Shown here piece after piece: positions 1 through 64,000 of a stretch of DNA of 64,000 nt. Every line of letters begins with the position of its first letter. Position 1 is the first letter of the stretch. This DNA comes from Epithemia pelagica. Lineage: Eukaryota > Protista > Bacillariophyta. Location of the stretch: positions 3,162,001-3,226,000 of the forward strand of contig OX337238.1 of NCBI GenBank assembly GCA_946965045.2, given 5' to 3'. The notes under the pieces are model-generated. The model saw only the letters and a list, made by a program, of their open reading frames with translations. It made no database searches and was not told the origin of the DNA. The position numbers and the translations under genes were made by a program.

Positions 1-900
1 TGTTGCCTCCAACAAACTGGGATGCATCGGTGAGACTCCAACCACCACCATGAATAGCACGCTACCACGCAATGGCGAAATCCAGATCGTTGTCCACTTC
101 TTTGCACATGAGCTGATGAGAACGAGAACTAGGTACTCCTAGACTCTTGCTCTTGTCCCTTTGTACAGCGTCCCTCTTCATCTTGTGTAGTTGTGTTGCC
201 TCCAACAAACTGGGATGCATCGGTGAGACTCCAACCACCACCATGAATAGCACGCTACCACGCAATGGCGAAATCCAGATCGTTGTCCACTTCTTTGCGC
301 ATGAGCTGATGAGAACGAGAACTAGGTACTCCTAGACTCTTGCTCTTGTGCCTTTGTACAGCGTCCCTCTTCATCTTGTGTAGTTGTGTTGCCTCCAACA
401 GACTGGGATGCGTCGGTGTCCACTTCTTTGTGCATGAGCTGATGAGAACTCGGTAGACTCTTGCTCTTGTCTCTCAGTATAGCATCCCTCTTCATTCTGT
501 GATGTGTTGCCTCCAACACACTGGGATACATCGGTGAGACTCCAAACATCACCATCAATAGCACGCAATGACGAACTCCAGATCGTTTTCCACTTCTTTG
601 TGCAAGCGCTCCTGACGTCAACTACCTAGACTCTTGATCTTGTCCTTCTGTATATCATCCCTCTTGATCTTCTGTCCATCCAACACACTGTGATACATCG
701 GTGAGACTCTACACACCACCCAAGGACAACAAAACAATCATCAAGAACAACACGCTACCACGCAATGCCGAAATCCAGATCCTTGTCCACTCTTAGGCGT
801 GCGCTGATGAGAATTCGACTCTTGATCTTTTGCATTGGAGCTGGTTTAGCCACAGTGGTTTTGGCTGGTGCCCTCTCTCTATAGCATCCAACAGACTGGG
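1..900. repeat. Degenerate tandem repeat, 193-bp unit with deleted and diverged copies
   Basis: Anchor tgttgcctccaaca recurs at 1, 194 and 387 (period 193) and at 505 (deleted unit); more diverged copies near 676 and 885. Confidence 0.85.
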
Positions 901-1075
901 ATTTGGACTCCACATACCACTCAAGATCGCAACAATCATGAAGAACAACACATTGTGCCCCGCGCAACGCTGCATGAACAATCGACAGGAGTGATTTCGA
1001 ACCATGAGGCGGTCCATTCTAGTTCCAATCGGGCGAGCTATTCACCATCATTTCTGGTTGCCAGTCATGGACGTC

Positions 1076-2776
1076 TCATCCCAGTTGTGGTTGTTGTTGT
1101 TGTCTTCGTTTGAGACAGGGATCTCGTTTCCACTGCTTGTTGAGAATGGATTGGACAAGGTAGGACCGGGACGAGACTGTCACCTCAGGAGCTTGGGGCA
1201 AAAAGTAATGGACCAACCAATGCGATGCATTGCGTGCTTGTTCCAACAATCCCCGACGCAAGGCATCAAAGCGTGGCGATTCACAAATATCCATGGTTGG
1301 ACGATGACGCGTCGTAGTAGTAGTGGTGGTGGTGGTGGTACGGTTGGTGGCAGACACGCCCGGTCGGAACCACGTGACCAGTGGATCCTGCTGGTCCGCG
1401 CTGGTCGTTGTAGCGGTTGTGGTGGTTGAAGTTCCAAAGGCATGTGTCAAACCCAAAAAGTGTTGCAAATCCGACAAAAAGGCTCGGGTCCGTTCGGCAT
1501 TTTGATTGTTCATTTGCGAGACTTCATACAAGAAAATGGGCCGATGTCGATGGGGATGCTGCTGTTCTTCCGAGGAAGCTGGTTGGAGTAGTGGATTGCG
1601 TTGTTGTTCTTGTTGTTGCAACAAGGTTCGTTGCAAGGATGGGGCAAAGCACGATTGGAGTTCCTCTCGGGTCAAATTGGTTTTGCCCAATCCTTGGGCC
1701 AAAAACAAGTGAAAAGTGGCCCGGTAGGTACAGCAACTGTACATGCCCTTGCGACAGCCTCCCACCAAGGATTCGGGCGGGGGCATGGGAAACCCATTGT
1801 GGACACGAAAGTTGTAAAAGGATTCAAACCACAAAATGGGATGTCGAAGTCCAATGACAAATTTGGTATCGGGAAAATACTGGGCATAGTGTGGCAAGGC
1901 CAAGGCGGTCGATTCCATATCGGCCGGACATTTCAATCCACGATGACGCCGGTCCAGAACTGTCGAGGAAGGCGGAGAGGCTAGCACTTGATCGAGAACC
2001 GTTGGAGGAGGCAGGTTCTTATCGGTGGCGGTGGAATTGGGTGGTACTACACCACCACCACCATCACGTACATGGGGCAGTACAAAGTGTGTGACCAAAT
2101 CTCGAATCAACACATCTTGTTGATTGTAGCCCAATTCGCAGCGTTCATCGACAAACATGTCGACTTGATCATGATCGTGCAATTGATACATGAGGGAGGA
2201 TGTTCCACATTTTGGAAACCCGACAATGGCAAAATTCAACAACCACGAAAGATTGGGCAGTGTCGTGGACTGTGTGGCAGTCACAACTGAGGAGTTGGAG
2301 GAGGAGGAGGCATTCTTTGGTAAAGGTGCAAGGATTCTTCCATATTCACGCGAGGTGATTTGAGACGTTCGTTCGGTATGGCGAAGGTCTTGGCTTGTTG
2401 TCGTTGGGTTCCACTCAGTGGTGATGGGAAACGAGGAAGGAGCCGAGGACGATTGGCCCAGTCGTTCGTGGAGCACCACCGCAATGGCTCCGACCAGCAA
2501 CAGTGCAACCGTCAAAAGGACCGCTAGGAATCCGTGCGATGATTGGCCTCTTCTTCCCACTGTCCTTGTTGGCGTCTGAAAGCAACCCGAGCGACAACGA
2601 CCTTGCTCCAAAGGAGAAGAAGCAGCAGACAAGAGCATGCCATGATTTCCTTGTGTGGATGAGGTGGAAGGTGACGAGGTTCCAACTCGTTTCGCAGTCG
2701 TTGTTGCTTCCCTCCGAGTCGTTGTCTTCAGGGAAGGTCGGCATCGATTCGTGGCTCTTAGTTTGGACTGGATCAT
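1076..2776 (-). CDS. Membrane-anchored (type II) PAPS-dependent sulfotransferase family protein
   Basis: 566-aa ORF with TM segment (FLAVLLTVALLLVGAIAVVL), 5'-PSB loop FAIVGFPKCGTSSL and 3'-PB motif KFVIGLRHPILWFESFYNFR. Confidence 0.85.
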   Translation of the reverse strand: MIQSKLRATNRCRPSLKTTTRREATTTAKRVGTSSPSTSSTQGNHGMLLSAASSPLEQGRCRSGCFQTPTRTVGRRGQSSHGFLAVLLTVALLLVGAIAVVLHERLGQSSSAPSSFPITTEWNPTTTSQDLRHTERTSQITSREYGRILAPLPKNASSSSNSSVVTATQSTTLPNLSWLLNFAIVGFPKCGTSSLMYQLHDHDQVDMFVDERCELGYNQQDVLIRDLVTHFVLPHVRDGGGGVVPPNSTATDKNLPPPTVLDQVLASPPSSTVLDRRHRGLKCPADMESTALALPHYAQYFPDTKFVIGLRHPILWFESFYNFRVHNGFPMPPPESLVGGCRKGMYSCCTYRATFHLFLAQGLGKTNLTREELQSCFAPSLQRTLLQQQEQQRNPLLQPASSEEQQHPHRHRPIFLYEVSQMNNQNAERTRAFLSDLQHFLGLTHAFGTSTTTTATTTSADQQDPLVTWFRPGVSATNRTTTTTTTTTTRHRPTMDICESPRFDALRRGLLEQARNASHWLVHYFLPQAPEVTVSSRSYLVQSILNKQWKRDPCLKRRQQQQPQLG

Positions 2777-3356
2777 TATTGGATCTGTAGTTTTCCATCA
2801 CTCGACCATTACGCAACAACCGCACTGAAGACCGTCATCTTCCCATTGTCTTCCTTCTCGGTTGTTGTGTCACACACGGGTGGCAGATGTCATCAAAGGG
2901 GGTCATTTCGAATTCCTCCCCTCCTCTCCCCCAGAAAGTCCGTCATCCTCTATGTGCGACCTCACGAGTCCCGGATGTCTCCGACCACTGGAAACCAGCA
3001 CGCGCGCTGTCCAAGGTCCATCTATGGTCTTGCGCCTCGCAAACTCCAAAGCTGTAAATCTCTATCCATTCTCCGATATAGCTGTTTCCGCAAAGGCTAA
3101 TCTACCGTTAAAGTGATGGAAAGACGTTATATTGATAGACACATGCATTTATCAATCACCCTCGCGCGCAAGATTCCTCGCCAACTCGGCGAGCGCAATG
3201 CCATTCGCCGACACGGAAAGCCACGCGCCATGGACCAACGCAACCGACACCACGGAAATCTATCAACCAGTTTCACTTTTTTGGATTGGTTGACTTTGAC
3301 AAAAGACATCCCACCCACACGTATAGCTAAAGAAGTAACAAGAAGGAATTGGAACC

Positions 3357-5105
3357 ATGTCTGGTGAAGTTGGTGCCAATGGCTGGTCCGGCTTTAAGGC
3401 CGTCTACTCGATCTGTTTGTTGATCTTCTCCATCATTGTCGTGATGGCCTTGATCTTTGACGAACAGACCAGTCTTTCGGAAGATGTCCATCCTGGTTTG
3501 GCCTTTGTGTTGATCTGGGTTGCCTTGCTCTGGTTGTCTCTTGTGGAAGGAGGACAAGCCTCCATGGTTGGTCTTCCCCCTATCGACCGTGAACTCTACC
3601 GTGACAGTCACCCTATTTCCTTCCGTATCTGCGACCACGGACACAAGGGTGATAACTTGGACCGTTACCTCATGGGTCGTCAATTCATGGTGTTGGCCTT
3701 GGTGTTCGTTATCAACTTGTCTGGAGCCCCTATTGAAGACGCTTCTGTGTTGAACCTTCCTGATCCTCTTGCCAATGCGTTCCTCAAGTCCGGTTTGGCC
3801 ATGATCCTCATGACTTGTATGATTGGTCAATTGAACACTCAAGTGAATGCCTCGCATTGCATGCTTGACTTTATCAATGACTGGGGTAACTGGTTCACTG
3901 TCAAGGTTGCCATGGCCATTGAAGCTTCTGGTTTGTTGCATGCCTCGTACTTGATCCAAATGATTGTCGCTGGATTGGCTGGCAAGCCCATTGAATCGAA
4001 CGAAGAACCCCGTGATGCTTTCATGAACATTTTGTTCTGGGGCCGTGTCTTGATGTCGGTTGGTATTTTGACGTTTGCCTTTGTTGCTACTTTTGCCGCT
4101 TTGTTCGATGGCAAGACTACGATGTGGGACGGTGTACCTGAAGTCGTTGCCGTTGTTTTGTTCTTCTTGTTGATGGCCGTTGTTGGTATGCTTGAGGGTA
4201 TGCAAATTGCCTTTTTCGCTGTCGCCAAGTTGACGGATGAAGAACGTAACTCGTCGGTGTGGGCGTCTCGTACATGCAACTTGTTGTTCCAAGGTGAAGG
4301 TCACAACTTGCCAGGATTCATGGTTGGTCGTCAATTGTGTGTCGTGTCTTGTTTCTTTGTGATTGCCCGTGTGACCTCCATGGATGTCGAAGACGGTGAA
4401 TCGAATGTTTTGGGTGTCTCGGATGGAGCCCAAGAATTCTTCAACACTGGTTTGTTGGGTGCCTTGATTACTACCATTGTTGCCTCCATCGCCTGGCAAT
4501 TGGTTGCTTCTGCCTTCCCCGTTGCCTTTTTGTCGACTCCCATTACCTACATCTTGCTCCGCATTTGTTTGTTCTTGGAGGCCACTGGTATTTGTACCGG
4601 TGCCTGGGTGTTGGCTGCCATCCACCGCAAGGTTGCTGGTTTCCAACGTGATGAAGTGTACGTTGGTACGGCGGAAGAGCGTCTTGCCATGCAACATGGT
4701 GACAAGCCTGCCCACCAATCGGAAGTCGGACACTTGGGTGGCGGTGCCTTCCCTGCCGGCAATAACTTGCCCATGGAACACTGGATTGCTGGTGCCACCT
4801 TTACCGAACGTCGTGCCCGTATTTTGACCAACATCAAGGATCTTCGTGCTTCCATGAAGGAAGCTTCTACGGATGAAGAGATTGAGCAATACGAGAACCA
4901 ATTGCAAGGTGAGATTGCTGCCTTGAAACGTGTCAACCGTGAAGAAGGCCAATCCTTCCGAGAAAGTACCAAGGGCAAGAACATGGACTTGGGTGACCTT
5001 GGTGAAGAGGAGGAAGAAATGGCGGACGAACACGAAGTCGAAGATGTCGAAGAACACGAAGTCGAAGATGTCGAAGAACAAGGAGAGGAAGAAATTGAAG
5101 GTTAG
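3357..5105 (+). CDS. SIT: Silicon (silicic acid) transporter
   Basis: 582 aa, about 10 hydrophobic segments, all four GXQ motifs (EGGQ, MGRQ, EGMQ, VGRQ), HCMLD motif, C-terminal coiled-coil-like region and acidic tail. Confidence 0.97.
   Translation: MSGEVGANGWSGFKAVYSICLLIFSIIVVMALIFDEQTSLSEDVHPGLAFVLIWVALLWLSLVEGGQASMVGLPPIDRELYRDSHPISFRICDHGHKGDNLDRYLMGRQFMVLALVFVINLSGAPIEDASVLNLPDPLANAFLKSGLAMILMTCMIGQLNTQVNASHCMLDFINDWGNWFTVKVAMAIEASGLLHASYLIQMIVAGLAGKPIESNEEPRDAFMNILFWGRVLMSVGILTFAFVATFAALFDGKTTMWDGVPEVVAVVLFFLLMAVVGMLEGMQIAFFAVAKLTDEERNSSVWASRTCNLLFQGEGHNLPGFMVGRQLCVVSCFFVIARVTSMDVEDGESNVLGVSDGAQEFFNTGLLGALITTIVASIAWQLVASAFPVAFLSTPITYILLRICLFLEATGICTGAWVLAAIHRKVAGFQRDEVYVGTAEERLAMQHGDKPAHQSEVGHLGGGAFPAGNNLPMEHWIAGATFTERRARILTNIKDLRASMKEASTDEEIEQYENQLQGEIAALKRVNREEGQSFRESTKGKNMDLGDLGEEEEEMADEHEVEDVEEHEVEDVEEQGEEEIEG
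5028..5080 (+). repeat. 24-bp coding tandem repeat in the SIT acidic tail
   Basis: gaacacgaagtcgaagatgtcgaa at 5028-5051 and 5052-5075, plus a partial third copy (EHEVEDVE x2). Confidence 0.9.
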
Positions 5106-5582
5106 ACTCTTCCAAGTCTTTCGTTGTCATTCAGTTGTAGCATGAGAGGAACGATTGTTGCAGCACTGGATGAATATGATATTTATATGTTTTAAAGTAT
5201 AAGTACGAGTTGATCTTTATATCTTAAAAAGTCCACTCATTACTCATAGTTAGAGGAATAGCTGAGGAAAACTATGTGATCTATCAAAATTAACCGGTCA
5301 GTTGGTCTTGCGTCTGTGCGTCGACCTCCATGGTTTGTGCTGCTGCTTCCAAGACAATGATATCGCACCGCAAGAGGAGGAGTTGCTACCGGGTGCAACC
5401 AGAACAGCCATTGCATACAAAGACTTGAACTGCTCACTAGTGTACTACGCTGATTGAGTTGAGAAAACTGTTGTCATTTGTTCTTATCGTTCTTCTTCTG
5501 GTGGACATTCCAAACTCTTGCCTACACTCCCAACATCTCGGTCACGCCTTGCGTATAGATTGTTTGACTGTTGTCACCAGAC

Positions 5583-5972
5583 ATGAGCGCCACGACGAGC
5601 GGCAAACGAAGTAGTTCCAGCAATGTGGGCGTCCCCGTCAAGCTACTGTACGAAGCCGAGGGGATGAAAATTACGGTCGAATTGAAAAATGGCGAAGTCT
5701 ATCGTGGATTGCTCGTGTCGGCCGAGGGCGAGACCATGAATGTGAGTTTGACCGATGTCTTGCAAACCTCGACGAATGGCAAGGTTCGGAAATTACCATC
5801 GTCCAGTGCCATTTACCTCAAGGGTACTTCCATTCGATTCATTGCCATGCCCGATTTGCTCAAACAGTCACCCCTCTTTGCCAAGGTGGCGACGCAAAAA
5901 CGAAAACTCGAACAAGAAGCGGCCCACAAACAGGGACTGTCCAGCCGCAGCAAAAAGAGAAAAGTAGAATGA
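5583..5972 (+). CDS. SmD3: Sm D3-like snRNP core protein (divergent, no RG tail)
   Basis: VGVPVKLLYEAEGMKITVELKNGEVYRG...IYLKGTSIRFIAMPDLLKQSPLF matches the SmD3 Sm1/Sm2 motifs. First ATG at 5583 (the track starts at TTG 5571). Confidence 0.8.
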   Translation: MSATTSGKRSSSSNVGVPVKLLYEAEGMKITVELKNGEVYRGLLVSAEGETMNVSLTDVLQTSTNGKVRKLPSSSAIYLKGTSIRFIAMPDLLKQSPLFAKVATQKRKLEQEAAHKQGLSSRSKKRKVE

Positions 5973-6559
5973 ACGCAACAGAAAGGGACGACTGTTTGAT
6001 GGAATGTGGGAGCAGCATATATATCCATTGCTTTGGGGTTTGGGTGTATAGAATATCGCTAGATTTGTGTTTCAAAAGACGGACGACCAGAGAAACAAGT
6101 GTGGCAAGGGAAATTCTAAAGACTGAGGACCAATGGTTCTTCCAGAGACGGATGGTGAGTTTCTCCTAGTAGCCTGTCATCATGAACACTAATGATACCA
6201 TTGCCTCATGGTCCATCCTCCGAGATTCTCTCAAGACACAAGCTGTAACTAGGAGTCACTGGAGTCTTTCGTTCTATCCGCAGACACACTCAAGTTTTCG
6301 TAGCAGTTGTATCCTCGAATTGCAGGTCGACGAGATCCTGCAGTCGTAGTATTTGATGCGCCCATTTGGTTGGATCGTGCAGCTCCATTCCAACGACACG
6401 CACCAGAATCTCCGGAACTTGGAGAACGGATGAATCACCTAGTGCATCGTTCGAATCCGACTGACCTTTTGGTCTACGAAATACCAAAGGAAGATATAGC
6501 AATAAGATAGGAACCAAATGTACACTAGGATTGATTGAAATAATAGTATAGACAAACAC

Positions 6560-7550
6560 CAACCGGACCCCACATTCACCAACTTGGATCGGTCCAACGA
6601 TTCCATCCCACACAAGGCCATTCATGACTCGCGCCATGCCAGGAAACTCCAATCTTCTCACAGTTATTCCGATAACGCGATCGTAAACGTTGGGTTGCTT
6701 TCTTGGAAGGAACGCATGGTTTGGCTCTTCTCTCTGGATTCAAAATGGTAGAGCTTTTGCCGTGCCTGCGTTTGTCCCAAGAGTTTCCATAGGAACCATA
6801 TATATATATAGTGTTTCCGAACTGTGGATCCCCCTCCATTCGGTTCCATTGGTTTGTGATTTTTATCAAGATTGTCTTGTTTGTTCCAGTGAATGCTTCG
6901 TGACAACTACAAGGGTTTGGATCGCGGCAATTTGGGCAAGTAAATGCCAAATCTCTTTTTGCAGGCGACTCGTTGGGCACTGAATTTGTCATCGGGCGAA
7001 AATCGAGCGGGATGCGCACTTTCCGTCACTTTACCATCCTTGGGAGATTCCTTCTGTCGGTTGTAGGCCAACAATAAACATAATATATTGTCGCGCATTC
7101 CACCACCGTGAGAACCACAAAGAGCCGTCGTCGTCGTGGGTGTGTATGGATTCGAGTCATTCCGGGGAGAGAGAGAGGGAAACGAAGAATCGTTTTCCGA
7201 GAGCAAAAAGGATCATATCAAGAAAGAAAATGAGAAAACAGCCTTCTCCTCATCCTCAAGGCGGCGACACATGGAGGCTCTCGACCAAACGTCTGTCTCC
7301 AGGCCAACCACTATATATATCTTCTCGTACCTTGAGCGTATAGACTCGATTTCCTTCGTCGTCCAAGTAGTACATGAGATGCATGATTGGGTATTGGGTT
7401 CTTGGTATTGGATGAAGTATACCGTATACCGTCCGCCATCATTGTGTGGACCATATGCAACAGAGGATCTTTTGTATCCGACGTCAGACAGACCGACGAG
7501 CGAAAACGCGACCCCTCATACGGGACCAATCGAGGCGTGACTGAATCTGC
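6560..7550 (-). repeat. Left arm of ~1-kb inverted duplication (partner ~10585-11630)
   Basis: The reverse complement of 6930-7060 aligns with 11095-11250, 7490-7550 with 10585-10650, and 6563-6610 with 11560-11630. Confidence 0.85.
6907..7384 (-). CDS. NOP10: H/ACA snoRNP subunit NOP10, 2 exons (7384-7331, 7053-6907), 66 aa
   Basis: Spliced product [18 protein letters not shown]|[48 protein letters not shown]; GT-AG intron 7330-7054; [12 protein letters not shown] signature. Confidence 0.93.
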
Positions 7551-7947
7551 TATGCCGCTTACCCTCTCTAGAAAGACCACAACCACAACGGGCAACTTGT
7601 CCATGGGAAAAAGACTTGAAATCGGAACCAATCACCCCTCAGAGACAATATACTGGGTTTGGAAAGAAGCTAGGACAAACGCTACACACGTACATTTCAG
7701 GACCTACAAACTAGGTTCTATGGACACAAGAGACAGATATATTATTACTTTCCATGTAGTTAACGAAAACTATGCAAACGACTATAACTATTCAAATAAA
7801 CTGGATTCTTCCCGAGAGATGCATTTGGTGTTGAGTGCTTGAAGTGGCGACATGGCGAGACGTACATAATGACCAACGAGATGGAGAGGTTTGTTGTAGC
7901 ACATGACCAACGAATGTCGCTTGCACTTCTTCTCCTTCTTATTGTGG

Positions 7948-10158
7948 TTATTCGATCCGATTGATGAGCACCGCGGGAGTCGTCGTAACATCTTGATCTT
8001 CCACGCTAATGGCCTGTTGAAGATTGTCCCCAAATTCAAACCCCGTCTGGTCAATCGTAACGGAATATTCTCCGTGTGGCACAGCGTCAAACAAGAATTC
8101 ACCATTCGCATCCGTGGTCGCCATCCAATTGTTATCCTCATTCGTGGAATCGACCAAGGTCACAGAGACACCGCCCAAACCTCCATCCGTGGTTCCATCG
8201 CCCTCGGTTTCGTCCACCAAGACGACGCCTTCCACACGGAATACTGTGCGCATCAATTCCACCGCAAGGTCTGTCACGTCGCCGTCGGTTCCGAGAATGG
8301 TGGCATCTCGAGCCACCACGATATCCAGTTGTTGGTTCACGCCTGCATCCAGGGTAATGAACCGCGAGGTCAACGTGCCGTCGCCCTTGTCGTCCTTGGA
8401 TCGAAATAGGGACAAGGTGTCTCCCACGGGCCGGAGATTTCCGGGCAATCCAGTCAGGACGACAATGTACTTGCTGGGTGGAAGTGGGTCCATGATTTGG
8501 TATTGGCCTTCGGCAAAGGTCGTGGTACCGACCATGTATTGTCCCCCCAAATTGAACAGGTCCACCGTCACTCCGTCAATTCCCTCTTCGCCCGAATCCG
8601 TCAATTGGACCACTTGGCCTTGCAAAGAGGCTGGCACAATCGTCACATCCTCCTGTTCCAGCACTTGTCCCGGTGTCAAAGTGACCGACTTGGTACCTAA
8701 TTTGGCATTACTGCCATCCGTGGCAAAAAACTCGACCAATGAGGTTCCGGGGGGCAAGGCAATGTCAAATTCTCCCGATGTTCCAATCCGACCTTGCCGT
8801 ATGGTAATTCCATCGGCCCACGTGGCCACAGAACGACCCGGGACGGGGTTTTGGTTGGTATCCTGGAGTGTGCCTTGAACGGTACCGGGTTCAAACCAGC
8901 CCACTCGCTCGTGCCGGTGTTCCGTCAAGACAAAGACGCCCGTCGTAATGACCTGTTCCTTGGTCGTGGGGTCGGTTTGCCAGGTCACGGTTGTGTCCCC
9001 CGAGGTCGCCAATTGGTATTGGTCGAGGGTTGCTTGCGAGGCCGCAACATTTAGACTATACCGTTGGTTCACGGGGAATTCGCCCAAATCGGCATAGCCT
9101 TGATTGGCGAGAATCACGGTGGCCTGGATTTCTTGCGTGGGCGTGTCCAGAGCCACCAATTCCACGGTAATCTCTTGGGGAAAGGCTCGATCGTCCGAAT
9201 TGGTACTGCCGTCAAAGACAAAATTGCCATTGGTATCTTCATAGACAAAGACGGTAATGCGCCGCCGTCCCGAATCCACCGGAGGCGGGGGCAAGTGAAA
9301 ACACTCATTTTTGGTAATGCAACATTCGACGGCGGCATGCGTCCAGGTATCCGAGAGACTGGCATCGATGAGGCCACCCGCGGCCTGCAAGGCCGCCACG
9401 ACGGCCAAGAGACCATTGTCGGTTTCACTCGATCCATTCGGTTCTCCGGTTTGCCACAAGAGAGCGGCCGTGTCGTCGTCGGATGCGAGACGACGACCCG
9501 TCGACGAGGTGATCCATCCTTCTTGACACAGCTTGGCAATCAGTTCTGCGTCCGCCGTGCCCGATAGAACGGCTTGCTGACAGGCATGAGCTTGCCAATC
9601 GTAGCGTTTGCGCAGTCCCACGGCAATGGGCGTGGTTTGGTCGCCGGCCAAGAACTTCCACAATTGCAATTGCGACGGCGTGACAATAGGCGCCAAGAGA
9701 CAATGGGGCAAGAATTGGCTCAACCAGGCACTCCATTGTTCATGGGTAAAGCCAGAATCGGAAGGACAGTGATGCTCGGTGGGAATGTGGGACAACCACG
9801 ACACGTGGGGATGCACCGTAGTACTGTCCACATGACAGGGCAGGACGTCGTGATGAATCACACCGCCACAGGGACACTGTTCTTGTGGTTGATGATTTCC
9901 AAAAACAGCAACATCCAACACCCACCAATCCGAACCACATTGGACACGTACACATGTGAGAAACCACTTCCAAACAACAACAACAATCGAATGAACCACT
10001 TTGGGAAAAGCACAACACAAAACAACAACAGCCACATGGAGTGCACTTGCCTCGTGATCGTCGTCCTTGTCGTATTTCTCCGAGCTACTACTACTACTCG
10101 CAGGAACCAGACTGCAGCTGAATAGTAGCAGTACGAGTAGTAACAGAGACGACACCAT
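7948..10158 (-). CDS. Secreted protein with tandem SdrD-B/Cna-B-like (prealbumin-like) beta-sandwich domains
   Basis: Signal peptide MVSSLLLLVLLLFSCSLVPA (ATG 10158, in frame with the 815-aa ORF), Cys-rich N region, GRRLAS, then repeats such as ITVFVYEDTNGNFVFDG, GIDGVTVDLFNLGGQYMVGTTT and GGVSVTLVD...ATTDANGEFLFDAVPHGEYSVT. Possible GC-AG intron at 10050-9877. Confidence 0.7.
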   Translation of the reverse strand: MVSSLLLLVLLLFSCSLVPASSSSSSEKYDKDDDHEASALHVAVVVLCCAFPKVVHSIVVVVWKWFLTCVRVQCGSDWWVLDVAVFGNHQPQEQCPCGGVIHHDVLPCHVDSTTVHPHVSWLSHIPTEHHCPSDSGFTHEQWSAWLSQFLPHCLLAPIVTPSQLQLWKFLAGDQTTPIAVGLRKRYDWQAHACQQAVLSGTADAELIAKLCQEGWITSSTGRRLASDDDTAALLWQTGEPNGSSETDNGLLAVVAALQAAGGLIDASLSDTWTHAAVECCITKNECFHLPPPPVDSGRRRITVFVYEDTNGNFVFDGSTNSDDRAFPQEITVELVALDTPTQEIQATVILANQGYADLGEFPVNQRYSLNVAASQATLDQYQLATSGDTTVTWQTDPTTKEQVITTGVFVLTEHRHERVGWFEPGTVQGTLQDTNQNPVPGRSVATWADGITIRQGRIGTSGEFDIALPPGTSLVEFFATDGSNAKLGTKSVTLTPGQVLEQEDVTIVPASLQGQVVQLTDSGEEGIDGVTVDLFNLGGQYMVGTTTFAEGQYQIMDPLPPSKYIVVLTGLPGNLRPVGDTLSLFRSKDDKGDGTLTSRFITLDAGVNQQLDIVVARDATILGTDGDVTDLAVELMRTVFRVEGVVLVDETEGDGTTDGGLGGVSVTLVDSTNEDNNWMATTDANGEFLFDAVPHGEYSVTIDQTGFEFGDNLQQAISVEDQDVTTTPAVLINRIE

Positions 10159-10249
10159 TCTTCCTCCACCAGTCCTCCTTGGACGACTTGCTGCTGCTCT
10201 GGTCCTCCTCCTTATTCTCTGGTGATGATTGGGATGGTGTAGGAACTGT

Positions 10250-10299
<50 letters not shown>
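10250..10299. repeat. (GTC)n microsatellite
   Basis: About 16 near-perfect GTC units. Confidence 0.9.
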
Positions 10300-10302
<3 letters not shown>

Positions 10303-10584
10303 TCTAGAGGGGGAAACTGCCAACGTACGCGTTGGGTCTCTCTCGCTCTGGTGTTTGGTGGCCCCGCTCCCGTGTGGTGGTGGTGGTTGGCACACCCTGT
10401 TTTTTTTTTAAGAGAGAGTGTTGTGGTTGTTGTCGTATTATTAGGTAGTTGCAAGGATGTGAGAGGATCGTGTTCGCGGTGTGTGTCCATGGTGAAATTT
10501 TTTGGGAGGGACGCCTTTGGTTCGGTTGAGGGGTGTGAACGGAAAGGAGCCGGCGTTGGAGAAGGGTCCCCCGGCGTGCGTCCA

Positions 10585-11630
10585 CAGATTCAGTCAGTCA
10601 CGCGTCGCTTGGTCCCGTATGGATGGTCGCGGTTTCGATCTTCGGTCCGTCTCTCCGTCCGCCGGGGAGACAAAGATCTCTTGCGCCCACGGACATCCCA
10701 TCGAATCCAATCGGTCGGTCCATACGAACAACGAACATACCAAGAACCAAGAACCCAATCAATACCCAATCATGCATCTCATGTACTACTTGGACGACCA
10801 AGGAAATCGAGTCTATACGATCAAGGTAAGAGAAGATATTATATACAGTTGTTGCTGTTGTTGGTTGCTATTGGAGAGAGTCTCCAGAGTGCAGCAGAGA
10901 TGTATCCCGCCGCCTGGAGGAGGAGAAGGCTGGTTTCTCAGTTTCGTTCGGGACATGATCCTTTGTGTGTGTGTGTACTGTTCTCTCGGAAAATGATGGT
11001 TCCTTTCTCTCTCTTTCCGGAATGACTCCAATTCATGGACACCAACGACGCTTCTTTGGCACGGGGGAATCCTTCAAATTCTGTGTGGTGGACCGACCGA
11101 AGGAATCTCCCACGAATGCCAAAGTGACAAAGTGCGCATCCCGCTCGATTTTCGCCCCATGACAAATTCAGTGCCCAACGAGTCGCCTGCAAAAAGCGAT
11201 TGGCAGTTACTTGACCAAATTGCCGCGATCCAAGCCCTTGCAGGAGTAGTAGTGACAACAAGAACAAGAACGAGAGTACTAGAGGCACACTTGGACAGAG
11301 AGACGCAACTGTGAAACAACCACGAAACCAATTGGAACATGACAAACTACCTATTCTATATCAAACAACATGAACATGGATGGATGGATCTTCCATCGAA
11401 AGCCTTGTCTATGCGTTCTTGCAACAAACCCAGTCACAGGAAAAAGCTCTACCAGTTTGGATCCAGAGAGCCAGAACATGCGCGCCAAGGAGGAAGCAAC
11501 ATCAAGTCAGTCCTGGGAACCATGACTGGATGGATTGGACATGATGAATGGCGTTGTTGGATGGAATCGTTGGACCGATCCAATCGAATGGGTGAAGCTC
11601 CGCGCGGTGATATCTCCCCAGTGGCTGGTC
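10585..11630 (+). repeat. Right arm of the inverted duplication carrying the NOP10 pseudogene
   Basis: Reverse-complement match to 6560-7550, diverged with indels. Confidence 0.85.
10772..11255 (+). pseudogene. NOP10: NOP10 pseudogene
   Basis: Exon 1 intact ([20 protein letters not shown] donor at 10826). Acceptor changed from ccgacAG to ccgacCG; 2-nt and 1-nt deletions in exon 2; original TAG changed to CAG. Confidence 0.88.
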
Positions 11631-11978
11631 CGGTGGCCCCTCCGGCCATGCCCCGCACACTGGAGTGGCAGCAACCAGTGTTCTGTGGGGGCCACAAACT
11701 CGTGCCGTTGCCAAACCCTTGTGGTGGTGGTTGTGGTTGTCGTATACTACTCCACCCTTTTTTGGTTCTCGTGTCGGAATCGGGGAGTTTTGCCTGGTAC
11801 GGCGTGTCACGAGTACCAATCCTCGCGCAGCGCCAACCGACTCGCGCCGTGGGATCCATGGTTGCTCTCCAAGGTACGACGCGGGAGAGAATTGGCTCCT
11901 CTCTCGTTCCCGGCAGAGCAGCAATGGAATCCACCCAAGTTTCATCATCACCACCCCAATCCGGTTACGGATCAAGCT

Positions 11979-12958
11979 CACGAATCATTCGATACAAAAT
12001 CTCTCAAGTAAGTACGGAATGCGTAGAGAACTGAATTCCTACCAATCGACTGCTCGCTGCTCGATTGGTAGGAATCCAGTGATCTACGCATTGACTAATA
12101 CAACTGACGGGTCTGTGTTTGAGTTGGATACCAACCATTTGCATCTTTGGAATATACCAGTGATGATCACGAATCATTCGATACAATCTCAAGTAAGTAC
12201 TGAATGCGTAGATAACTTGATTCCTACCAATCGACTGCTTGCTCCATTGGTAGGAATCCAGTGATCTACGCATTGACTAATACTACTGACGGGTCTGTGT
12301 TTGAGTTGGATACCAACCATCTGGATCTTTGGAATATACCGGTGATGATCACGAATCATTCGATGCAATCCAGTCGATTGGTATGAAATCAAGTTATCTA
12401 CGCATTGACTACTACTGACGGGTCTGTGTTTGAGTTGGATACCAACCATTTGCATCTTTCGAATATACCGGTGATGATCACGAATCATTCGATACAATCT
12501 CAAGTAACTACTTAATGCGTAGAGAACTTGATTTCAAACCAATCGACTGCTTGCTCGATTGGTAGGAATCCAGTGATCTACGCATTGACTAATACTACTG
12601 ACGGGCCTGTGTTTGAGTTGGATACCAACCATCTGGATCTTTGGAATATACCGGTGATGATCACGAATCATTCGATGCAATCCAGTCGATTGGTATGAAA
12701 TCAAGTTATCTACGCATTGACTATTACTGACGGGTCTGTGTTTGACTTGGATACCAACCATTTGCATCTTTGGAATATACCGGTGATGATCACGAATCAT
12801 TCGATACAATCTCAAGTAATTACTTAATGCGTAGATAACTTGATTTCATACCAATCGACTGCTTGCTCGATTGGTAGGAATCAAGTTATCTACGCATTGA
12901 CTACTACTGACGGGAGTTTAATACCAACCATCTGGATTTTTAGAATATACCGGTGATC
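11979..12958. repeat. Satellite with alternating long and short units containing ~70-nt hairpins
   Basis: Anchor cacgaatcattcgat at 11979, 12168, 12350, 12479, 12662 and 12791 (units 189, 182, 129, 183, 129 bp). Long units contain aatgcgtagataacttgatt..taccaatcga-loop-tcgattggtaggaatc..tctacgcatt. Confidence 0.92.
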
Positions 12959-13632
12959 AGTCCCTGCTCATGTTACAAATTTGTTCCATGTTGCCGCGAA
13001 CGCACGACCAAGCCCAGAGGAACCTGCACCAAGTCCAGAAGATGCGCGGTCCAAGTTCTTGTGGTGTGGTCGGATTATTGGACCTTGGCTGTTCCAAACG
13101 AAACAAACCACAACCACCACCACCACAACACGTGTGCGTTGTCCTCACAAGTGTCTCTGCGAAAAGAGAGGCCCATCACACATTCAGTAGTGATGCCAGA
13201 GACGAGGAGGGCGACGACCGACACGACTCCCAATGGCGCTTGTTGGACACGAGCGGATCCAACCGAAAAAGACGTTGTTGTTGTTGTTGTTGCTGATCGT
13301 GTGTCTAGGGAGACTGGCCAACCACATGTTCGACCGATAGTCTTCTCCAGTCTCTCGCTATGACACGTCATTGTTGTTGTTGTCCGGCCTTGGGTGTGTG
13401 TGGACGATTCCGCAAGTCCAAATGGACTGGATAATAGGGATGCCATGATTCACGATGCGCAATTGCGTGGATGGATAGAACAAGAGAACAAGGATGGTGG
13501 TTTCATGGATGCAACAAAAGTGGATATAAGGGGGAAGGGCAAAGGAACAACCCCCTCCCACCACAACGATTCGGCACGAACAGACCGACACGACTCGCAA
13601 CTCGCCCCGGATCGACCACCCTGGCATAACAA

Positions 13633-13756
13633 AACTCGAGTTTCGGCACCGCCTCGACGCAAACGAAGCCACAAAGAACTCGGGTTCCGGCACCGTCTCG
13701 ACTGCAAACGAAGCCACAAAGAACTCGAGTTTCGGCACCGTCTCGACGCAAACAAA
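13633..13756. repeat. 44-45 bp tandem repeat, ~3 copies
   Basis: aactcg(a/g)gtt(t/c)cggcaccg(c/t)ctcgac..gcaaacgaagccacaaag starting at 13633, 13677 and 13722. Confidence 0.85.
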
Positions 13757-15599
13757 GGAATTTCGTGGCATGGTCGGTGTCGGCCAAGGACAGGGTGGTT
13801 GAGGCTCCTTTCGTTTGGATCGTGATTCGGAGTAAAAGACACACACGAACACAACGAGAGAGAGAGAGTGGGAGAGAGAGAGAGGGAGAGATGCCATACT
13901 TGGAACAAGAAACGGAATGGATCCCAACCATCTCATGACGACGACGACGACGACGACGACTGTGCGCTCCAGACATGATGTTTGTGGTGGTAGTGATGGT
14001 GCCGTGCGAGTATGTGGCGGTTCCACCAGGCTTGCCAAACAAAGAACCTTTAAGAAGCAGCAGCGACTCGAGTGTGCGGGGGACCAGAAGTTGCTCGTTT
14101 GAGGACGGCAGAGGTGACATGTGGACTTCACCGGTGCGCTTCCATTTTTTGGTTCGAGCCACGGCTCTCTCGATTCGGACTCGACCGTCTCTTGCAAAAG
14201 GCGTTCCGAAACTCAAGATTTTCAAGTTTTGTTGGATTCGCTCTGGTTCTTGAATTCCAGGAGAACAAGCTTCTTGAGTTCCAAGAAGAAAAAGTCTTTC
14301 TCTGGAATTCAAGAAGAACAAGCTTTTGGATTTCAAGGAGTAGAAGGAATCCAACGCCAGGGATAATCTTCATCATCCTATTGGCAAGAGAAGACGCGCG
14401 ATTCGTGCAATTCCCAGAATGTGTGTGTGTCGCACAAGCGTTCGATACGATCGTTGAGACTGGCAGAGTCGTTTCTGGTGTGGAACTGTAGTAGTAGAAC
14501 AATGCCTGCAACGAGACGGCGTTCCGTTGGAGTTCCAAACGAGACACTGAGAAACTCTCAAGATGGAGGAAGATGTTGGATTCCTGTGCTTCACTGAATG
14601 AGGCAGCAGTACCCCAGGCGCTGTGGCAACAGATTCTTCCAGTTGCCAAACCCATTCGTACTCCACCCTTTTGTTCGTGTCAGAATCTCGAGGTTTGCCG
14701 TTTGGAGGATGCAAGACGTCCACATCGTACGCGCGATTTCTCCGGATGCAACAGTCGGTCCCTTCCAGGACAGGGTGGTGTAGAACTGTTGCGCATCCCG
14801 AGAATTCCCAAGAAGACTCGTGTCTGCAATGTTTGGACGAACGCCATCCATTGGAGTCTCCCTCCTCCTCTGTTTGACAGTCCCCAGGCGTTTACTGGTG
14901 GAGCCTTCAATCTTTTCAACCTTCAGAGGGTGAATGCACTCACTCACACGTGGTTGGTTGCTCTCTCCTTCTGACAGGACAGGTGTGTGTGCTTCTGGAA
15001 TGGGGAAATTCTCTGCGAGTTGTCGTCGTCCATCACGGTTGTTGCAGCAAAGTAGCAATCAAAGGACAGACTCAAACCGATTCCTGGAACGGCGCTTTTG
15101 CTGCTGCTCCTGCAAGTCCATCTGTGGTGAAACGCCATGTGTGGTGGACCGAGGCGACTGTTCTTGGGGTCTGGAGAAACAAACAACGTGCACAAAGATA
15201 CATACCCTTTGCATGTCATTGGAGGCCCCTGGAACACGAATGCCTATTCTCCCTATTCTACAACTACAACCAACCAGGACTCGTGTCGGTGTAGTGTGTC
15301 CGTGGACGCTTTGATTCGAGAACAAGGGAGGAGCCCATTTCGCCAATGGGGAAAGTCCAGCCGCTTCTCCAACACTACTCTAGTCTCGTCACAATCGCTA
15401 GACAGCGGTTCACTCCACCTCGCCATCGCCAGCTATGAGTTGTGTGCGGAGAGTTGCACAACGAATCAGGACTCCACTCCCCATCAAAAGTATTGGAGAG
15501 GAATAAGAGTACTAGTATAGTGTGTCACCATGAAGCGTTGGACTTGAACGCATCGCTCGTTTCCAACGAGATCTTCGCAACCGGAACAGAATCACTCGG

Positions 15600-16359
15600 A
15601 AGTACAGCTGCGACCATATAGCGCGCGATCAAGAACCCTCCACGTCCCACGTCCACGTCGTCCCAGAAAGAACAAACAAAGGCGTTTTGGGTTTGGGCGC
15701 CTTTTGGTTGTGGGTGTGGTATGTTGTGGCACTGTCCTCTCTCGTTTGCTGGATTCGCTCTGTCCACAAAGAGGACAGGACAATCACACCATCACCGTGA
15801 GTTTGGATCTGGTCCAAAGCACCAACAACGAGGACTAGAAGGAAACCGCGCTGCAGCAACAATGCAATTTGCTTCATTCCAAGAATGACGACAACCAACA
15901 CATTGTGGACTTTCTTCACGAGCGTCTGCACTGATTGATGCCTTGGAAATGGAGCAGATGCATCTGCCGCGTGCCACGGGAGAATTTTTCTTTGATGACG
16001 TTGTTGCCCGTACTACGACTACGGCATCTACCACAAACCAAGATATCCAAGACGAAGACTGTGTGACGGCCACCAGTGTTATCGACTTTCTCAATCTGTT
16101 TTATGGAGGTACCAAAGTGGTCAGTGACGACGTGGCCCTGCAAATTGCCCAATCAGGTGGAGCCGATGCCTGTTTGAGTCGATTGGAATCTCAACAAGCA
16201 TTTGGTGTGGCCGAATCGTTGGCGGCTGCCATAGTGGGAGGAGGAGCCGCTGGTTTTGCATCCATTGCCCTGGCCCTGTGGATGTCTCTTATTGTCTACG
16301 AAATAGGAAACTTACTGTCCTGGACGAAACTTTTGCTTCCAGAACTATATACTAACTAG
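15600..16359 (+). pseudogene. EF-hand membrane protein family, copy 1 (internal deletion)
   Basis: Aligns with copy 2 (DFLNLFYGGTK, CVTA..V.DFL), but about 140 bp are missing between gagcgtctgca and tgattgatgcc. This removes most of the EF-hand and leaves a stop before 15943. Confidence 0.7.
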
Positions 16360-17062
16360 GAGTTTTTTTGGGGGAATCAAGTGTGTGTTTTGTCTTATAG
16401 ATTGAATCTTGAAGTAGAGAGTCGAAACATTCCGTGCTTCAGCAGAAAGTTCTGCTAGATGATACCTTTTCCATGCCTCGTGTGTGGACATTCGTTGCCG
16501 TGCGGACCAGGTGTCTCTTTTGTCGTCGTCCTCTTGGAACACGGGAATTTGTGGACTCCTTCTATTTTTGCAACTGAAAGCAAATGAATACCAAGTCTGC
16601 CTTGTGTCTGAAATTACAAGGGAAATAATGATACATTCCGGTTCGTTGTTCGTTGTCCGTCTGCCAGGAGGTTATCGTAGAGCCAACATCATTCTACCTA
16701 CCTCTACTAGGTAGGTAAGTGGTTCGACTATAGCAAGTTTCACAAAGAAATCAGGGATACCCCGGGATCAATCGTATGCTGGACATGTTCGGGTCGCCCA
16801 CGGCAGCTTTTTCCTGTCTTGTACTCTATAATATACTCAAGAGCCTAGCCGGTCCTCTTCCATTGTCCGGTCCTCTTCCATTGTCCTCTACCAAACAATG
16901 TCCTACCGTCCAAGACACGAGTGCTTGCAAAAGGCTCCATTCATTCAATGAATCGTCGTTGGACGTATCATCCATCGGCACAGGTGGTCATGACGAGTAC
17001 AGGCGGGATATCATACCATTCAAGGAGGACACTTCGAAGTTCTTCCTATGTGTCAAAAGGGA

Positions 17063-17410
17063 CTCATCAGTCGCAGGGTCGCCACAGTCACTTTCTGAGT
17101 ACCATTCGCGCGCCAGACAAGAATCATGAAATAACAGTACGCTTCGCGACTGAAACCGTACGCAAAAAAAGAGAAATTTTTTGTTACGGATCGAAAAAAT
17201 ACGTTACGGGCAAAGTCGAAGATTCCGTCGCAGTTGACTCTCCGCAGTCGCAGGTCATCGCGACCTGCGGCAGTCACTTACTCAGTAGTATCCGCGCGCC
17301 AGACAGGAATCGTAAAATCCCAGTACGCTTTCTTAATCTTCCGTTGCGACTGAAACTTTTTGCTATGGATCGAAAAAAACTAATACGTTACGGTTACGGG
17401 CAAAGTTGCA
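17063..17410 (+). promoter_or_regulatory. Tandemly duplicated upstream module of beta-helix gene 1
   Basis: Two copies of cgcgcgccagaca..gaat..cagtacgctt..gcgactgaaac..ttttg(t/c)ta(c/t)ggatcgaaaaaa..tacgggcaaagt (near 17107 and 17293). The same blocks occur upstream of the other two beta-helix genes. Confidence 0.55.
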
Positions 17411-17517
17411 TAGGAGCACACCTATTATATTGTTACGAATAGGAATTCAAGTTACCACTATGGCCTCCTTCTGCTCATAAAATCGCAAACAAGACAAGTT
17501 CGAAAACAAAAGACTAC

Positions 17518-18546
17518 ATGTTCACACTCACTTCTCTTACCGTCGCTCTTTTCTTGTTGTTCGCGTCGCTGCCTTCTTCCAATGGCCTTTTGAGAGGGTC
17601 GTCGTCACCGTCCTCCGCTTGGCCCAAAAGTACGGACACTATGGAACGTCACCTCAATACAATCGAGCTGGCAGAAGGAAGGATGAAGGGATCCTCGTCT
17701 TCCATTGCGAAGGGTTCTCCCCGCAAGCTTGCTGGAACGATGGACAAGAACAAGCGCTGTACTACCGGCGCGATTGTGATTAATGAGTGTGGCAAGAGAT
17801 TAGTTCGAGACAATCGAAGAATATCGTTGTTTATTTTGGAGGACAATTTGGAGTGCAATGTCCAAGAGACTGACTTTGGACTTGATATTTTTGGCTCGGG
17901 TGTCACACTGGATTGCAATGGAAATACAATAACAGGTGTTGTGCCAGATGGTATTTCTTCCTTCACCTTTGATGGAATTCGGATTCGGAATGACAACATT
18001 GTTCTCAAAAACTGCATTCTCACTGGTTTTGATAATGGAATCAAGCTGGGGCAAGAGTTTTCTGCCGTCAGCACTATTTTGTTGCAAAATATTGATTCTC
18101 ACCACAATCGTGTCGACGGTTTGGACCTGGATGCTTTTCGAGGTGTATTGGAAGACATTACAGTCTTGGATTCCACATTCAACGATAACGGAAACACGGG
18201 AGTGCAAGTCAATACCGGTAGCTTCGCGAGGGTTGAAAATCTGGTCGTGTCGGGAGTTCAAGCCAACCGCAATGGTGATTCTGGATTTGAGTTGCATTTC
18301 ATCAAGTCTGGACGGTTGGTGGACGTTGAAGCCAACAACAACGGAAGTGACGTCGATCAATTATTCAGAGATGGCATCAACGTAAGGACTAGGGAAAATG
18401 ACGATACCAAGCTTGTGATTCAAGATTCCAGGGCCTGTGGCAATGGAGATGAAGATATCAGCGACTCTTTCAATGCTGCTACCTTTCATGGAATATCCTG
18501 CACCAACGACGATGGCAAGGGAACTTGTGCCTGCGATTGCCCATAA
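17518..18546 (+). CDS. Secreted right-handed parallel beta-helix (pectin-lyase-like/NosD-like) protein, copy 1
   Basis: Signal peptide ending SNG|LLRG, RHL and RKL motifs, then GVTLDCNGNTITG, DGIRIRNDNIVLKNCILTGFDNGIKL and N-x-x-N-G turn repeats; Cys-rich C terminus CTNDDGKGTCACDCP. Confidence 0.8.
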   Translation: MFTLTSLTVALFLLFASLPSSNGLLRGSSSPSSAWPKSTDTMERHLNTIELAEGRMKGSSSSIAKGSPRKLAGTMDKNKRCTTGAIVINECGKRLVRDNRRISLFILEDNLECNVQETDFGLDIFGSGVTLDCNGNTITGVVPDGISSFTFDGIRIRNDNIVLKNCILTGFDNGIKLGQEFSAVSTILLQNIDSHHNRVDGLDLDAFRGVLEDITVLDSTFNDNGNTGVQVNTGSFARVENLVVSGVQANRNGDSGFELHFIKSGRLVDVEANNNGSDVDQLFRDGINVRTRENDDTKLVIQDSRACGNGDEDISDSFNAATFHGISCTNDDGKGTCACDCP

Positions 18547-18619
18547 CATTTCCTTCGGTAGTAACGATTTTGGGTTGACCGTCTGGGTAAACTAACTACT
18601 CTATTAGCAGACCGATTAT

Positions 18620-18965
18620 GCTTGGTTGCACTGCAACAGGAAGATGAAGACTACTGTTGTAGACGACACATTGTGATTAGAGAACCAGTGGTATAGGGAG
18701 GTAACTAGGAGTATTGGTTTACCTAAAACTCTCTCGAACGCTCCCTCAGTTTGGGATTGAGTTTGGATTGTGAGATTTGCACAGAGCTTGGAGTACAGGT
18801 GGGAACCAGATTATGGCAGACGCACCATCGAAAATCAATCCCAAACTGTAGAAGCGTTCGAGAGAGTCTCAGGTAAAACATAGGTAGCTCCCTCTACCAC
18901 TGGTTCTCTAGTCACGATTCGTCGTCAACAACAGTAGTCTTTTTCTTCCTTTTGCAGCACCATCA
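18620..18965. repeat. Imperfect foldback inverted repeat (~140-bp arms)
   Basis: 18620-18770 (gactactgttg..agaaccagtggta..ctctctcgaacgct..gtttgggattga) is mirrored by 18830-18965, with a spacer of about 60 bp. Confidence 0.8.
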
Positions 18966-19597
18966 AGTAGAGACTTGTCATCATGGGTGGTGGTACCCAC
19001 CGTTACACCAAGCTCTGTGCACCCTTTCATCACAGCGACCTCCGAACAACCTACCTAGAAACCTATTCTTTTTCGTTTTCTGAGTCGCAAGATTCGTGAT
19101 TTTCGTGGTCGCCACGATGTGGTTCCGAATGACGTGCGGAAAAGTTTTGGCTTCCGAATGTGACGTCCAGCCGACCATGATGTGACGCAATCCTGTCCGT
19201 AGATCATTTTTATTGTTTCATTCAGGCATTATTGCGATCGGATCGATCCAATGGCTCCTGGAGGATACCAAGAACCCAAGAACGAGTACAACTACCTGCT
19301 GCTGTTTTAGCACGCTCAGCATGCAGATACTATCTACCATGCCATAGTACGACACCTTCGCACCATGGTTGTGCGCTCGCTCTTTTTCTCCGGAGCATTC
19401 ATCCATTCTCAAAACGACGATTCTGTAGAAAAACCCGGGAACGAGTCTACCAAACATGTCCATTCGAAAACATTTCTGTTTACTACCAACGTAGTTAGTT
19501 AGGTCGGCCACGAAACTGGATGCTCACGAGCCGTCCAGTTCGGTTGTGCTTTTTACAAGAACGAGTGCAAATACTGTGCATATCAATCAAAGGTTGT

Positions 19598-20338
19598 TTA
19601 GTTGGCCGACTTGAGGTATTCCAACATGGTGTTGGCATCACTGACTTCAAAGGGATCCGGTCCCGAGTTTTGGACACGGTCCGGTTCGCAAAACAATTTT
19701 TCAATCGTACCATCCTTCACGACCATGCTGTAGCGCCAGGATCGTTCGCCAAAGCCCCGCTCCGATTCCCAGACACAACTCATGCCCATGCCACGAGTAA
19801 AGTGGGCGGCACCGTCGGGCAACAATTTGGTCTTGGTAAAGCCATTGGCACCAATCGTCTTGTCTTCTTCCAAACCCAAATTCAAGCCCCATTGACGCAT
19901 CACAAAGGCGTCGTTCACTGACAAGCCTAATGAAATCCAACAAACAAACAACAAGAACAATAGACACGAGGCACAAACAAACAAAGAAACAACACGTTAG
20001 TGAGTATTTCATCTTGGCTGCCACGAGACACCGACAAACACAACACACAGTAGACACATACAGTAAATTTCATCAATGCCCGTGGCCTTGATTTCTTCGT
20101 ACAGAGCATCGTATCCAGGCACATGGGTGGAACTGCACGTGGGGGTAAAGGCTCCGGGCAAGCTAAAGACGACGACGCGCTTGCCGGCAAAAATGTCCTT
20201 GCTGGGCACATCCTTCCAATCAAAGGGATTCTCGTCTTCACTTTCAATGCGGACACGAGTGACAAAGGTCATTTCCGGAACGGCATCGCCTTCTTGTTTC
20301 GGCGTCGTCCATTCCGGTTTCAAATCTATCGTTGCCAT
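19598..20338 (-). CDS. Type II (Prx5-like) peroxiredoxin, presequence-less copy, 2 exons (20338-20062, 19926-19598), 201 aa
   Basis: MATIDLKPEW...VFSLPGAFTPTCSSTHVPGY...YC|LSVNDAFVMRQW...DPFEVSDANTMLEYL; 135-bp GT-AG intron; peroxidatic Cys intact. Confidence 0.88.
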
Positions 20339-20730
20339 TGTCGTGCTCTACTAGATGTGGACAGAGTTTGGAATAGAGGTGGGTACCAGATTATGGCAGA
20401 CTACGAGTGCACAGAGCTTGGAGTAAAGGTGGTTACCAGGGCCCACGATGACGTCATGTCGAAAGGAGAAAGAAAGTGGCCACGTCAGATCACTCCCGAA
20501 GCGGCACTATGGACTGAAATGTAGGCATCGAGTCGCACATGACCCCGTGCCAAGGATGTGTACGCACGAAGTTGGTCCGTACGTACGTACCAACCGAAAC
20601 CATTGTCACAAAAAGTCTTGAGAGATTCATCTGTTGCGTGTGAGCCACATCACTCTGTCAGACCAATAGATCCAAACACTGGATCCCATTCCCTTGCAGC
20701 CACTCCTTTTCATTCCACCAATAAAAGACG

Positions 20731-21021
20731 ATGATGTTCAAGACCTTGATTGTTTCCTTGGCTGTCGCCTCCAAGGCGAGTTTGGCCTTTCAGCCTCTGG
20801 CCGCGACTCGTGCGAGATCGGCCTTGGCGTCGGCCGCTGTCGAAACATCGTATTCCATGGACTTGAAACCAGAATGGACGACGCCGAAGCAAGAAGGCGA
20901 TGCCGTTCCGGAAATGACATTTGTCACTCGTGTCCGTATCGAAAGTGAAGATGAAAACCCCTTTGATTGGAAGGATGTGCCCAGCAAGGACATTTTTGCC
21001 GGCAAGCGCGTCGTGGTCTTT
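20731..21021 (+). pseudogene. 5'-only peroxiredoxin copy (presequence plus N terminus), truncated before the active site
   Basis: Nearly identical to 25285-25575 and preceded by the same promoter (20370-20730). Ends RVVVF* and switches abruptly to beta-helix sequence. Confidence 0.85.
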
Positions 21022-21450
21022 TGAATCTTTTCAAGGTATATTGTCAGACATGACAGTCTTCGATTCAAAATTCAACCATGACGAAGATAATGGAGTTGAA
21101 CTAGATGAGGCTGTTGCGAAGGTTGAAAAGCTGGTTGTGTCTGGAGTTGAAGCATACAGGAAGGTGATTCTGGATTCGTTTTGAGTTTCATTATGACGCA
21201 CGTTTGGTTGGTGTCGAAGCCATCAACAATGGAAGGGATGTTGATCAAAATATAAGACGCGACATTAGGATCAGGCATTTTGGGAAAACCAACACCAATC
21301 TTGTGATTCAAGGCTCGAGGGCATTTGGCAATGGAGAAGAAAGCAATGGACAAGATATCAAGCATCCATTCTATAGTGCTACCTTCCAAAGCAATTTCAG
21401 GCGCAAACGACAATGGCAAGGGAATTTTTGCCTGCGATTGTTCCTAGCCT
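21022..21450 (+). pseudogene. 3' half of a beta-helix gene, frameshifted
   Basis: ESFQGILSDMTVFDSKFN...VVSGVEA and VGVEAINNG...NLVIQGSRAFGNG lie in different frames; ends gcctgcgattgttcctag like the family C terminus. Confidence 0.82.
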
Positions 21451-21953
21451 TTGATTGTGCTGCAAACGCAAGAAAACGAACATGGTTGTAGACGACGAAT
21501 CGACGAGAAGAACTGTCATCCTGCTGGTTTGGGACGGTCTATAGTTGGACACTTTGACCATGAATGTGGCTTCTTGTGTCGGACACTCTGCGGAAACACG
21601 GCAGATCAGAGAAAACCCCTGTCGTACGGTTCAGCAAACATCAAACTCATTCGAAAGTGCATGGGTTAGAGCAAATTCCTCGCAAACACAATATCAAAGC
21701 ATTGTTAGAGCTCCATATTCCTTCATGAAGCAAAACGTTGACAAGGCGGATATTGAAGATTCATGGTCCTGATCTGCAGTGTCTTTGCCTTTTTGCCTCA
21801 AGCAATGAAAGTGGTTGAATGCTATGCGAGTCTGTAGACGAGGCGTGCCACAAGAAAATAAACTTGATCAAGACGAAACACTACGTGACAGCCGCCAGAA
21901 GTACCTGACGGGGTTTTCTAATATTACTACTACCATGGAGGCATGGTAGGAAG

Positions 21954-23496
21954 ATGCCTCCCGACTACCGCCCCCTCGTCGTCCCTCACAAACTCGGACT
22001 TTGGTTTCTACGACCACGATCCAAACGCGACTCAGTCGGCAGACGCACAACAAGAAACCTCCACGTCGTTGCAAGTTGCAAGTTGCACACCAAGGCTTTT
22101 TACGCATGCAGTGGTGTCGTCTACATCGTCTTGTCTGCGTTTGTTGTCGGCTGTTTGTTTCTCTCGCTCTGTGGATATACGAGAGACCTCAAACGTTGGC
22201 TGTGTTTGGACAAATTGTGCTACATCTTCACCTTCACCACACCACCAACCATCACCATGAGCCTGTTTCCCGATGACGTGACGGATTTCTTGACCATTGT
22301 CGGGCTTGTGGTGCACCAATTCATACCGGCCCGACGCATCCAAAGCATCGGCAACACTGCGGATGCCAACGCGCCGCAGCCACACTGCTATTTGCTTCAT
22401 TCCAAACATGACGATACCAATAACAACAACAAACGAGGTACAACACGATGTAGACTTTCTACGCGAGCGTTTGCAGGATCGTCAACCGTTTGAGACGCAT
22501 CGGTTGCGGTCCCTCTATATGTCGCTCTTGTTGGGTTTGCAAGAGACGGAAGCAATGGATCTCAAACGCATGATGGAGGCATCCATGGCCACCATTGACA
22601 CCAACAATGATGGCATGATTGACGCGCTGGAAATGGAACACTTGCATCTGCCTCGTGAAACGGAAGAATTCTTGTTTGATGACGTTGTGGACTGTACTAC
22701 GACTGCGACCAACGAACCACAACAACAACAACAACAAGACGAAGAAGAAGACTGTGTGACGGCCGCCAATGTCGTGGACTTTCTCAACCTGTTTTATGGA
22801 GGTACCAAGCTCGTCAGAGACGACTTGGCCCTGCTAATTGCGCAAGCGGGCGGCACCGATGCTTGTTTGACTCGATGGGGATTCGAACAGGCCTTTGGCG
22901 TGGCAGAACCGTCGGTGGCGGCTGGAGTTCGTGTAGTGGATGCCTCGTTGTGTGATGGTGGAGCCGTGCCATTGGTTGCCGTGCTGACCATGTTGGTGTC
23001 ACTCGTCGTCATCGTGTTATTGGTTGGATTGCCTCTTTTTATTCTCCACTATTACTCACAAAGTGAACACCTATCTGGTTGGAAACGATGCTTCTTGAGC
23101 AAAGAATGTCGGAAGAACGACACCAGGAGGTTGTCGTATAGGCAACATCTACCGTACGTTGGGTTCTGTACATATGCGACTACTGCACCGGTCCGATTGC
23201 GAGCGAACGCGGTTTGGAGTGTGGATACGTTAATTCAGTCGCACTCGCGCGCCAGAAAAAAGTCATTCTCGTACATTGCGACTGAAACATTTTTGCTACG
23301 GATCCAAATGCTACGGGCTGAAAGTTGCACCAGGAGTAAACATTGTTACGCAGGTTTCCTTTCCGGTCTCCCTCTTCTCATAAAATCGCAAACACGACAA
23401 GTTCGAAACCATTCGGCAAACATGTGCACATTCGAGTCCCTTTCCGTAGTTCTTTTCTTCTTGTTGTTGTCGTTGCCTTCTTCGAATGGCCTTTAA
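21954..23496 (+). pseudogene. EF-hand membrane protein family, copy 2 (apparent +1 frameshift near 22430, no own stop)
   Basis: Canonical EF-hand loop DTNNDGMIDALE and a C-terminal TM segment. The upstream PHCYLLHSK block (homologous to copy 3 TCYLLESK) is in another frame, with the shift inside aacaacaacaaacgag. Could be an assembly indel. Confidence 0.6.
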
Positions 23497-24471
23497 CGAG
23501 GGTCCTCGTCATCATTCTCCGCCATGCCAAAAAGTTTTGAAATAAGGGCGCGTCATTTGAGCACAGAAGAGTTAACCGAAAGAAGCATGAAGGGCGCCTC
23601 GTCCTCCATTTCCAAGGCTGTTCCCCGCAAGCTTTTTGGTATGATAGACAAGAACGAGCGCTGTACTACCGACGCGATTGTGATTACTGAGTGTGAGACT
23701 GCATTGGAAGCTGACAATTCGTTGTATATTTTGGAGGACGATTTGGTGTGCAATGTCGAAGATGCAGGCCTTGGACTTGATATAACTGGCACAGGTATCA
23801 CACTGGATTGCAATGGAAAAGCACTTACTGGTTTTGTGCCAGCCGATTTCAGGTTTTCTTTCTTTGACGGAATTCGGATTCGTAATGATAACATTGTTAT
23901 CAGAAACTGCGAAATCACCGGATTTGATGATGGAATCAAGGTGGGGCAAGACAATGCTAAAGTCAGCAATATCTTGCTGCAAAATATTGATTCTCACCAC
24001 AATCGTTTCGACGGTCTGGAAGTAGAAAGTTTTCGTGGAGTATTCTCGGACATCACAGTCTTCGATTCAAAATTCAACGACAACAGGGAGAATGGATTTA
24101 AAGTAAACAGGGAAATTAGGAGGGTTGCAAATTTGGTTATGTCTGGAGTTGAAGCAAACAGGAATGGTCATTCTGGATTTGTTTTGGGGGGTTTCATTGA
24201 GACTGGACGTTTGGTTGGTGTCGAAGCCAACAACAATGGAAGCGCTGATGTCGCTGAAACTCCCGGAAAAAGAACTGGCATTACAATTGAGGGGGTTGAG
24301 GGGATGGAAGATGGTGATACGAATTTTGTGATCCAAGATTCCAGGGCATGTGGCAATGGAGATGAAAGTAATGACCTGGATATTAGGGATCCTTTCAATG
24401 CTGCTACCTTTCAGGCAATGTCATGCACAAACGACGATGGCAAGGGAATTTGTGCCTGCGATTGTTCATAG
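23422..24471 (+). CDS. Beta-helix protein copy 2, with an in-frame TAA at 23494-23496 after the signal peptide
   Basis: MCTFESLSVVLFFLLLSLPSSNGL*RGSSSS where paralogs read NGLLRG. The rest (ATG 23524, 315 aa) is intact and in the same frame. Confidence 0.75.
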
Positions 24472-24758
24472 CCTTTACTACGGTAGTATCGATTTGGGGT
24501 TGACCGTCTGGGTAAACTAATCACTTTAGTAGCAGCCCGCTTATGCTTGATTGTGCTGCAACAGGAAAATAAAAACCACTGTTGTCGACGGCACATCGTG
24601 ATTCGAGAACCAGTGGTATAGGGAGGTAACTATTGTTGTAAGACTCTCTTGAACGCTTCCACAGTTTGGGATTGAGTTTGGATTTTGAGATTTGCACAGA
24701 GCTTGGAGTTGAGGTGGGAACCAGATTATGGCGGAGTTCGGAGATCTGTGATGACAAA

Positions 24759-25113
24759 GTGCACAGAGCCTGGAGTAAAGGTGGGTACCATGGCCCGTGG
24801 TGACGTCATGTCGAAAGGAGAAAGAAAGTGGCCACGTCAGATCACTCCCGAAACGACACTATGGACTGAACTGTAGGAATCGAGTCGCACATGACCCCGT
24901 GCCAATCATGAGAAGGAGGATGTAATGGAGGTGGGTACCAGATTATGGCAGACTACGAGTGCACAGAGCTTGGAGTAAAGGTGCCCACGATGACGTCATG
25001 TAGAAAGGAGAAAGAAAGTGGCCACGTCAGATCACTCCCGAAGCGGCACTATGGACTGAAATGTAGGCATCGAGTCGCACATGACCCCGTGCCAATCACG
25101 AGAAGGAGGATGT
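24759..25113 (+). promoter_or_regulatory. Duplicated peroxiredoxin promoter module with bZIP-type sites
   Basis: Two copies about 190 bp apart, each with TGACGTCA (24801, 24991) and CCACGTCA (24832, 25022); a third copy at 20449/20480. Confidence 0.55.
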
Positions 25114-25284
25114 GTACGCACGAAGTTGGTCCGTACGTACGTACCAACCAAAACCATTGTCACAAAAAGTCTTGAGAGATTCATCTGTTGCGTGTGAGCC
25201 ACATCACTCTGTCAGACCAATAGATCCAAACACTGGATCCCATTCCCTTGCAGCCACTCCTTTTCATTCCACCAATAGAAGACG

Positions 25285-26142
25285 ATGATGTTCAAGACCT
25301 TGATTGTTTCCTTGGCTGTTGCCTCCAAGTCGAGTTTTGCCTTTCAGCCTTTGACTGCCGTTCGTGCGAGTTCGGCCTTGGCGTCGGCCGCCGTCGAAAA
25401 ATCGTATTCCATGGACTTGAAACCAGAATGGACGACGCCGAAGCAAGAAGGCGATGCCGTTCCGGAAATGACCTTTGTCACTCGTGTCCGTATCGAAAGT
25501 GAAGATGAAAACCCCTTTGATTGGAAGGATGTGCCCAGCAAGGACATTTTTGCCGGCAAGCGCGTCGTCGTCTTTGGCTTGCCCGGAGCCTTTACCCCCA
25601 CGTGCAGTTCCACCCATGTGCCTGGATACGATGCTCTGTACGAAGAAATCAAGGCCACGGGCATTGATGAAATTTACTGTATGTGTCTACTGTGTGTTGT
25701 GTTTGTCGGTGTCTCGTGGCAGCCAAGATGAAATACTCACTAACGTGTTGTTTCTTTGTTTGTTTGTGCCTCGTGTTTATTGTTCTTGTTGTTTGTTTGT
25801 TGGATTTCATTAGGCTTGTCGGTGAACGACGCCTTTGTGATGCGTCAATGGGGCTTGAAATTGGGTTTGGAAGAAGACAAGACGATTGGTGCCAATGGCT
25901 TTACCAAGACCAAATTGTTGCCGGACGGTGCCGCCCACTTTACGCGTGGCATGGGCATGAGTTGTGTCTGGGAATCGGAGCGGGGCTTTGGCGAACGATC
26001 CTGGCGCTACAGCATGGTCGTGAAGGATGGTACGATTGAAAAATTGTTTTGCGAACCGGACCGTGTCCAAAACTCGGGACCTGATCCCTTTGAAGTCAGT
26101 GATGCCAACACCATGTTGGAATACCTCAAGTCGGCCAACTAA
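25285..26142 (+). CDS. Type II (Prx5-like) peroxiredoxin with bipartite plastid-targeting presequence, 2 exons (25285-25678, 25814-26142), 240 aa
   Basis: Signal peptide plus ASAFAP-like SFA|FQP and an Ala/Ser-rich transit peptide; FGLPGAFTPTCSS active site; GT-AG intron 25679-25813 joins YC|LSVNDAF in frame. Confidence 0.92.
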
Positions 26143-26764
26143 ACAACTTTTGATTGACATACACAGTATTTGCACTCGTTCTTGTAAAAAGCACAACCGA
26201 ACTGGATGGCTCGTGAGTATCCAGTTTCGTGGCCGACCTAACTAAATACGTTGGTAGTAAATAGAAATGTTTTCGAATGGGCATGTTTGGTAGACTCGTT
26301 CCCGGGTTTTTCTACAGAATCGTCGTTTTGAGAATGGATGAATGCTCCGGAGAAAAAGAGCGAGCGCACAACCATGGTGCGAAGGTGTCGTAATATGGCA
26401 TGGTAGATAGTATTTGCACGCTGAACGTGCTAAAACAGCAGCAGGTAGTTGTACTCGTTCTTGGGTTCTTGGTATCCTCCAGGAGCCATTGGATCGATCC
26501 GATCGCAATAATGCCTGAATGAAACAATAAAAATGATCTACGGACAGGATTGCGTCACAGCATGGTCGGCTGGACGTCACATTCGGAAGCCAAAACTTTT
26601 CCGCACGTCATTCGGAACCACATCGTGGCGACCACGAAAATCCGACTCAGAAAACGAAAAAGAGTAGGTTTCTAGGTAGCAGAGCACGACAATGGCAACG
26701 ATAGAAACACCAGCAAGTAACACTCGTTTCTGCCCGTGGCGAGCACACGCCGACGGCCGTCACC

Positions 26765-27055
26765 AAATTGACAAAGAGGACAGTCACAATGCCAACGAAT
26801 TGGCTCGTCATACTTGTGGTGGTTTTGTTGTTGGCAAGCCAAACGTCGCTGTGTGTGTTTGTCGACAAACTGTTCGATCTGCGGCCAACAACCAAAGCGG
26901 CAGCGAGAACAATGAGAGCGAGTTGCGTGTTCGACCTTATCTTGACGACGTGGATCTCTCTTCCCCGTAGGGAAGACTGCTATTTTCTTAGAACGCACAG
27001 TCATCGGTGGTCGCCTTTACGGTTCCGAATGACGTTCCTCTCTGCTTCCGAATGT
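26765..27055 (+). repeat. Diverged direct duplication, partner ~30455-30790
   Basis: Shared blocks aaagaggacagtcacaatg, gaacgcac.gtca and ggttccga..tgacgttc..tgcttccgaa occur in the same order at both sites. Confidence 0.55.
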
Positions 27056-27481
27056 GGTGTCTTGGAGCGACAATGGTCCGTACACCAGACACAACGCCAT
27101 GTTGTTCCGTAGTAATATAGAACCGACATGTTGTTCTCACCACACCACCTCTCGTCATGGACAATGCCTCTATGTGACGAGTCCAGCACTGATTGCTTCT
27201 ATAGTTGTAAGTAGTGCTACATCATACTATTCGAAACCTGTCCATCGCGTTTAGTGCTGGCCGCTGTCACGCAGTGCTTCGACTCCTCGACCAAGGTTTC
27301 TTGCCGTGTGCGTGTCGTCAGTCTTGGAGCAAGTGGTTCCCGTCATCAAAGCCGAAATCAAATTGAAAGAATAGTACTCACATTACACCAGTGGAATGTG
27401 TTCCACTTTCTCGATCATGAGGCTGCTAATAGAGTAGTTTACCCATGTTTGCAATCCAAACTCTTTATTCCAGCTTAGAGG

Positions 27482-28564
27482 TTATGAACAATCGCAGGAA
27501 CAAATTTCCTTGCCATTGGTGGTTTCGCATGAAATTGCTTGGAAGGTAGCACCACTAAATTGATCCACGATACCCAGTCTACTACTCCGTGTTTCTCCAT
27601 TATCGCATGCCCTCGAATCTTGGATAACAAGATTGCTGTTGGTGTCCCCAAACTTCCCAATCCTAATGCCAACTCTTGCGATAAAAGCGTCATTACTTCC
27701 GTTGTTGTTGGCTTCGACATCAACCAAACGCCCAGTCGTTATGAAATCCAAAACAAATCCAGAATCACCATTCTTGTTTGCTTCAACTCCAGACATAATG
27801 AGATTTTTAACCTCCCCATCCCCACGAGTATTTATATTAGCTCCATCGCGTCCATTCTCGTTGAATTTGGAATCAAAGACTGTGATGTCTGCCACTTCAT
27901 ACTGAATATTTGAAGTGTCTTCCACCAGACCGAGGGCCAATTCTAAAAATAGAATTGAAGAAATGTCAAAGTCCAGGCCGTTGGCACTATTGTGGTGAGA
28001 ATCAAAATTTTGCAACAAAATATTGCTCGTGACAGTACCGGCTTGTCCCAGCACGATTCCACTTGAAAAACTAGTAATATCGCAGTTTCTGACAACAATG
28101 TTATCACCACGAATCATAATTCCAACCACGGAAAACGGAAAATCGGCTGCCGCAACACCTGCTATTGTCTTTCCATTGCAATCCAGTGTGATACCTGTGC
28201 CAGCAATAGAAAGTCCATATACATCTTTCTCATCGCAATTCAAATTGTCCTCCAATATGTACAAAGAATTGTCAGCATCCAATATCGTACCACACTCAGT
28301 AATCACAATCGCGTCTGTAGTACAGCGCTCCTTGTTGTCCATCATACCAAAAAGCTTGCGAGGAACAGCCTTGGAAATGGAGGACGATGCTCCCTTCATC
28401 CTTCCTTGAGCAAAGTGTATTGTGCTTATTTCACGCGCCTTTGTTTCAGCATTTTTTGGCATGGTGGAGGATGATGACGACGTCCCTCGCAAAAGGCCAT
28501 TTGAAAAAGGCAAAGACAGGAACAACAAGAAAAGAGCCACAGTACGGGACTTGAGTGTGCACAT
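27482..28564 (-). CDS. Beta-helix protein copy 3 (inverted orientation), 360 aa
   Basis: ATG 28564: MCTLKSRTVALFLLFLSLPFSNGLLRG...PRKLFG...GITLDCNGKTIAG...CETTNGKEICSCDCS; extra segment ISSILFLELALGLVEDTSNIQYE. Confidence 0.8.
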   Translation of the reverse strand: MCTLKSRTVALFLLFLSLPFSNGLLRGTSSSSSTMPKNAETKAREISTIHFAQGRMKGASSSISKAVPRKLFGMMDNKERCTTDAIVITECGTILDADNSLYILEDNLNCDEKDVYGLSIAGTGITLDCNGKTIAGVAAADFPFSVVGIMIRGDNIVVRNCDITSFSSGIVLGQAGTVTSNILLQNFDSHHNSANGLDFDISSILFLELALGLVEDTSNIQYEVADITVFDSKFNENGRDGANINTRGDGEVKNLIMSGVEANKNGDSGFVLDFITTGRLVDVEANNNGSNDAFIARVGIRIGKFGDTNSNLVIQDSRACDNGETRSSRLGIVDQFSGATFQAISCETTNGKEICSCDCS

Positions 28565-30852
28565 GTTTGTCTCTTGTTTTCGAACCCTGTGTCGTGTTTG
28601 CGATTTTATGAGCAGAAAGAGACCATTGATGATATAATGGCTACAGGAGAGGAAACCGTAACAACTTCTCCTTCTCCTTTTTTTTGCGAGCATGAACAAG
28701 ATTTGTACTCGTAGCAACATTGCACATTGCCCGTTACAACTAGGTATTGCGCAGCACATAGGAGTAATAATTTTGATCCGTGTCAAAAAGGAATTTGTTA
28801 CGGCTTCTATAATATTTATCAGTCGCAAAAAGACATGGCGCGCGAATGTGACTGAATTTGTGAATGTGACTGCGACTGCAAGTGGCTCAGATCATACGCA
28901 ATATGCAGACATCCCATTCTCGCGGATGGGTCGCATTCTGAACAGGACACAAACATGACACTGAAACCGCAAGAAAGTTATGGGTCATTGGCGAAATGGT
29001 CGTGACACGAACCTTCCAATGTCGGAACAAACCGTCTTGTCCTTGCAACAGCAACAAGCACAGCCACAAGACGACGACCATCCGAGTAGCTTCATTCATG
29101 ATGGTTCCGGATTCAGTCATCTGGCCGAATAGTAAGAAGCATTGAGATGGCTGTCTTCTTGTGGCACTCTCGTGCTGGTCGAGCGTCGGTATCTGGAAAT
29201 GAACCAGATGGGCAAGACGATTTTTTCTGTTGGCCGTTTTCTTGTGGCACTCTCGTGCTGGTCTATCGTCGGTAGCTGCCATAGAAACAGATGGGCAAGA
29301 CGATTTTTTTCTGTAATTCTACTTGTGGCTTCGTGGAAGAGGACAAACCACGCGCCATGTAAACTGATTGGTGAAAGCTGTAGTCTATTCCACGCTGTCT
29401 CGCATTCATGACTACCAAAGAGATATTGAGACGACAACAAAGACACCCGCATGCCAATTGCCCGCTTCTTGCCGAGTTCTTCTCACGGCGAACAATTTGT
29501 CCCATCCACTGGACCTACAGAGGCAAAAAGTTATTCGCAGAAAAGTGCACGACAACTACAGGACTCATGCTATAAGTGGGAATTGAATCATACTGAAAAC
29601 AACGAGAACTGGATTGATAATTGATAACACAGAGCAAAACTGATCAACGCCACCAGCACCCAAGGACGTGTATCCTTCATCCCATTTTCGCCTCATGGTA
29701 TTTCTCTTTGCCAATATTCGCCAGCCCTCCACAGACGCATCCCCGACAGTGCTGTTGTTGTCGCATCCAAGTGTTTGCCATATCCAGCTTGGGTACTTGA
29801 CATTGAGTCACCATCTTCTCTTTTTGCCCACCAGACACCATATTCCCACTCCATGATGGTGAAACAAAATCAGCAAGCAACAAGAAACCATGGCAGCCTA
29901 AACCCGAGCTGTTGGATCCATCCACCATCACTCCATGATGGTGAACTGTGGTGGTGTCTTCATGGGGATGTTTTCACTTACTTGTGTCCTGTGGCCCCGG
30001 TCGCTCCATTGTGCGTCTGTGTGTGATGGTGTTGTTATTGCCTTTGTCGTCGAGTTGCCCCCGTCAGTTCTTCCCCAACATCAGCGTGTTGCTTTCTTGC
30101 AAAGGAAATTTGAGCTCAAATGCTTTCAAATTCATCTGGTGTTTGGCATAGTTCCTCCGTCTAGTTTCGTTCTGTTGGACCGTGCAACGGTCGGTGGTGG
30201 CTTCGTCTGGTTTCTTTCCTGCTGGACCATGTAACGAGGGTTTCTGTGTTCTCCCGATTCATTTCTGTATGCGTAAAAGCCGAGGCGAATTTTTCTCGTG
30301 GATGACCAAAAGTGTCCACCATCTATACTGTTTCAGACCTGCGAGGGCATTTCTCATCGTACAAGAGGACCTCCCTGTCCCTGAGCGTCTCCTTTCTCGA
30401 TTCTTTGTCTAAATCATTAATCTCTTTCTTGCTTGGGTCGTTTTGCTGAAAAATGAGAAAGAGGACAGTCACAATGTCCGAGAATGAGGGTGCATCAAAG
30501 CTGTGTAGTGTTGGTGGTGTCGGAGCGATAGAGATAGACGATCAACTTGGCTCGAATAGCAGACTTTTTGTTGACAAACAAAACGTCGGTGTGTGTTTGT
30601 GTGTCAATGAACTGTCCGATAGCATCATCAATTATAGTAGAACAACGACACGAATAAGCCGGTTCCTTTTGCTCCCGCCTTTCTAGGTAGTTGCGTACTC
30701 CAACTTATCGTGACTCTCTCGGAACGCACTGTCAGTAGTCGCCGTTATGGTTCCGAGTGTGACGTTCTTCTCATTTTTTGCTTCCGAACGAGCATCTAGT
30801 AGGTGAGTGTTTGGGTTTTGGAGCGACCACTTGTTGGTTCGGGCCATTCAAG

Positions 30853-31755
30853 TTACAACGACGACGCCGACGACAATGAGGACGACAAGAGGGTTTGTTC
30901 CCACGGTGTAAAGGTTCGTGTCACAATCAATTTAGCAATGACCCATGTTGGAGTGCTGTCCTCGTTGTTGTCATCCTTGTCGTCCTTTCGGACCATGCCA
31001 AACCGGGTTTGTCCTTCGACGTACATGGGTTGGGGCGGCGAGGGTGGCGCAATCCCACACGAGGTTCCACTCCAAGTACCGCGTTCGTACCAATGGGCCA
31101 ATACCCAATAGCATTCCTCTTCCTGTTCCTCTTCTTTGTTCGTGGTTTTTGATTGGAGTCGCAGGGCCGTGGGTGGCAGATAAAAATCCACGACCACGTC
31201 GGGATGGGCTTGACAAAATTCGAGGCATCGTTCCACCAAGGTTTCGGCCGAAACCGTCTTGGCCGCGGCTGGATCTAATGACGAGGAAAGTGCACAGACA
31301 TCTCGAATAGTGGCCGTCGTCCCAAAACAGGACCGAATTTGGGTCGCATTCTTGTTTGTAACACCTTGAAAATATTGCCTCACAACGTGTTCCATGTCAT
31401 CGAAATCAGAGTCAAGTAGAGCCAACGCAGAAGAAGATGACGACGACGACGAGTCATGTGTAGCCTGCAGCATGGGGTTCCTTCTCCTGTTTGAAAAGGA
31501 GGAGTAGGGGCGCCACCACGACGACGTGGTGGTTGGCCCGAACGAGGAAAAGGCTACCCTGTTGTTGGACAAACGGACTTGTGGTTGTCGTTGTTGTTGA
31601 ATCCTGGTTGACAGTCGTCGTCGTCTGGAGCATGTTGTTGGTGGTGAAAATGCCACTGAATGCACAACCGAGTGATACTCATTCGTCGTCGTAACAGTAG
31701 CAGCAGTGGATCCCACCAACAAAAACCACAACAGCAAGAAAAGACGTGAAGCCAT
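30853..31755 (-). CDS. SnoaL/NTF2-like domain protein, probably plastid-targeted
   Basis: Signal peptide MASRLFLLLWFLLVG..., AFSPP, Arg/Ser-rich transit region; domain VVRQYFQGVTNKNATQIRSCF...AHWYERGTWSG...YVEGQTRF...IAKLIVTRTF. Confidence 0.65.
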   Translation of the reverse strand: MASRLFLLLWFLLVGSTAATVTTTNEYHSVVHSVAFSPPTTCSRRRRLSTRIQQQRQPQVRLSNNRVAFSSFGPTTTSSWWRPYSSFSNRRRNPMLQATHDSSSSSSSSALALLDSDFDDMEHVVRQYFQGVTNKNATQIRSCFGTTATIRDVCALSSSLDPAAAKTVSAETLVERCLEFCQAHPDVVVDFYLPPTALRLQSKTTNKEEEQEEECYWVLAHWYERGTWSGTSCGIAPPSPPQPMYVEGQTRFGMVRKDDKDDNNEDSTPTWVIAKLIVTRTFTPWEQTLLSSSLSSASSL

Positions 31756-32332
31756 GATGGGAATGGTGGTGGTTGTCATCCTCATGGTGAACAAACTCCA
31801 ATCTGTGCGCAAGAATATCTCCGGTAGAGGGTAGAGGCCACAGCCACATCTCAATGGATCTGGTTCCGAATGTGACGCATGTACTATTGACAAAGAGCTA
31901 GCGACGCTAGCTCTTTGTTGTTGGTACAGCGAACGAACATCCTTGATGATTAATCCTAGGAGTACTAGGAGTAGTATCACGGAACACGGAACATTATTCC
32001 AATATCTCCAGGTGTTGTTTCTTCTCTTTTCAAATACTATTTAGGTAATAATAGGACACTCTCATGGTTCCTCCCACTTGTGACGTCCTCTATACTTCTT
32101 GGGATCGATGCTCTACCTAGTGTCTATCTACATTCCTGGGTGGCATCTGGCATAGTATCCATAGCTAAAAGACGCTTCGCACCACGGAACGCCGGCGCGA
32201 TCGTCGGACATCCGGTAGGCGCGCTCCTCATTCTCTCGACAAAACGAAGGGGGGGGGGTGCTCATCGTCCGTGGAAAGTTGAAATTCCTTTTGGGGGGAG
32301 TGTATCTTTGGTTTGCTTCTCCACAGAGATCT

Positions 32333-32372
<40 letters not shown>

Positions 32373-32481
32373 CTTGTCTCTCAAGGCGAACCATTCTCTT
32401 TCGGAAGAGCAACCAGAGCACTATCTTCAATTCGCAATCCTCCATCGAGTCACAAAGTGAGTAGTTGCTAGTAGTTGCACT

Positions 32482-33414
32482 ATGGATCTCATCAAGGACG
32501 GTTGGTTTCACGAACGTGGTACCTTGTGGCCCGGTCAAGCCTTTTCGTTGCAAATCAACAAGGTCTTGCATCATTCCAAGTCGCAATATCAAGATGTGTT
32601 GGTGGTGGAATCGACGCACTATGGCAATGTCTTGATTTTGGACGGTGTCATTCAAGTCACGGAACGCGATGAATGTTCCTATCAAGAAATGATGGCACAC
32701 ATTCCCCTCTTTTGCCATGCCAATCCCCAACGCGTCTTGGTGATTGGAGGCGGCGATGGTGGTGTGTTAAGGGAAATTGCCAAGCACGAGACGGTCACGG
32801 ACATTGTCATTTGTGAATTGGATCAAGTTGTCATGGATGTCTCCAAGGAATTTTTGCCCGGTTTGGCCAAGGGCTTTGACGATCCACGTGTCACGGTCCA
32901 TGTCATGGATGGCAATGTCTTCATGGCCGAAAATCAAGAATCCTTTGATGTAATCATTACCGATTCTTCCGATCCCGTCGGACCGGCCAGCGTCTTGTTT
33001 GAAACGCCTTTTTATCAAAACATGCATCGCAGTCTCAAACCGGGTGGCATTGTCTGTACCCAAGGCGAATGTCAATGGCTCCACTTGAACTTGATTCAAC
33101 CGCTAATGTCGAATATTGCCACCTTTTATCATTCCGTCGAATATGCCTATACGACCATTCCCAGTTATCCCAGTGGTCAAATTGGGTTCATTATCGCCAC
33201 CAAACAACCAGACGATGGTAGTACGGAGAAACGGTCGTGTCGTACTCCAGTGCGAGTTCCTTCCCCGGCCATGGCCGAGTCCCTGCAGTATTATACCTCG
33301 GAATTGCATTCGGCCGCCTTTGTCTTGCCCGCCTTTACCCAACGTGCCATTTATGGTAGTACCCAAACAAAGAAGAAGGACGACGACAAAGCCGAGGAGG
33401 AAACCACCAAGTAG
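32482..33414 (+). CDS. SPDS: Spermidine synthase (aminopropyltransferase)
   Basis: LDGVIQVTERDECSYQEM, VLVIGGGDGGVLRE and FDVIITDSSDPVGPA signature motifs; 310 aa. Confidence 0.96.
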   Translation: MDLIKDGWFHERGTLWPGQAFSLQINKVLHHSKSQYQDVLVVESTHYGNVLILDGVIQVTERDECSYQEMMAHIPLFCHANPQRVLVIGGGDGGVLREIAKHETVTDIVICELDQVVMDVSKEFLPGLAKGFDDPRVTVHVMDGNVFMAENQESFDVIITDSSDPVGPASVLFETPFYQNMHRSLKPGGIVCTQGECQWLHLNLIQPLMSNIATFYHSVEYAYTTIPSYPSGQIGFIIATKQPDDGSTEKRSCRTPVRVPSPAMAESLQYYTSELHSAAFVLPAFTQRAIYGSTQTKKKDDDKAEEETTK

Positions 33415-33967
33415 TACACCGCACCTACGACACCCACCACACGACACACACACAAGTCTGATACCAAGACACACAGAAGGTGATGAGGAAAGAGTATTTG
33501 TAGTAATGCTATTTGGAATCGTGCTCGTTGGTTGGGTGAGACCGACAGTGGGTCCTGGACCTTTGTCTACGAATAGATCTATCCAATCATTATTTACCAT
33601 TGAGTCTTTTACACATTTCTCTAGATATATATAGGATTCTCTCGGATACAACCTAGAATGTCACAGTTGTTGCTCAATACTTGCTGTTGTTGTTGTTCTT
33701 GTGAAAGGTTTTTTCCCGAACGCATGCTGCCCTCTCGAGATCTTTTTGAGGAGGGACAAAAACGGTCTATGATGGTGGTTCTCCACAAGAGACAAGATAG
33801 AAAAAGATGGATGCAGTGTCGAATGCTTTGGAACTAGGTAGTACTTGTAGTCGTATATCGTTCTCTCTATGTTCATTGCTTTTTATAGTAGTTTCCCCCC
33901 ATTTATTACAGACACGGTCCGTTCGTGTCCCCATGACTGGTGTATAAGAAGTAGTCTCATGATTTGG

Positions 33968-36709
33968 TTAGGATGCTTGTCCTTCCAATCGTCGCTTGAG
34001 CAATTTGATGCGCGGTCCACCGCGTGCCGGTTTGGCATTTGCCGCTGTATCCGACGACGACGAGGAGGACGATGTGGAGGATGCGGATGCAGACGAGGAT
34101 GCCGAAGACGCATCCGAAGACGGGGATGACACGACCAAGACGGTCGATCCTTGCATTCCGGGATGGGCCGGTGAGGTCATGGTAGCCACATCGCGTTGGT
34201 AATACAATGAAGAACCGTCCTCTTCCACGATTGGTGTGGCGGTTGCCGGAAGTTTGCGCTTTTTGCTGCTAGCCTCGTCGTTCCGGACCATCCATGCGGT
34301 GGGAGGAGGAGGTCCGGAGGATGGGTGGACCACCACTGGTCCATATCCAGAAGCGGCCGTGGTATGCGTCGGTTGTGGCGGGAGACTGGTGTCATAGTGC
34401 TGCTGCGTATGAGCATAGGGTTGTGGTGCAAAGGCCGTCACGGAAGCAGTGGTGGAGGCGGACGACCCCGAAGCGGCCGAATCGGTGCTCAAATGTCGAT
34501 GCGCGACGGTGGGAGGATGCTGCTGCTGGGGACTGGAAGAGGAGTGGTTCTGGGTATTCTTGTGATTGGCAGTGTGACTGTGACTGCTACTGCTTTCCTT
34601 GGTCGTATTGCGGACACGCAATTCGGGTGCGCCTTCTCGGAGGGCCTGTGAGGTTTTTTCGCGGGCCTTGACATTGCCGACATCGTGCCAAACGCCCGAA
34701 GCATCCTTTTTGAGAAAACGGCCCCCGAGTTGTCGAACTTGGGCGACAATGTGGGTGGCAATTTGGGGCTTGTGCCGTCGCTTGGCCAAAATATAGGCCG
34801 GTTGACAAGCCTTGACCAATTGCCGATACTTGACATTGCCCGAATGATGATTCGTCTCCCCGCCCCGACCACACAAGACATCGTGACGATTCAATTCCGC
34901 AATCGGTAACGCCGTACTGTTCTTGGCGTTTTTGCTCTTGTTGTTTTTGTTGTTGGAAGAAGCCTCGGAGGATGGTTGCTCTGGTTCTGGATGGTCCTCC
35001 AAGGGCACTGCAGCATCTCCCTCGAGCACAACCGGCTGGTGTTGTTGCTGCTGGGCAACGGATCGCAACAACTCCTTCAACTCATCGAGAATCAATTCGC
35101 CATCGGCCGTGACGCCCATGAGTTTCTTGTTCTTGTTGCTCTCGTGGTGATTGGAAGGATTCGACGGCAAAGAAGGACCAGCATCCGTCGTAGTGTTTGT
35201 GGTTGGCCGGAGGCCATTCGTCCCCATTCCCAATACAGTTTGCGACGATTCTGGGGTCGGTGGTGGTACTCCGGTGGTACTAGTACTCGTACTTGTGGTT
35301 GCGGTGGGGAGGGCAGATCGTCCTTCGGCAACCAGAGGAGGACGCGGATACTCGTGGTGCCGTGGATAGGGACTGCCTCGAGGTGGCACGGATGGCAAAA
35401 AGGATCCATCGGCACTCGAATAGTGCGAAGGAACGGCCTGTGGTGGGGGACTTTGTCGAGCGTGGTGGTGATGATGAGACGACGACGAAGGATGTGGATG
35501 AACCAACGAGGCATGAGGATGATGCTGTGATGGCGGTGCTGCTTCGGGATGTGCGGCAGCAGTTGGATGGGATCCATAGGTGGAGGGAGCATGCTGGACC
35601 ACCACATAGGAATGAGCATGATGATGAGAATGATGATGAGAAGGACCTTGAGGAGGAGGAGGAGCATGATGGTGGTGGTGTTGTCCTTGCAACGACGCAT
35701 GCTGTTGTTGGTGCGAGGCATACAAAGAAGGAGGCTGGTGCGGCGCATGAGAAGGAGAACGAGCCGGCGAGGCAGGCACCTCGGAAGAAGAAGGAGGAAC
35801 ATGTACTTGAGAACCATACCAGGCCGCCGCCGCCGAAGGGTGATGCTGTGAAGGAGGCGGAGAACGACAGGGTCGCATGCCGTGAGGAGAAGCCGCCTGT
35901 GGCACTGCCGAATAGACCATGACTGGACTGCTTCGATAGGCAGAAGCATGACTACTACTGGGAGGAAGAGCATGATAGGCCGCATGGTGCGCTGCTGGAG
36001 GAGGATGCGGCGAGTATCGGAGCATGGTGTTGTGAGGAGGAGCCGTGGAAGGAGGAGGAGGATCATGAGAACTAGAGGTAGCACCAGGATCCCTCCTGGC
36101 TTGTCCTTCTTCTTGTTCTTCCTGGTGCGGATAGGAACTGTGGGGTCCATGAGACTGCGCATGATCTTGACCTGGAGGAGCATGTGACACAACGTGAGGA
36201 GGAGGATAACTGACAAATGTTCGTGGTCTTCGCATATCATCATCGTCGTCTTGTCCGGTTCCTGATGCGGCTACTGCTTCCACGCGGTGTTGTTGCTGTT
36301 GCTGTGGTGGTACCTCCACTCCATCTGGCACCACCCCTCGAGAAGAATCACGTGGAGCACTTGCTGCTGCTGCGGATGCTTCGGAACGCTCCGAGTTTGA
36401 CGATGCTGGTGGAGGAACCAACACCGTTCCGTGTGTCGTAGTGCTGGTGGTGACATGACTTGGAGGAGGACTACTACTCGAAGCAGCAGCACTACTCGCC
36501 AAACCAGGAGTGTTTCCTGGACTTTGCGAGACTGCGGGGGGAAGCAGTGTCGAGGAGGAAGAATGACTGGCCCATGGCGCTGCTGCTGTGGTTGTGGGAG
36601 CCGACAACGACGACGACGATTGCTTGGTAGCGAGCAAGGCGGCCACGGCCGCTTGTTCGTTGCCTTCCAAATGGGCCACGGCCAAGGCAATACTTTCCAA
36701 TCCAGACAT
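33968..36709 (-). CDS. Low-complexity His/Pro/Ser-rich protein with DUF6824 domain
   Basis: HDVLCGRGGETNHHSGNVKYRQLV...GGRFLKK...WHDVGNVKAREKTSQALRE is the diatom-expanded DUF6824 pattern. Likely start MSGLESIALAV at 36709. Confidence 0.82.
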   Translation of the reverse strand: MSGLESIALAVAHLEGNEQAAVAALLATKQSSSSLSAPTTTAAAPWASHSSSSTLLPPAVSQSPGNTPGLASSAAASSSSPPPSHVTTSTTTHGTVLVPPPASSNSERSEASAAAASAPRDSSRGVVPDGVEVPPQQQQQHRVEAVAASGTGQDDDDDMRRPRTFVSYPPPHVVSHAPPGQDHAQSHGPHSSYPHQEEQEEGQARRDPGATSSSHDPPPPSTAPPHNTMLRYSPHPPPAAHHAAYHALPPSSSHASAYRSSPVMVYSAVPQAASPHGMRPCRSPPPSQHHPSAAAAWYGSQVHVPPSSSEVPASPARSPSHAPHQPPSLYASHQQQHASLQGQHHHHHAPPPPQGPSHHHSHHHAHSYVVVQHAPSTYGSHPTAAAHPEAAPPSQHHPHASLVHPHPSSSSHHHHHARQSPPPQAVPSHYSSADGSFLPSVPPRGSPYPRHHEYPRPPLVAEGRSALPTATTSTSTSTTGVPPPTPESSQTVLGMGTNGLRPTTNTTTDAGPSLPSNPSNHHESNKNKKLMGVTADGELILDELKELLRSVAQQQQHQPVVLEGDAAVPLEDHPEPEQPSSEASSNNKNNKSKNAKNSTALPIAELNRHDVLCGRGGETNHHSGNVKYRQLVKACQPAYILAKRRHKPQIATHIVAQVRQLGGRFLKKDASGVWHDVGNVKAREKTSQALREGAPELRVRNTTKESSSSHSHTANHKNTQNHSSSSPQQQHPPTVAHRHLSTDSAASGSSASTTASVTAFAPQPYAHTQQHYDTSLPPQPTHTTAASGYGPVVVHPSSGPPPPTAWMVRNDEASSKKRKLPATATPIVEEDGSSLYYQRDVATMTSPAHPGMQGSTVLVVSSPSSDASSASSSASASSTSSSSSSSDTAANAKPARGGPRIKLLKRRLEGQAS

Positions 36710-38302
36710 GCTTTTGGAAGTAGTACTAGTATTGGCTGGTGCTGCTTCACACACTCTCTCTTCCAAATGTCCTGCACTTGTCCTTGACGTTGTCTCTTTA
36801 ACGAAACCTACTACGATCCAGTCCAACAATCTCCAAACAACCCAAAGCAAGTCTCTCTTGAGACAGCAATTAAATACCCCAACACCACAAAAGAGAGAGA
36901 GACGCCGATCAAGTGATTGGGTTGTCGCAAACGCAAGACACACACACACGACGCTGTGTGCTGCCGCTGCCACCAGCGAAGAGAATCAATTTTGTCCCTA
37001 CCGAACACGGGTATTAGTTCTTTGTAGTGTAGGCTGTACAGACAAGGCATGCGCCTTCGCGCCGGCCTCTCCTACACCTTTCCTGACACTCGCTTTTCCG
37101 GGACGAGGAGAATTTGGACCCAATTTTGGGTGGATCGTGGGCATGGCACGATGACTTTCGGTTCAATCGTGTCGTGCTGGTACACTGTGGTTCTAGACTC
37201 GCTATCCACGACTAGATACCAATCCACGATCCACCATTTCTCAACGCACCTCGTGTACGTACCGAAACTCCCGAGAGGTCGTGAAACTTGTCCCATGTCA
37301 GGGACAATCGAATCGACATCGAACTCGTGGTTGTCTCCAATCGTACCTTTCATGGAGGAGTGTCCCAAATCTTCCGACGGACGTGCCCCAAATTTTCAAT
37401 CTTGGATTTCCACGCGCCCGCGCTCTTCGGTGGGCTTCGCCCCAGGATGTGGCAGTTACGCAACAGTTGAACTCTGGTGGTCTTCGCCACTCCGTAATCC
37501 TAACAGGGCACGAGTTCGGTCTGTCACCCCTCCAGACAACTACCGAATCCTCGCCAAACCGATCACGATTGGAGCGCCGTCCGGGCCATAATGATTCGTA
37601 TCCGCACGTGCCATAGGGTGGGAATTCTTGGTCCACGACTGACGGACCACGGGACGACTCCGACGACATCCCCCATTTCGGGGGGACGACACACACACAT
37701 CGAACCCAAAAGACCACGACTGTCACACTTGTGTCCGTCTGTCTGTCTGTCAGGGACAGAGAAGCTAGCTAGGAGTACTAGAATACGATGGACCGACCTA
37801 GTAGGAGTAGGTAGTGATAGGTAGGCGCAGGATGCCTATCCATCTACGAGTAGACGAGAGTCCAGAAGCGTTGGGAGTCGACGTATTCGAACATATTCTA
37901 CTGTCTTATAGAGGTAAGTAAGTAGAGACCCTCGTTTTGGGGATGCTTCGTTCCAAACGAATGGAGGCAGTCTCACACTTATGGAGGGACTGTGCGTAGG
38001 ATTGGAAACGAACCGTTCCTGGTCCTTTCGGAACGACGACCCACGTCCAACCAGAAACGCTTCTGAACACACCGCGTGGATCCACAACAACAACAACAAG
38101 TGCCTTTCGTGTGCGACAGGAGTGATTGTAGTATAGAAGTACCCCTCTACCGAGTAAGGAAACGGTCATCTGGCAATCCTGGCGTCGTGGTTGGTTCTTG
38201 TGGCACACGTCGTCCACCCACCAATCGATGCAGTACTAGTAGGGAAATGGTTCACACACAAACACTTGCCTGCTGCTATCCTTGTGGTTCGTACGGAACA
38301 AC

Positions 38303-39960
38303 CTATACCAGTGTCGTATCTCGACCACAGCACTGGTGTGTCATCCATCCCAAGAGCACATCCCAGACCGTGTCATCCCTTCTTCTTCTTTGTGTCGTTG
38401 GTTCTGGTTGGATGTACGACGAGACTTGGGTTGGAGTAGTGTTCCAATGCTGCGCGTGGTGGGGAGACTTGGTGTTGTTGTTGTTGTTCTTCTTCGTATT
38501 GGTAGTAGAAGGGAACGTTGGAGTCGTCGCTTGTTGTGGTGGTGGTGGCGGAGCAAAATGGGAGGATCCCGTTGTGATTCTTGGACATGACAACGACAAG
38601 GATGACGAATCTACCTCGGTGTGGGGGTGAGTCACGGGATAGAATGGTTTGGGTGGTGGTGGTGGTTGGGGATGATTCCTGCTGTGATTGGAAATGTCGT
38701 CTTGTTGTTGTTGTTGTTGTTGGGCGACGGAGGAATGCTGTACCGCTTGTTCGTTTGGCTCTTGTTGCGGTTTGGCAACTATTAGTGGGTGTTTGTGTCG
38801 CCGTGATGGTGAGGAGGATTCTGGACCGGCATTGTCGTGTTGTTGTTGTTGTTGTTTCGGGGTGGTCATTGTCATCGTCGTTTGTGTCTTTTCGTGTTGT
38901 TGTTGTTTCAACTGTTGTTGTTGTTGCTGCTGTTTCTTGTCTCGTTGCAATTTGGCATAGGAATCCAAATGTGTGGCTGTTTCAAAGGCCATGTGCTTCC
39001 ATTCCGGAATGGAAACGAGCGACTGGGCTTGAGATGGTGACTGCTGCTGCTGCTGCAATGTTGTTGTGTGGTCTTTTTCGACTGGTTGTGCCACCTGATA
39101 CTGGCGTGGCATGGGATAGGGCTGTGGTTCAACGTTCTTGTGGTGGTTGTCCTGTTGTCGGCCGACGGACGACACCCGAGGGGGAGGTCGTACCAGTCCG
39201 TGCGAATCTTGTTCTTGATCGGTACTTTGACTACAGCAATCCGCACCAAGCACCAACATTTAAACAAACAAACATGAGAGGACCCGAGCAATGGGATGCA
39301 CAAGCACAACCACCGAACTACGTACCCCGCCGACGAAGACGACGATCCCGCAAAACTGGTTCCCTGCAACCCCGACGACAGACTGGTGGTCAGGGAGGTA
39401 TCCGAGGGTGTCACCACCGAGTGCCAATCGCCAGTACTTTGCAATTCAGACTCGGAACTGCTCACGATCCACGACAAGGACGATAGAGACGACGACGACG
39501 AAGAAGATTCTCCCGTCCATTGTTGTTGTGGTGGTGATTCTTGTGGCGGCAAGGTGGAACGGTCCAATCCTTCGTGCTGCAAGACCGAGGTCAATTCCTT
39601 CCACTCCTGCGTCTCTTGCTGAATTCGTTTCGGGTTCTTTTTCTTGTTGCGAAGAGTCTCGAAAGTCGTCGTTGGACGACGACTGTCGGTGGATTCTCCC
39701 GTGGTGGTCGATCCACTCGTCTCTACACTGACACTGCTGCTCTGGGAGGAATACGAGAGAGTACTGCTGCTGTGGTCCGAGGCCCATTCGCTGCCACCAT
39801 AGGCGAGGGATGGTTGTTGGTGTCGTTGTTGTGCTTGTCGTTGCTGTTCGGAGGCACGTCGGCCCCGACGACGACGACGACGACCCAACAACAAAGAGGA
39901 GGAGGATAGATTGGGAGCATGATCCTCAAAGACATAGTGGGTTGCGGTGGCGGTTGCCAT
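38303..39960 (-). CDS. Low-complexity Ser/Gln-rich hypothetical protein, 2 exons (39960-39326, 39230-38303)
   Basis: A 95-bp GT-AG intron (39325-39231) joins the two overlapping long ORFs in frame (SSAG|QSTDQ), giving about 520 aa. No recognisable domain. Confidence 0.5.
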
Positions 39961-40365
39961 GATGGTGATGCTTGCTGAACTGGAGAGAGAAAATCAACAA
40001 AGTGCCTTCACCGAGAGGAACAATGAAAGAAGAATGAAGGAACCCACCAATTCTAGCATGTGTCTCCAGCAGCAGCTAGTATGGATCCAGGATTGATCCA
40101 CGAAACGTTAATGCTTTTTCCCTGGTGGGAAGGCGCCATGAGAGAGAGAAAGCCTTGTTTGCGCTTTGGGGATCTGTTCGGTTCCTCTTCGTTGTGGATT
40201 CCGCGAAACTAAATGACAAGATGAATGTCTGTTGAAGTGTCCGGTGTGCTCGCGAGAGAAACCGTTCGACTCCGTGTGGTTTCTCTGGGCTATGTATTGA
40301 AGTATGCCCCCGCTGGCATTCTCGGTTCTTGGCCGGGCGGCTCTCTTTTGATTCCCGCGTGATGG

Positions 40366-40447
40366 AACGGATCCCGGGACCTCCAGTCGCGCATTCGATG
40401 TGTGCCAACGGATCCCGGGACCTCCAGTCGCGCATTCGATGTGTGCC
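40366..40447. repeat. 41-bp perfect tandem duplication
   Basis: aacggatcccgggacctccagtcgcgcattcgatgtgtgcc at 40366 and 40407. Confidence 0.92.
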
Positions 40448-40578
40448 AGGTTCCGTCCTTCCTTTGATTCACCAGAATGGGGACTCTTTCGGCCCACGCA
40501 ATTGTACAATACTCGTAGTGTACAAAACAGTCGAGTTCGAACTTGGGGGTGGTGTTTGGTACGTGTCCGGTTGGGATA

Positions 40579-41160
40579 GGGTAAGCCGATCCATGTTCGG
40601 CTAAGTAGGTTCGGTACAAAAGCTACGTAGCGTACATAAAATCCCATAGTACACGTCATACCTGAAATGGTGGGAAGTCCGAAAAAATGCAAAAACACTC
40701 CACGATGACGGCGAGATCCGTTGATGCCGCATGCATTTACCGATGCATCGCATCAACATCCTACTACTGTAAGTTGTTTGAGTTTGCTAGTATTACTGTG
40801 TTCTGCAGTTACAGAAGATTTGTCCCGTTGGATCAAAAGGTATGCTCATTTTTCTGTGGTGCTGTAATCCAAAAACCTTCCAAACTCACTCATTTTTCAA
40901 TGCTGACTCGACCGAATTGAAAGCATAGTCACTCTAGTAGTAAATAATCAAATAGTCAAAGCGGTAGAGTCAAGCTCTATTATTGAGGAAGTTATGGCCA
41001 TGGGGGTGACGGCTTCCACCATTGTCGAGCGATGGCTTCCGGTTGCATTGCAGCAAGTTTTCGATTTGTGACCATTCGCCCCACTTGTTACAGTGATGAA
41101 AATAGTACTACGTTGCTTAATGTACTGAGCCTACTTAGCCGAACATGGATCGGCTTACCC
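40579..41160. mobile_element. MITE-like non-autonomous element with long terminal inverted repeats
   Basis: gggtaagccgatccatgttcggctaagtagg at 40579 is the exact reverse complement of the 31 bp ending at 41160, with imperfect extension to about 55 bp; AT-rich non-coding interior. TSD not resolved. Confidence 0.65.
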
Positions 41161-42048
41161 AGCCCTTAGTACTGCTCTACGACTATTATTGTATCAGAAA
41201 TATAGATAAGTCAGCCCTTCTGTAGTTCCCCAAAGCCTCAGCGAAGGCCGGCGAGGGATTGCATGAAATACTTAGGGATGATCGCGCCCGTCGGTCCATC
41301 TGGAGATTTGGGGGAGCGAGAGTTCCACGTACCCACTACCCAACGGTCCAGGATGAGAAAGTTGCAAAGAAGAAGAGATGGTAGCTCGATGGGATGTTTG
41401 GTGTGTGAAAGAGGGTGTAGTGACCCGACGATGCTGGGATGCTGGCACAACCAACAACGTTTGTCGTTCCTACTTTTTTTCGGTTTGGTCCAACAAGAGA
41501 CCACGCAGTGTTCTTCTCTTCCTTGTTGTTGTATTTGTCTTGTGTCTTCTTGTTGTTGTTGTTCTGACAGTACTCCATTGTTGGTTGGAACCTGCAGCGA
41601 CAATCTCTTTTACCAAACCACACAACACTAGACGTTCTCTTCCACGAGAGACACACTTGCGCATACGATTGACTTGAGGGCAACGCACACACTACCCGAA
41701 CGACAATCTCTTGCCTCTGCTGCACCTCTTTTGGCAGGGTCCATCCGTGGAAAAACCAAACCACCACTTTTGTCTCCTCCTCCTCCAACAAGAGAAACAG
41801 CCGCAGCAGCAGCAACTCTCCAATCCATTCCAATCCAACCAAAAACCAAACCACCCCCCAAAACCCATCCAACAATAATAACCATCCATTGGTTTGCCAC
41901 GGCCAGTCATTTTCCCACCAGCCAAGAAGAATTGCGTGGACCGACTCGTACCAAACCAACCAACAACTCGAACAACCAGAGGCACCAGAGAGACGTCAAC
42001 AACCACAACGTGTTTCATCCTGGAACCACCAATACTACTAGCAGCAAT

Positions 42049-44439
42049 ATGCCTGCTCCTGCGAAAATTGCCGGAACCATTCGGTCCAAAAATCCCCTCA
42101 AGGGAGCCGTCGAAGTCTTGCCGGTGCGTGTGCTGTTGTCGTTGTCGTCGTGTGGAAGAAAGGAATGGAGAGAGTTGTGTTGGAGTGTCGAGGCTCCAGG
42201 AGTTACGTTTCGTTGGTCCTTTTTTCTCACGTCTTTCTTTGGTTTGTTGCTCTTTTTGTTTGTGTGTTTTCCATGGCTCTCGTTCTCTTGGTTCTCTGCT
42301 TTCGATTTCGTTGCACGTCTCTGGCGTCCTTGTCGTCGTTCATGGTCTTTTCCTTTGTGTGTATCGTTGTCACTGCAAATTTTGTCTTGTGTGCGTGTAT
42401 GGTCTCGGTGTCTGCGTTTGGTTCCGGTGGTTGGTGCCCTTCTCCTCCTGCTGCTGCTGTTGTCATCGTCTCTTGTTGTTGGTTGGTTGGTTTGCTTGCA
42501 TCGATGCCATATGTGTCTCTCGACAACTCTTATTATTATTACAGGAACGCTTGTATTATGCCGCCTTGAAACAGCCGCCGCCCAGTCACAATATCTTGGC
42601 CTCGACACCCAAACGCGATCCCTCCTTGCCCAAGGAAAAGCGGCAGATTCATTTCTTTAACATGGATCAAGAATTGGTCTATTGGAATTTCTTTTTGGAT
42701 TTTGGACCGCTCAATCTCGGACAATTGACGCGCTTTTGTCACAAGCTCAATGACAAGATGCGCAAATTTCCCGTCGTGTGTTTTTACAGCAGCACGCAAC
42801 CGGCCAAACGAGCCAATGCCCAATTTCTCATTTGTGCCTGGCAAGTCTTGTACTTGAAACGATCGCCGTCGCAAGCCTATAGTGGCTTTGTCACACCCTC
42901 TCCGGCCAGTCCGCAACGGCCGGGCACCAACCATATGATGGTAGATACGGCAAATGGCGATTACGACGGGGCCGCTCCAGCGTCGCCCAATCCCTATACG
43001 CACGCCTTTTGTGGAAGCAGCACGGCCAATCAAGCCGGCTTGCATCACTCCTTGCCACCCATTTCGCAATCGCAGGGGGCCCCAACCGTGGCACCCCTCC
43101 CACCCTTTCACGATGCCTCGCCCGTCGCCTGTACCTACGATTTGAGTGTCGTGGATTGTTTGGACGGTCTCGTCAAGGCCGTCCAATTTGGCTTTTGGAA
43201 CATTGACGACTTTGATTTGGAAGAATACGAACATTTTGAACAAGTGGAGGTATGTATGGTGTTGTGTTGTATTGTATTGTATTGTATGGAGTGGTGACGC
43301 GACTTGCTGTGTTGCATCGAGTGTATGGAGTGGACAATTGTGCGATGAGGCAAGAATGGAACATGGTCGGGTGTGTGTTCTCTTGTCGTGTCTCGGTGTG
43401 ACCCACGAGCCTTGTGTCCATGCTGCACTTTTTGTTGGATGTTGTGCAAATACCTCACCGCCAACCAACCTTGTTCTTGTTTCTTGTTGTTGTTCCCACA
43501 CAGAATGGCGATTTGAATTGGTTGGTCAAGGGTCGTATATTGGCCTTTGCCGGTCCTTCCTATCAACGACATGTCAGTCCCGAAGGATATTGTACCTTGG
43601 CCCCGGCCGATTACATTCCCCACTTCCAAGAAAAAAAGGTGGATTTGGTCGTGCGGCTCAACAAGAAAAATTATCACGAACGCGACTTTGAAAATGCCGG
43701 CATTCGACACGTCGAACATTTCTTTGTCGATGGATCCTGTCCCTCCATGAAGATTCTCAATGCCGTCTTGACCGATTTTGAAGCCGTGCCCGAAGACAAG
43801 GCCTTTGCCGTTCACTGCAAGGCGGGACTGGGACGAACGGGGACCTGTATTGGAGCCTATCTCATGAAACACTACCGCTTCACGGCGGCCGAAGTGATTG
43901 GATGGATGCGGATTTGTCGGCCCGGCTGTGTCATTGGACCGCAACAACAATTTTTACAAACCATTCAAGCGCGCATGTGGCAAGCGGGAGAAGCCCAGAA
44001 TATTCCCCGCAATCGATTCTTTCTCCAGTCGTCGCAAGCACAACAACAACAAAATCTTCCTCCCGAAAGTCCTCGACAACGGTTAACCAAAGATGCCGTC
44101 GAAGGACGGGCCGGACAAGGAGAATCGCTCTTGGCGGCACGAGCCGCTCGACAACAACATTCCAAAACAGCCGCAGGAGCAGCGACGAGTAGTAGTAGCA
44201 GTACACCGCTTCCCACCACACCCATTACGCCCGAACCCAAGGAGAAACGACCCACGATTATCACACCTGAATCCAGTGGGATGCATCCCAACAGCAACAA
44301 CCCTGCCTCGTCGTCCCAACTGAAATCCTCGGCCAACAACAGCAACAAGGGCACTAGCAGTAGCTGTGAAGATACGGCGGCGGCCATTGCCAACAGTGCC
44401 GTATGTGGAGGTGGTCCCTCCAGTACCTGGCTGTCGTGA
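42049..44439 (+). CDS. CDC14: CDC14 dual-specificity phosphatase, 3 exons (42049-42123, 42545-43249, 43504-44439), 571 aa
   Basis: FFLDFGPLNLG, FEQVE|NGDLNW, AVHCKAGLGRTGTCIG and WMRICRPGCVIGPQQQFL; both GT-AG introns are phase 0 and in frame. Confidence 0.95.
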
Positions 44440-46141
44440 GCTGGAACCAATGTGTGTGGTCCTGCTCGCAGGGACCCATGACGAGAACCAGAGGAATGGC
44501 CGTGGCCCATTCCACCAGGAGGTGAAATCAGAGAGACTGTGGCGGGGAACTTGTGTGGAACAAGAACAAACAGACTAGCTACAGTTGACAACACTATAGC
44601 AACATAGAACTTTGTATGCGTGCTTTTGGCAGACGGATTCTCGTCTAGAGTGTTTCGTGTGTCTTGTTCTCTACTAGTAGATGCCATGAATGCCTCCGTG
44701 CTCGAGCCATTTCAGAGTTCAGTGCTTCGGCGAAAGTTGCTACTCCTACTAGAACTATTTTTACGTTTGTCGTTGGTGTCCTCTATGCTCTATGGGACAT
44801 TCCGCGACCCAAAAAGGACCATGTGGTCGTGATCCCGAAATGGAAATTCGGCGAATTTTCTGTCTGTAGTGTCGATCGTGACACGGGTTCACCGATCCAT
44901 CTGCATCATCTCGAAAAAGACCAATGCCAATGCCACAGACACACAGTGACACAAAATACGAGAAACGAAAAAACGTGAACGAACACAATGACTTTGATTA
45001 CCACCATGGTACGTGTTTGCTCCTCTCAAGAGGAGATGAAGGCCTGTGTCCAGTCTCGTTCTCACCCTTTGCTCGAAACACGTTTCTTGGTTGGCGTGAC
45101 GCTGGATGATTCATAGGAGGACACCAAACAAGATCTCACCAAGGACAACAACAACAACAACAACAACGCCGACCAGAATTCCGCAACGACAACAACTACA
45201 AGTCTTGTTTTGGACGACAAGAAGAATGAATGGGATCACGAGGGAGAATCCCACACCACCTTGGTGTTGCGATCCCTCTTGGCCACGGGATGCATTGCCT
45301 ACATTATACTCCTACACTGTTTTGGGGACACGACGACACCACTAGCACAAGATTGACCAAGATGGGAGAGGTCCTCGAGAGAAGGAGGAGGAAGAGGAGG
45401 AGGAGAGACGGTGTCTTTGGTTGGATATATTGTTTCACTCGTTCTTTTGGTTGGTTGGTGACTTTCCTCCTTCATTTTTTCTTTTGGGTCGAATACTTTC
45501 AAAGAATGCGTCCAATCACCGACAACGAGGCAATTGCGGAAACTCTCCAGAAACAGAATACCAAGGTTGATATAGTATAAAGTCGAATGATTGCCGGCGA
45601 TTCCATAGCTTGCAGGAAACTACTCAACTAGGACTATAATTACTAAGGTTACTTCAACGCTACAGAATCAGGGACCATACCGTCATGGAAAGAGCCATGG
45701 AGGGTAGGAGACGGAGCAGCGTCTCGCAAAAGTTGCCATGGGACACGACTCTATATAGAAGGAGCGTGTTTTTGTTTTGCGATACCATGCACGGTCAAGG
45801 CAAGGGCCAAGCGTCGGCGCATCCTTCACCCAGTCATGATCCTATTGAAGCCACCACCTTGTCCATCGTACAGCCAGTGATGATCCTAGCCACCACCTTG
45901 TCTATTCCATCCTATCCGGGTTCAGCACCAGAAGGACAAGAGGGACAAGACCGAGAATGCTACTCCTACACGCTAAACAACCTACCTAGTAGTGTTGATA
46001 GTGCACGTAGAGTTACATAGTTTTTGGCTAAGGCTAAATAGGTGAGAGCATCGGAAGATCAATCGTTTCACTCCGCTCGTAACATGGATACCAGAATGTT
46101 GGTACTACATGAAAGGAGGCAAATCCTCCTTGACACGAAAG

Positions 46142-47104
46142 CTACATGAGCATGGACCAAAGAGTCATGGCAAGAGCCACGGAGGGCAGGAGAAGCGAGC
46201 TCTCATAGGCATTACCATGAGACAAGACTCCCGCCGAAAGTTCTTCCTTGTCGTCGGGTACCGAAAAGGCCGCTTCAAATTCGGACCGCGTAAAGCACAT
46301 GTCGTCGCCGCTCAGTTGAGCAAAGAACTGGACCATGTCGTCGCTCACGACCTTGGTTCCTCCATAAAACATGTTGAGAAAGTCCACGAGATTTGCCACC
46401 GTAATACATTCCTCAGCAGCCGATCCTGCTTGTTCTTGATCGAGGGAAGATGTACAGGCCACAACGTCTTCAAAGAGAAACTCGCCAGATTCATGAGGCA
46501 TGTTGATACTTTCCATTTCCAGTGCATCAATAATATCATCGCCATGCGTATCAATGTTGGCAATCGACTCATCAATCATTCGTTCCACATCAATCGCCTC
46601 GCCATCGCCACCATTCAAACCAGACAAGAGGGACACATAGAGGGATCGAAGATGATCCACCGAGAAATCTTGGTGTGCCACCATTTTCTTCATGATGAAC
46701 TGAAAGTTTTCTTGGACTTCCTCATCTTTCTGATTCTGCTTGCTAGAGACTTGATCAGGGTCTTGTTCGCTTGACGGCTTTGACTCGAGGAGATAGCACG
46801 TGTGGTGATGACTGCCATCGTTCCTCGTCGTGGATTCCAATGCACGTCGTTGAAGAAATATAGGTACGAATATACGGCCTGTTCCTGCTCCAATGGCAAG
46901 TAAGAATCTCTCCAGACACTCAAGTTGCGCTGTTGTTAGCTTTTGTCCTTCTGTTCTCCAGAATCCAATAGTTCCGAACCCGCCGAGACAAATATTATTT
47001 CTAAAATCCGAATCCATTGTTTCTCGTCGTTCTTTGTTGATGCGTGGTTGATACGTTGGTGAATCAATTAGGAACTGTCTTTTTTTGGGAACCGTGGGTA
47101 TCAT
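46142..47104 (-). CDS. EF-hand membrane protein family, copy 3 (intact, 320 aa)
   Basis: EF-hand-like loop DTHGDDIIDALE, family motifs LRSLYVSLL and CITVANLVDFLNMFYGGTKVVSDD, hydrophobic C terminus. Confidence 0.7.
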   Translation of the reverse strand: MIPTVPKKRQFLIDSPTYQPRINKERRETMDSDFRNNICLGGFGTIGFWRTEGQKLTTAQLECLERFLLAIGAGTGRIFVPIFLQRRALESTTRNDGSHHHTCYLLESKPSSEQDPDQVSSKQNQKDEEVQENFQFIMKKMVAHQDFSVDHLRSLYVSLLSGLNGGDGEAIDVERMIDESIANIDTHGDDIIDALEMESINMPHESGEFLFEDVVACTSSLDQEQAGSAAEECITVANLVDFLNMFYGGTKVVSDDMVQFFAQLSGDDMCFTRSEFEAAFSVPDDKEELSAGVLSHGNAYESSLLLPSVALAMTLWSMLM

Positions 47105-47519
47105 TCGCGGCGCATTCTCCCTTGTAGTAGTATCAGTTTTGTTGTGATTGTCTGAGAGCAGGTTGTGCTGTTGTGATGGGCGTGTATGCAGATGGGAGGG
47201 AGCTCTCGATTTCCTCTAAAATATACCATACAGTGCGCCGCCTCGAATTAATTCAGTTGTTGTCTACAATTTCTCTACTGGTTCGAGATGGATGCGTCGA
47301 ATTCGAATGTGCAAACGAATGATCTCGAGCACCAGCAACAAATCTGTGAGCCTTCTTGACGCATGGGTTAGAGCTTAGAGAATGGCATAGCATTGTAAAT
47401 ATTATTATTTGATCTACAGGCCTATCCAACTTTCGTGGACGGAAACCAATCACTTATTGTCTTCCATGGTGTTGTCTGAGTCGATATCGAGCTGCACTCA
47501 ATTCTACAACAGACGGACG

Positions 47520-48710
47520 TTATGCAATGCGCGAGAATGAAGCAATATCACGGGCCGAGAGACCCTTCAAACGCTGAAACAGCACCGTATGTTTGTCCAT
47601 CAATCCGATATGATCTTCACGGCAAAAAGCCGTCCAGGCAGTGTACGACGAAAGACTCCAACAAGCAATACCATCGGAAAGGAACAGCGATTTGAAACAA
47701 GTACCCACGGGGACGGGGAGCTCCCAAGTCTTGTTTCGTTTCGTGTCCAGAACCGTAGCGAATTGATTATCAGAGCCTCCAACCACGACTAGACAAGAAC
47801 CCACGCGGACCATTTCCGGAGGATCCATATCATCACTCAACCAAAACATGTCTGTATGGAGTCTCCACGACATAGGTGGCGGTGACTCGATGATAGGTCC
47901 CATGCGATTAGTTTGATCTGCACGAGACGGGTGAACATCAAAATATTCCACGGAATATAAGAAAGAGCCATGTTTCGTTTTTTCCGCAATGACAAAGACG
48001 CGCGATCCGATCGCAGCTATCCCAGAAATTTGCCGAGGAGGACTCAGACAGGGGCCTGCGATAAGGGTAAGTTGATTCGGATGTTCCGTATCAAGTATGT
48101 CCACAGGTGACAATACTGATACGGGTATTTGACCAGTGGTAGCATTCGTATATCCACCCACCACAACAATATATCGGTTTTGTACCGTGACTGCGTGCGC
48201 AGACTTTCGTGATTGACTCAAACGACAACCTAATGCTTTCCAAGAAGTCATGGTATTCGAAGGTAGCAATTCACTGATTGAAATCCGTTCGATTGAGTCC
48301 AATGCTGAATTTGGGTTCGTGAATGGGCTTCCACCAATAGCATAGATATTGTTGCCACAAACAACTGCTGCCAAAGCACGTCTCTGTTGTATCATTTCCG
48401 GTCCTTCGCGCCGTTCTTCGTTTTCAACATTCCAGAGAACCACAGAACTTGTCTGAGCCGAGTCGTTTCCATTGCTGAGTATGCCTTCGTGTCCTCCCAG
48501 AAATACAACAACAGTTTGGTTTTGGGTATCACCTGGATGACAAACAACCACATACGCATAATCATTACGCCTTTCCAAAAACATCGCTAGAAATGCATGT
48601 GTATATTCTTTGGTGGTCCATTCGGGCACCGGGGAAGCATTTTTCTTGTTCTGGTCCAAAAAGACGAGCCCGGACAAGCGTGCTTGTTCTTGTACTATCT
48701 CCATGTTCAT
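47520..48710 (-). CDS. Kelch-repeat beta-propeller protein, copy 1
   Basis: QEQARLSGLV N motif; kelch repeats RRALAAVVCGNNIYAIGG and RYIVVVGGY; C motif LFQRLKGLS. Confidence 0.82.
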   Translation of the reverse strand: MNMEIVQEQARLSGLVFLDQNKKNASPVPEWTTKEYTHAFLAMFLERRNDYAYVVVCHPGDTQNQTVVVFLGGHEGILSNGNDSAQTSSVVLWNVENEERREGPEMIQQRRALAAVVCGNNIYAIGGSPFTNPNSALDSIERISISELLPSNTMTSWKALGCRLSQSRKSAHAVTVQNRYIVVVGGYTNATTGQIPVSVLSPVDILDTEHPNQLTLIAGPCLSPPRQISGIAAIGSRVFVIAEKTKHGSFLYSVEYFDVHPSRADQTNRMGPIIESPPPMSWRLHTDMFWLSDDMDPPEMVRVGSCLVVVGGSDNQFATVLDTKRNKTWELPVPVGTCFKSLFLSDGIACWSLSSYTAWTAFCREDHIGLMDKHTVLFQRLKGLSARDIASFSRIA

Positions 48711-51700
48711 CCAACACTGTCGATGAAATGCATCCGTGTGCTGAGTGGCGCAGTCTACGAACGTCGTTGGATCCTAAGTTCTTGTGAACGACACGCTTTC
48801 TTCTTTCGATTCAAAAGGACTTGTTTGTGTCGTTCGATTTGCACGTTGGACCCTTCAAGCTGTCCGAACGCATCAAATTTCTCAATCGCGGCCACCTGTC
48901 GCGCTAGGGGAAGTGGTGCGATCTGAGGTTTTGATGAGAAACAGCGTGGAGAGCGCGTACGTGTGTTTCATTGAAGTCGAATCCATCCTTCTCGCACGGA
49001 CGATGACAGACTTTTCTTGGTACGTTGATTCAGTGACCATGAGTGAGTCCACCACTGTGTGAATGTAAAGACCGGTCCAAACACCGATGGAAGAGGAGCC
49101 TTGCAAGGTTGGGTCTCTCAATGACTGTGGCGTCCGACCAGCTGGATCTTTGAATCCTCCCTTCTTTTGCGTCATGGTCCGGATCTGTTTCCTGGTTTTG
49201 TTTGTACAGAGTTTTCCGGGTGGTCGTCGCCTCACATGGTCGACTCGAACGGTGAATGATTCGGAAGTTTGTTTGGGTCCCGTCGGCAAACTATGGAATC
49301 TTGACTCAAAGACTTTCCAAATGCATCCAGACTGCAAATTTCTCAACCGTTGTGCCCGATGAGTATGAGGCTGATGGTCTGTTGTTCGTGCGGGAATCGG
49401 AAGAAGCGATTGCAAGTTTGGATGACAACAACCTTGGTGGTGTGTTGTTTCGCAGTGCTTCCGTTTCTGGCAATACTGCATCGAATCCATTTTTCTCGCA
49501 TGGAGCATGACGGCAATGAACTTTCGTGGCATGTTCATTCCATGTTCATTCCAAAACAATGAGGGATTCCTCTGATGCCTTGAAAGATTTGGTGCGACGC
49601 ATTGCTGGGGTGTGCAGAAAGGAAGGGTGTGTACCAGTCGGTTCACTACCATCAGCTGTATTTTGGGATTACTTCTTCGCCACGGTCCAGATCGCGCTTG
49701 CTCCAGCCGCCACGGTTATTTCTTTGTGCTTGTTTGAGACAACTCTTCCCATTTGTCTCCTGAGTTCTAACAGTTTTGTTCCAAACAGGACCCTTGGCCT
49801 GCAAAAGCTCGTTCGATCGAGTGCCGACATTTCCTTTGTATAGAGTCCTTGTTGTTGCTCTTAGACTGGAACCTCCGTTTGACAAATGGCGGGCCTCCTC
49901 TTTATCGGTAAGAGTGATTGGTGTGGTAAGCGTGCTGGTCCCCAACGAACAAGGAGACTTGCGCATTCGATGCCGTTCCTCTCGATCCATCAGCATCGAT
50001 TGCTGTCGTTGTTGTTGTTGTTGTTGTTGTTTATGCTCTCGACGCAACCGTCCAAAACTTGCCTTTGCGATCGATCGAACTCACCCCTTTTTGAATCCAT
50101 CAGAAACCGCAATCGCACAAGGGCGAGTCACGAACCACCACCACAGGGCAAGGGAGAATCATGGGAACGTCATTCCGCGTTGGACGGAACTGAAAAACAC
50201 TCGCAGCAGCATACCGTTTTTCGACTGCCTCTCATTTTCATTGCACTGTACTGTTGTTCGAGGCGTCATGAGGAATGCCCAAAGAGGAATGATCCTGAAG
50301 CGAACGCACTTTCGCTGCAGGACTTCCCCTTTGATGATTGGTGCAGCAAAGAGGCGAGCATCCAACCATCCTGCTTGCCACAAAGAAAAAAATTGTGACA
50401 ATCGCTGATTCCAAACGCATTGTGTTTCTCGGCGCGCTCTCCGCGCACGTCGCGTTGTGGTCGCTGGTATCATCAGTCGCGATTCTGTCTAGGAGTACTT
50501 CCGAGTCCTTGGACTAACTACATTAGAAAACTAGAAAACGACGACTTGCCCCCTTGCCAGATGCCAGAGAACCACCGTTCGAACAACCACCACACGACCA
50601 CAAACAGATTCCAAAGCAACGGAACACAGCATGTGACACTTTGAAAAAGGCGAACGGATCATGCCCCACGACAAGACACAAAAAGAAAGACTAGAGAAGG
50701 AACCATACGACGAACCAACAAGACCACACGGCTTGGGCGAATCCCATCGATGTCGAACTCAGTTGGAATCCTGCACAATGCACAACAAGTAACCGAGATT
50801 TCAACAACAAAGTGAACCCTCTGATTCGTACAGCTCCAGCGCATTCTTGGTGTGGTGCCACACAAGAAAGCGAGATTGCGCAGTCTCGTAGTATAGCTTA
50901 AGTCCTAGTAGTAGCTCGACAAAAGGTTTTATCCTCTAGAATAATAGTGTAAATGGTTGTTCTCGACTATAATGGAGCGCCTTTTTATCGGAGACCACGT
51001 TTGACCCGTGTCTTTCTTGTAGACACGTATTTGTATGATGTTGTTTGAAGTCCAGCAATCGAATCCGGTTCACACAGTCGTCGTCGTGGTCATTTGGTCC
51101 TATCAACATACTTTGCTACAGTTTTTTCCTCGATACTGCAGGATATCTGAGTCGGGAAACAGGTGCACCTATCCCTTTCATCCTCGCGCTGGTGGAGGGT
51201 CGCCAGTAACATATTATACTTCCATGGACCAAAGTTTTGCTCGTCTTCTCGCTGTGGTGAATGGGTGACCAGTTCAATTGAAACGAAACAGGGAATTACC
51301 ACTCGTTTTATGCTCCCAGCGCAACCAAACGGACGCAAAAGTATTGAGATCACAACATCCTTCCTTCCGTCTTTGAGATCATGTTGCAGCATCACCCAAC
51401 GGCACTCACGGGCGACAGCGCCATGGTTGACAATCTGGACGCAGCAAACAAAGCCATGCTGCATTGACGCAACGACGATTCCGTAGAATCGTCATTCGAA
51501 AAAAAGAGGGCGCAGTTGGCATGGCAACAAGGTCCATCATGGAAACCCTTTTGTTCCAATGTTCTCCACCATATAGCAGCAACACGATTCCGAAGAAACA
51601 CGGAAATCGTGGTCGCGTTGCAAACTTGCCAGCAATTGTGGTCATTGTCGGCGATTGCTGGGAGGATAATAAGAGACCACACCACAGGATCATCGTTGTA

Positions 51701-52030
51701 CTTCCGAGTATTGTCGCTGGCGACTGATGATCCATTCGTTGTGATTGTGTTGAGTCAAACTATACCGATCGACGCCCATGTTCCTACCAATTCTGTTACA
51801 CCGGTGGAACATCATCCTTTGGAGAATCCATGAAGGAGCAGGCGATGCTTGTGGTCGGATTGGTACACACAATTTTATGTTCCATTAGATTGGCCACTCA
51901 TCGGGGTGACCAGTAGTATGTGTACAAGTACACTTCATGAGGTTAGAGGTGCAAGAACGACTGCTAAACCCTCTAATAATGCCTCGGAACGAACTGGACA
52001 ATGATTCAAGCGGTGACTGGTGAATGATTT

Positions 52031-53227
52031 TTAAGACTGGTGAGGAACAAGTGATTGAATTTGCAAATCAGAGAGATCCAACAAGTGTTTGAACAACAGA
52101 GACTGTTTGTCTACGATTCCAAGCCGGTTGGGACAAAAGCCATTTCGTCCATTTCTCATCATGGTTCTAGAAAAACAGAAACGAAAAATTCCACTTGCAA
52201 GGGCGACCATGCATGGCAAATAAAGATCCAAGGAGGCAAGTCCACGGAATTTCCATGAAATGTTTCGTTTTGTGTCAATAACCAATAGTAGGTCAATACT
52301 CTGGACGTTGAGCACCAAACAGAATCCAACTCGTACCACCGCCTGACAGGGGAGGTTGGAAATAGTCGGATCTTCGTGAACCTTCCACGACATGGAAGTC
52401 GATGGCAATACAATGGATCCCACACAACGAGTTGTTGTATCCAAGCAAGGTGGATGGAAATCCAGATATTCCACTGAACAACCATGAAGAGATCGCTGTC
52501 CTGTGAATATTCCAGAAATGACAAAAATGCGGTTCTGTACAATTTCCATCTCAAAGGAATGCCGCGAATGATTGAGACAAGGCCCAGCAAAGCAATAGCG
52601 CAAATTGGGGAGTTGTGCATCTATGATATCTACAGATGCCAACGGTGAACGTTCTGGTCGGACGATAGATGCTTGATCTACCACCACAGCACTTATCCCA
52701 CCGGCCACAACAATATATCGGTCTTGTACCGAGACCGCGTTAGCGTAAGCTCGTGGCGTACTCAAACAACAATGAAACGGTTGCCATGCCGAAGTTCTCG
52801 GGGCGCTGTCGATCAAGGTCCATGATTGCAATAACTCATGGATTGAGATTCTTTCGATCGATTTCAAGGGCTTGCCGATAGGATTTTCTCCACCAATGGC
52901 AAATATACTGTCACCACAAACCACCGCTGCCAAATATGATCGTGCTTCTATCATAGATGGCCCATGGCACCAGTTTCCGTTTTCTGCATTCCAAAGAAGA
53001 ACGGAATTGACTGCATTGGAACCTTCTTGACCACCCAAGAGGACAATCGTTTCTCGTTGAGAATTCTCCGGATGACGAACGACCACATATGAGTGGTCTT
53101 CTCGTCCTCTATTGGTCATGGTGGGCCATTCGCACTCTTCCTGAGCCCGCCTTTCTCGATCGTCGTTGATGTTGCTCAAGACTACTAGTCCAGACAATCG
53201 AGCTTGCTCTTGCCAGTCCGTGTTCAT
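52031..53227 (-). CDS. Kelch-repeat protein, copy 2 (398 aa)
   Basis: ATG 53227 MNTDWQEQARLSGL; PSMIEARSYLAAVVCGDSIFAIGG, DRYIVVAGG. Confidence 0.85.
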   Translation of the reverse strand: MNTDWQEQARLSGLVVLSNINDDRERRAQEECEWPTMTNRGREDHSYVVVRHPENSQRETIVLLGGQEGSNAVNSVLLWNAENGNWCHGPSMIEARSYLAAVVCGDSIFAIGGENPIGKPLKSIERISIHELLQSWTLIDSAPRTSAWQPFHCCLSTPRAYANAVSVQDRYIVVAGGISAVVVDQASIVRPERSPLASVDIIDAQLPNLRYCFAGPCLNHSRHSFEMEIVQNRIFVISGIFTGQRSLHGCSVEYLDFHPPCLDTTTRCVGSIVLPSTSMSWKVHEDPTISNLPCQAVVRVGFCLVLNVQSIDLLLVIDTKRNISWKFRGLASLDLYLPCMVALASGIFRFCFSRTMMRNGRNGFCPNRLGIVDKQSLLFKHLLDLSDLQIQSLVPHQS

Positions 53228-54457
53228 TGTAAACAATTGTGGAAACAGTGTGGGTGCTGGGGCTTGCTCCAAACGTCGCGGTTCCTTCTTTGTGCTTCTC
53301 GTCTCATTCGCCCCGTACGAGCCGTTTGGAGATTGCTTGTATCGACACACGACTCCGAAAGTTCTCTTGAGGTCGCATCTCCGAACGTTCCACGCAAGAT
53401 CGTTTCAGATTTTGAAGAGATACTGTGGCAGTCGTGTGCACGCATCGTAGAGAAGAATTGGTGCACTGATCCGAAGGGCTGGAAATGACTCACGCAAATG
53501 ACGTTCCAATTCACGTTTGGTCGTTCTTGCTTTTTGCTCGTTTTTCAATTGCCAAATTCATCCTTTCGATTCCTGATGTCGTTATACTTCGATGGACCGA
53601 AGTTTGTCTGTCCTCGTGCTGGTGGAGGGTGGCCAATAACATATATAAACTTCAATAGAAACGAAACAGTGATTTACCATCTCGAAACCCACTCGACGCA
53701 CAGCATTGAGACAGGCGTTGGTATCACAATATCTTTGCGCCTCCTGATCGAAATCGAATTTGTGTCGTCTTGTTTGCAACCATATATCCCAAACATGTTC
53801 CCCTCCCGCCACGATCTTGTTGCGATCTTGTATTCGCACGCGCTTGTGGCGTGCTTCTGAACAACAATCCAAGGTTTGTCGTCAGCCTGGCAATCGTGCT
53901 TGTCCCCTACAAAGAGAAACGAAACTTGTAGAAACAGGAGACACGCCGTTCAATGCCGTTGCTATCGCTCCATGTAGATGGTACATCGATTGCGGTTGTC
54001 CTCGTCCATGTCCTTGTTTCTGCGCTCGTCGCAACCAAACAAACAAACGTGCATGAGGAATGGAACTCACAGCAAAAAAATCAACGTCCAGTGAGAGTCA
54101 CCGACAATCCGAGTTGGACTTAAATGAAACAACACGTGTAGCAGCAGGCCTTTTCATGTTCCTTCTTTTTTCGTACTTCCTCTGAGCCATGAGGAAAAGA
54201 AACGCCATACCGAAAGGATTGCCATTCTTGTGTACAAGCAACAAAGGCGAGGATCCAAACTGTCTGAGCCGTCCATCTTCGTTGCAAAACAAGCACTCTT
54301 TGGAATGTTCCAAAAAATGTGACAATCGCTGAACAACCATCAAACAAATTGGTCGGCGGCAGTTTTTTACTCGGAAACGTGTCCTCTTTGCACTCCACCT
54401 GTTGTTGAGACTCGAACACACTTTCTCCGCTGTCCTCACCGTCAATGGAAAGGTTCT

Positions 54458-55200
54458 ATGATTACCGAACTACAACAATTTTGGCGACATCAGCACCTTG
54501 ATCCTAACTTGTCCTTGATTTTGACCGAAATGATCCATTCTTGGCTTGCAAATCTTCCACCTGTGTTCCCTACTTTTCCCGATCTTTATCGCACCCTTAT
54601 CACTAACCAACGACTTATTGGCTTTGAGCAACTTTTCCTCGGACGCTTCTCGCGGTTGTGGAGTCGACTTCAAGATTCATATCTCTCTCAACGGAACCTT
54701 GCTAAACGCTCGATCTCTGGCACACACTTTGTCACAGGCTCAATAAAAATCATGTGGAAACATATTCACACTCTTTGGATAACTCGGAACCAAGACGTCC
54801 ATGGCAATACACCACCTACTATTGAAGCAGCTGCTTACGCTCAAGCTCAACGCGAAGTCTGTGCTCTTTATGATCTACAACATCAAGTTCCCGTGGCTTA
54901 TCGTGATATTTTCTACTCTTCTACCGATGCCCACTTCGAAGCGGAAACTTCCTCGTTTCTGCTTCGCTCCTGGATTAACACCTGGCGTCCTGTTATCAGC
55001 AGGACTGTTTCACTCTCCTAACCGACCTCTCCATGTTTCTCCCCCCTGTCATACTTTGTCCCGTCCTTTAGTCCTCGCTTCACATTTTGTGTGGAGCCAG
55101 GCGCGTCGGTCGACGCTACCCTAGCGGGTGCGCGCGGCAGCGTTAAAATAGATTGTACCCTTTTTTTTGTACATCTTCTTTCTTCTTCCGAATTCCTCAG
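54458..55200 (+). mobile_element. 5'-truncated non-LTR retrotransposon (LINE) fragment: ORF2 C terminus plus 3' UTR
   Basis: QRLIGFEQLFLGRFSRLWSRLQ...IMWKHIHTLWITRNQDVHG resembles the Q..IGW..L..GR.S..W / LW..RN..VH pattern of diatom LINE C termini. T/C-rich composition; interrupts the kelch spacer modules. Confidence 0.65.
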
Positions 55201-55790
55201 ACGACTTGACTTTTGCCAAGTAGTTCTAGTAGTCTTTACTCCCTAGTAGAGAAAAAAACGCTGATATAGTGCACTCGCTATGCAACCCTATTAGAACAAA
55301 ACAACCAAACGAGCAATCTAGAACTCGGTAAAAGAGGAACCACACACATTGTCTGTAGTGTGAACATGCTCCTCTCTGTGGTGATTGTGGCTGTGATGAT
55401 TATGGATGGATGAATGTTGATTCAAATCCCTGGTCGCTCCGGTATAAAAGAAGTCTGGAAGAAACACTCGCATGTATCCCAGTATGTATAACCACCCGGA
55501 TTGGAACATTGGCTTCCAGGGAAACTGGCTATGGTATCCTCCACAGGAAGGTTGTCACAGTCGTCGTCGTGGTCGTTTGGTCCTATCAACATACTTTGTT
55601 CCTGATTAACCGTTACATAGAGCTCTACTTTATCTTCACAAAGAGCTCTCTGGTGGAAACAGATGATAGAAAAACCCAGTTGTGTTTGTGCAAGCACAAA
55701 ACAGTAGGTGGAGGTCTTGAAAACTTCAAGGATGCTTCGGAATGACTGGGCTTGCAATTTGTCCGTTTTTGTGCTTGCGTACATAGATGA

Positions 55791-56993
55791 TTAGTGAGAC
55801 TTGCCATGAACAAGTGACTGAATTTGCAAATCAGAGAGATCCAACAAGCGTTTGAAAAACAGAGACTGTTTGTCTACCAGTCCAACCCGGCTGCAATAAA
55901 CGCCATCTTGTCCGTTTAGCCTCGAAATACCAAAACGAACAACTCCACTTGTAAGGGCGACCATGGACGGCGAATAAAGCTCCAAGGGGTCGGTTCCGGG
56001 GAATTCCCATGAAATGCTTCGTTTTGTGTCAAATACAAGTAGTTTGCTCGTACCCCATGGACAGAGCAGCAAACAGGATCCAACTCGTACCACCGTCTCA
56101 CCACGAGCAGTCGGATCTTTATGAACCTTCCACGACATGGAAGTCGATGACAATTCAACGGATCTCATATCACGACTTGTTGTATCCAACCAAGATGGAT
56201 CGAAGTCCAGATAATCCACCACGGAAATGCCACCCCGCTCAAACTGTTTAGCACTATCGTACGATAGACTACCAATGACAAAAATGCGGTTCTGTACAAT
56301 TGCCATCTCAAAGGAAGGGTAAGGATAATTGAGACGGGGTCCAGCAAATGCACAGCGCAAACAGGGAAGGTGTGTGTCAATGATATCCACAGAAGCCGTT
56401 GGTGAGGCTTTACGATTCGCCGCATTACTTGTTCCACCGGCAACAACAATGTACCGGTCTTGTACTGCGACAGCCTTAGCGTCCGCTCGTGGCTTACTCA
56501 AACAACAATGAAACGGTTGCCATGCCAACGTTGTGGTGGTCTTGCTTGCGCTGCAGTCGATCGAGGTCCACGAGTGCAACAACTCATGGATTGAGATTCT
56601 TTCAATCGAATTTAAGGCCTTGCTGATGGAGTTGTAACCACCAATGGCATAGATATTATCGCCACAAACCACCGCTGTCAAAGATGATCGTGCTTCTACC
56701 ATAGATGGTCCCTGGCAACAGTTTCCGTTTTCAGCATTCCAAAGAAGAACGGAATTGACTTCGTTATAATATTCAGAGCCACCCAAGACAACAATCGTTT
56801 CTCGTTGAGAATTGTCCGGGTGACGAACGACCACATGCGAATGTCCATATCTGTTCTGAATCATCACGGGTCGCCCTTCTAGCCATTCTGGCGCCTTCCA
56901 TTGTGGATGTTCATGGTTGATATTGTCGTCGTCGTTTCGCAAAACCACGAGTCCTGACAATCGTGCTTGCTCCTTCCAAGCCGTGTTGTTCAT
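55791..56993 (-). CDS. Kelch-repeat protein, copy 3 (400 aa)
   Basis: ATG 56993 MNNTAWKEQARLSGL; PSMVEARSSLTAVVCGDNIYAIGG; C motif LFFKRLLDLSDLQIQSL. Confidence 0.85.
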   Translation of the reverse strand: MNNTAWKEQARLSGLVVLRNDDDNINHEHPQWKAPEWLEGRPVMIQNRYGHSHVVVRHPDNSQRETIVVLGGSEYYNEVNSVLLWNAENGNCCQGPSMVEARSSLTAVVCGDNIYAIGGYNSISKALNSIERISIHELLHSWTSIDCSASKTTTTLAWQPFHCCLSKPRADAKAVAVQDRYIVVAGGTSNAANRKASPTASVDIIDTHLPCLRCAFAGPRLNYPYPSFEMAIVQNRIFVIGSLSYDSAKQFERGGISVVDYLDFDPSWLDTTSRDMRSVELSSTSMSWKVHKDPTARGETVVRVGSCLLLCPWGTSKLLVFDTKRSISWEFPGTDPLELYSPSMVALTSGVVRFGISRLNGQDGVYCSRVGLVDKQSLFFKRLLDLSDLQIQSLVHGKSH

Positions 56994-57247
56994 TGTAAAC
57001 AAGTGTGAAAAGGCGCCACCGTTTTGTTCCTTTCTTTGTGCAACTCCAATGGTTTTATGCGCCCGCCTACGAACCGTCTGGATATCGTTGGGCGTGAGTG
57101 TGTGTCTAGTATCGAAACGCATCACCGAAAGTTCCACGCACGATCGTTTGAGGTTTTGAAGGGTTGTTTCAGTACGTCGTGTGGACCGGCGAGATGGTGC
57201 GCTACTTCCACTGGGCTGGAAGTGACCCACCAAAACGACGTTCCAAT

Positions 57248-58800
57248 TCACGGTCGGACATTCTTGTTGGTTGCTCGTTTTTCGTGTGTCGAAACGCATC
57301 TCCGCAATTTCCACGTTCGATTTTTTGGATACATGTTCGTCCAAACGCATTGAGAGGGTAACAGTCGATCGTGCGCACGTGCACCGGGAAACAGAGGTGC
57401 TCCAAAGCGTGTTCGTCGACACGGCATCTGAGTCGGGAACGTATCCCTTTCTTGCTCTCGTGGTGGAGGGTCGCCAGTCACATGTACTTCACAATGGACC
57501 AAAGCTTGCTCGTCCCCTCGCTGTGGTGAATGGGTGGCCAGGCACATTATGAACTTGAACTGAAACAACGATACAGGGAACTACCACTTGTTGGATGCTC
57601 CCAACGCAACCAACCTGACGCAAACGTATTGAGAGTACAACATCCTTCCGTTCGTGTTTGAGATTTTGTTGCAGCATCACCCAACAGGAATGGATGGCAC
57701 TCACGGGCGAGAGCGCCATGGTTGCCAATCTGGACGCAGCAAACAAAACAAAAGGCACGCTCAAGTCCTTGTCGACGATCCATGCATCGTTCCGTGTCCA
57801 TTCGACATAAAGAGGGCGCAGTTGGCATGACAGCGACATGGTTCCTATTTTCTCCACCGATAGCAGCACCACTATTCCAAGGTGGCAGGGTCATTCTGGT
57901 GTGTTTCACAATACCCTGGATATTGTCGTTGCGAATGGTCGCTGTTGTTTGTTCTTCTTGTCTGGACTCCATGTACTGCTCAGCGGCACAGCGCTTCTTC
58001 GTGCCAATCCAGTCATTCTTGTGGACCGGATCCGGTTCCTCGAGGTTCATTCATATGGGTAATCGATGTGGAAGCGGGTAGTCTTTGAGGTACTATATAT
58101 GTCGATTCCCATGATTCTCATGAGCCACACGATTCGACGGGTTTTGTACCCACACAGGACACCACTCAGGAGCCGTTCAATGCTTGCTTTATGAGCACTG
58201 ACCTTTCCGTTGTATAGAGTCCTTGGTGTGAGACGTTACTCTTGGACCCGAACCCCCGTTTGGCCAACGACGAGCTCACCCTCTCTGCCGGTCGTAATAG
58301 GTTTGACAAGTGTGCTTTGTCCCCTACTGAGAACAACGAAACTTGTACAAACAGGAGACACGCCGTTCCATGCCGTTCCATGCCGTTCCTCTCGATCCGT
58401 CAAAAACTGCTTGAATTGTCTTCCAACCGTCTCTCATTCTCGTTGCAAAAGATGGATGGAACTCACATCTTATGAAACACAAACTAATCAGGAATCACCA
58501 CAACACAAAAGTGAGAGTCATGAACGACACTCCAAGTTGGACAGAACTGAAAAACACTAGTAGCAGCATACCGTTTTGCGACTGCCTCTCGTTTTCATTG
58601 CACTGTACTGTTGTTCGAGGTGTCATGAGGAATGCCCAAAGAGGAATGATTCGGAAGCGAACGCGCGTTCTCTGTAGGACTTTCTTTGAAGATTGGTGAC
58701 CATAAGAGGGGCGAGAATCCAACCATCCTGCTTGCCAAAAGGACAACAAAAACCCAGAATATTGTGGCCCTCGCTGATTCCAAACGCACTGTGTTTCTCG
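57248..58800. repeat. Near-identical segmental duplication, first copy (partner ~60976-62560)
   Basis: Offset 3746 bp over 57489-58699; track ORFs in both copies are identical (57547/61293, 58210/61956, 58472/62218) apart from one residue at 58242/61988. Confidence 0.93.
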
Positions 58801-59591
58801 GCGCGCTCTCCGCGCACGCCACGATGTGGTCGCTGGTATCATCGGTCGCGATTCTGCCTACTTCCGAATCCTGCACTACTATATCTATCTCTATTCGCCT
58901 CTCTTTTCTTCTACCAAAACTATGTCGACGACTTGCCCCCTTGCCAGTTGCCAGAGAGCTACTATGCTAACAACCACCATCCCCACACGACCACAAACAG
59001 ATTCCAAAGCAACGGGACACAGCATGTGACATTTTGAAAAAGGCGAACGGATCATGCCCCACCACTACAAGACACAAAAAGAAAGACTAGGGAAGTGGGA
59101 AAAAATACTTCCGTTTCCAAGAACCATATGACGAACCAACAATACCACACGGCTTGGGCGAATGCCGACCTCAGTTGGAATCCTGCACAATGCACAACAA
59201 GTAACCGAGATTTCAGCAACAAAGTGAACCCTCTGATTCGTACAGCTCCATGGCATTCTTGGTGTGGTGTCACACAATAAGAAAGCGAGATTGCGCAGTC
59301 TCGTAGGTGAAGACCTAGTAGTAGCTCGACAAGAGGTTTTATCCTCTAGAATAATTATGTACTTGGTTGTTCTCGACTAATAGGGCGCTTTTTCAACAAA
59401 GACCACTTTCGACCCGTGTCTTTCCTTGTAGACACGTATTAGTATTATGTTGTTTGAAGCCCAACCGAATCGGGCTCACACAGACAACAATGATGATTTG
59501 GATGGGCCGGTGATGTTTGCCAGTGCTCGTGTTGCAGTGACAGTCGTGAACTTTGCAAGTTGGTTCTTTTTGTGCTTGTGTACGTCAATAT

Positions 59592-60773
59592 TTATGGAGA
59601 CTGGCGAGGAACAAGTGACTGGATTTGCAATCCGGAGAGATCCAACAAACGTTTGAACACCAGAGAATGTTTGTCTACCAGTCTAACCCGGCTGCAATAA
59701 ACACCATCTTGTCCATTTAGCCTCGAATTACCAAAACGAACAATTCCACTTGCAAGGGCGACCATGCATGGCGAATAAAGCACCAAGGGGTCAGTTCCAG
59801 GGAATTTCCACGAAACCTTTCGTTGCGTGTCAAATACGAATAGATAGCCAGTCAACGCTGGACAGAGCAGCAAACAGGATCCAACTCGTACCACTCCCTG
59901 ACCACAAACCGTCGGATCTTTATGAACCTTCCACGACATGAAAGTCGATGGAAGTTCTACGGATCTCATACCATGGCTTGTTGTATCCAAGCAAGATGGA
60001 TCGAAGTCCAGATATTCCACCGAATAGGCACTCCGCTCGTACCATGAAGTCCCAATGACACAAATGCGGTTCTGAACAATGTCCATCTCAAAGGAACGCT
60101 AAGGATAATTGAGACGAGGTCCTGCAAACGCACAGCGCAAACAGGGAAGGTGTGTGTCTATGATATCCACAGAAGCCGTTGGTGAGGCTTGATGATCCAC
60201 CGTATCACTCCTCCCACCGGCAACAACAATGTATCGATTACATACTGCGACAGACTGCGCGTCCACTCGGCCCTTACTCAAACAACAATGGAACGGTTGC
60301 CATGCCGTAGTTGTCGTGCTGATCCTGTCGATCATTGTCCACGAGTACAACAAATCCTGGATAGTGATTCTTTCAATCGAGCTCAAGATCTTGCCGATGA
60401 AGTTGCAACCACCAAGGGCATAGATACTATCGCCACAAACCACCGCTGTCAAAGATGATCGTGCTTCTATCATAGATGGTCCCTGGCAGCAGTTTCCGTT
60501 TTCAGCATTCCAAAGAAGAACGGAATTGACTGCGTCGTGCGAATCGCCTTTAGAGCCACCCAAGACGACAATCGTTTCTCGTTGAGAATTTTCCGCATGA
60601 CGAACGACCACATAAGAATATCCATATCTATGTTGATTCATCATGGACCGCCCTTCTTCTTGCCATTCTGGCGCCTTCCATTGTGGACGTTCATGGTTGA
60701 TGTTGTTGTCGTCGTCTCTCAAAAACACGAGTCCTGACAATCGTGCTTGCTCCTGCCAATCCGCGTCGTTCAT
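59592..60773 (-). pseudogene. Kelch-repeat protein, copy 4, with a single in-frame TAG at 60101-60099
   Basis: PRLNYP*RSFEMDIVQNR versus PRLNYPYPSFEMAIVQNR in copy 3; the frame is otherwise unbroken from ATG 60773 to stop 59592. Confidence 0.82.
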
Positions 60774-60975
60774 TGTAAACAAGTGTGAAAAGGCACCACC
60801 GTTTTGTTCCTTTCTTTGTGCAACTCCAATGGTTTTATGCGCCCGCCTACGAACCGTCTGGATATCGTTGGGCGTGAGTGTGTGTCTAGTATTGTTTCAG
60901 TACGTCGTGTGGACCGGCGAGATCGTGCGCTACTTCCACTGGGCTGGAAATGACCCACGAAAACGACAATCCAAT

Positions 60976-62625
60976 TCACGGCCGGACATTCTTGTTGGTT
61001 GCTCGTTTTTCGTGTGTCGAAACGCATCTCCGCAATTTCCACGTTCGATCGTTTGGAAGATTTTTTGGATACGTGTTCGTCCAAACGCATGGAGAGGGTA
61101 ACAGCTGTGTCGATCGTGCGCACGTGCACCGGGAAACAGAGGTGCTCCAAAGCGTGTTCGTCGACACGGCATCTGAGTCGGGAACGTATCCCTTTCGTGC
61201 CCTCGCTGGTGGAGGGTCGCCAGTCACATATACTTCACAATGGACCAAAGCTTGCTCGTCCCCTCGCTGTGGTGAATGGGTGGCCAGGCACATTATGAAC
61301 TTGAACTGAAACAACGATACAGGGAACTACCACTTGTTGGATGCTCCCAACGCAACCAACCTGACGCAAACGTATTGAGAGTACAACATCCTTCCGTTCG
61401 TGTTTGAGATTTTGTTGCAGCATCACCCAACAGGAATGGATGGCACTCACGGGCGAGAGCGCCATGGTTGCCAATCTGGACGCAGCAAACAAAACAAAAG
61501 GCACGCTCAAGTCCTTGTCGACGATCCATGCATCGTTCCGTGTCCATTCGACATAAAGAGGGCGCAGTTGGCATGACAGCGACATGGTTCCTATTTTCTC
61601 CACCGATAGCAGCACCACTATTCCAAGGTGGCAGGGTCATTCTGGTGTGTTTCACAATACCCTGGATATTGTCGTTGCGAATGGTCGCTGTTGTTTGTTC
61701 TTCTTGTCTGGACTCCATGTACTGCTCAGCGGCACAGCGCTTCTTCGTGCCAATCCAGTCATTCTTGTGGACCGGATCCGGTTCCTCGAGGTTCATTCAT
61801 ATGGGTAATCGATGTGGAAGCGGGTAGTCTTTGAGGTACTATATATGTCGATTCCCATGATTCTCATGAGCCACACGATTCGACGGGTTTTGTACCCACA
61901 CAGGACACCACTCAGGAGCCGTTCAATGCTTGCTTTATGAGCACTGACCTTTCCGTTGTATAGAGTCCTTGGTGTGAGACGTTACTCTTGGACCCGAACC
62001 CCCGTTTGGCCAACGACGAGCTCACCCTCTCTGCCGGTCGTAATAGGTTTGACAAGTGTGCTTTGTCCCCTACTGAGAACAACGAAACTTGTACAAACAG
62101 GAGACACGCCGTTCCATGCCGTTCCATGCCGTTCCTCTCGATCCGTCAAAAACTGCTTGAATTGTCTTCCAACCGTCTCTCATTCTCGTTGCAAAAGATG
62201 GATGGAACTCACATCGTATGAAACACAAACTAATCAGGAATCACCACAACACAAAAGTGAGAGTCATGAACGACACTCCAAGTTGGACAGAACTGAAAAA
62301 CACTAGTAGCAGCATACCGTTTTGCGACTGCCTCTCGTTTTCATTGCACTGTACTGTTGTTCGAGGTGTCATGAGGAATGCCCAAAGAGGAATGATTCGG
62401 AAGCGAACGCGCGTTCTCTGTAGGACTTTCTTTGAAGATTGGTGACCATAAGAGGGGCGAGAATCCAACCATCCTGCTTGCCAAAAGGACAACAAAAACC
62501 CAGAATATTGTGGCCCTCGCTGATTCCAAACGCACTGTGTTTCTCGGCGTGCTCTCCGCGCACGCCACTATGTGCTCGCTGGTATCATCGGTCGCGCTTC
62601 TTTCTACTTCCGAATCCTGCACTAC
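60976..62625. repeat. Near-identical segmental duplication, second copy, truncated at ~62625
   Basis: Matches 57248-58880 until ctgcactact, then unrelated sequence begins. Confidence 0.9.
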
Positions 62626-63213
62626 TTTATTTATATCTAACCTTATCCAATACGAGCGGTTCTCGTAACACTTCGCGCGCACGTCTCTCCAAGACCACGA
62701 CCAGATACTTTCAGAGACTCGTGACGTCACTATGAAGCAAACTGTGAGAAGCCTAATTTGTTAAATATAAGCTCGTCACATGATCGACCATGGCCTTTTC
62801 CGACCGTCTTGCTATTGAATGCCAATTTTGGCCCCAAAACGGATGCTCTACTGCTGTTGTAAGCCTAAGAAACCTTTCTACATAGAGCATAGAAGTCGTG
62901 TCAACCGTTACAACAGAAGCAGATGCCAAGAAATCGGATGTAAACGACCCAATATTGTCGAGACTCCACTGTTCGCCAAAATATGAGCAAATTTTCATTT
63001 TCCACAACTCGTCCACCTCGCCAGGAACATTCAAACTCTACAGATGTGAATAGAGCATAAACCTTGGTCGCATTTCAATCATCCGTTCCAAAGTGTTTTT
63101 TTATATTCACAACGTCTCTTTTCTTGGTAATTGATGTCAATGGATGAGGTGCTATTTGTCTCGTAAACACTCTCCATTACAAACCAGGTCGAGAGTTGAA
63201 CACCCAAGAGACA

Positions 63214-64000
63214 ATGGCTGGTACGAGACAGCGTAAGAAGACGGAGAAAGACTCTCAAGCCGCTCCAAAGAATCGAAAAGGACAACGTGGTACGAAGACG
63301 CCACCGCTCGTAAACTCCCCCTCTCCGAACAAGAAGAAACAGAAGGTACACCGTGCGAGAAGATGCAACATGAAGCAACCGTCCCCAAATCTCCAAACCC
63401 GTAGTAAACGCAAGGAGTCAGGTGTCACCTGTGCAAACAACACAGTTGAATCGGATCGCTTAGCCAAAGTGATTGCGGACTTTAAAGACAGCAAGAAGAA
63501 GCCTTGTTCAGTCTTTGGTCTTGATAGGAGACAGCGATACCGAGATTACTTCTTCTGTTTTGAATGTCACGAGGCCGATACCCGCGAGCAACTCTATCCT
63601 AATCTCGTCACCAACAGAAAAGCAGAACGTGGGGCGTACACTTGTACTGCCAACCATAAGAACATGATCCATCCAACTGATAAGGTCAAGGTGATTGTCA
63701 AAAGGAAAAATCTTCGAGCAACCACCAAAACAATCAAGGAGAATATAGTTGCCAAACTCGAAGATCGATCTTCCAAGAAACATGATGACGACACAAAGTC
63801 CCCCCCAGCCCAGTCTTCAAATGGCGACGACCCTGGGGAATCCTCCAAACCAATGTCCCCAAGGGCACGAAAGTGCCTCAAAAAATACTTACACAAGACG
63901 AGCAAGTCCAAAACCATTGGCTTCACGAGCACCATCCAAGACAAAACCAAGGACCCACCCAAGGAATCGACCTCTGTCAATGAGATTACCACCATGCAGG
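63214..64000 (+). CDS. Basic, Cys/His-containing ORF running off the window; possibly transposon-encoded
   Basis: My translation: ATG 63214 is open for 262 codons to the window end (absent from the track because there is no stop). MAGTRQRKK...KPCSVF...YFFCFECHE...YTCTANHKN. Confidence 0.6.
   Translation, partial: MAGTRQRKKTEKDSQAAPKNRKGQRGTKTPPLVNSPSPNKKKQKVHRARRCNMKQPSPNLQTRSKRKESGVTCANNTVESDRLAKVIADFKDSKKKPCSVFGLDRRQRYRDYFFCFECHEADTREQLYPNLVTNRKAERGAYTCTANHKNMIHPTDKVKVIVKRKNLRATTKTIKENIVAKLEDRSSKKHDDDTKSPPAQSSNGDDPGESSKPMSPRARKCLKKYLHKTSKSKTIGFTSTIQDKTKDPPKESTSVNEITTMQ

Follow-up and report, generated by a model that had tools for sequence, protein, structure and literature searches.

The window analysed here, 64,000 nt of the genome of Epithemia pelagica, carries a cluster of peroxiredoxin genes whose two full-length members lie in opposite orientations (Table 1). 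The gene body and 3′ flank at 25411-26679 (+) recur as an inverted copy of ~1.27-1.28 kb at 19051-20329 (-), with 96.9% identity over an alignment of 1279 columns that holds 30 mismatches and one 10-nt indel at 19088. We refer to this segment as B. A second segment, block A (AGAGCACGACAATGGCAACGATAGA, 25 nt), has two exact matches: one follows the plus-strand gene on its 3′ side (26681-26705, +), the other precedes the inverted copy, which we call the A-led copy, at its 5′ end (20349-20325, -). The other gene body is led by the normal promoter and presequence. The same assembly contains a second collinear contig, L002, which represents the other haplotype or a homeolog.

Table 1. Features of the peroxiredoxin cluster in the window
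Feature	Position	Strand	Remarks
327-nt palindrome	18631-18957		in 3′ tail of beta-helix gene X1, beyond R1b-like unit
R1b-like unit abutting 3′ end of inverted copy	18977..19047	-	
Block B, A-led copy	19051..20324	-	mature peroxiredoxin from codon D; 96.9% identical to 25411-26679; Redoxin PF08534
A-led copy, exon 2	stop at 19600-19598	-	then ~550 nt of 3′ flank ending ...tttctaggtag
A-led copy, intron	20060-19926	-	135 nt
Block A, 5′ end of inverted copy	20325..20349	-	gives 5′ leader, ATG (20338-20336) and codons M-A-T-I; last 5 nt ATAGA = junction overlap
'tagt' before A	20350..20353	-	matched at locus 2 by 'tagc' (26677-26680)
R repeat units with TGACGTCA and CCACGTCA motifs, and peroxiredoxin 5′ region with presequence (ATG 20731)	20353..20856	+	forms the 527-nt spacer; orthologous to L002 9623-10126, 97.4%
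Truncated third copy, first 165 nt of B	20857..21021	+	joined at 21021/21022 to beta-helix gene fragment (21028-21502)
R repeat units (tandem, ~190 nt) and 5′ region with presequence (ATG 25285), full-length gene	24688..25410	+	
Block B, presequence-bearing 240-aa gene	25411..26679	+	exon 1 to 25678, intron 25679-25813, exon 2 25814-26142, then 3′ flank
Block A 3′ of B (after c at 26680)	26681..26705	+	runs into unique 775-nt spacer
Convergent beta-helix gene X3	28828-27482	-	reached by 775-nt spacer

The Redoxin profile (PF08534) matches both exons of the peroxiredoxin (scores of 41.7 and 28.7 bits, above the curated cut-off of 26.6; E = 1e-10 and 1e-6), and the PGAFTPTC motif is found in it. 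In these respects the proteins resemble type II or Prx5-like peroxiredoxins, the pair described here being distinguished at the N-terminus. Diatom homologues are 55-77% identical, the nearest JGI proteins reaching 77%, which fits the attribution of this DNA to a diatom made earlier from sequence alone. The paralogues differ in their N-terminus only: one carries a 43-residue presequence where the other has MATI, the ATG of block A (20338-20336) opening an intact spliced ORF of 201 aa (MATIDLKPEW...) without presequence. All four genes, of both types and on both contigs, are intact, and synonymous changes far outnumber non-synonymous ones. A metatranscriptome contig is spliced at the block B intron (20060-19926). 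The A/B junction is absent from the runs labelled RNA and occurs only in X1-X3, runs of unknown kind; X3 was not counted as RNA because the intron is covered at high depth.

The permuted order reported by the earlier note, B-A on the plus strand and A-B on the minus strand, is present in this contig. So is the AT(A/G)GA microhomology at the join, where ATAGA (20329-20325; 26701-26705) and ATGGA (25411-25415) agree at four of five bases, and so is the 'tag' at both ends: it precedes block A at both sites (tagT-A versus tagC-A) and also terminates B at both. The inverted copy itself stands as described, but its start at 20354 includes the preceding 'ctagt', and A begins at 20349. Block A (25 nt) and B together measure 1290 nt, and the inverted copy is exactly one unit long.

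Several other readings of the locus were considered. A scan of the 64-kb window allowing up to three mismatches found no match beyond the two sites, chance expectation being none, and a scan of JGI metagenome contigs found no match; since the window has just two exact copies and the read contigs show no more than two contexts of A, a dispersed repeat was rejected. Helitron-like ends, suggested by CTAG near the 3′ end, have no matching 5′ end. A divergent gene with A as its original 5′ terminus (ORF 26692-26970) was rejected as unsupported: this ORF has no Pfam match, and differences between the two contigs alter its protein (see below).

The earlier note had also worried about a misassembly of the A/B junction at ~20325. 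This junction sequence is spanned by short-read contigs: contigs of runs X1 and X2 (depth ~57) cover 20267-20405 with zero differences and span both the B/A and the A/R junctions. The boundary at 19050/19051 is spanned by a 1046-nt contig and that at 21021/21022 by a 1756-nt contig. These k-mer contigs, at most 1.8 kb long and broken inside B, confirm junction sequences rather than linkage across the 1.27-kb repeat. A look-up of the A-led ORF for an independent assembly returned the window's own contig as its sole match, and a listing of the peroxiredoxin cluster across the whole collection gave five ORFs, all on the two contigs, with no third haplotype or strain.

In L002, the A-led copy is arranged head-to-head with the presequence gene (rc(B) at 8331-9599, a 527-nt spacer, B at 10127-11388) and has A on both sides (tagt-A-B-tagc-A-spacer), rc(A) at 8305-8329 and 9595-9619 flanking rc(B). 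The L002 presequence gene lacks A and ends in ...ctaggtag followed directly by gttgttcgg (R1b). Its 3′ flank is the one found 3′ of the window's inverted copy (R1b-like unit, palindrome). The 775-nt spacer 3′ of block A is 99.5% identical between the contigs; three of its four differences fall in the region of ORF 26692-26970 and alter the protein. The 527-nt spacer is likely a shared bidirectional promoter between the head-to-head copies, and in the window it faces the truncated third copy.

Compared with L002, the window contig has the interval between the inverted gene bodies flipped and differs by a 4.55-kb indel. Once window positions 20280-25460 are inverted in silico, a single alignment of 6767 nt runs collinearly through L002 and the window, and only the 4.55-kb indel remains. 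This indel (4554 nt) is flanked by direct repeats, and the cluster contains a repeated cassette. When the four copies are aligned, ten markers (columns 81, 84, 96, 99, 102, 166, 1016, 1027 and 1276, and the 10-nt indel) group them by outer flank and only columns 3, 6 and 423 by inner flank, which places an exchange inside the repeat, between column 6 and column 81. As assembled, the contigs are two isomers related by an inversion through recombination between 1.27-kb, 97% identical inverted repeats, with flanking markers exchanged inside B.

NAHR between inverted repeats produces inversions, the flip-flop isomers of the plastid inverted repeat being an example. The present locus is alike in having two isomers, with the orientation of the interval between the repeats reversed and flanking markers exchanged within them. 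It is unlike these systems in that the repeats are functional paralogous genes whose 3′ flanks are swapped by the flip, and in that the flip reverses, in the window, 5.1 kb bearing two other genes.

The copies are also a gene-conversion mosaic. Columns 34-80 are identical across all four, columns 81-102 hold five clustered synonymous differences, and the window presequence gene has 15 private differences. The A-led copies and the window presequence gene have their intron in common, and the L002 presequence gene has an unrelated intron of 118 nt. Given this patchwork, any history needs several conversions. The truncated copy has the states of the spacer-side copy at columns 15, 33 and 81-102; the A-led copies, unlike it, have G and A at columns 15 and 33. 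Whether the flip is polarised by the introns, by the truncated copy or by site patterns, several conversions are required under each scenario, and parsimony on the site patterns only mildly favours the L002-type arrangement as ancestral. The window arrangement could equally be ancestral, and the permutation would then be primary.

Our preferred explanation, which we judge to have about an even chance of being correct, is an inverted duplication by fold-back or template switch, later flipped by recombination between the inverted B copies; we infer both this origin and which isomer is ancestral. A 3′ end in ...ATAGA, replicating or broken, would have moved by fold-back or strand switch to the ...ATGGA close by, where the mature coding region starts. 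B would then have been copied, followed by a return through the 3-nt 'TAG' and a second copying of block A. The resulting state would be that of L002: an A-led copy head-to-head with the presequence gene, 527 nt apart, bracketed by a 25-29-nt direct repeat (tagT-A ... tagC-A). A later reciprocal recombination between the inverted B copies would have flipped the interval between them in the window haplotype and swapped the 3′ flanks, so that A would follow the presequence gene on its 3′ side and precede the other copy at its 5′ end, an apparent circular permutation.

In L002 an inverted copy does lie beside its source across a short single-copy spacer (527 nt), and the spacer end (ATAGA) has an inverted microhomology of four of five bases to the start of the duplicated segment (ATGGA at 25411-25415). 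Published fold-back events have spacers from 766 bp upward and microhomologies of 2-8 bp (PMC3907307; PMC7467729), and in our reading the 527-nt spacer and the microhomology match this pattern. Fold-back and template-switch duplications (Hermetz et al., 2014, PMC3907307; yeast foldback inversions, PMC7467729; FoSTeS/MMBIR) likewise place an inverted copy beside its source, with a short unduplicated spacer and a short inverted microhomology (here TCTAT versus TCCAT); the second junction here has a 3-nt microhomology. The human cases are terminal and megabase-scale, whereas the event here is interstitial and small (1.27 kb), has its two junctions resolved within the locus, and shows 25-29 nt duplicated where copying would have returned. 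The spacer-side states of the truncated copy are expected if the adjacent gene templated the A-led copy. The flanking duplication of 25-29 nt is long for a simple insertion, a feature that sits uneasily with the preferred explanation.

Colour sidedness in cattle, at KIT, arose by duplication through extrachromosomal circular DNA, and the A-B/B-A order had been taken in the earlier note as diagnostic of such a circle. The order, the microhomology and the 'tag' all stand, but the diagnostic value does not, since the L002 arrangement together with exchange inside the inverted bodies means that the window permutation can be secondary; the ten outer-flank against three inner-flank markers, and the collinearity restored by the virtual flip, provide this other route. 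A circle is still a candidate, though a rather unlikely one: it would fit if the window's arrangement is ancestral, but nothing observed demands it. A 1290-bp circle of B, c and A would have formed from the presequence gene, closed on ATAGA/ATGGA, opened at 'tag' and reinserted inverted ~5 kb away, L002 being derived by a later flip and deletion. In favour of this, the copy has the length of exactly one unit, 'tag' occurs at each of its ends, and the closure site shows microhomology; the intron common to the A-led copies and the window presequence gene also fits. Reversal of block order is a published signature of circular intermediates, and eccDNA duplications share the B-A/A-B order, the one-unit copy and the closure microhomology (Chicote et al., 2020, PMC7450558; Takahashi and Innan, 2020, PMC7188851). 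Unlike in those cases, a second haplotype here has A on both sides of B, and recombination between inverted copies is an alternative. It would also take chance for the insert to come to rest precisely head-to-head with a further peroxiredoxin copy, next to its promoter. We count more conversions under this history, among them some in the truncated copy and over columns 81-166 of the A-led one. Neither a circle nor a donor-only haplotype was seen, the whole collection having only two contigs with this gene.

A fuller version, in which the window order is primary, we regard as rather unlikely. A reintegrated 1.3-kb circle of the gene body and 25 nt of 3′ flank would have brought with it a chance ATG in the captured block. 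An enzyme bearing a presequence, probably targeted to the plastid, would thereby have become one that lacks it and that selection has since kept in both haplotypes.

It is improbable that a misjoin within the 1.27-kb inverted repeat affects one of the contigs, so that just one arrangement is real. All four local junction sequences do occur in both arrangements, and because columns 34-80 are identical in the four copies, short k-mer contigs cannot separate the isomers; but the contigs are 205 and 281 kb long, ordinary long reads could cover the structures in full (3.1 and 7.7 kb), and the 4.55-kb indel and many substitutions phase the copies consistently. Very improbable is a tandem array B-A-B-A, with its junction on ATAGA/ATGGA, from which a junction-spanning unit was moved or inverted before collapse to a single copy: its junction sequence equals that of a circle and the cluster has seen many tandem and unequal-exchange events (the 4554-nt indel with direct repeats, the repeated cassette), but it takes three or more steps, one of which has to break precisely at 'tag', and direct-order B-A-B is on neither contig.

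The locus is a dynamic gene cluster of an already known kind. It carries a caution, in that A-B/B-A order alone is not the footprint of a circle where the copies are recombining inverted repeats, and a second haplotype was needed to reveal this. Two isomers, a conversion mosaic and a 4.55-kb indel make it a compact natural system for repeat-mediated inversion in diatoms. It illustrates how one small rearrangement can remove a targeting presequence from a gene and provide a new start codon, both versions of the enzyme being intact on both haplotypes.

The plus-strand gene and its inverted counterpart both encode peroxiredoxins: both exons match Pfam Redoxin in a profile search, and the closest named relatives in a homology search are diatom peroxiredoxins (55-77% identity). 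The minus-strand copy reproduces B with 96.9% identity over 1279 aligned columns; the two differ at 30 mismatched positions and by a single 10-nt indel at 19088. B opens with the first mature-protein codon (D), includes a 135-nt intron and the second exon, and closes with ~550 nt of 3' flank, its last bases being tttctaggtag. Block A, which gives the inverted copy its ATG, shows 0 differences in 25 nt between its two sites, and no further match with up to three mismatches occurs in the whole 64-kb window, where chance would also predict none. The junction overlap reads ATAGA versus ATGGA; 'tag' precedes A at both sites (tagT versus tagC) and also ends B at both. Reading and aligning the two regions thus shows the inverted permuted copy that the earlier note had described, and the observation is not due to chance. 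The note's coordinate 20354, given for the inverted copy, took in the preceding 'ctagt'; A itself is exact and starts at 20349.

Features of the peroxiredoxin cluster in the window and on the sister contig L002
Feature	Contig	Position	Strand	Content or basis
Inverted (A-led) copy of B	window	19051-20329	-	alignment
B of the presequence gene	window	25411-26679	+	alignment
A beside the presequence gene	window	26681-26705	+	exact, 25 nt
A leading the inverted copy	window	20349-20325	-	exact, 25 nt
Truncated third copy (first direct repeat)	window	20353-21021	+	promoter, presequence, first 165 nt of B; sequence comparison
Second direct repeat	window	24688-25575
Upstream repeat units	window	20400-20560; 24760-25100		~190 nt each; tandem at locus 2
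Indel	window / L002	20857-25410 / 10127		4554 nt
Unique spacer	window	26706-27481		775 nt
X1 palindrome, then inverted R1b unit	window	within 18631-19047
L002, first part	L002	rc(A) 8305-8329	+	beta-helix gene X3', spacer, rc(A), G
L002, middle	L002	rc(B) 8331-9599; rc(A) 9595-9619	+	rc(B), rc(A), ACTAG
L002, last part	L002	B 10127-11388	+	R and 5' region with presequence, full-length B
L002, end	L002		+	after B, 'gttgttcgg...' (R1b), inverted X1'

The plus-strand product has 240 aa and an N-terminal presequence, MMFKTLIVSLAVASKSSFAFQ..., which we take to resemble the diatom bipartite type, in which F would come after a putative signal peptide. The 201-aa product of the inverted copy begins MATIDLKPEW; for this gene A provides leader, start ATG and four codons. 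Of the changes that separate the two genes of the window pair, 12 are synonymous and 2 non-synonymous, so both genes are under purifying selection. The truncated third copy stands head-to-head with the inverted copy and is joined to a beta-helix-like gene fragment at 21021/21022. The surrounding region repeats a cassette in the order membrane protein, beta-helix-like protein, peroxiredoxin; in the profile search the membrane protein gave a weak EF-hand match, below threshold. In the repeat units that precede the peroxiredoxin genes, two motifs occur: TGACGTCA, which is a CRE-like palindrome, and CCACGTCA. Because these units sit between head-to-head genes, they may act as a shared bidirectional promoter.

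We compared the reads of four runs with window positions 18400-21700 (3301 nt). Contigs from runs X1 and X2 (depth ~57, flanks 43-72) match 20267-20405 with zero differences and therefore span B|A and A|R, and further read contigs span 19050/19051 and 21021/21022. The read contigs end within B, so that they verify the junction sequences and not the linkage over the repeat; a misjoin in one of the two assembled contigs is improbable. Run X4, a 2016 marine metatranscriptome, yielded a spliced 545-nt peroxiredoxin contig (95-99% identity to 19583-20259), a mosaic of copy-distinguishing variants spliced precisely at 19926-20060, from which it appears that the species or a close relative occurs at sea and expresses this peroxiredoxin.

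In the same ENA assembly the homology search also hit a second contig, L002, through an ORF with 95% identity; the window's own contig is ctg1201l. L002 is either the second haplotype or a homeolog of very recent origin, because its flanks are collinear with the window's (99.5% identity in the A-side spacer, ~94% on the X1 side). There, A flanks the A-led copy at both ends and the presequence gene lacks it. The unique spacer that separates A from the convergent beta-helix gene X3 is far more similar between the contigs (99.5%) than its surroundings (94-97%), and its ORFs have no Pfam match in the profile search.

When window positions 20280-25460 are inverted in silico, L002 and the window align collinearly over 6767 nt in one piece, the sole remaining gap being the 4.55-kb indel. 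In an alignment of the four copies, grouping by outer flank (the window's A-led copy goes with the presequence gene of L002, and the A-led copy of L002 with the window's presequence gene) is seen at columns 81, 84, 96, 99, 102, 166, 1016, 1027 and 1276 as well as in the 10-nt indel, and only columns 3, 6 and 423 group copies by inner flank, columns 3 and 6 lying in or beside the junction overlap. This grouping places an exchange inside B, between columns 6 and 81: recombination between inverted repeats that produced an inversion. Such a flip swaps the 3' flanks, turning A-B-cA and pre-B-R1b into A-B-R1b and pre-B-cA, the window's apparent 'permutation'. Within the indel lie beta-helix gene X2, a beta-helix fragment, the truncated peroxiredoxin and, from cassette 2, the membrane-protein gene with its weak EF-hand match. 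Direct repeats with 94% identity, composed of the promoter, the presequence and the opening 165 nt of B, bound the indel and suggest unequal exchange.

Divergence along B is strongly uneven. The window pair has 8 synonymous differences within the first ~100 nt, ~1% divergence in the remaining coding sequence and intron, and ~3% in the 3' flank; the window presequence gene carries 15 private differences. In the L002 presequence gene the intron (10402-10519) has 118 nt instead of the 135 nt of the other three copies and shows no similarity to theirs, the alignment score equalling that of shuffled sequence; 8 synonymous differences lie directly upstream. This region seems to be what is left of an old paralogue that escaped conversion. 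Given the uneven divergence, unrelated intron and private differences, conversion between the copies has occurred repeatedly, and an old paralogue makes up at least part of one of them.

For the primary event, we give about even chances to a fold-back or template switch followed by the flip. With the L002 order as the start, the inverted copy lies 527 nt from its source, a 4/5 inverted microhomology links ATAGA at the spacer end (part of A) to ATGGA, where the copied segment starts, TAG (3 nt) sits at the second junction, and the departure site is duplicated over 25-29 nt. Inverted duplications of this type show the same pattern, an inverted copy near its source with microhomology at the junctions (PMC3907307, PMC7467729). 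By event count on site patterns this history is somewhat shorter than a window-first one: it gives the truncated copy its spacer-side states (columns 15, 33, 81-102) with no extra steps, and explains the allele combinations of the window's two genes if the crossover lay at columns 6-15. Both histories still require several conversions, and no outgroup for the locus occurs in the collections searched.

The earlier note had read the A-B/B-A order as the diagnostic footprint of a DNA circle of ~1.3 kb. A circular intermediate, with the window order primary, is expected to leave just such a one-unit permuted copy (PMC7450558, PMC7188851), and the permuted sequence is real; however, since the inverted copies have demonstrably recombined with one another, block order is not diagnostic here, and eccDNA becomes one possible, rather unlikely history. 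A tandem intermediate, whose junction in the window order would likewise give a one-unit permuted copy, is very improbable.

Beside the inverted copy, beta-helix gene X1 has a 3' tail that forms a palindrome of 327 nt, in which a 50-nt loop separates the tail from its inverted counterpart; the inverted R1b unit comes next. On the minus strand every one of the blocks A, B, R1b and tail has forward orientation, but their order is the reverse of that in cassette 2, and this is an older series of backward jumps, with 80-83% identity.

In this head-to-head peroxiredoxin pair, one gene lost its presequence and took its start codon from a 25-nt block, and each contig carries both gene types in intact form. 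Inversion isomers, unequal exchange and gene conversion all occur in the cluster, and the locus provides a new example of processes already known.

Follow-up and report, generated by a model that had tools for sequence, protein, structure and literature searches.

The window analysed here is the whole 64,000-nucleotide stretch of Epithemia pelagica DNA at G000:C11:3162001-3226000, taken from a 60.5-Mb genome of 23 contigs, and positions below are those of the window. Reading of its sequence revealed three pieces of one Prx5-type peroxiredoxin gene: a leaderless copy on the minus strand (copy A), a truncated piece on the plus strand (fragment T), and an intact leader-bearing gene (copy B) located 4.5 kb beyond fragment T. 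The features of the locus are as follows:

20338-19598, minus strand: copy A, a leaderless Prx5-type gene with an intact ORF of 201 aa
20062..20338, minus strand: exon 1 of copy A, with the ATG at 20338-20336, encoding MATI, then DLKPEW...EIY and the first base of Cys93
19927..20061, minus strand: intron of copy A, 135 nt, GT..AG, spliced in an RNA contig
19598..19926, minus strand: exon 2 of copy A, which ends with the stop codon at 19600-19598
19459..19597, minus strand: 3' UTR of copy A to the poly(A) site; record 9 of RNA run X5 ends at 19459 with a T run on the plus strand
19051..19458, minus strand: remainder of the duplicated flank downstream of copy A; the match to copy B stops at 19051, which equals 26679 in copy B
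20325..20353, minus strand: junction piece J, 29 nt, matching 26677-26705 at 28/29 positions
20354..20730, no strand assigned: divergent intergenic and putative promoter region of copy A and fragment T, matching the region upstream of copy B at about 24921-25285
20731..21024, plus strand: fragment T, with a signal peptide, a transit peptide, 54 residues of the mature protein and a stop
25285..26142, plus strand: copy B, an intact leader-bearing gene of 240 aa with a 43-aa bipartite plastid presequence
25285-25678 and 25814-26142, plus strand: exons of copy B, by the GT..AG convention used for copy A
26677..26705, plus strand: J', the part of copy B's 3' flank from which J derives, with an ATG at 26692-26694

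The leader of copy B reads MMFKTLIVSLAVASKSSFA followed by FQPLTAVRASSALASAAVEKSYSM (43 residues), with the cleavage site between KSSFA and FQP. Fragment T stops after ...GKRVVVF; the active site is absent and no Pfam match was obtained for it. Fragment T then runs, in a different frame, into a piece of a gene of the neighbouring beta-helix family (21028-21452).

Copy A is a genuine gene of intact structure, predicted to encode a thiol peroxidase of the Prx5 type (Redoxin family). Database searches were run on each exon separately, and the joined coding sequence was translated and compared locally only. The Pfam Redoxin profile (PF08534, cut-off 26.6 bits) matched exon 1 at 42.3 bits (residues 15-91) and exon 2 at 28.6 bits, and both exons together covered profile positions 1-146 of 148. 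The active-site motif PxxxTxxC was found as P61-G-A-F-T65-P-T-C68, which holds the peroxidatic Cys and is identical to the PGAFTPTC of PDB entry 1nm3. The conserved active-site Arg was also found, GERSWRYSM of copy A aligning with GKRSWRYSM of 1nm3, with two Arg in the motif. The closest solved structures were of the Prx5 type, and 1nm3 aligned with residues 15-91 of exon 1 and with nearly all of exon 2 (E 4e-21). Copy A thus resembles HI0572 of Haemophilus influenzae (1nm3) in its Redoxin family membership and in the conserved PGAFTPTC and GxRSWRYSM motifs, but unlike HI0572 it has no glutaredoxin domain. Other comparators from the Prx5 subfamily were poplar PrxD type II (1tp9) and human PRDX5 (1hd2 and 1oc3); relative to the structures of this subfamily, the loops of copy A are longer (ESEDENPF and LGLEEDKTIGANG). 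The nearest homologues of the protein in our search were diatom transcripts from Helicotheca, Synedra, Entomoneis, and Phaeodactylum; together with the ASAFAP-type cleavage motif in the copy B leader, they mark the organism as a diatom. The original prediction held that the rearranged copy had lost the 43-aa signal plus transit peptide and had kept the intron, the active-site Cys and a full ORF. This description was accurate: the leader is gone, the spliced coding sequence of 201 aa is open, and PGAFTPTC is present.

The N-terminus of copy A was remade by a head-to-tail junction, through which a ready-made in-frame ATG came in and the 43-residue leader went out. The minus strand of 19598-20354 opens with TAG TAG AGC ACG ACA ATG GCA ACG ATA GAT TTG, which is read from the ATG as MATI-DLKPEW. 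This ATG is preceded by A at -3 and followed by G at +4, and two in-frame TAGs lie 9-15 nt upstream. Both of these stops belong to junction piece J, in which they are followed by a short 5' leader and by the ATG with codons 2-4; the source site of J, J', lies 535 nt past the stop of copy B. With 28 of 29 positions matching 26677-26705, the earlier claim that the start codon comes from the 3' flank of the other copy and stands in good context was confirmed by reading of the sequence. The body and 3' flank of copy A (20329-19051) match 25411-26679 at 96.9% identity, and the minus-strand order of copy A is therefore B 26677-26705 followed by B 25411-26679. The joint between J and the body carries a 5-nt microhomology (ATAGA in J and ATGGA in copy B, where the ATG encodes Met43), and this joint yields the reading frame MATI-DLKPEW. 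It sits exactly at the Met43/Asp44 boundary, 10 residues before the Redoxin domain, so that MATI in copy A stands for the 43 residues MMFK...SYSM of copy B; the predicted N-terminal peptide of copy A is (M)ATIDLKPEWTTPK. The far end of the copy A flank (19051, which equals B 26679) shares 3 nt with the beginning of J (B 26677), the signature of a head-to-tail arrangement (circular permutation). At this junction, the terminal 29 nt of the segment that was duplicated (gene body and 3' flank, B 25411-26705) have been joined before the first base of that same segment. Because the flank supplied a ready-made start and three codons, in frame at the boundary, one junction accounts for both the lost leader and the gained start. 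A further candidate was that the ORF opened by the ATG at its source (26692-26970, 92 aa) is a genuine gene that donated its start; no support for it was found, and this candidate was rejected.

As inverted and direct repeats abound in this region, the permuted inverted copy might be suspected of being an assembly artefact. However, a k-mer unitig from DNA run X1 spans 20267-20405 with zero differences, and the junction is present in two separate contigs of ENA assembly ERZ21939226 (ctg1201l and ctg1236l) that have different flank contexts. In ctg1201l, which represents the window form, the 109-aa ORF of copy A exon 1 is identical to that of the window. The junction is real DNA and not an assembly error, and we regard an artefact as exceedingly improbable. 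A scan of metagenome contigs with exon 1 returned only relatives of at most 72% identity, and the junction was present in none of them. A single base at position 20724, 7 nt upstream of the ATG of fragment T, is A in the window and G in the only contig of run X1 that covers it (depth 65.7/65.7); copy B and ctg1236l also have G there, and the window base is possibly an assembly base error or a polymorphism.

The second ENA contig, ctg1236l, carries another version of the locus (L088) that is about 3% (1-6%) divergent from the window. L088 has the same head-to-head pair, and its minus-strand ORF starts with MATIDLKPEW and has intact exons and splice sites. The two versions agree at every base of J and of the 95 nt upstream of it, and the promoter region shows 8 differences in 377 nt. 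In L088, this region fronts a full-length leader-bearing gene. Since a complete gene stands behind the same promoter there, the truncation of fragment T is specific to the window form. Between the pair, L088 lacks a counterpart of window 21022-25575. L088 3553-9599 corresponds in reverse to window 25411-31457, so that in L088 the leaderless body runs into the downstream flank of copy B; L088 10511-14447 corresponds in reverse to window 15932-19928, so that there the leader-bearing gene runs into the downstream flank of copy A. These swapped bodies and flanks are flip isomers, as expected of inverted-repeat recombination, and the inverted copies do recombine. L088-type letters were not found in run X1 over 20354-20730; L088 may be the other haplotype or may come from another strain.

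The joint is of a tandem or circle type. Insertion of a circle would give the window form directly; tandem duplication, followed by inversion of the first copy together with the promoter, would give the L088 form. In the latter route, the leaderless ORF would have had no promoter until the second step. The original prediction of a one-step change of subcellular location therefore stands in part: a single junction does swap the leader for a start, but "one step" is not established, because tandem duplication plus inversion would have the same outcome.

The coding sequences of copies A and B differ by 12 synonymous and 2 non-synonymous changes (S59G and N108K; pN/pS 0.045), and those of copy A and the L088 leaderless copy by 7 synonymous changes and 1 non-synonymous change. 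The introns of copies A and B differ at 1 of 135 bases. One intron is common to copy A, copy B, and the L088 leaderless copy, but that of the L088 plus-strand copy is unalignable (L088 10400-10520), and the latter copy also has six changes at the end of exon 1. The dissimilar intron and exon 1 end of the L088 leader-bearing copy indicate that the duplication is older than a divergence of 2-3% implies and that the window copies have been homogenised. The SNP markers are distributed as follows:

Window copy A: FSLPG and GLNLG
Window copy B: FGLPG and GLKLG
L088 leaderless copy: FGLPG and GLNLG
L088 leader-bearing copy: FSLPG and GLNLG

Gene conversion between the copies is evident from these SNPs, which are mosaic over the four copies, and from the homogenised intron in the window. 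FSLPG versus FGLPG and GLNLG versus GLKLG had been put forward as copy-specific SNPs; they failed in this role, because gene conversion mixes them: the L088 copies recombine the markers and the RNA contigs are mosaic. As the copies exchange sequence, SNPs cannot separate them in RNA-seq, and only junction-crossing reads can. For the same reason, conversion with a functional copy, the low dN/dS (0.045) is not creditable to selection on copy A, and dN/dS was rejected as proof that copy A functions.

The region between copy A and fragment T bears on how copy A would be transcribed. The stretch 20369-21021 aligns to 24921-25575 at 93.8%; within this alignment, the promoter-like part 20369-20730 matches 24921-25285 and is head-to-head with copy A, and 392 nt separate the ATG of copy A from that of fragment T. 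The earlier statement that the leaderless copy is head-to-head with the original Prx promoter needs amending. The arrangement is indeed inverted and the region matches the upstream region of copy B, but the plus-strand gene there is fragment T and the intact gene is copy B; in the window, the region beside copy A fronts only the truncated fragment. Within this putative promoter region lie the palindromic TGACGTCA (20449-20456) and CCACGTCA (20480-20487), 111-149 nt upstream of the ATG of copy A and 244-282 nt upstream of that of fragment T. We take both to be putative bZIP-type promoter sites. The minus strand has no ATG within 118 nt upstream of the copy A start. Copy A would be transcribed divergently from this shared region, assuming that the region has bidirectional activity; our literature search for bidirectional promoters in diatoms gave nothing usable.

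Metatranscriptome RNA contigs from runs X5, X6, and X9 showed that Prx RNA is spliced and polyadenylated, with a poly(A) site at 19459. Record 12 of X6 splices the intron, skipping 19926-20060, or 19927-20061 with the cut shifted by one. The RNA contigs cover 19459-20298 only, with A and B letters mixed, and no RNA contig from the three metatranscriptome runs reaches 20299-20354, the junction, or the leader-coding region. Since the 3' UTR sequence is common to copies A and B, the transcript is not assignable to either copy. In the protein collection, no transcript-derived protein starts with MATIDLKPEW; the cluster at 90% has five members, all of them genomic ORFs from the two ENA contigs. Transcript-derived proteins of this species are absent from the collection for copy B as well as for copy A, and the absence for copy A is therefore uninformative.

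These data leave room for a reading in which copy A arose as a by-product at a rearrangement hot spot and is transcribed barely or not at all, its frame kept open by youth and gene conversion, with no cytosolic enzyme that matters. We consider this a serious possibility, though somewhat short of an even chance. In keeping with it, neither an RNA contig at the junction nor a transcript-derived MATIDLKPEW protein was seen, conversion is evident in the intron (1/135 between A and B) and in the mosaic SNPs of the four copies, and the locus contains other debris, namely fragment T and the beta-helix gene fragment. The identity of copy A between contigs is weak evidence to set against it, as the part unique to copy A is only about 24 nt long, where 0 differences were seen and roughly 0.5-3 were expected. 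On the other hand, both diverged contigs preserve the ATG, frame, splice sites, and stop, and the start lies 111-149 nt from the putative bZIP-type sites of what is a full-gene promoter in L088, with no ATG between. In addition, within the first 165 nt of copy A, 9 of 9 differences from copy B and fragment T are synonymous, which fits constraint within that lineage, but these changes may predate the junction.

The N-termini were evaluated with the ASAFind scoring matrix (PMC4329603, Table S2) and a Kyte-Doolittle mean over 9 residues, which served as a proxy for SignalP. The results were as follows:

Copy B, fragment T, and the L088 plus-strand copy: h-region 2.5; cleavage after SFA or SLA and before FQP, with F at +1; cleavage score 8.1-8.3; transit score 5.4 (cut-off 2)
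Copy A and the L088 leaderless copy: h-region maximum 0.93; residues 1-25 with a net charge of -3; no signal peptide by the proxy

The individual values were 2.51 (h-region), 8.34 (cleavage), and 5.42 (transit) for copy B, and the cleavage score of fragment T was 8.17. Like the bipartite ASAFAP presequences of diatoms (PMC4329603), copy B, fragment T, and the L088 plus-strand copy have a signal peptide with F at +1, an S/A-rich region, a net positive charge, and a score far over the ASAFind transit cut-off, whereas copy A has none of these features. The best ASAFind window in copy A (cut between VPEMT and FVTR, 4.33) falls inside the Redoxin domain and is without meaning, and under the published ASAFind rule a protein without a signal peptide is classed as "not plastid" (PMC4329603). 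ASAFind had been named in the original prediction as a check, and the matrix and hydrophobicity proxy agree with what was anticipated: copy B scores as a plastid presequence, and the N-terminus of copy A is without targeting features.

The family context was provided by three further Prx5-type paralogues in the genome:

Paralogue C5a, L004 (G000:C5:2053396-2056704): mitochondrial-like presequence MLRRFPSAAT...
Paralogue C5b, L004 (G000:C5:2053396-2056704): leaderless, MDPPTSGEEPPTKKVKG..., with 27 residues before EW
Paralogue C2, L005 (G000:C2:1620279-1623602): signal peptide only, MKLVEIVAVLLPLFVKLSEA...

All three part from the common domain at one boundary, immediately ahead of (L)KPEW or VEW, and the intron position is the same in C5a and C2, the two for which both exons were seen. 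This swapping of N-termini at the very boundary used in copy A lends some colour to another reading, in which copy A is expressed but its product is not simply cytosolic, being directed by a presequence from an unannotated upstream exon or by internal or C-terminal signals. An upstream exon could splice to an AG just before AGCACGACAATGG, and candidate acceptor AGs do occur upstream of the ATG. Two in-frame TAGs lie 9-15 nt upstream of that ATG, however, and no upstream minus-strand ORF with signal-peptide character was found. The C-terminus of copy A, ...KSAN, is presumably not a canonical PTS1 and also counts against such targeting, which we consider quite improbable.

Other diatoms have both leaderless Prx5-type forms of about 205 aa and leader-bearing forms of 230-255 aa, which indicates that a leaderless Prx5-type enzyme is normal for diatoms. 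The leaderless set (P0002, P0003, P0008, P0028, P0040, P0048, and P0051, from MMETSP and JGI transcripts) resembles copy A in having the same domain, 5-12 residues before KPEW, and no presequence. As such natural short N-termini are common among diatom Prx5-type proteins, the N-terminus of copy A suits a working enzyme. Unlike copy A, these proteins belong to an older lineage and are 62-77% identical to its exon 1, whereas copy A and the adjacent plastid-type gene share 97.8% DNA identity. Copy A derives separately and recently from the plastid-type gene. Since a leaderless paralogue is already present in the genome, a need for copy A is not evident, which again is in line with a silent copy.

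Taken with the intact gene structure and the predicted loss of targeting, the locus suggests that copy A may be expressed as a cytosolic peroxidase beside the plastid form encoded by copy B, a reading that we regard as evenly balanced. On this account, copy A would be translated from the new ATG, and the product would stay in the cytosol as an active peroxidase. A more ambitious extension, which is tentative and on the whole unlikely, takes the head-to-head pair as a two-compartment module, in which one promoter would drive a plastid and a cytosolic peroxidase and recombination would keep the enzymes near-identical and their N-termini apart. The promoter region with its putative bZIP-type sites would then serve both genes, and the cytosolic form would have been born of a duplication breakpoint.

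Relocalisation of duplicates through a change in N-terminal targeting has been described genome-wide for human mitochondrial proteins (PMC2790464), in Arabidopsis (PMC4202327) and for plant organelles (PMC7086175). Copy A resembles these cases in that it differs from copy B essentially in the N-terminal targeting peptide, which predicts another compartment. It differs from them in that the leader was lost at the duplication breakpoint itself, where the gene's own 3' flank provided the new start, and in that the copies face away from a shared promoter in inverted orientation and continue to exchange sequence; the present case is also known from sequence alone. Overall, copy A is plausibly a fairly ordinary relocalisation after partial duplication. 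If copy A is expressed as a cytosolic enzyme, it would be an unusually clean and young case of a location change by structural mutation alone, requiring a single junction that draws its start codon from non-coding flank, and no point mutations, with the parental state still beside it for comparison. If it is silent, it simply adds to the debris of a locus prone to rearrangement. The pair also illustrates how sequence exchange across an inverted repeat can persist between duplicates with different targeting.

An element of about 46 nt with the core GCACAGAGCTTGGAGTAAAGGTGGGTACCA occurs in about seven copies, in both orientations, around the Prx promoters (sites at 18773-18821, 18977-19022, 20353-20452, 24688-24804, and 24928-24975), and inverted copies of it bracket copy A. 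This element may be a promoter module or a recombination substrate. A transposon end was considered and rejected, because the occurrences in the genome are confined to the Prx locus and the element is thus not a mobile-element family. One copy of the element lies at the centre of a palindrome of about 340 nt (18621-18967) with arms 76-84% complementary, which is located between the beta-helix gene and the end of the copy A flank.
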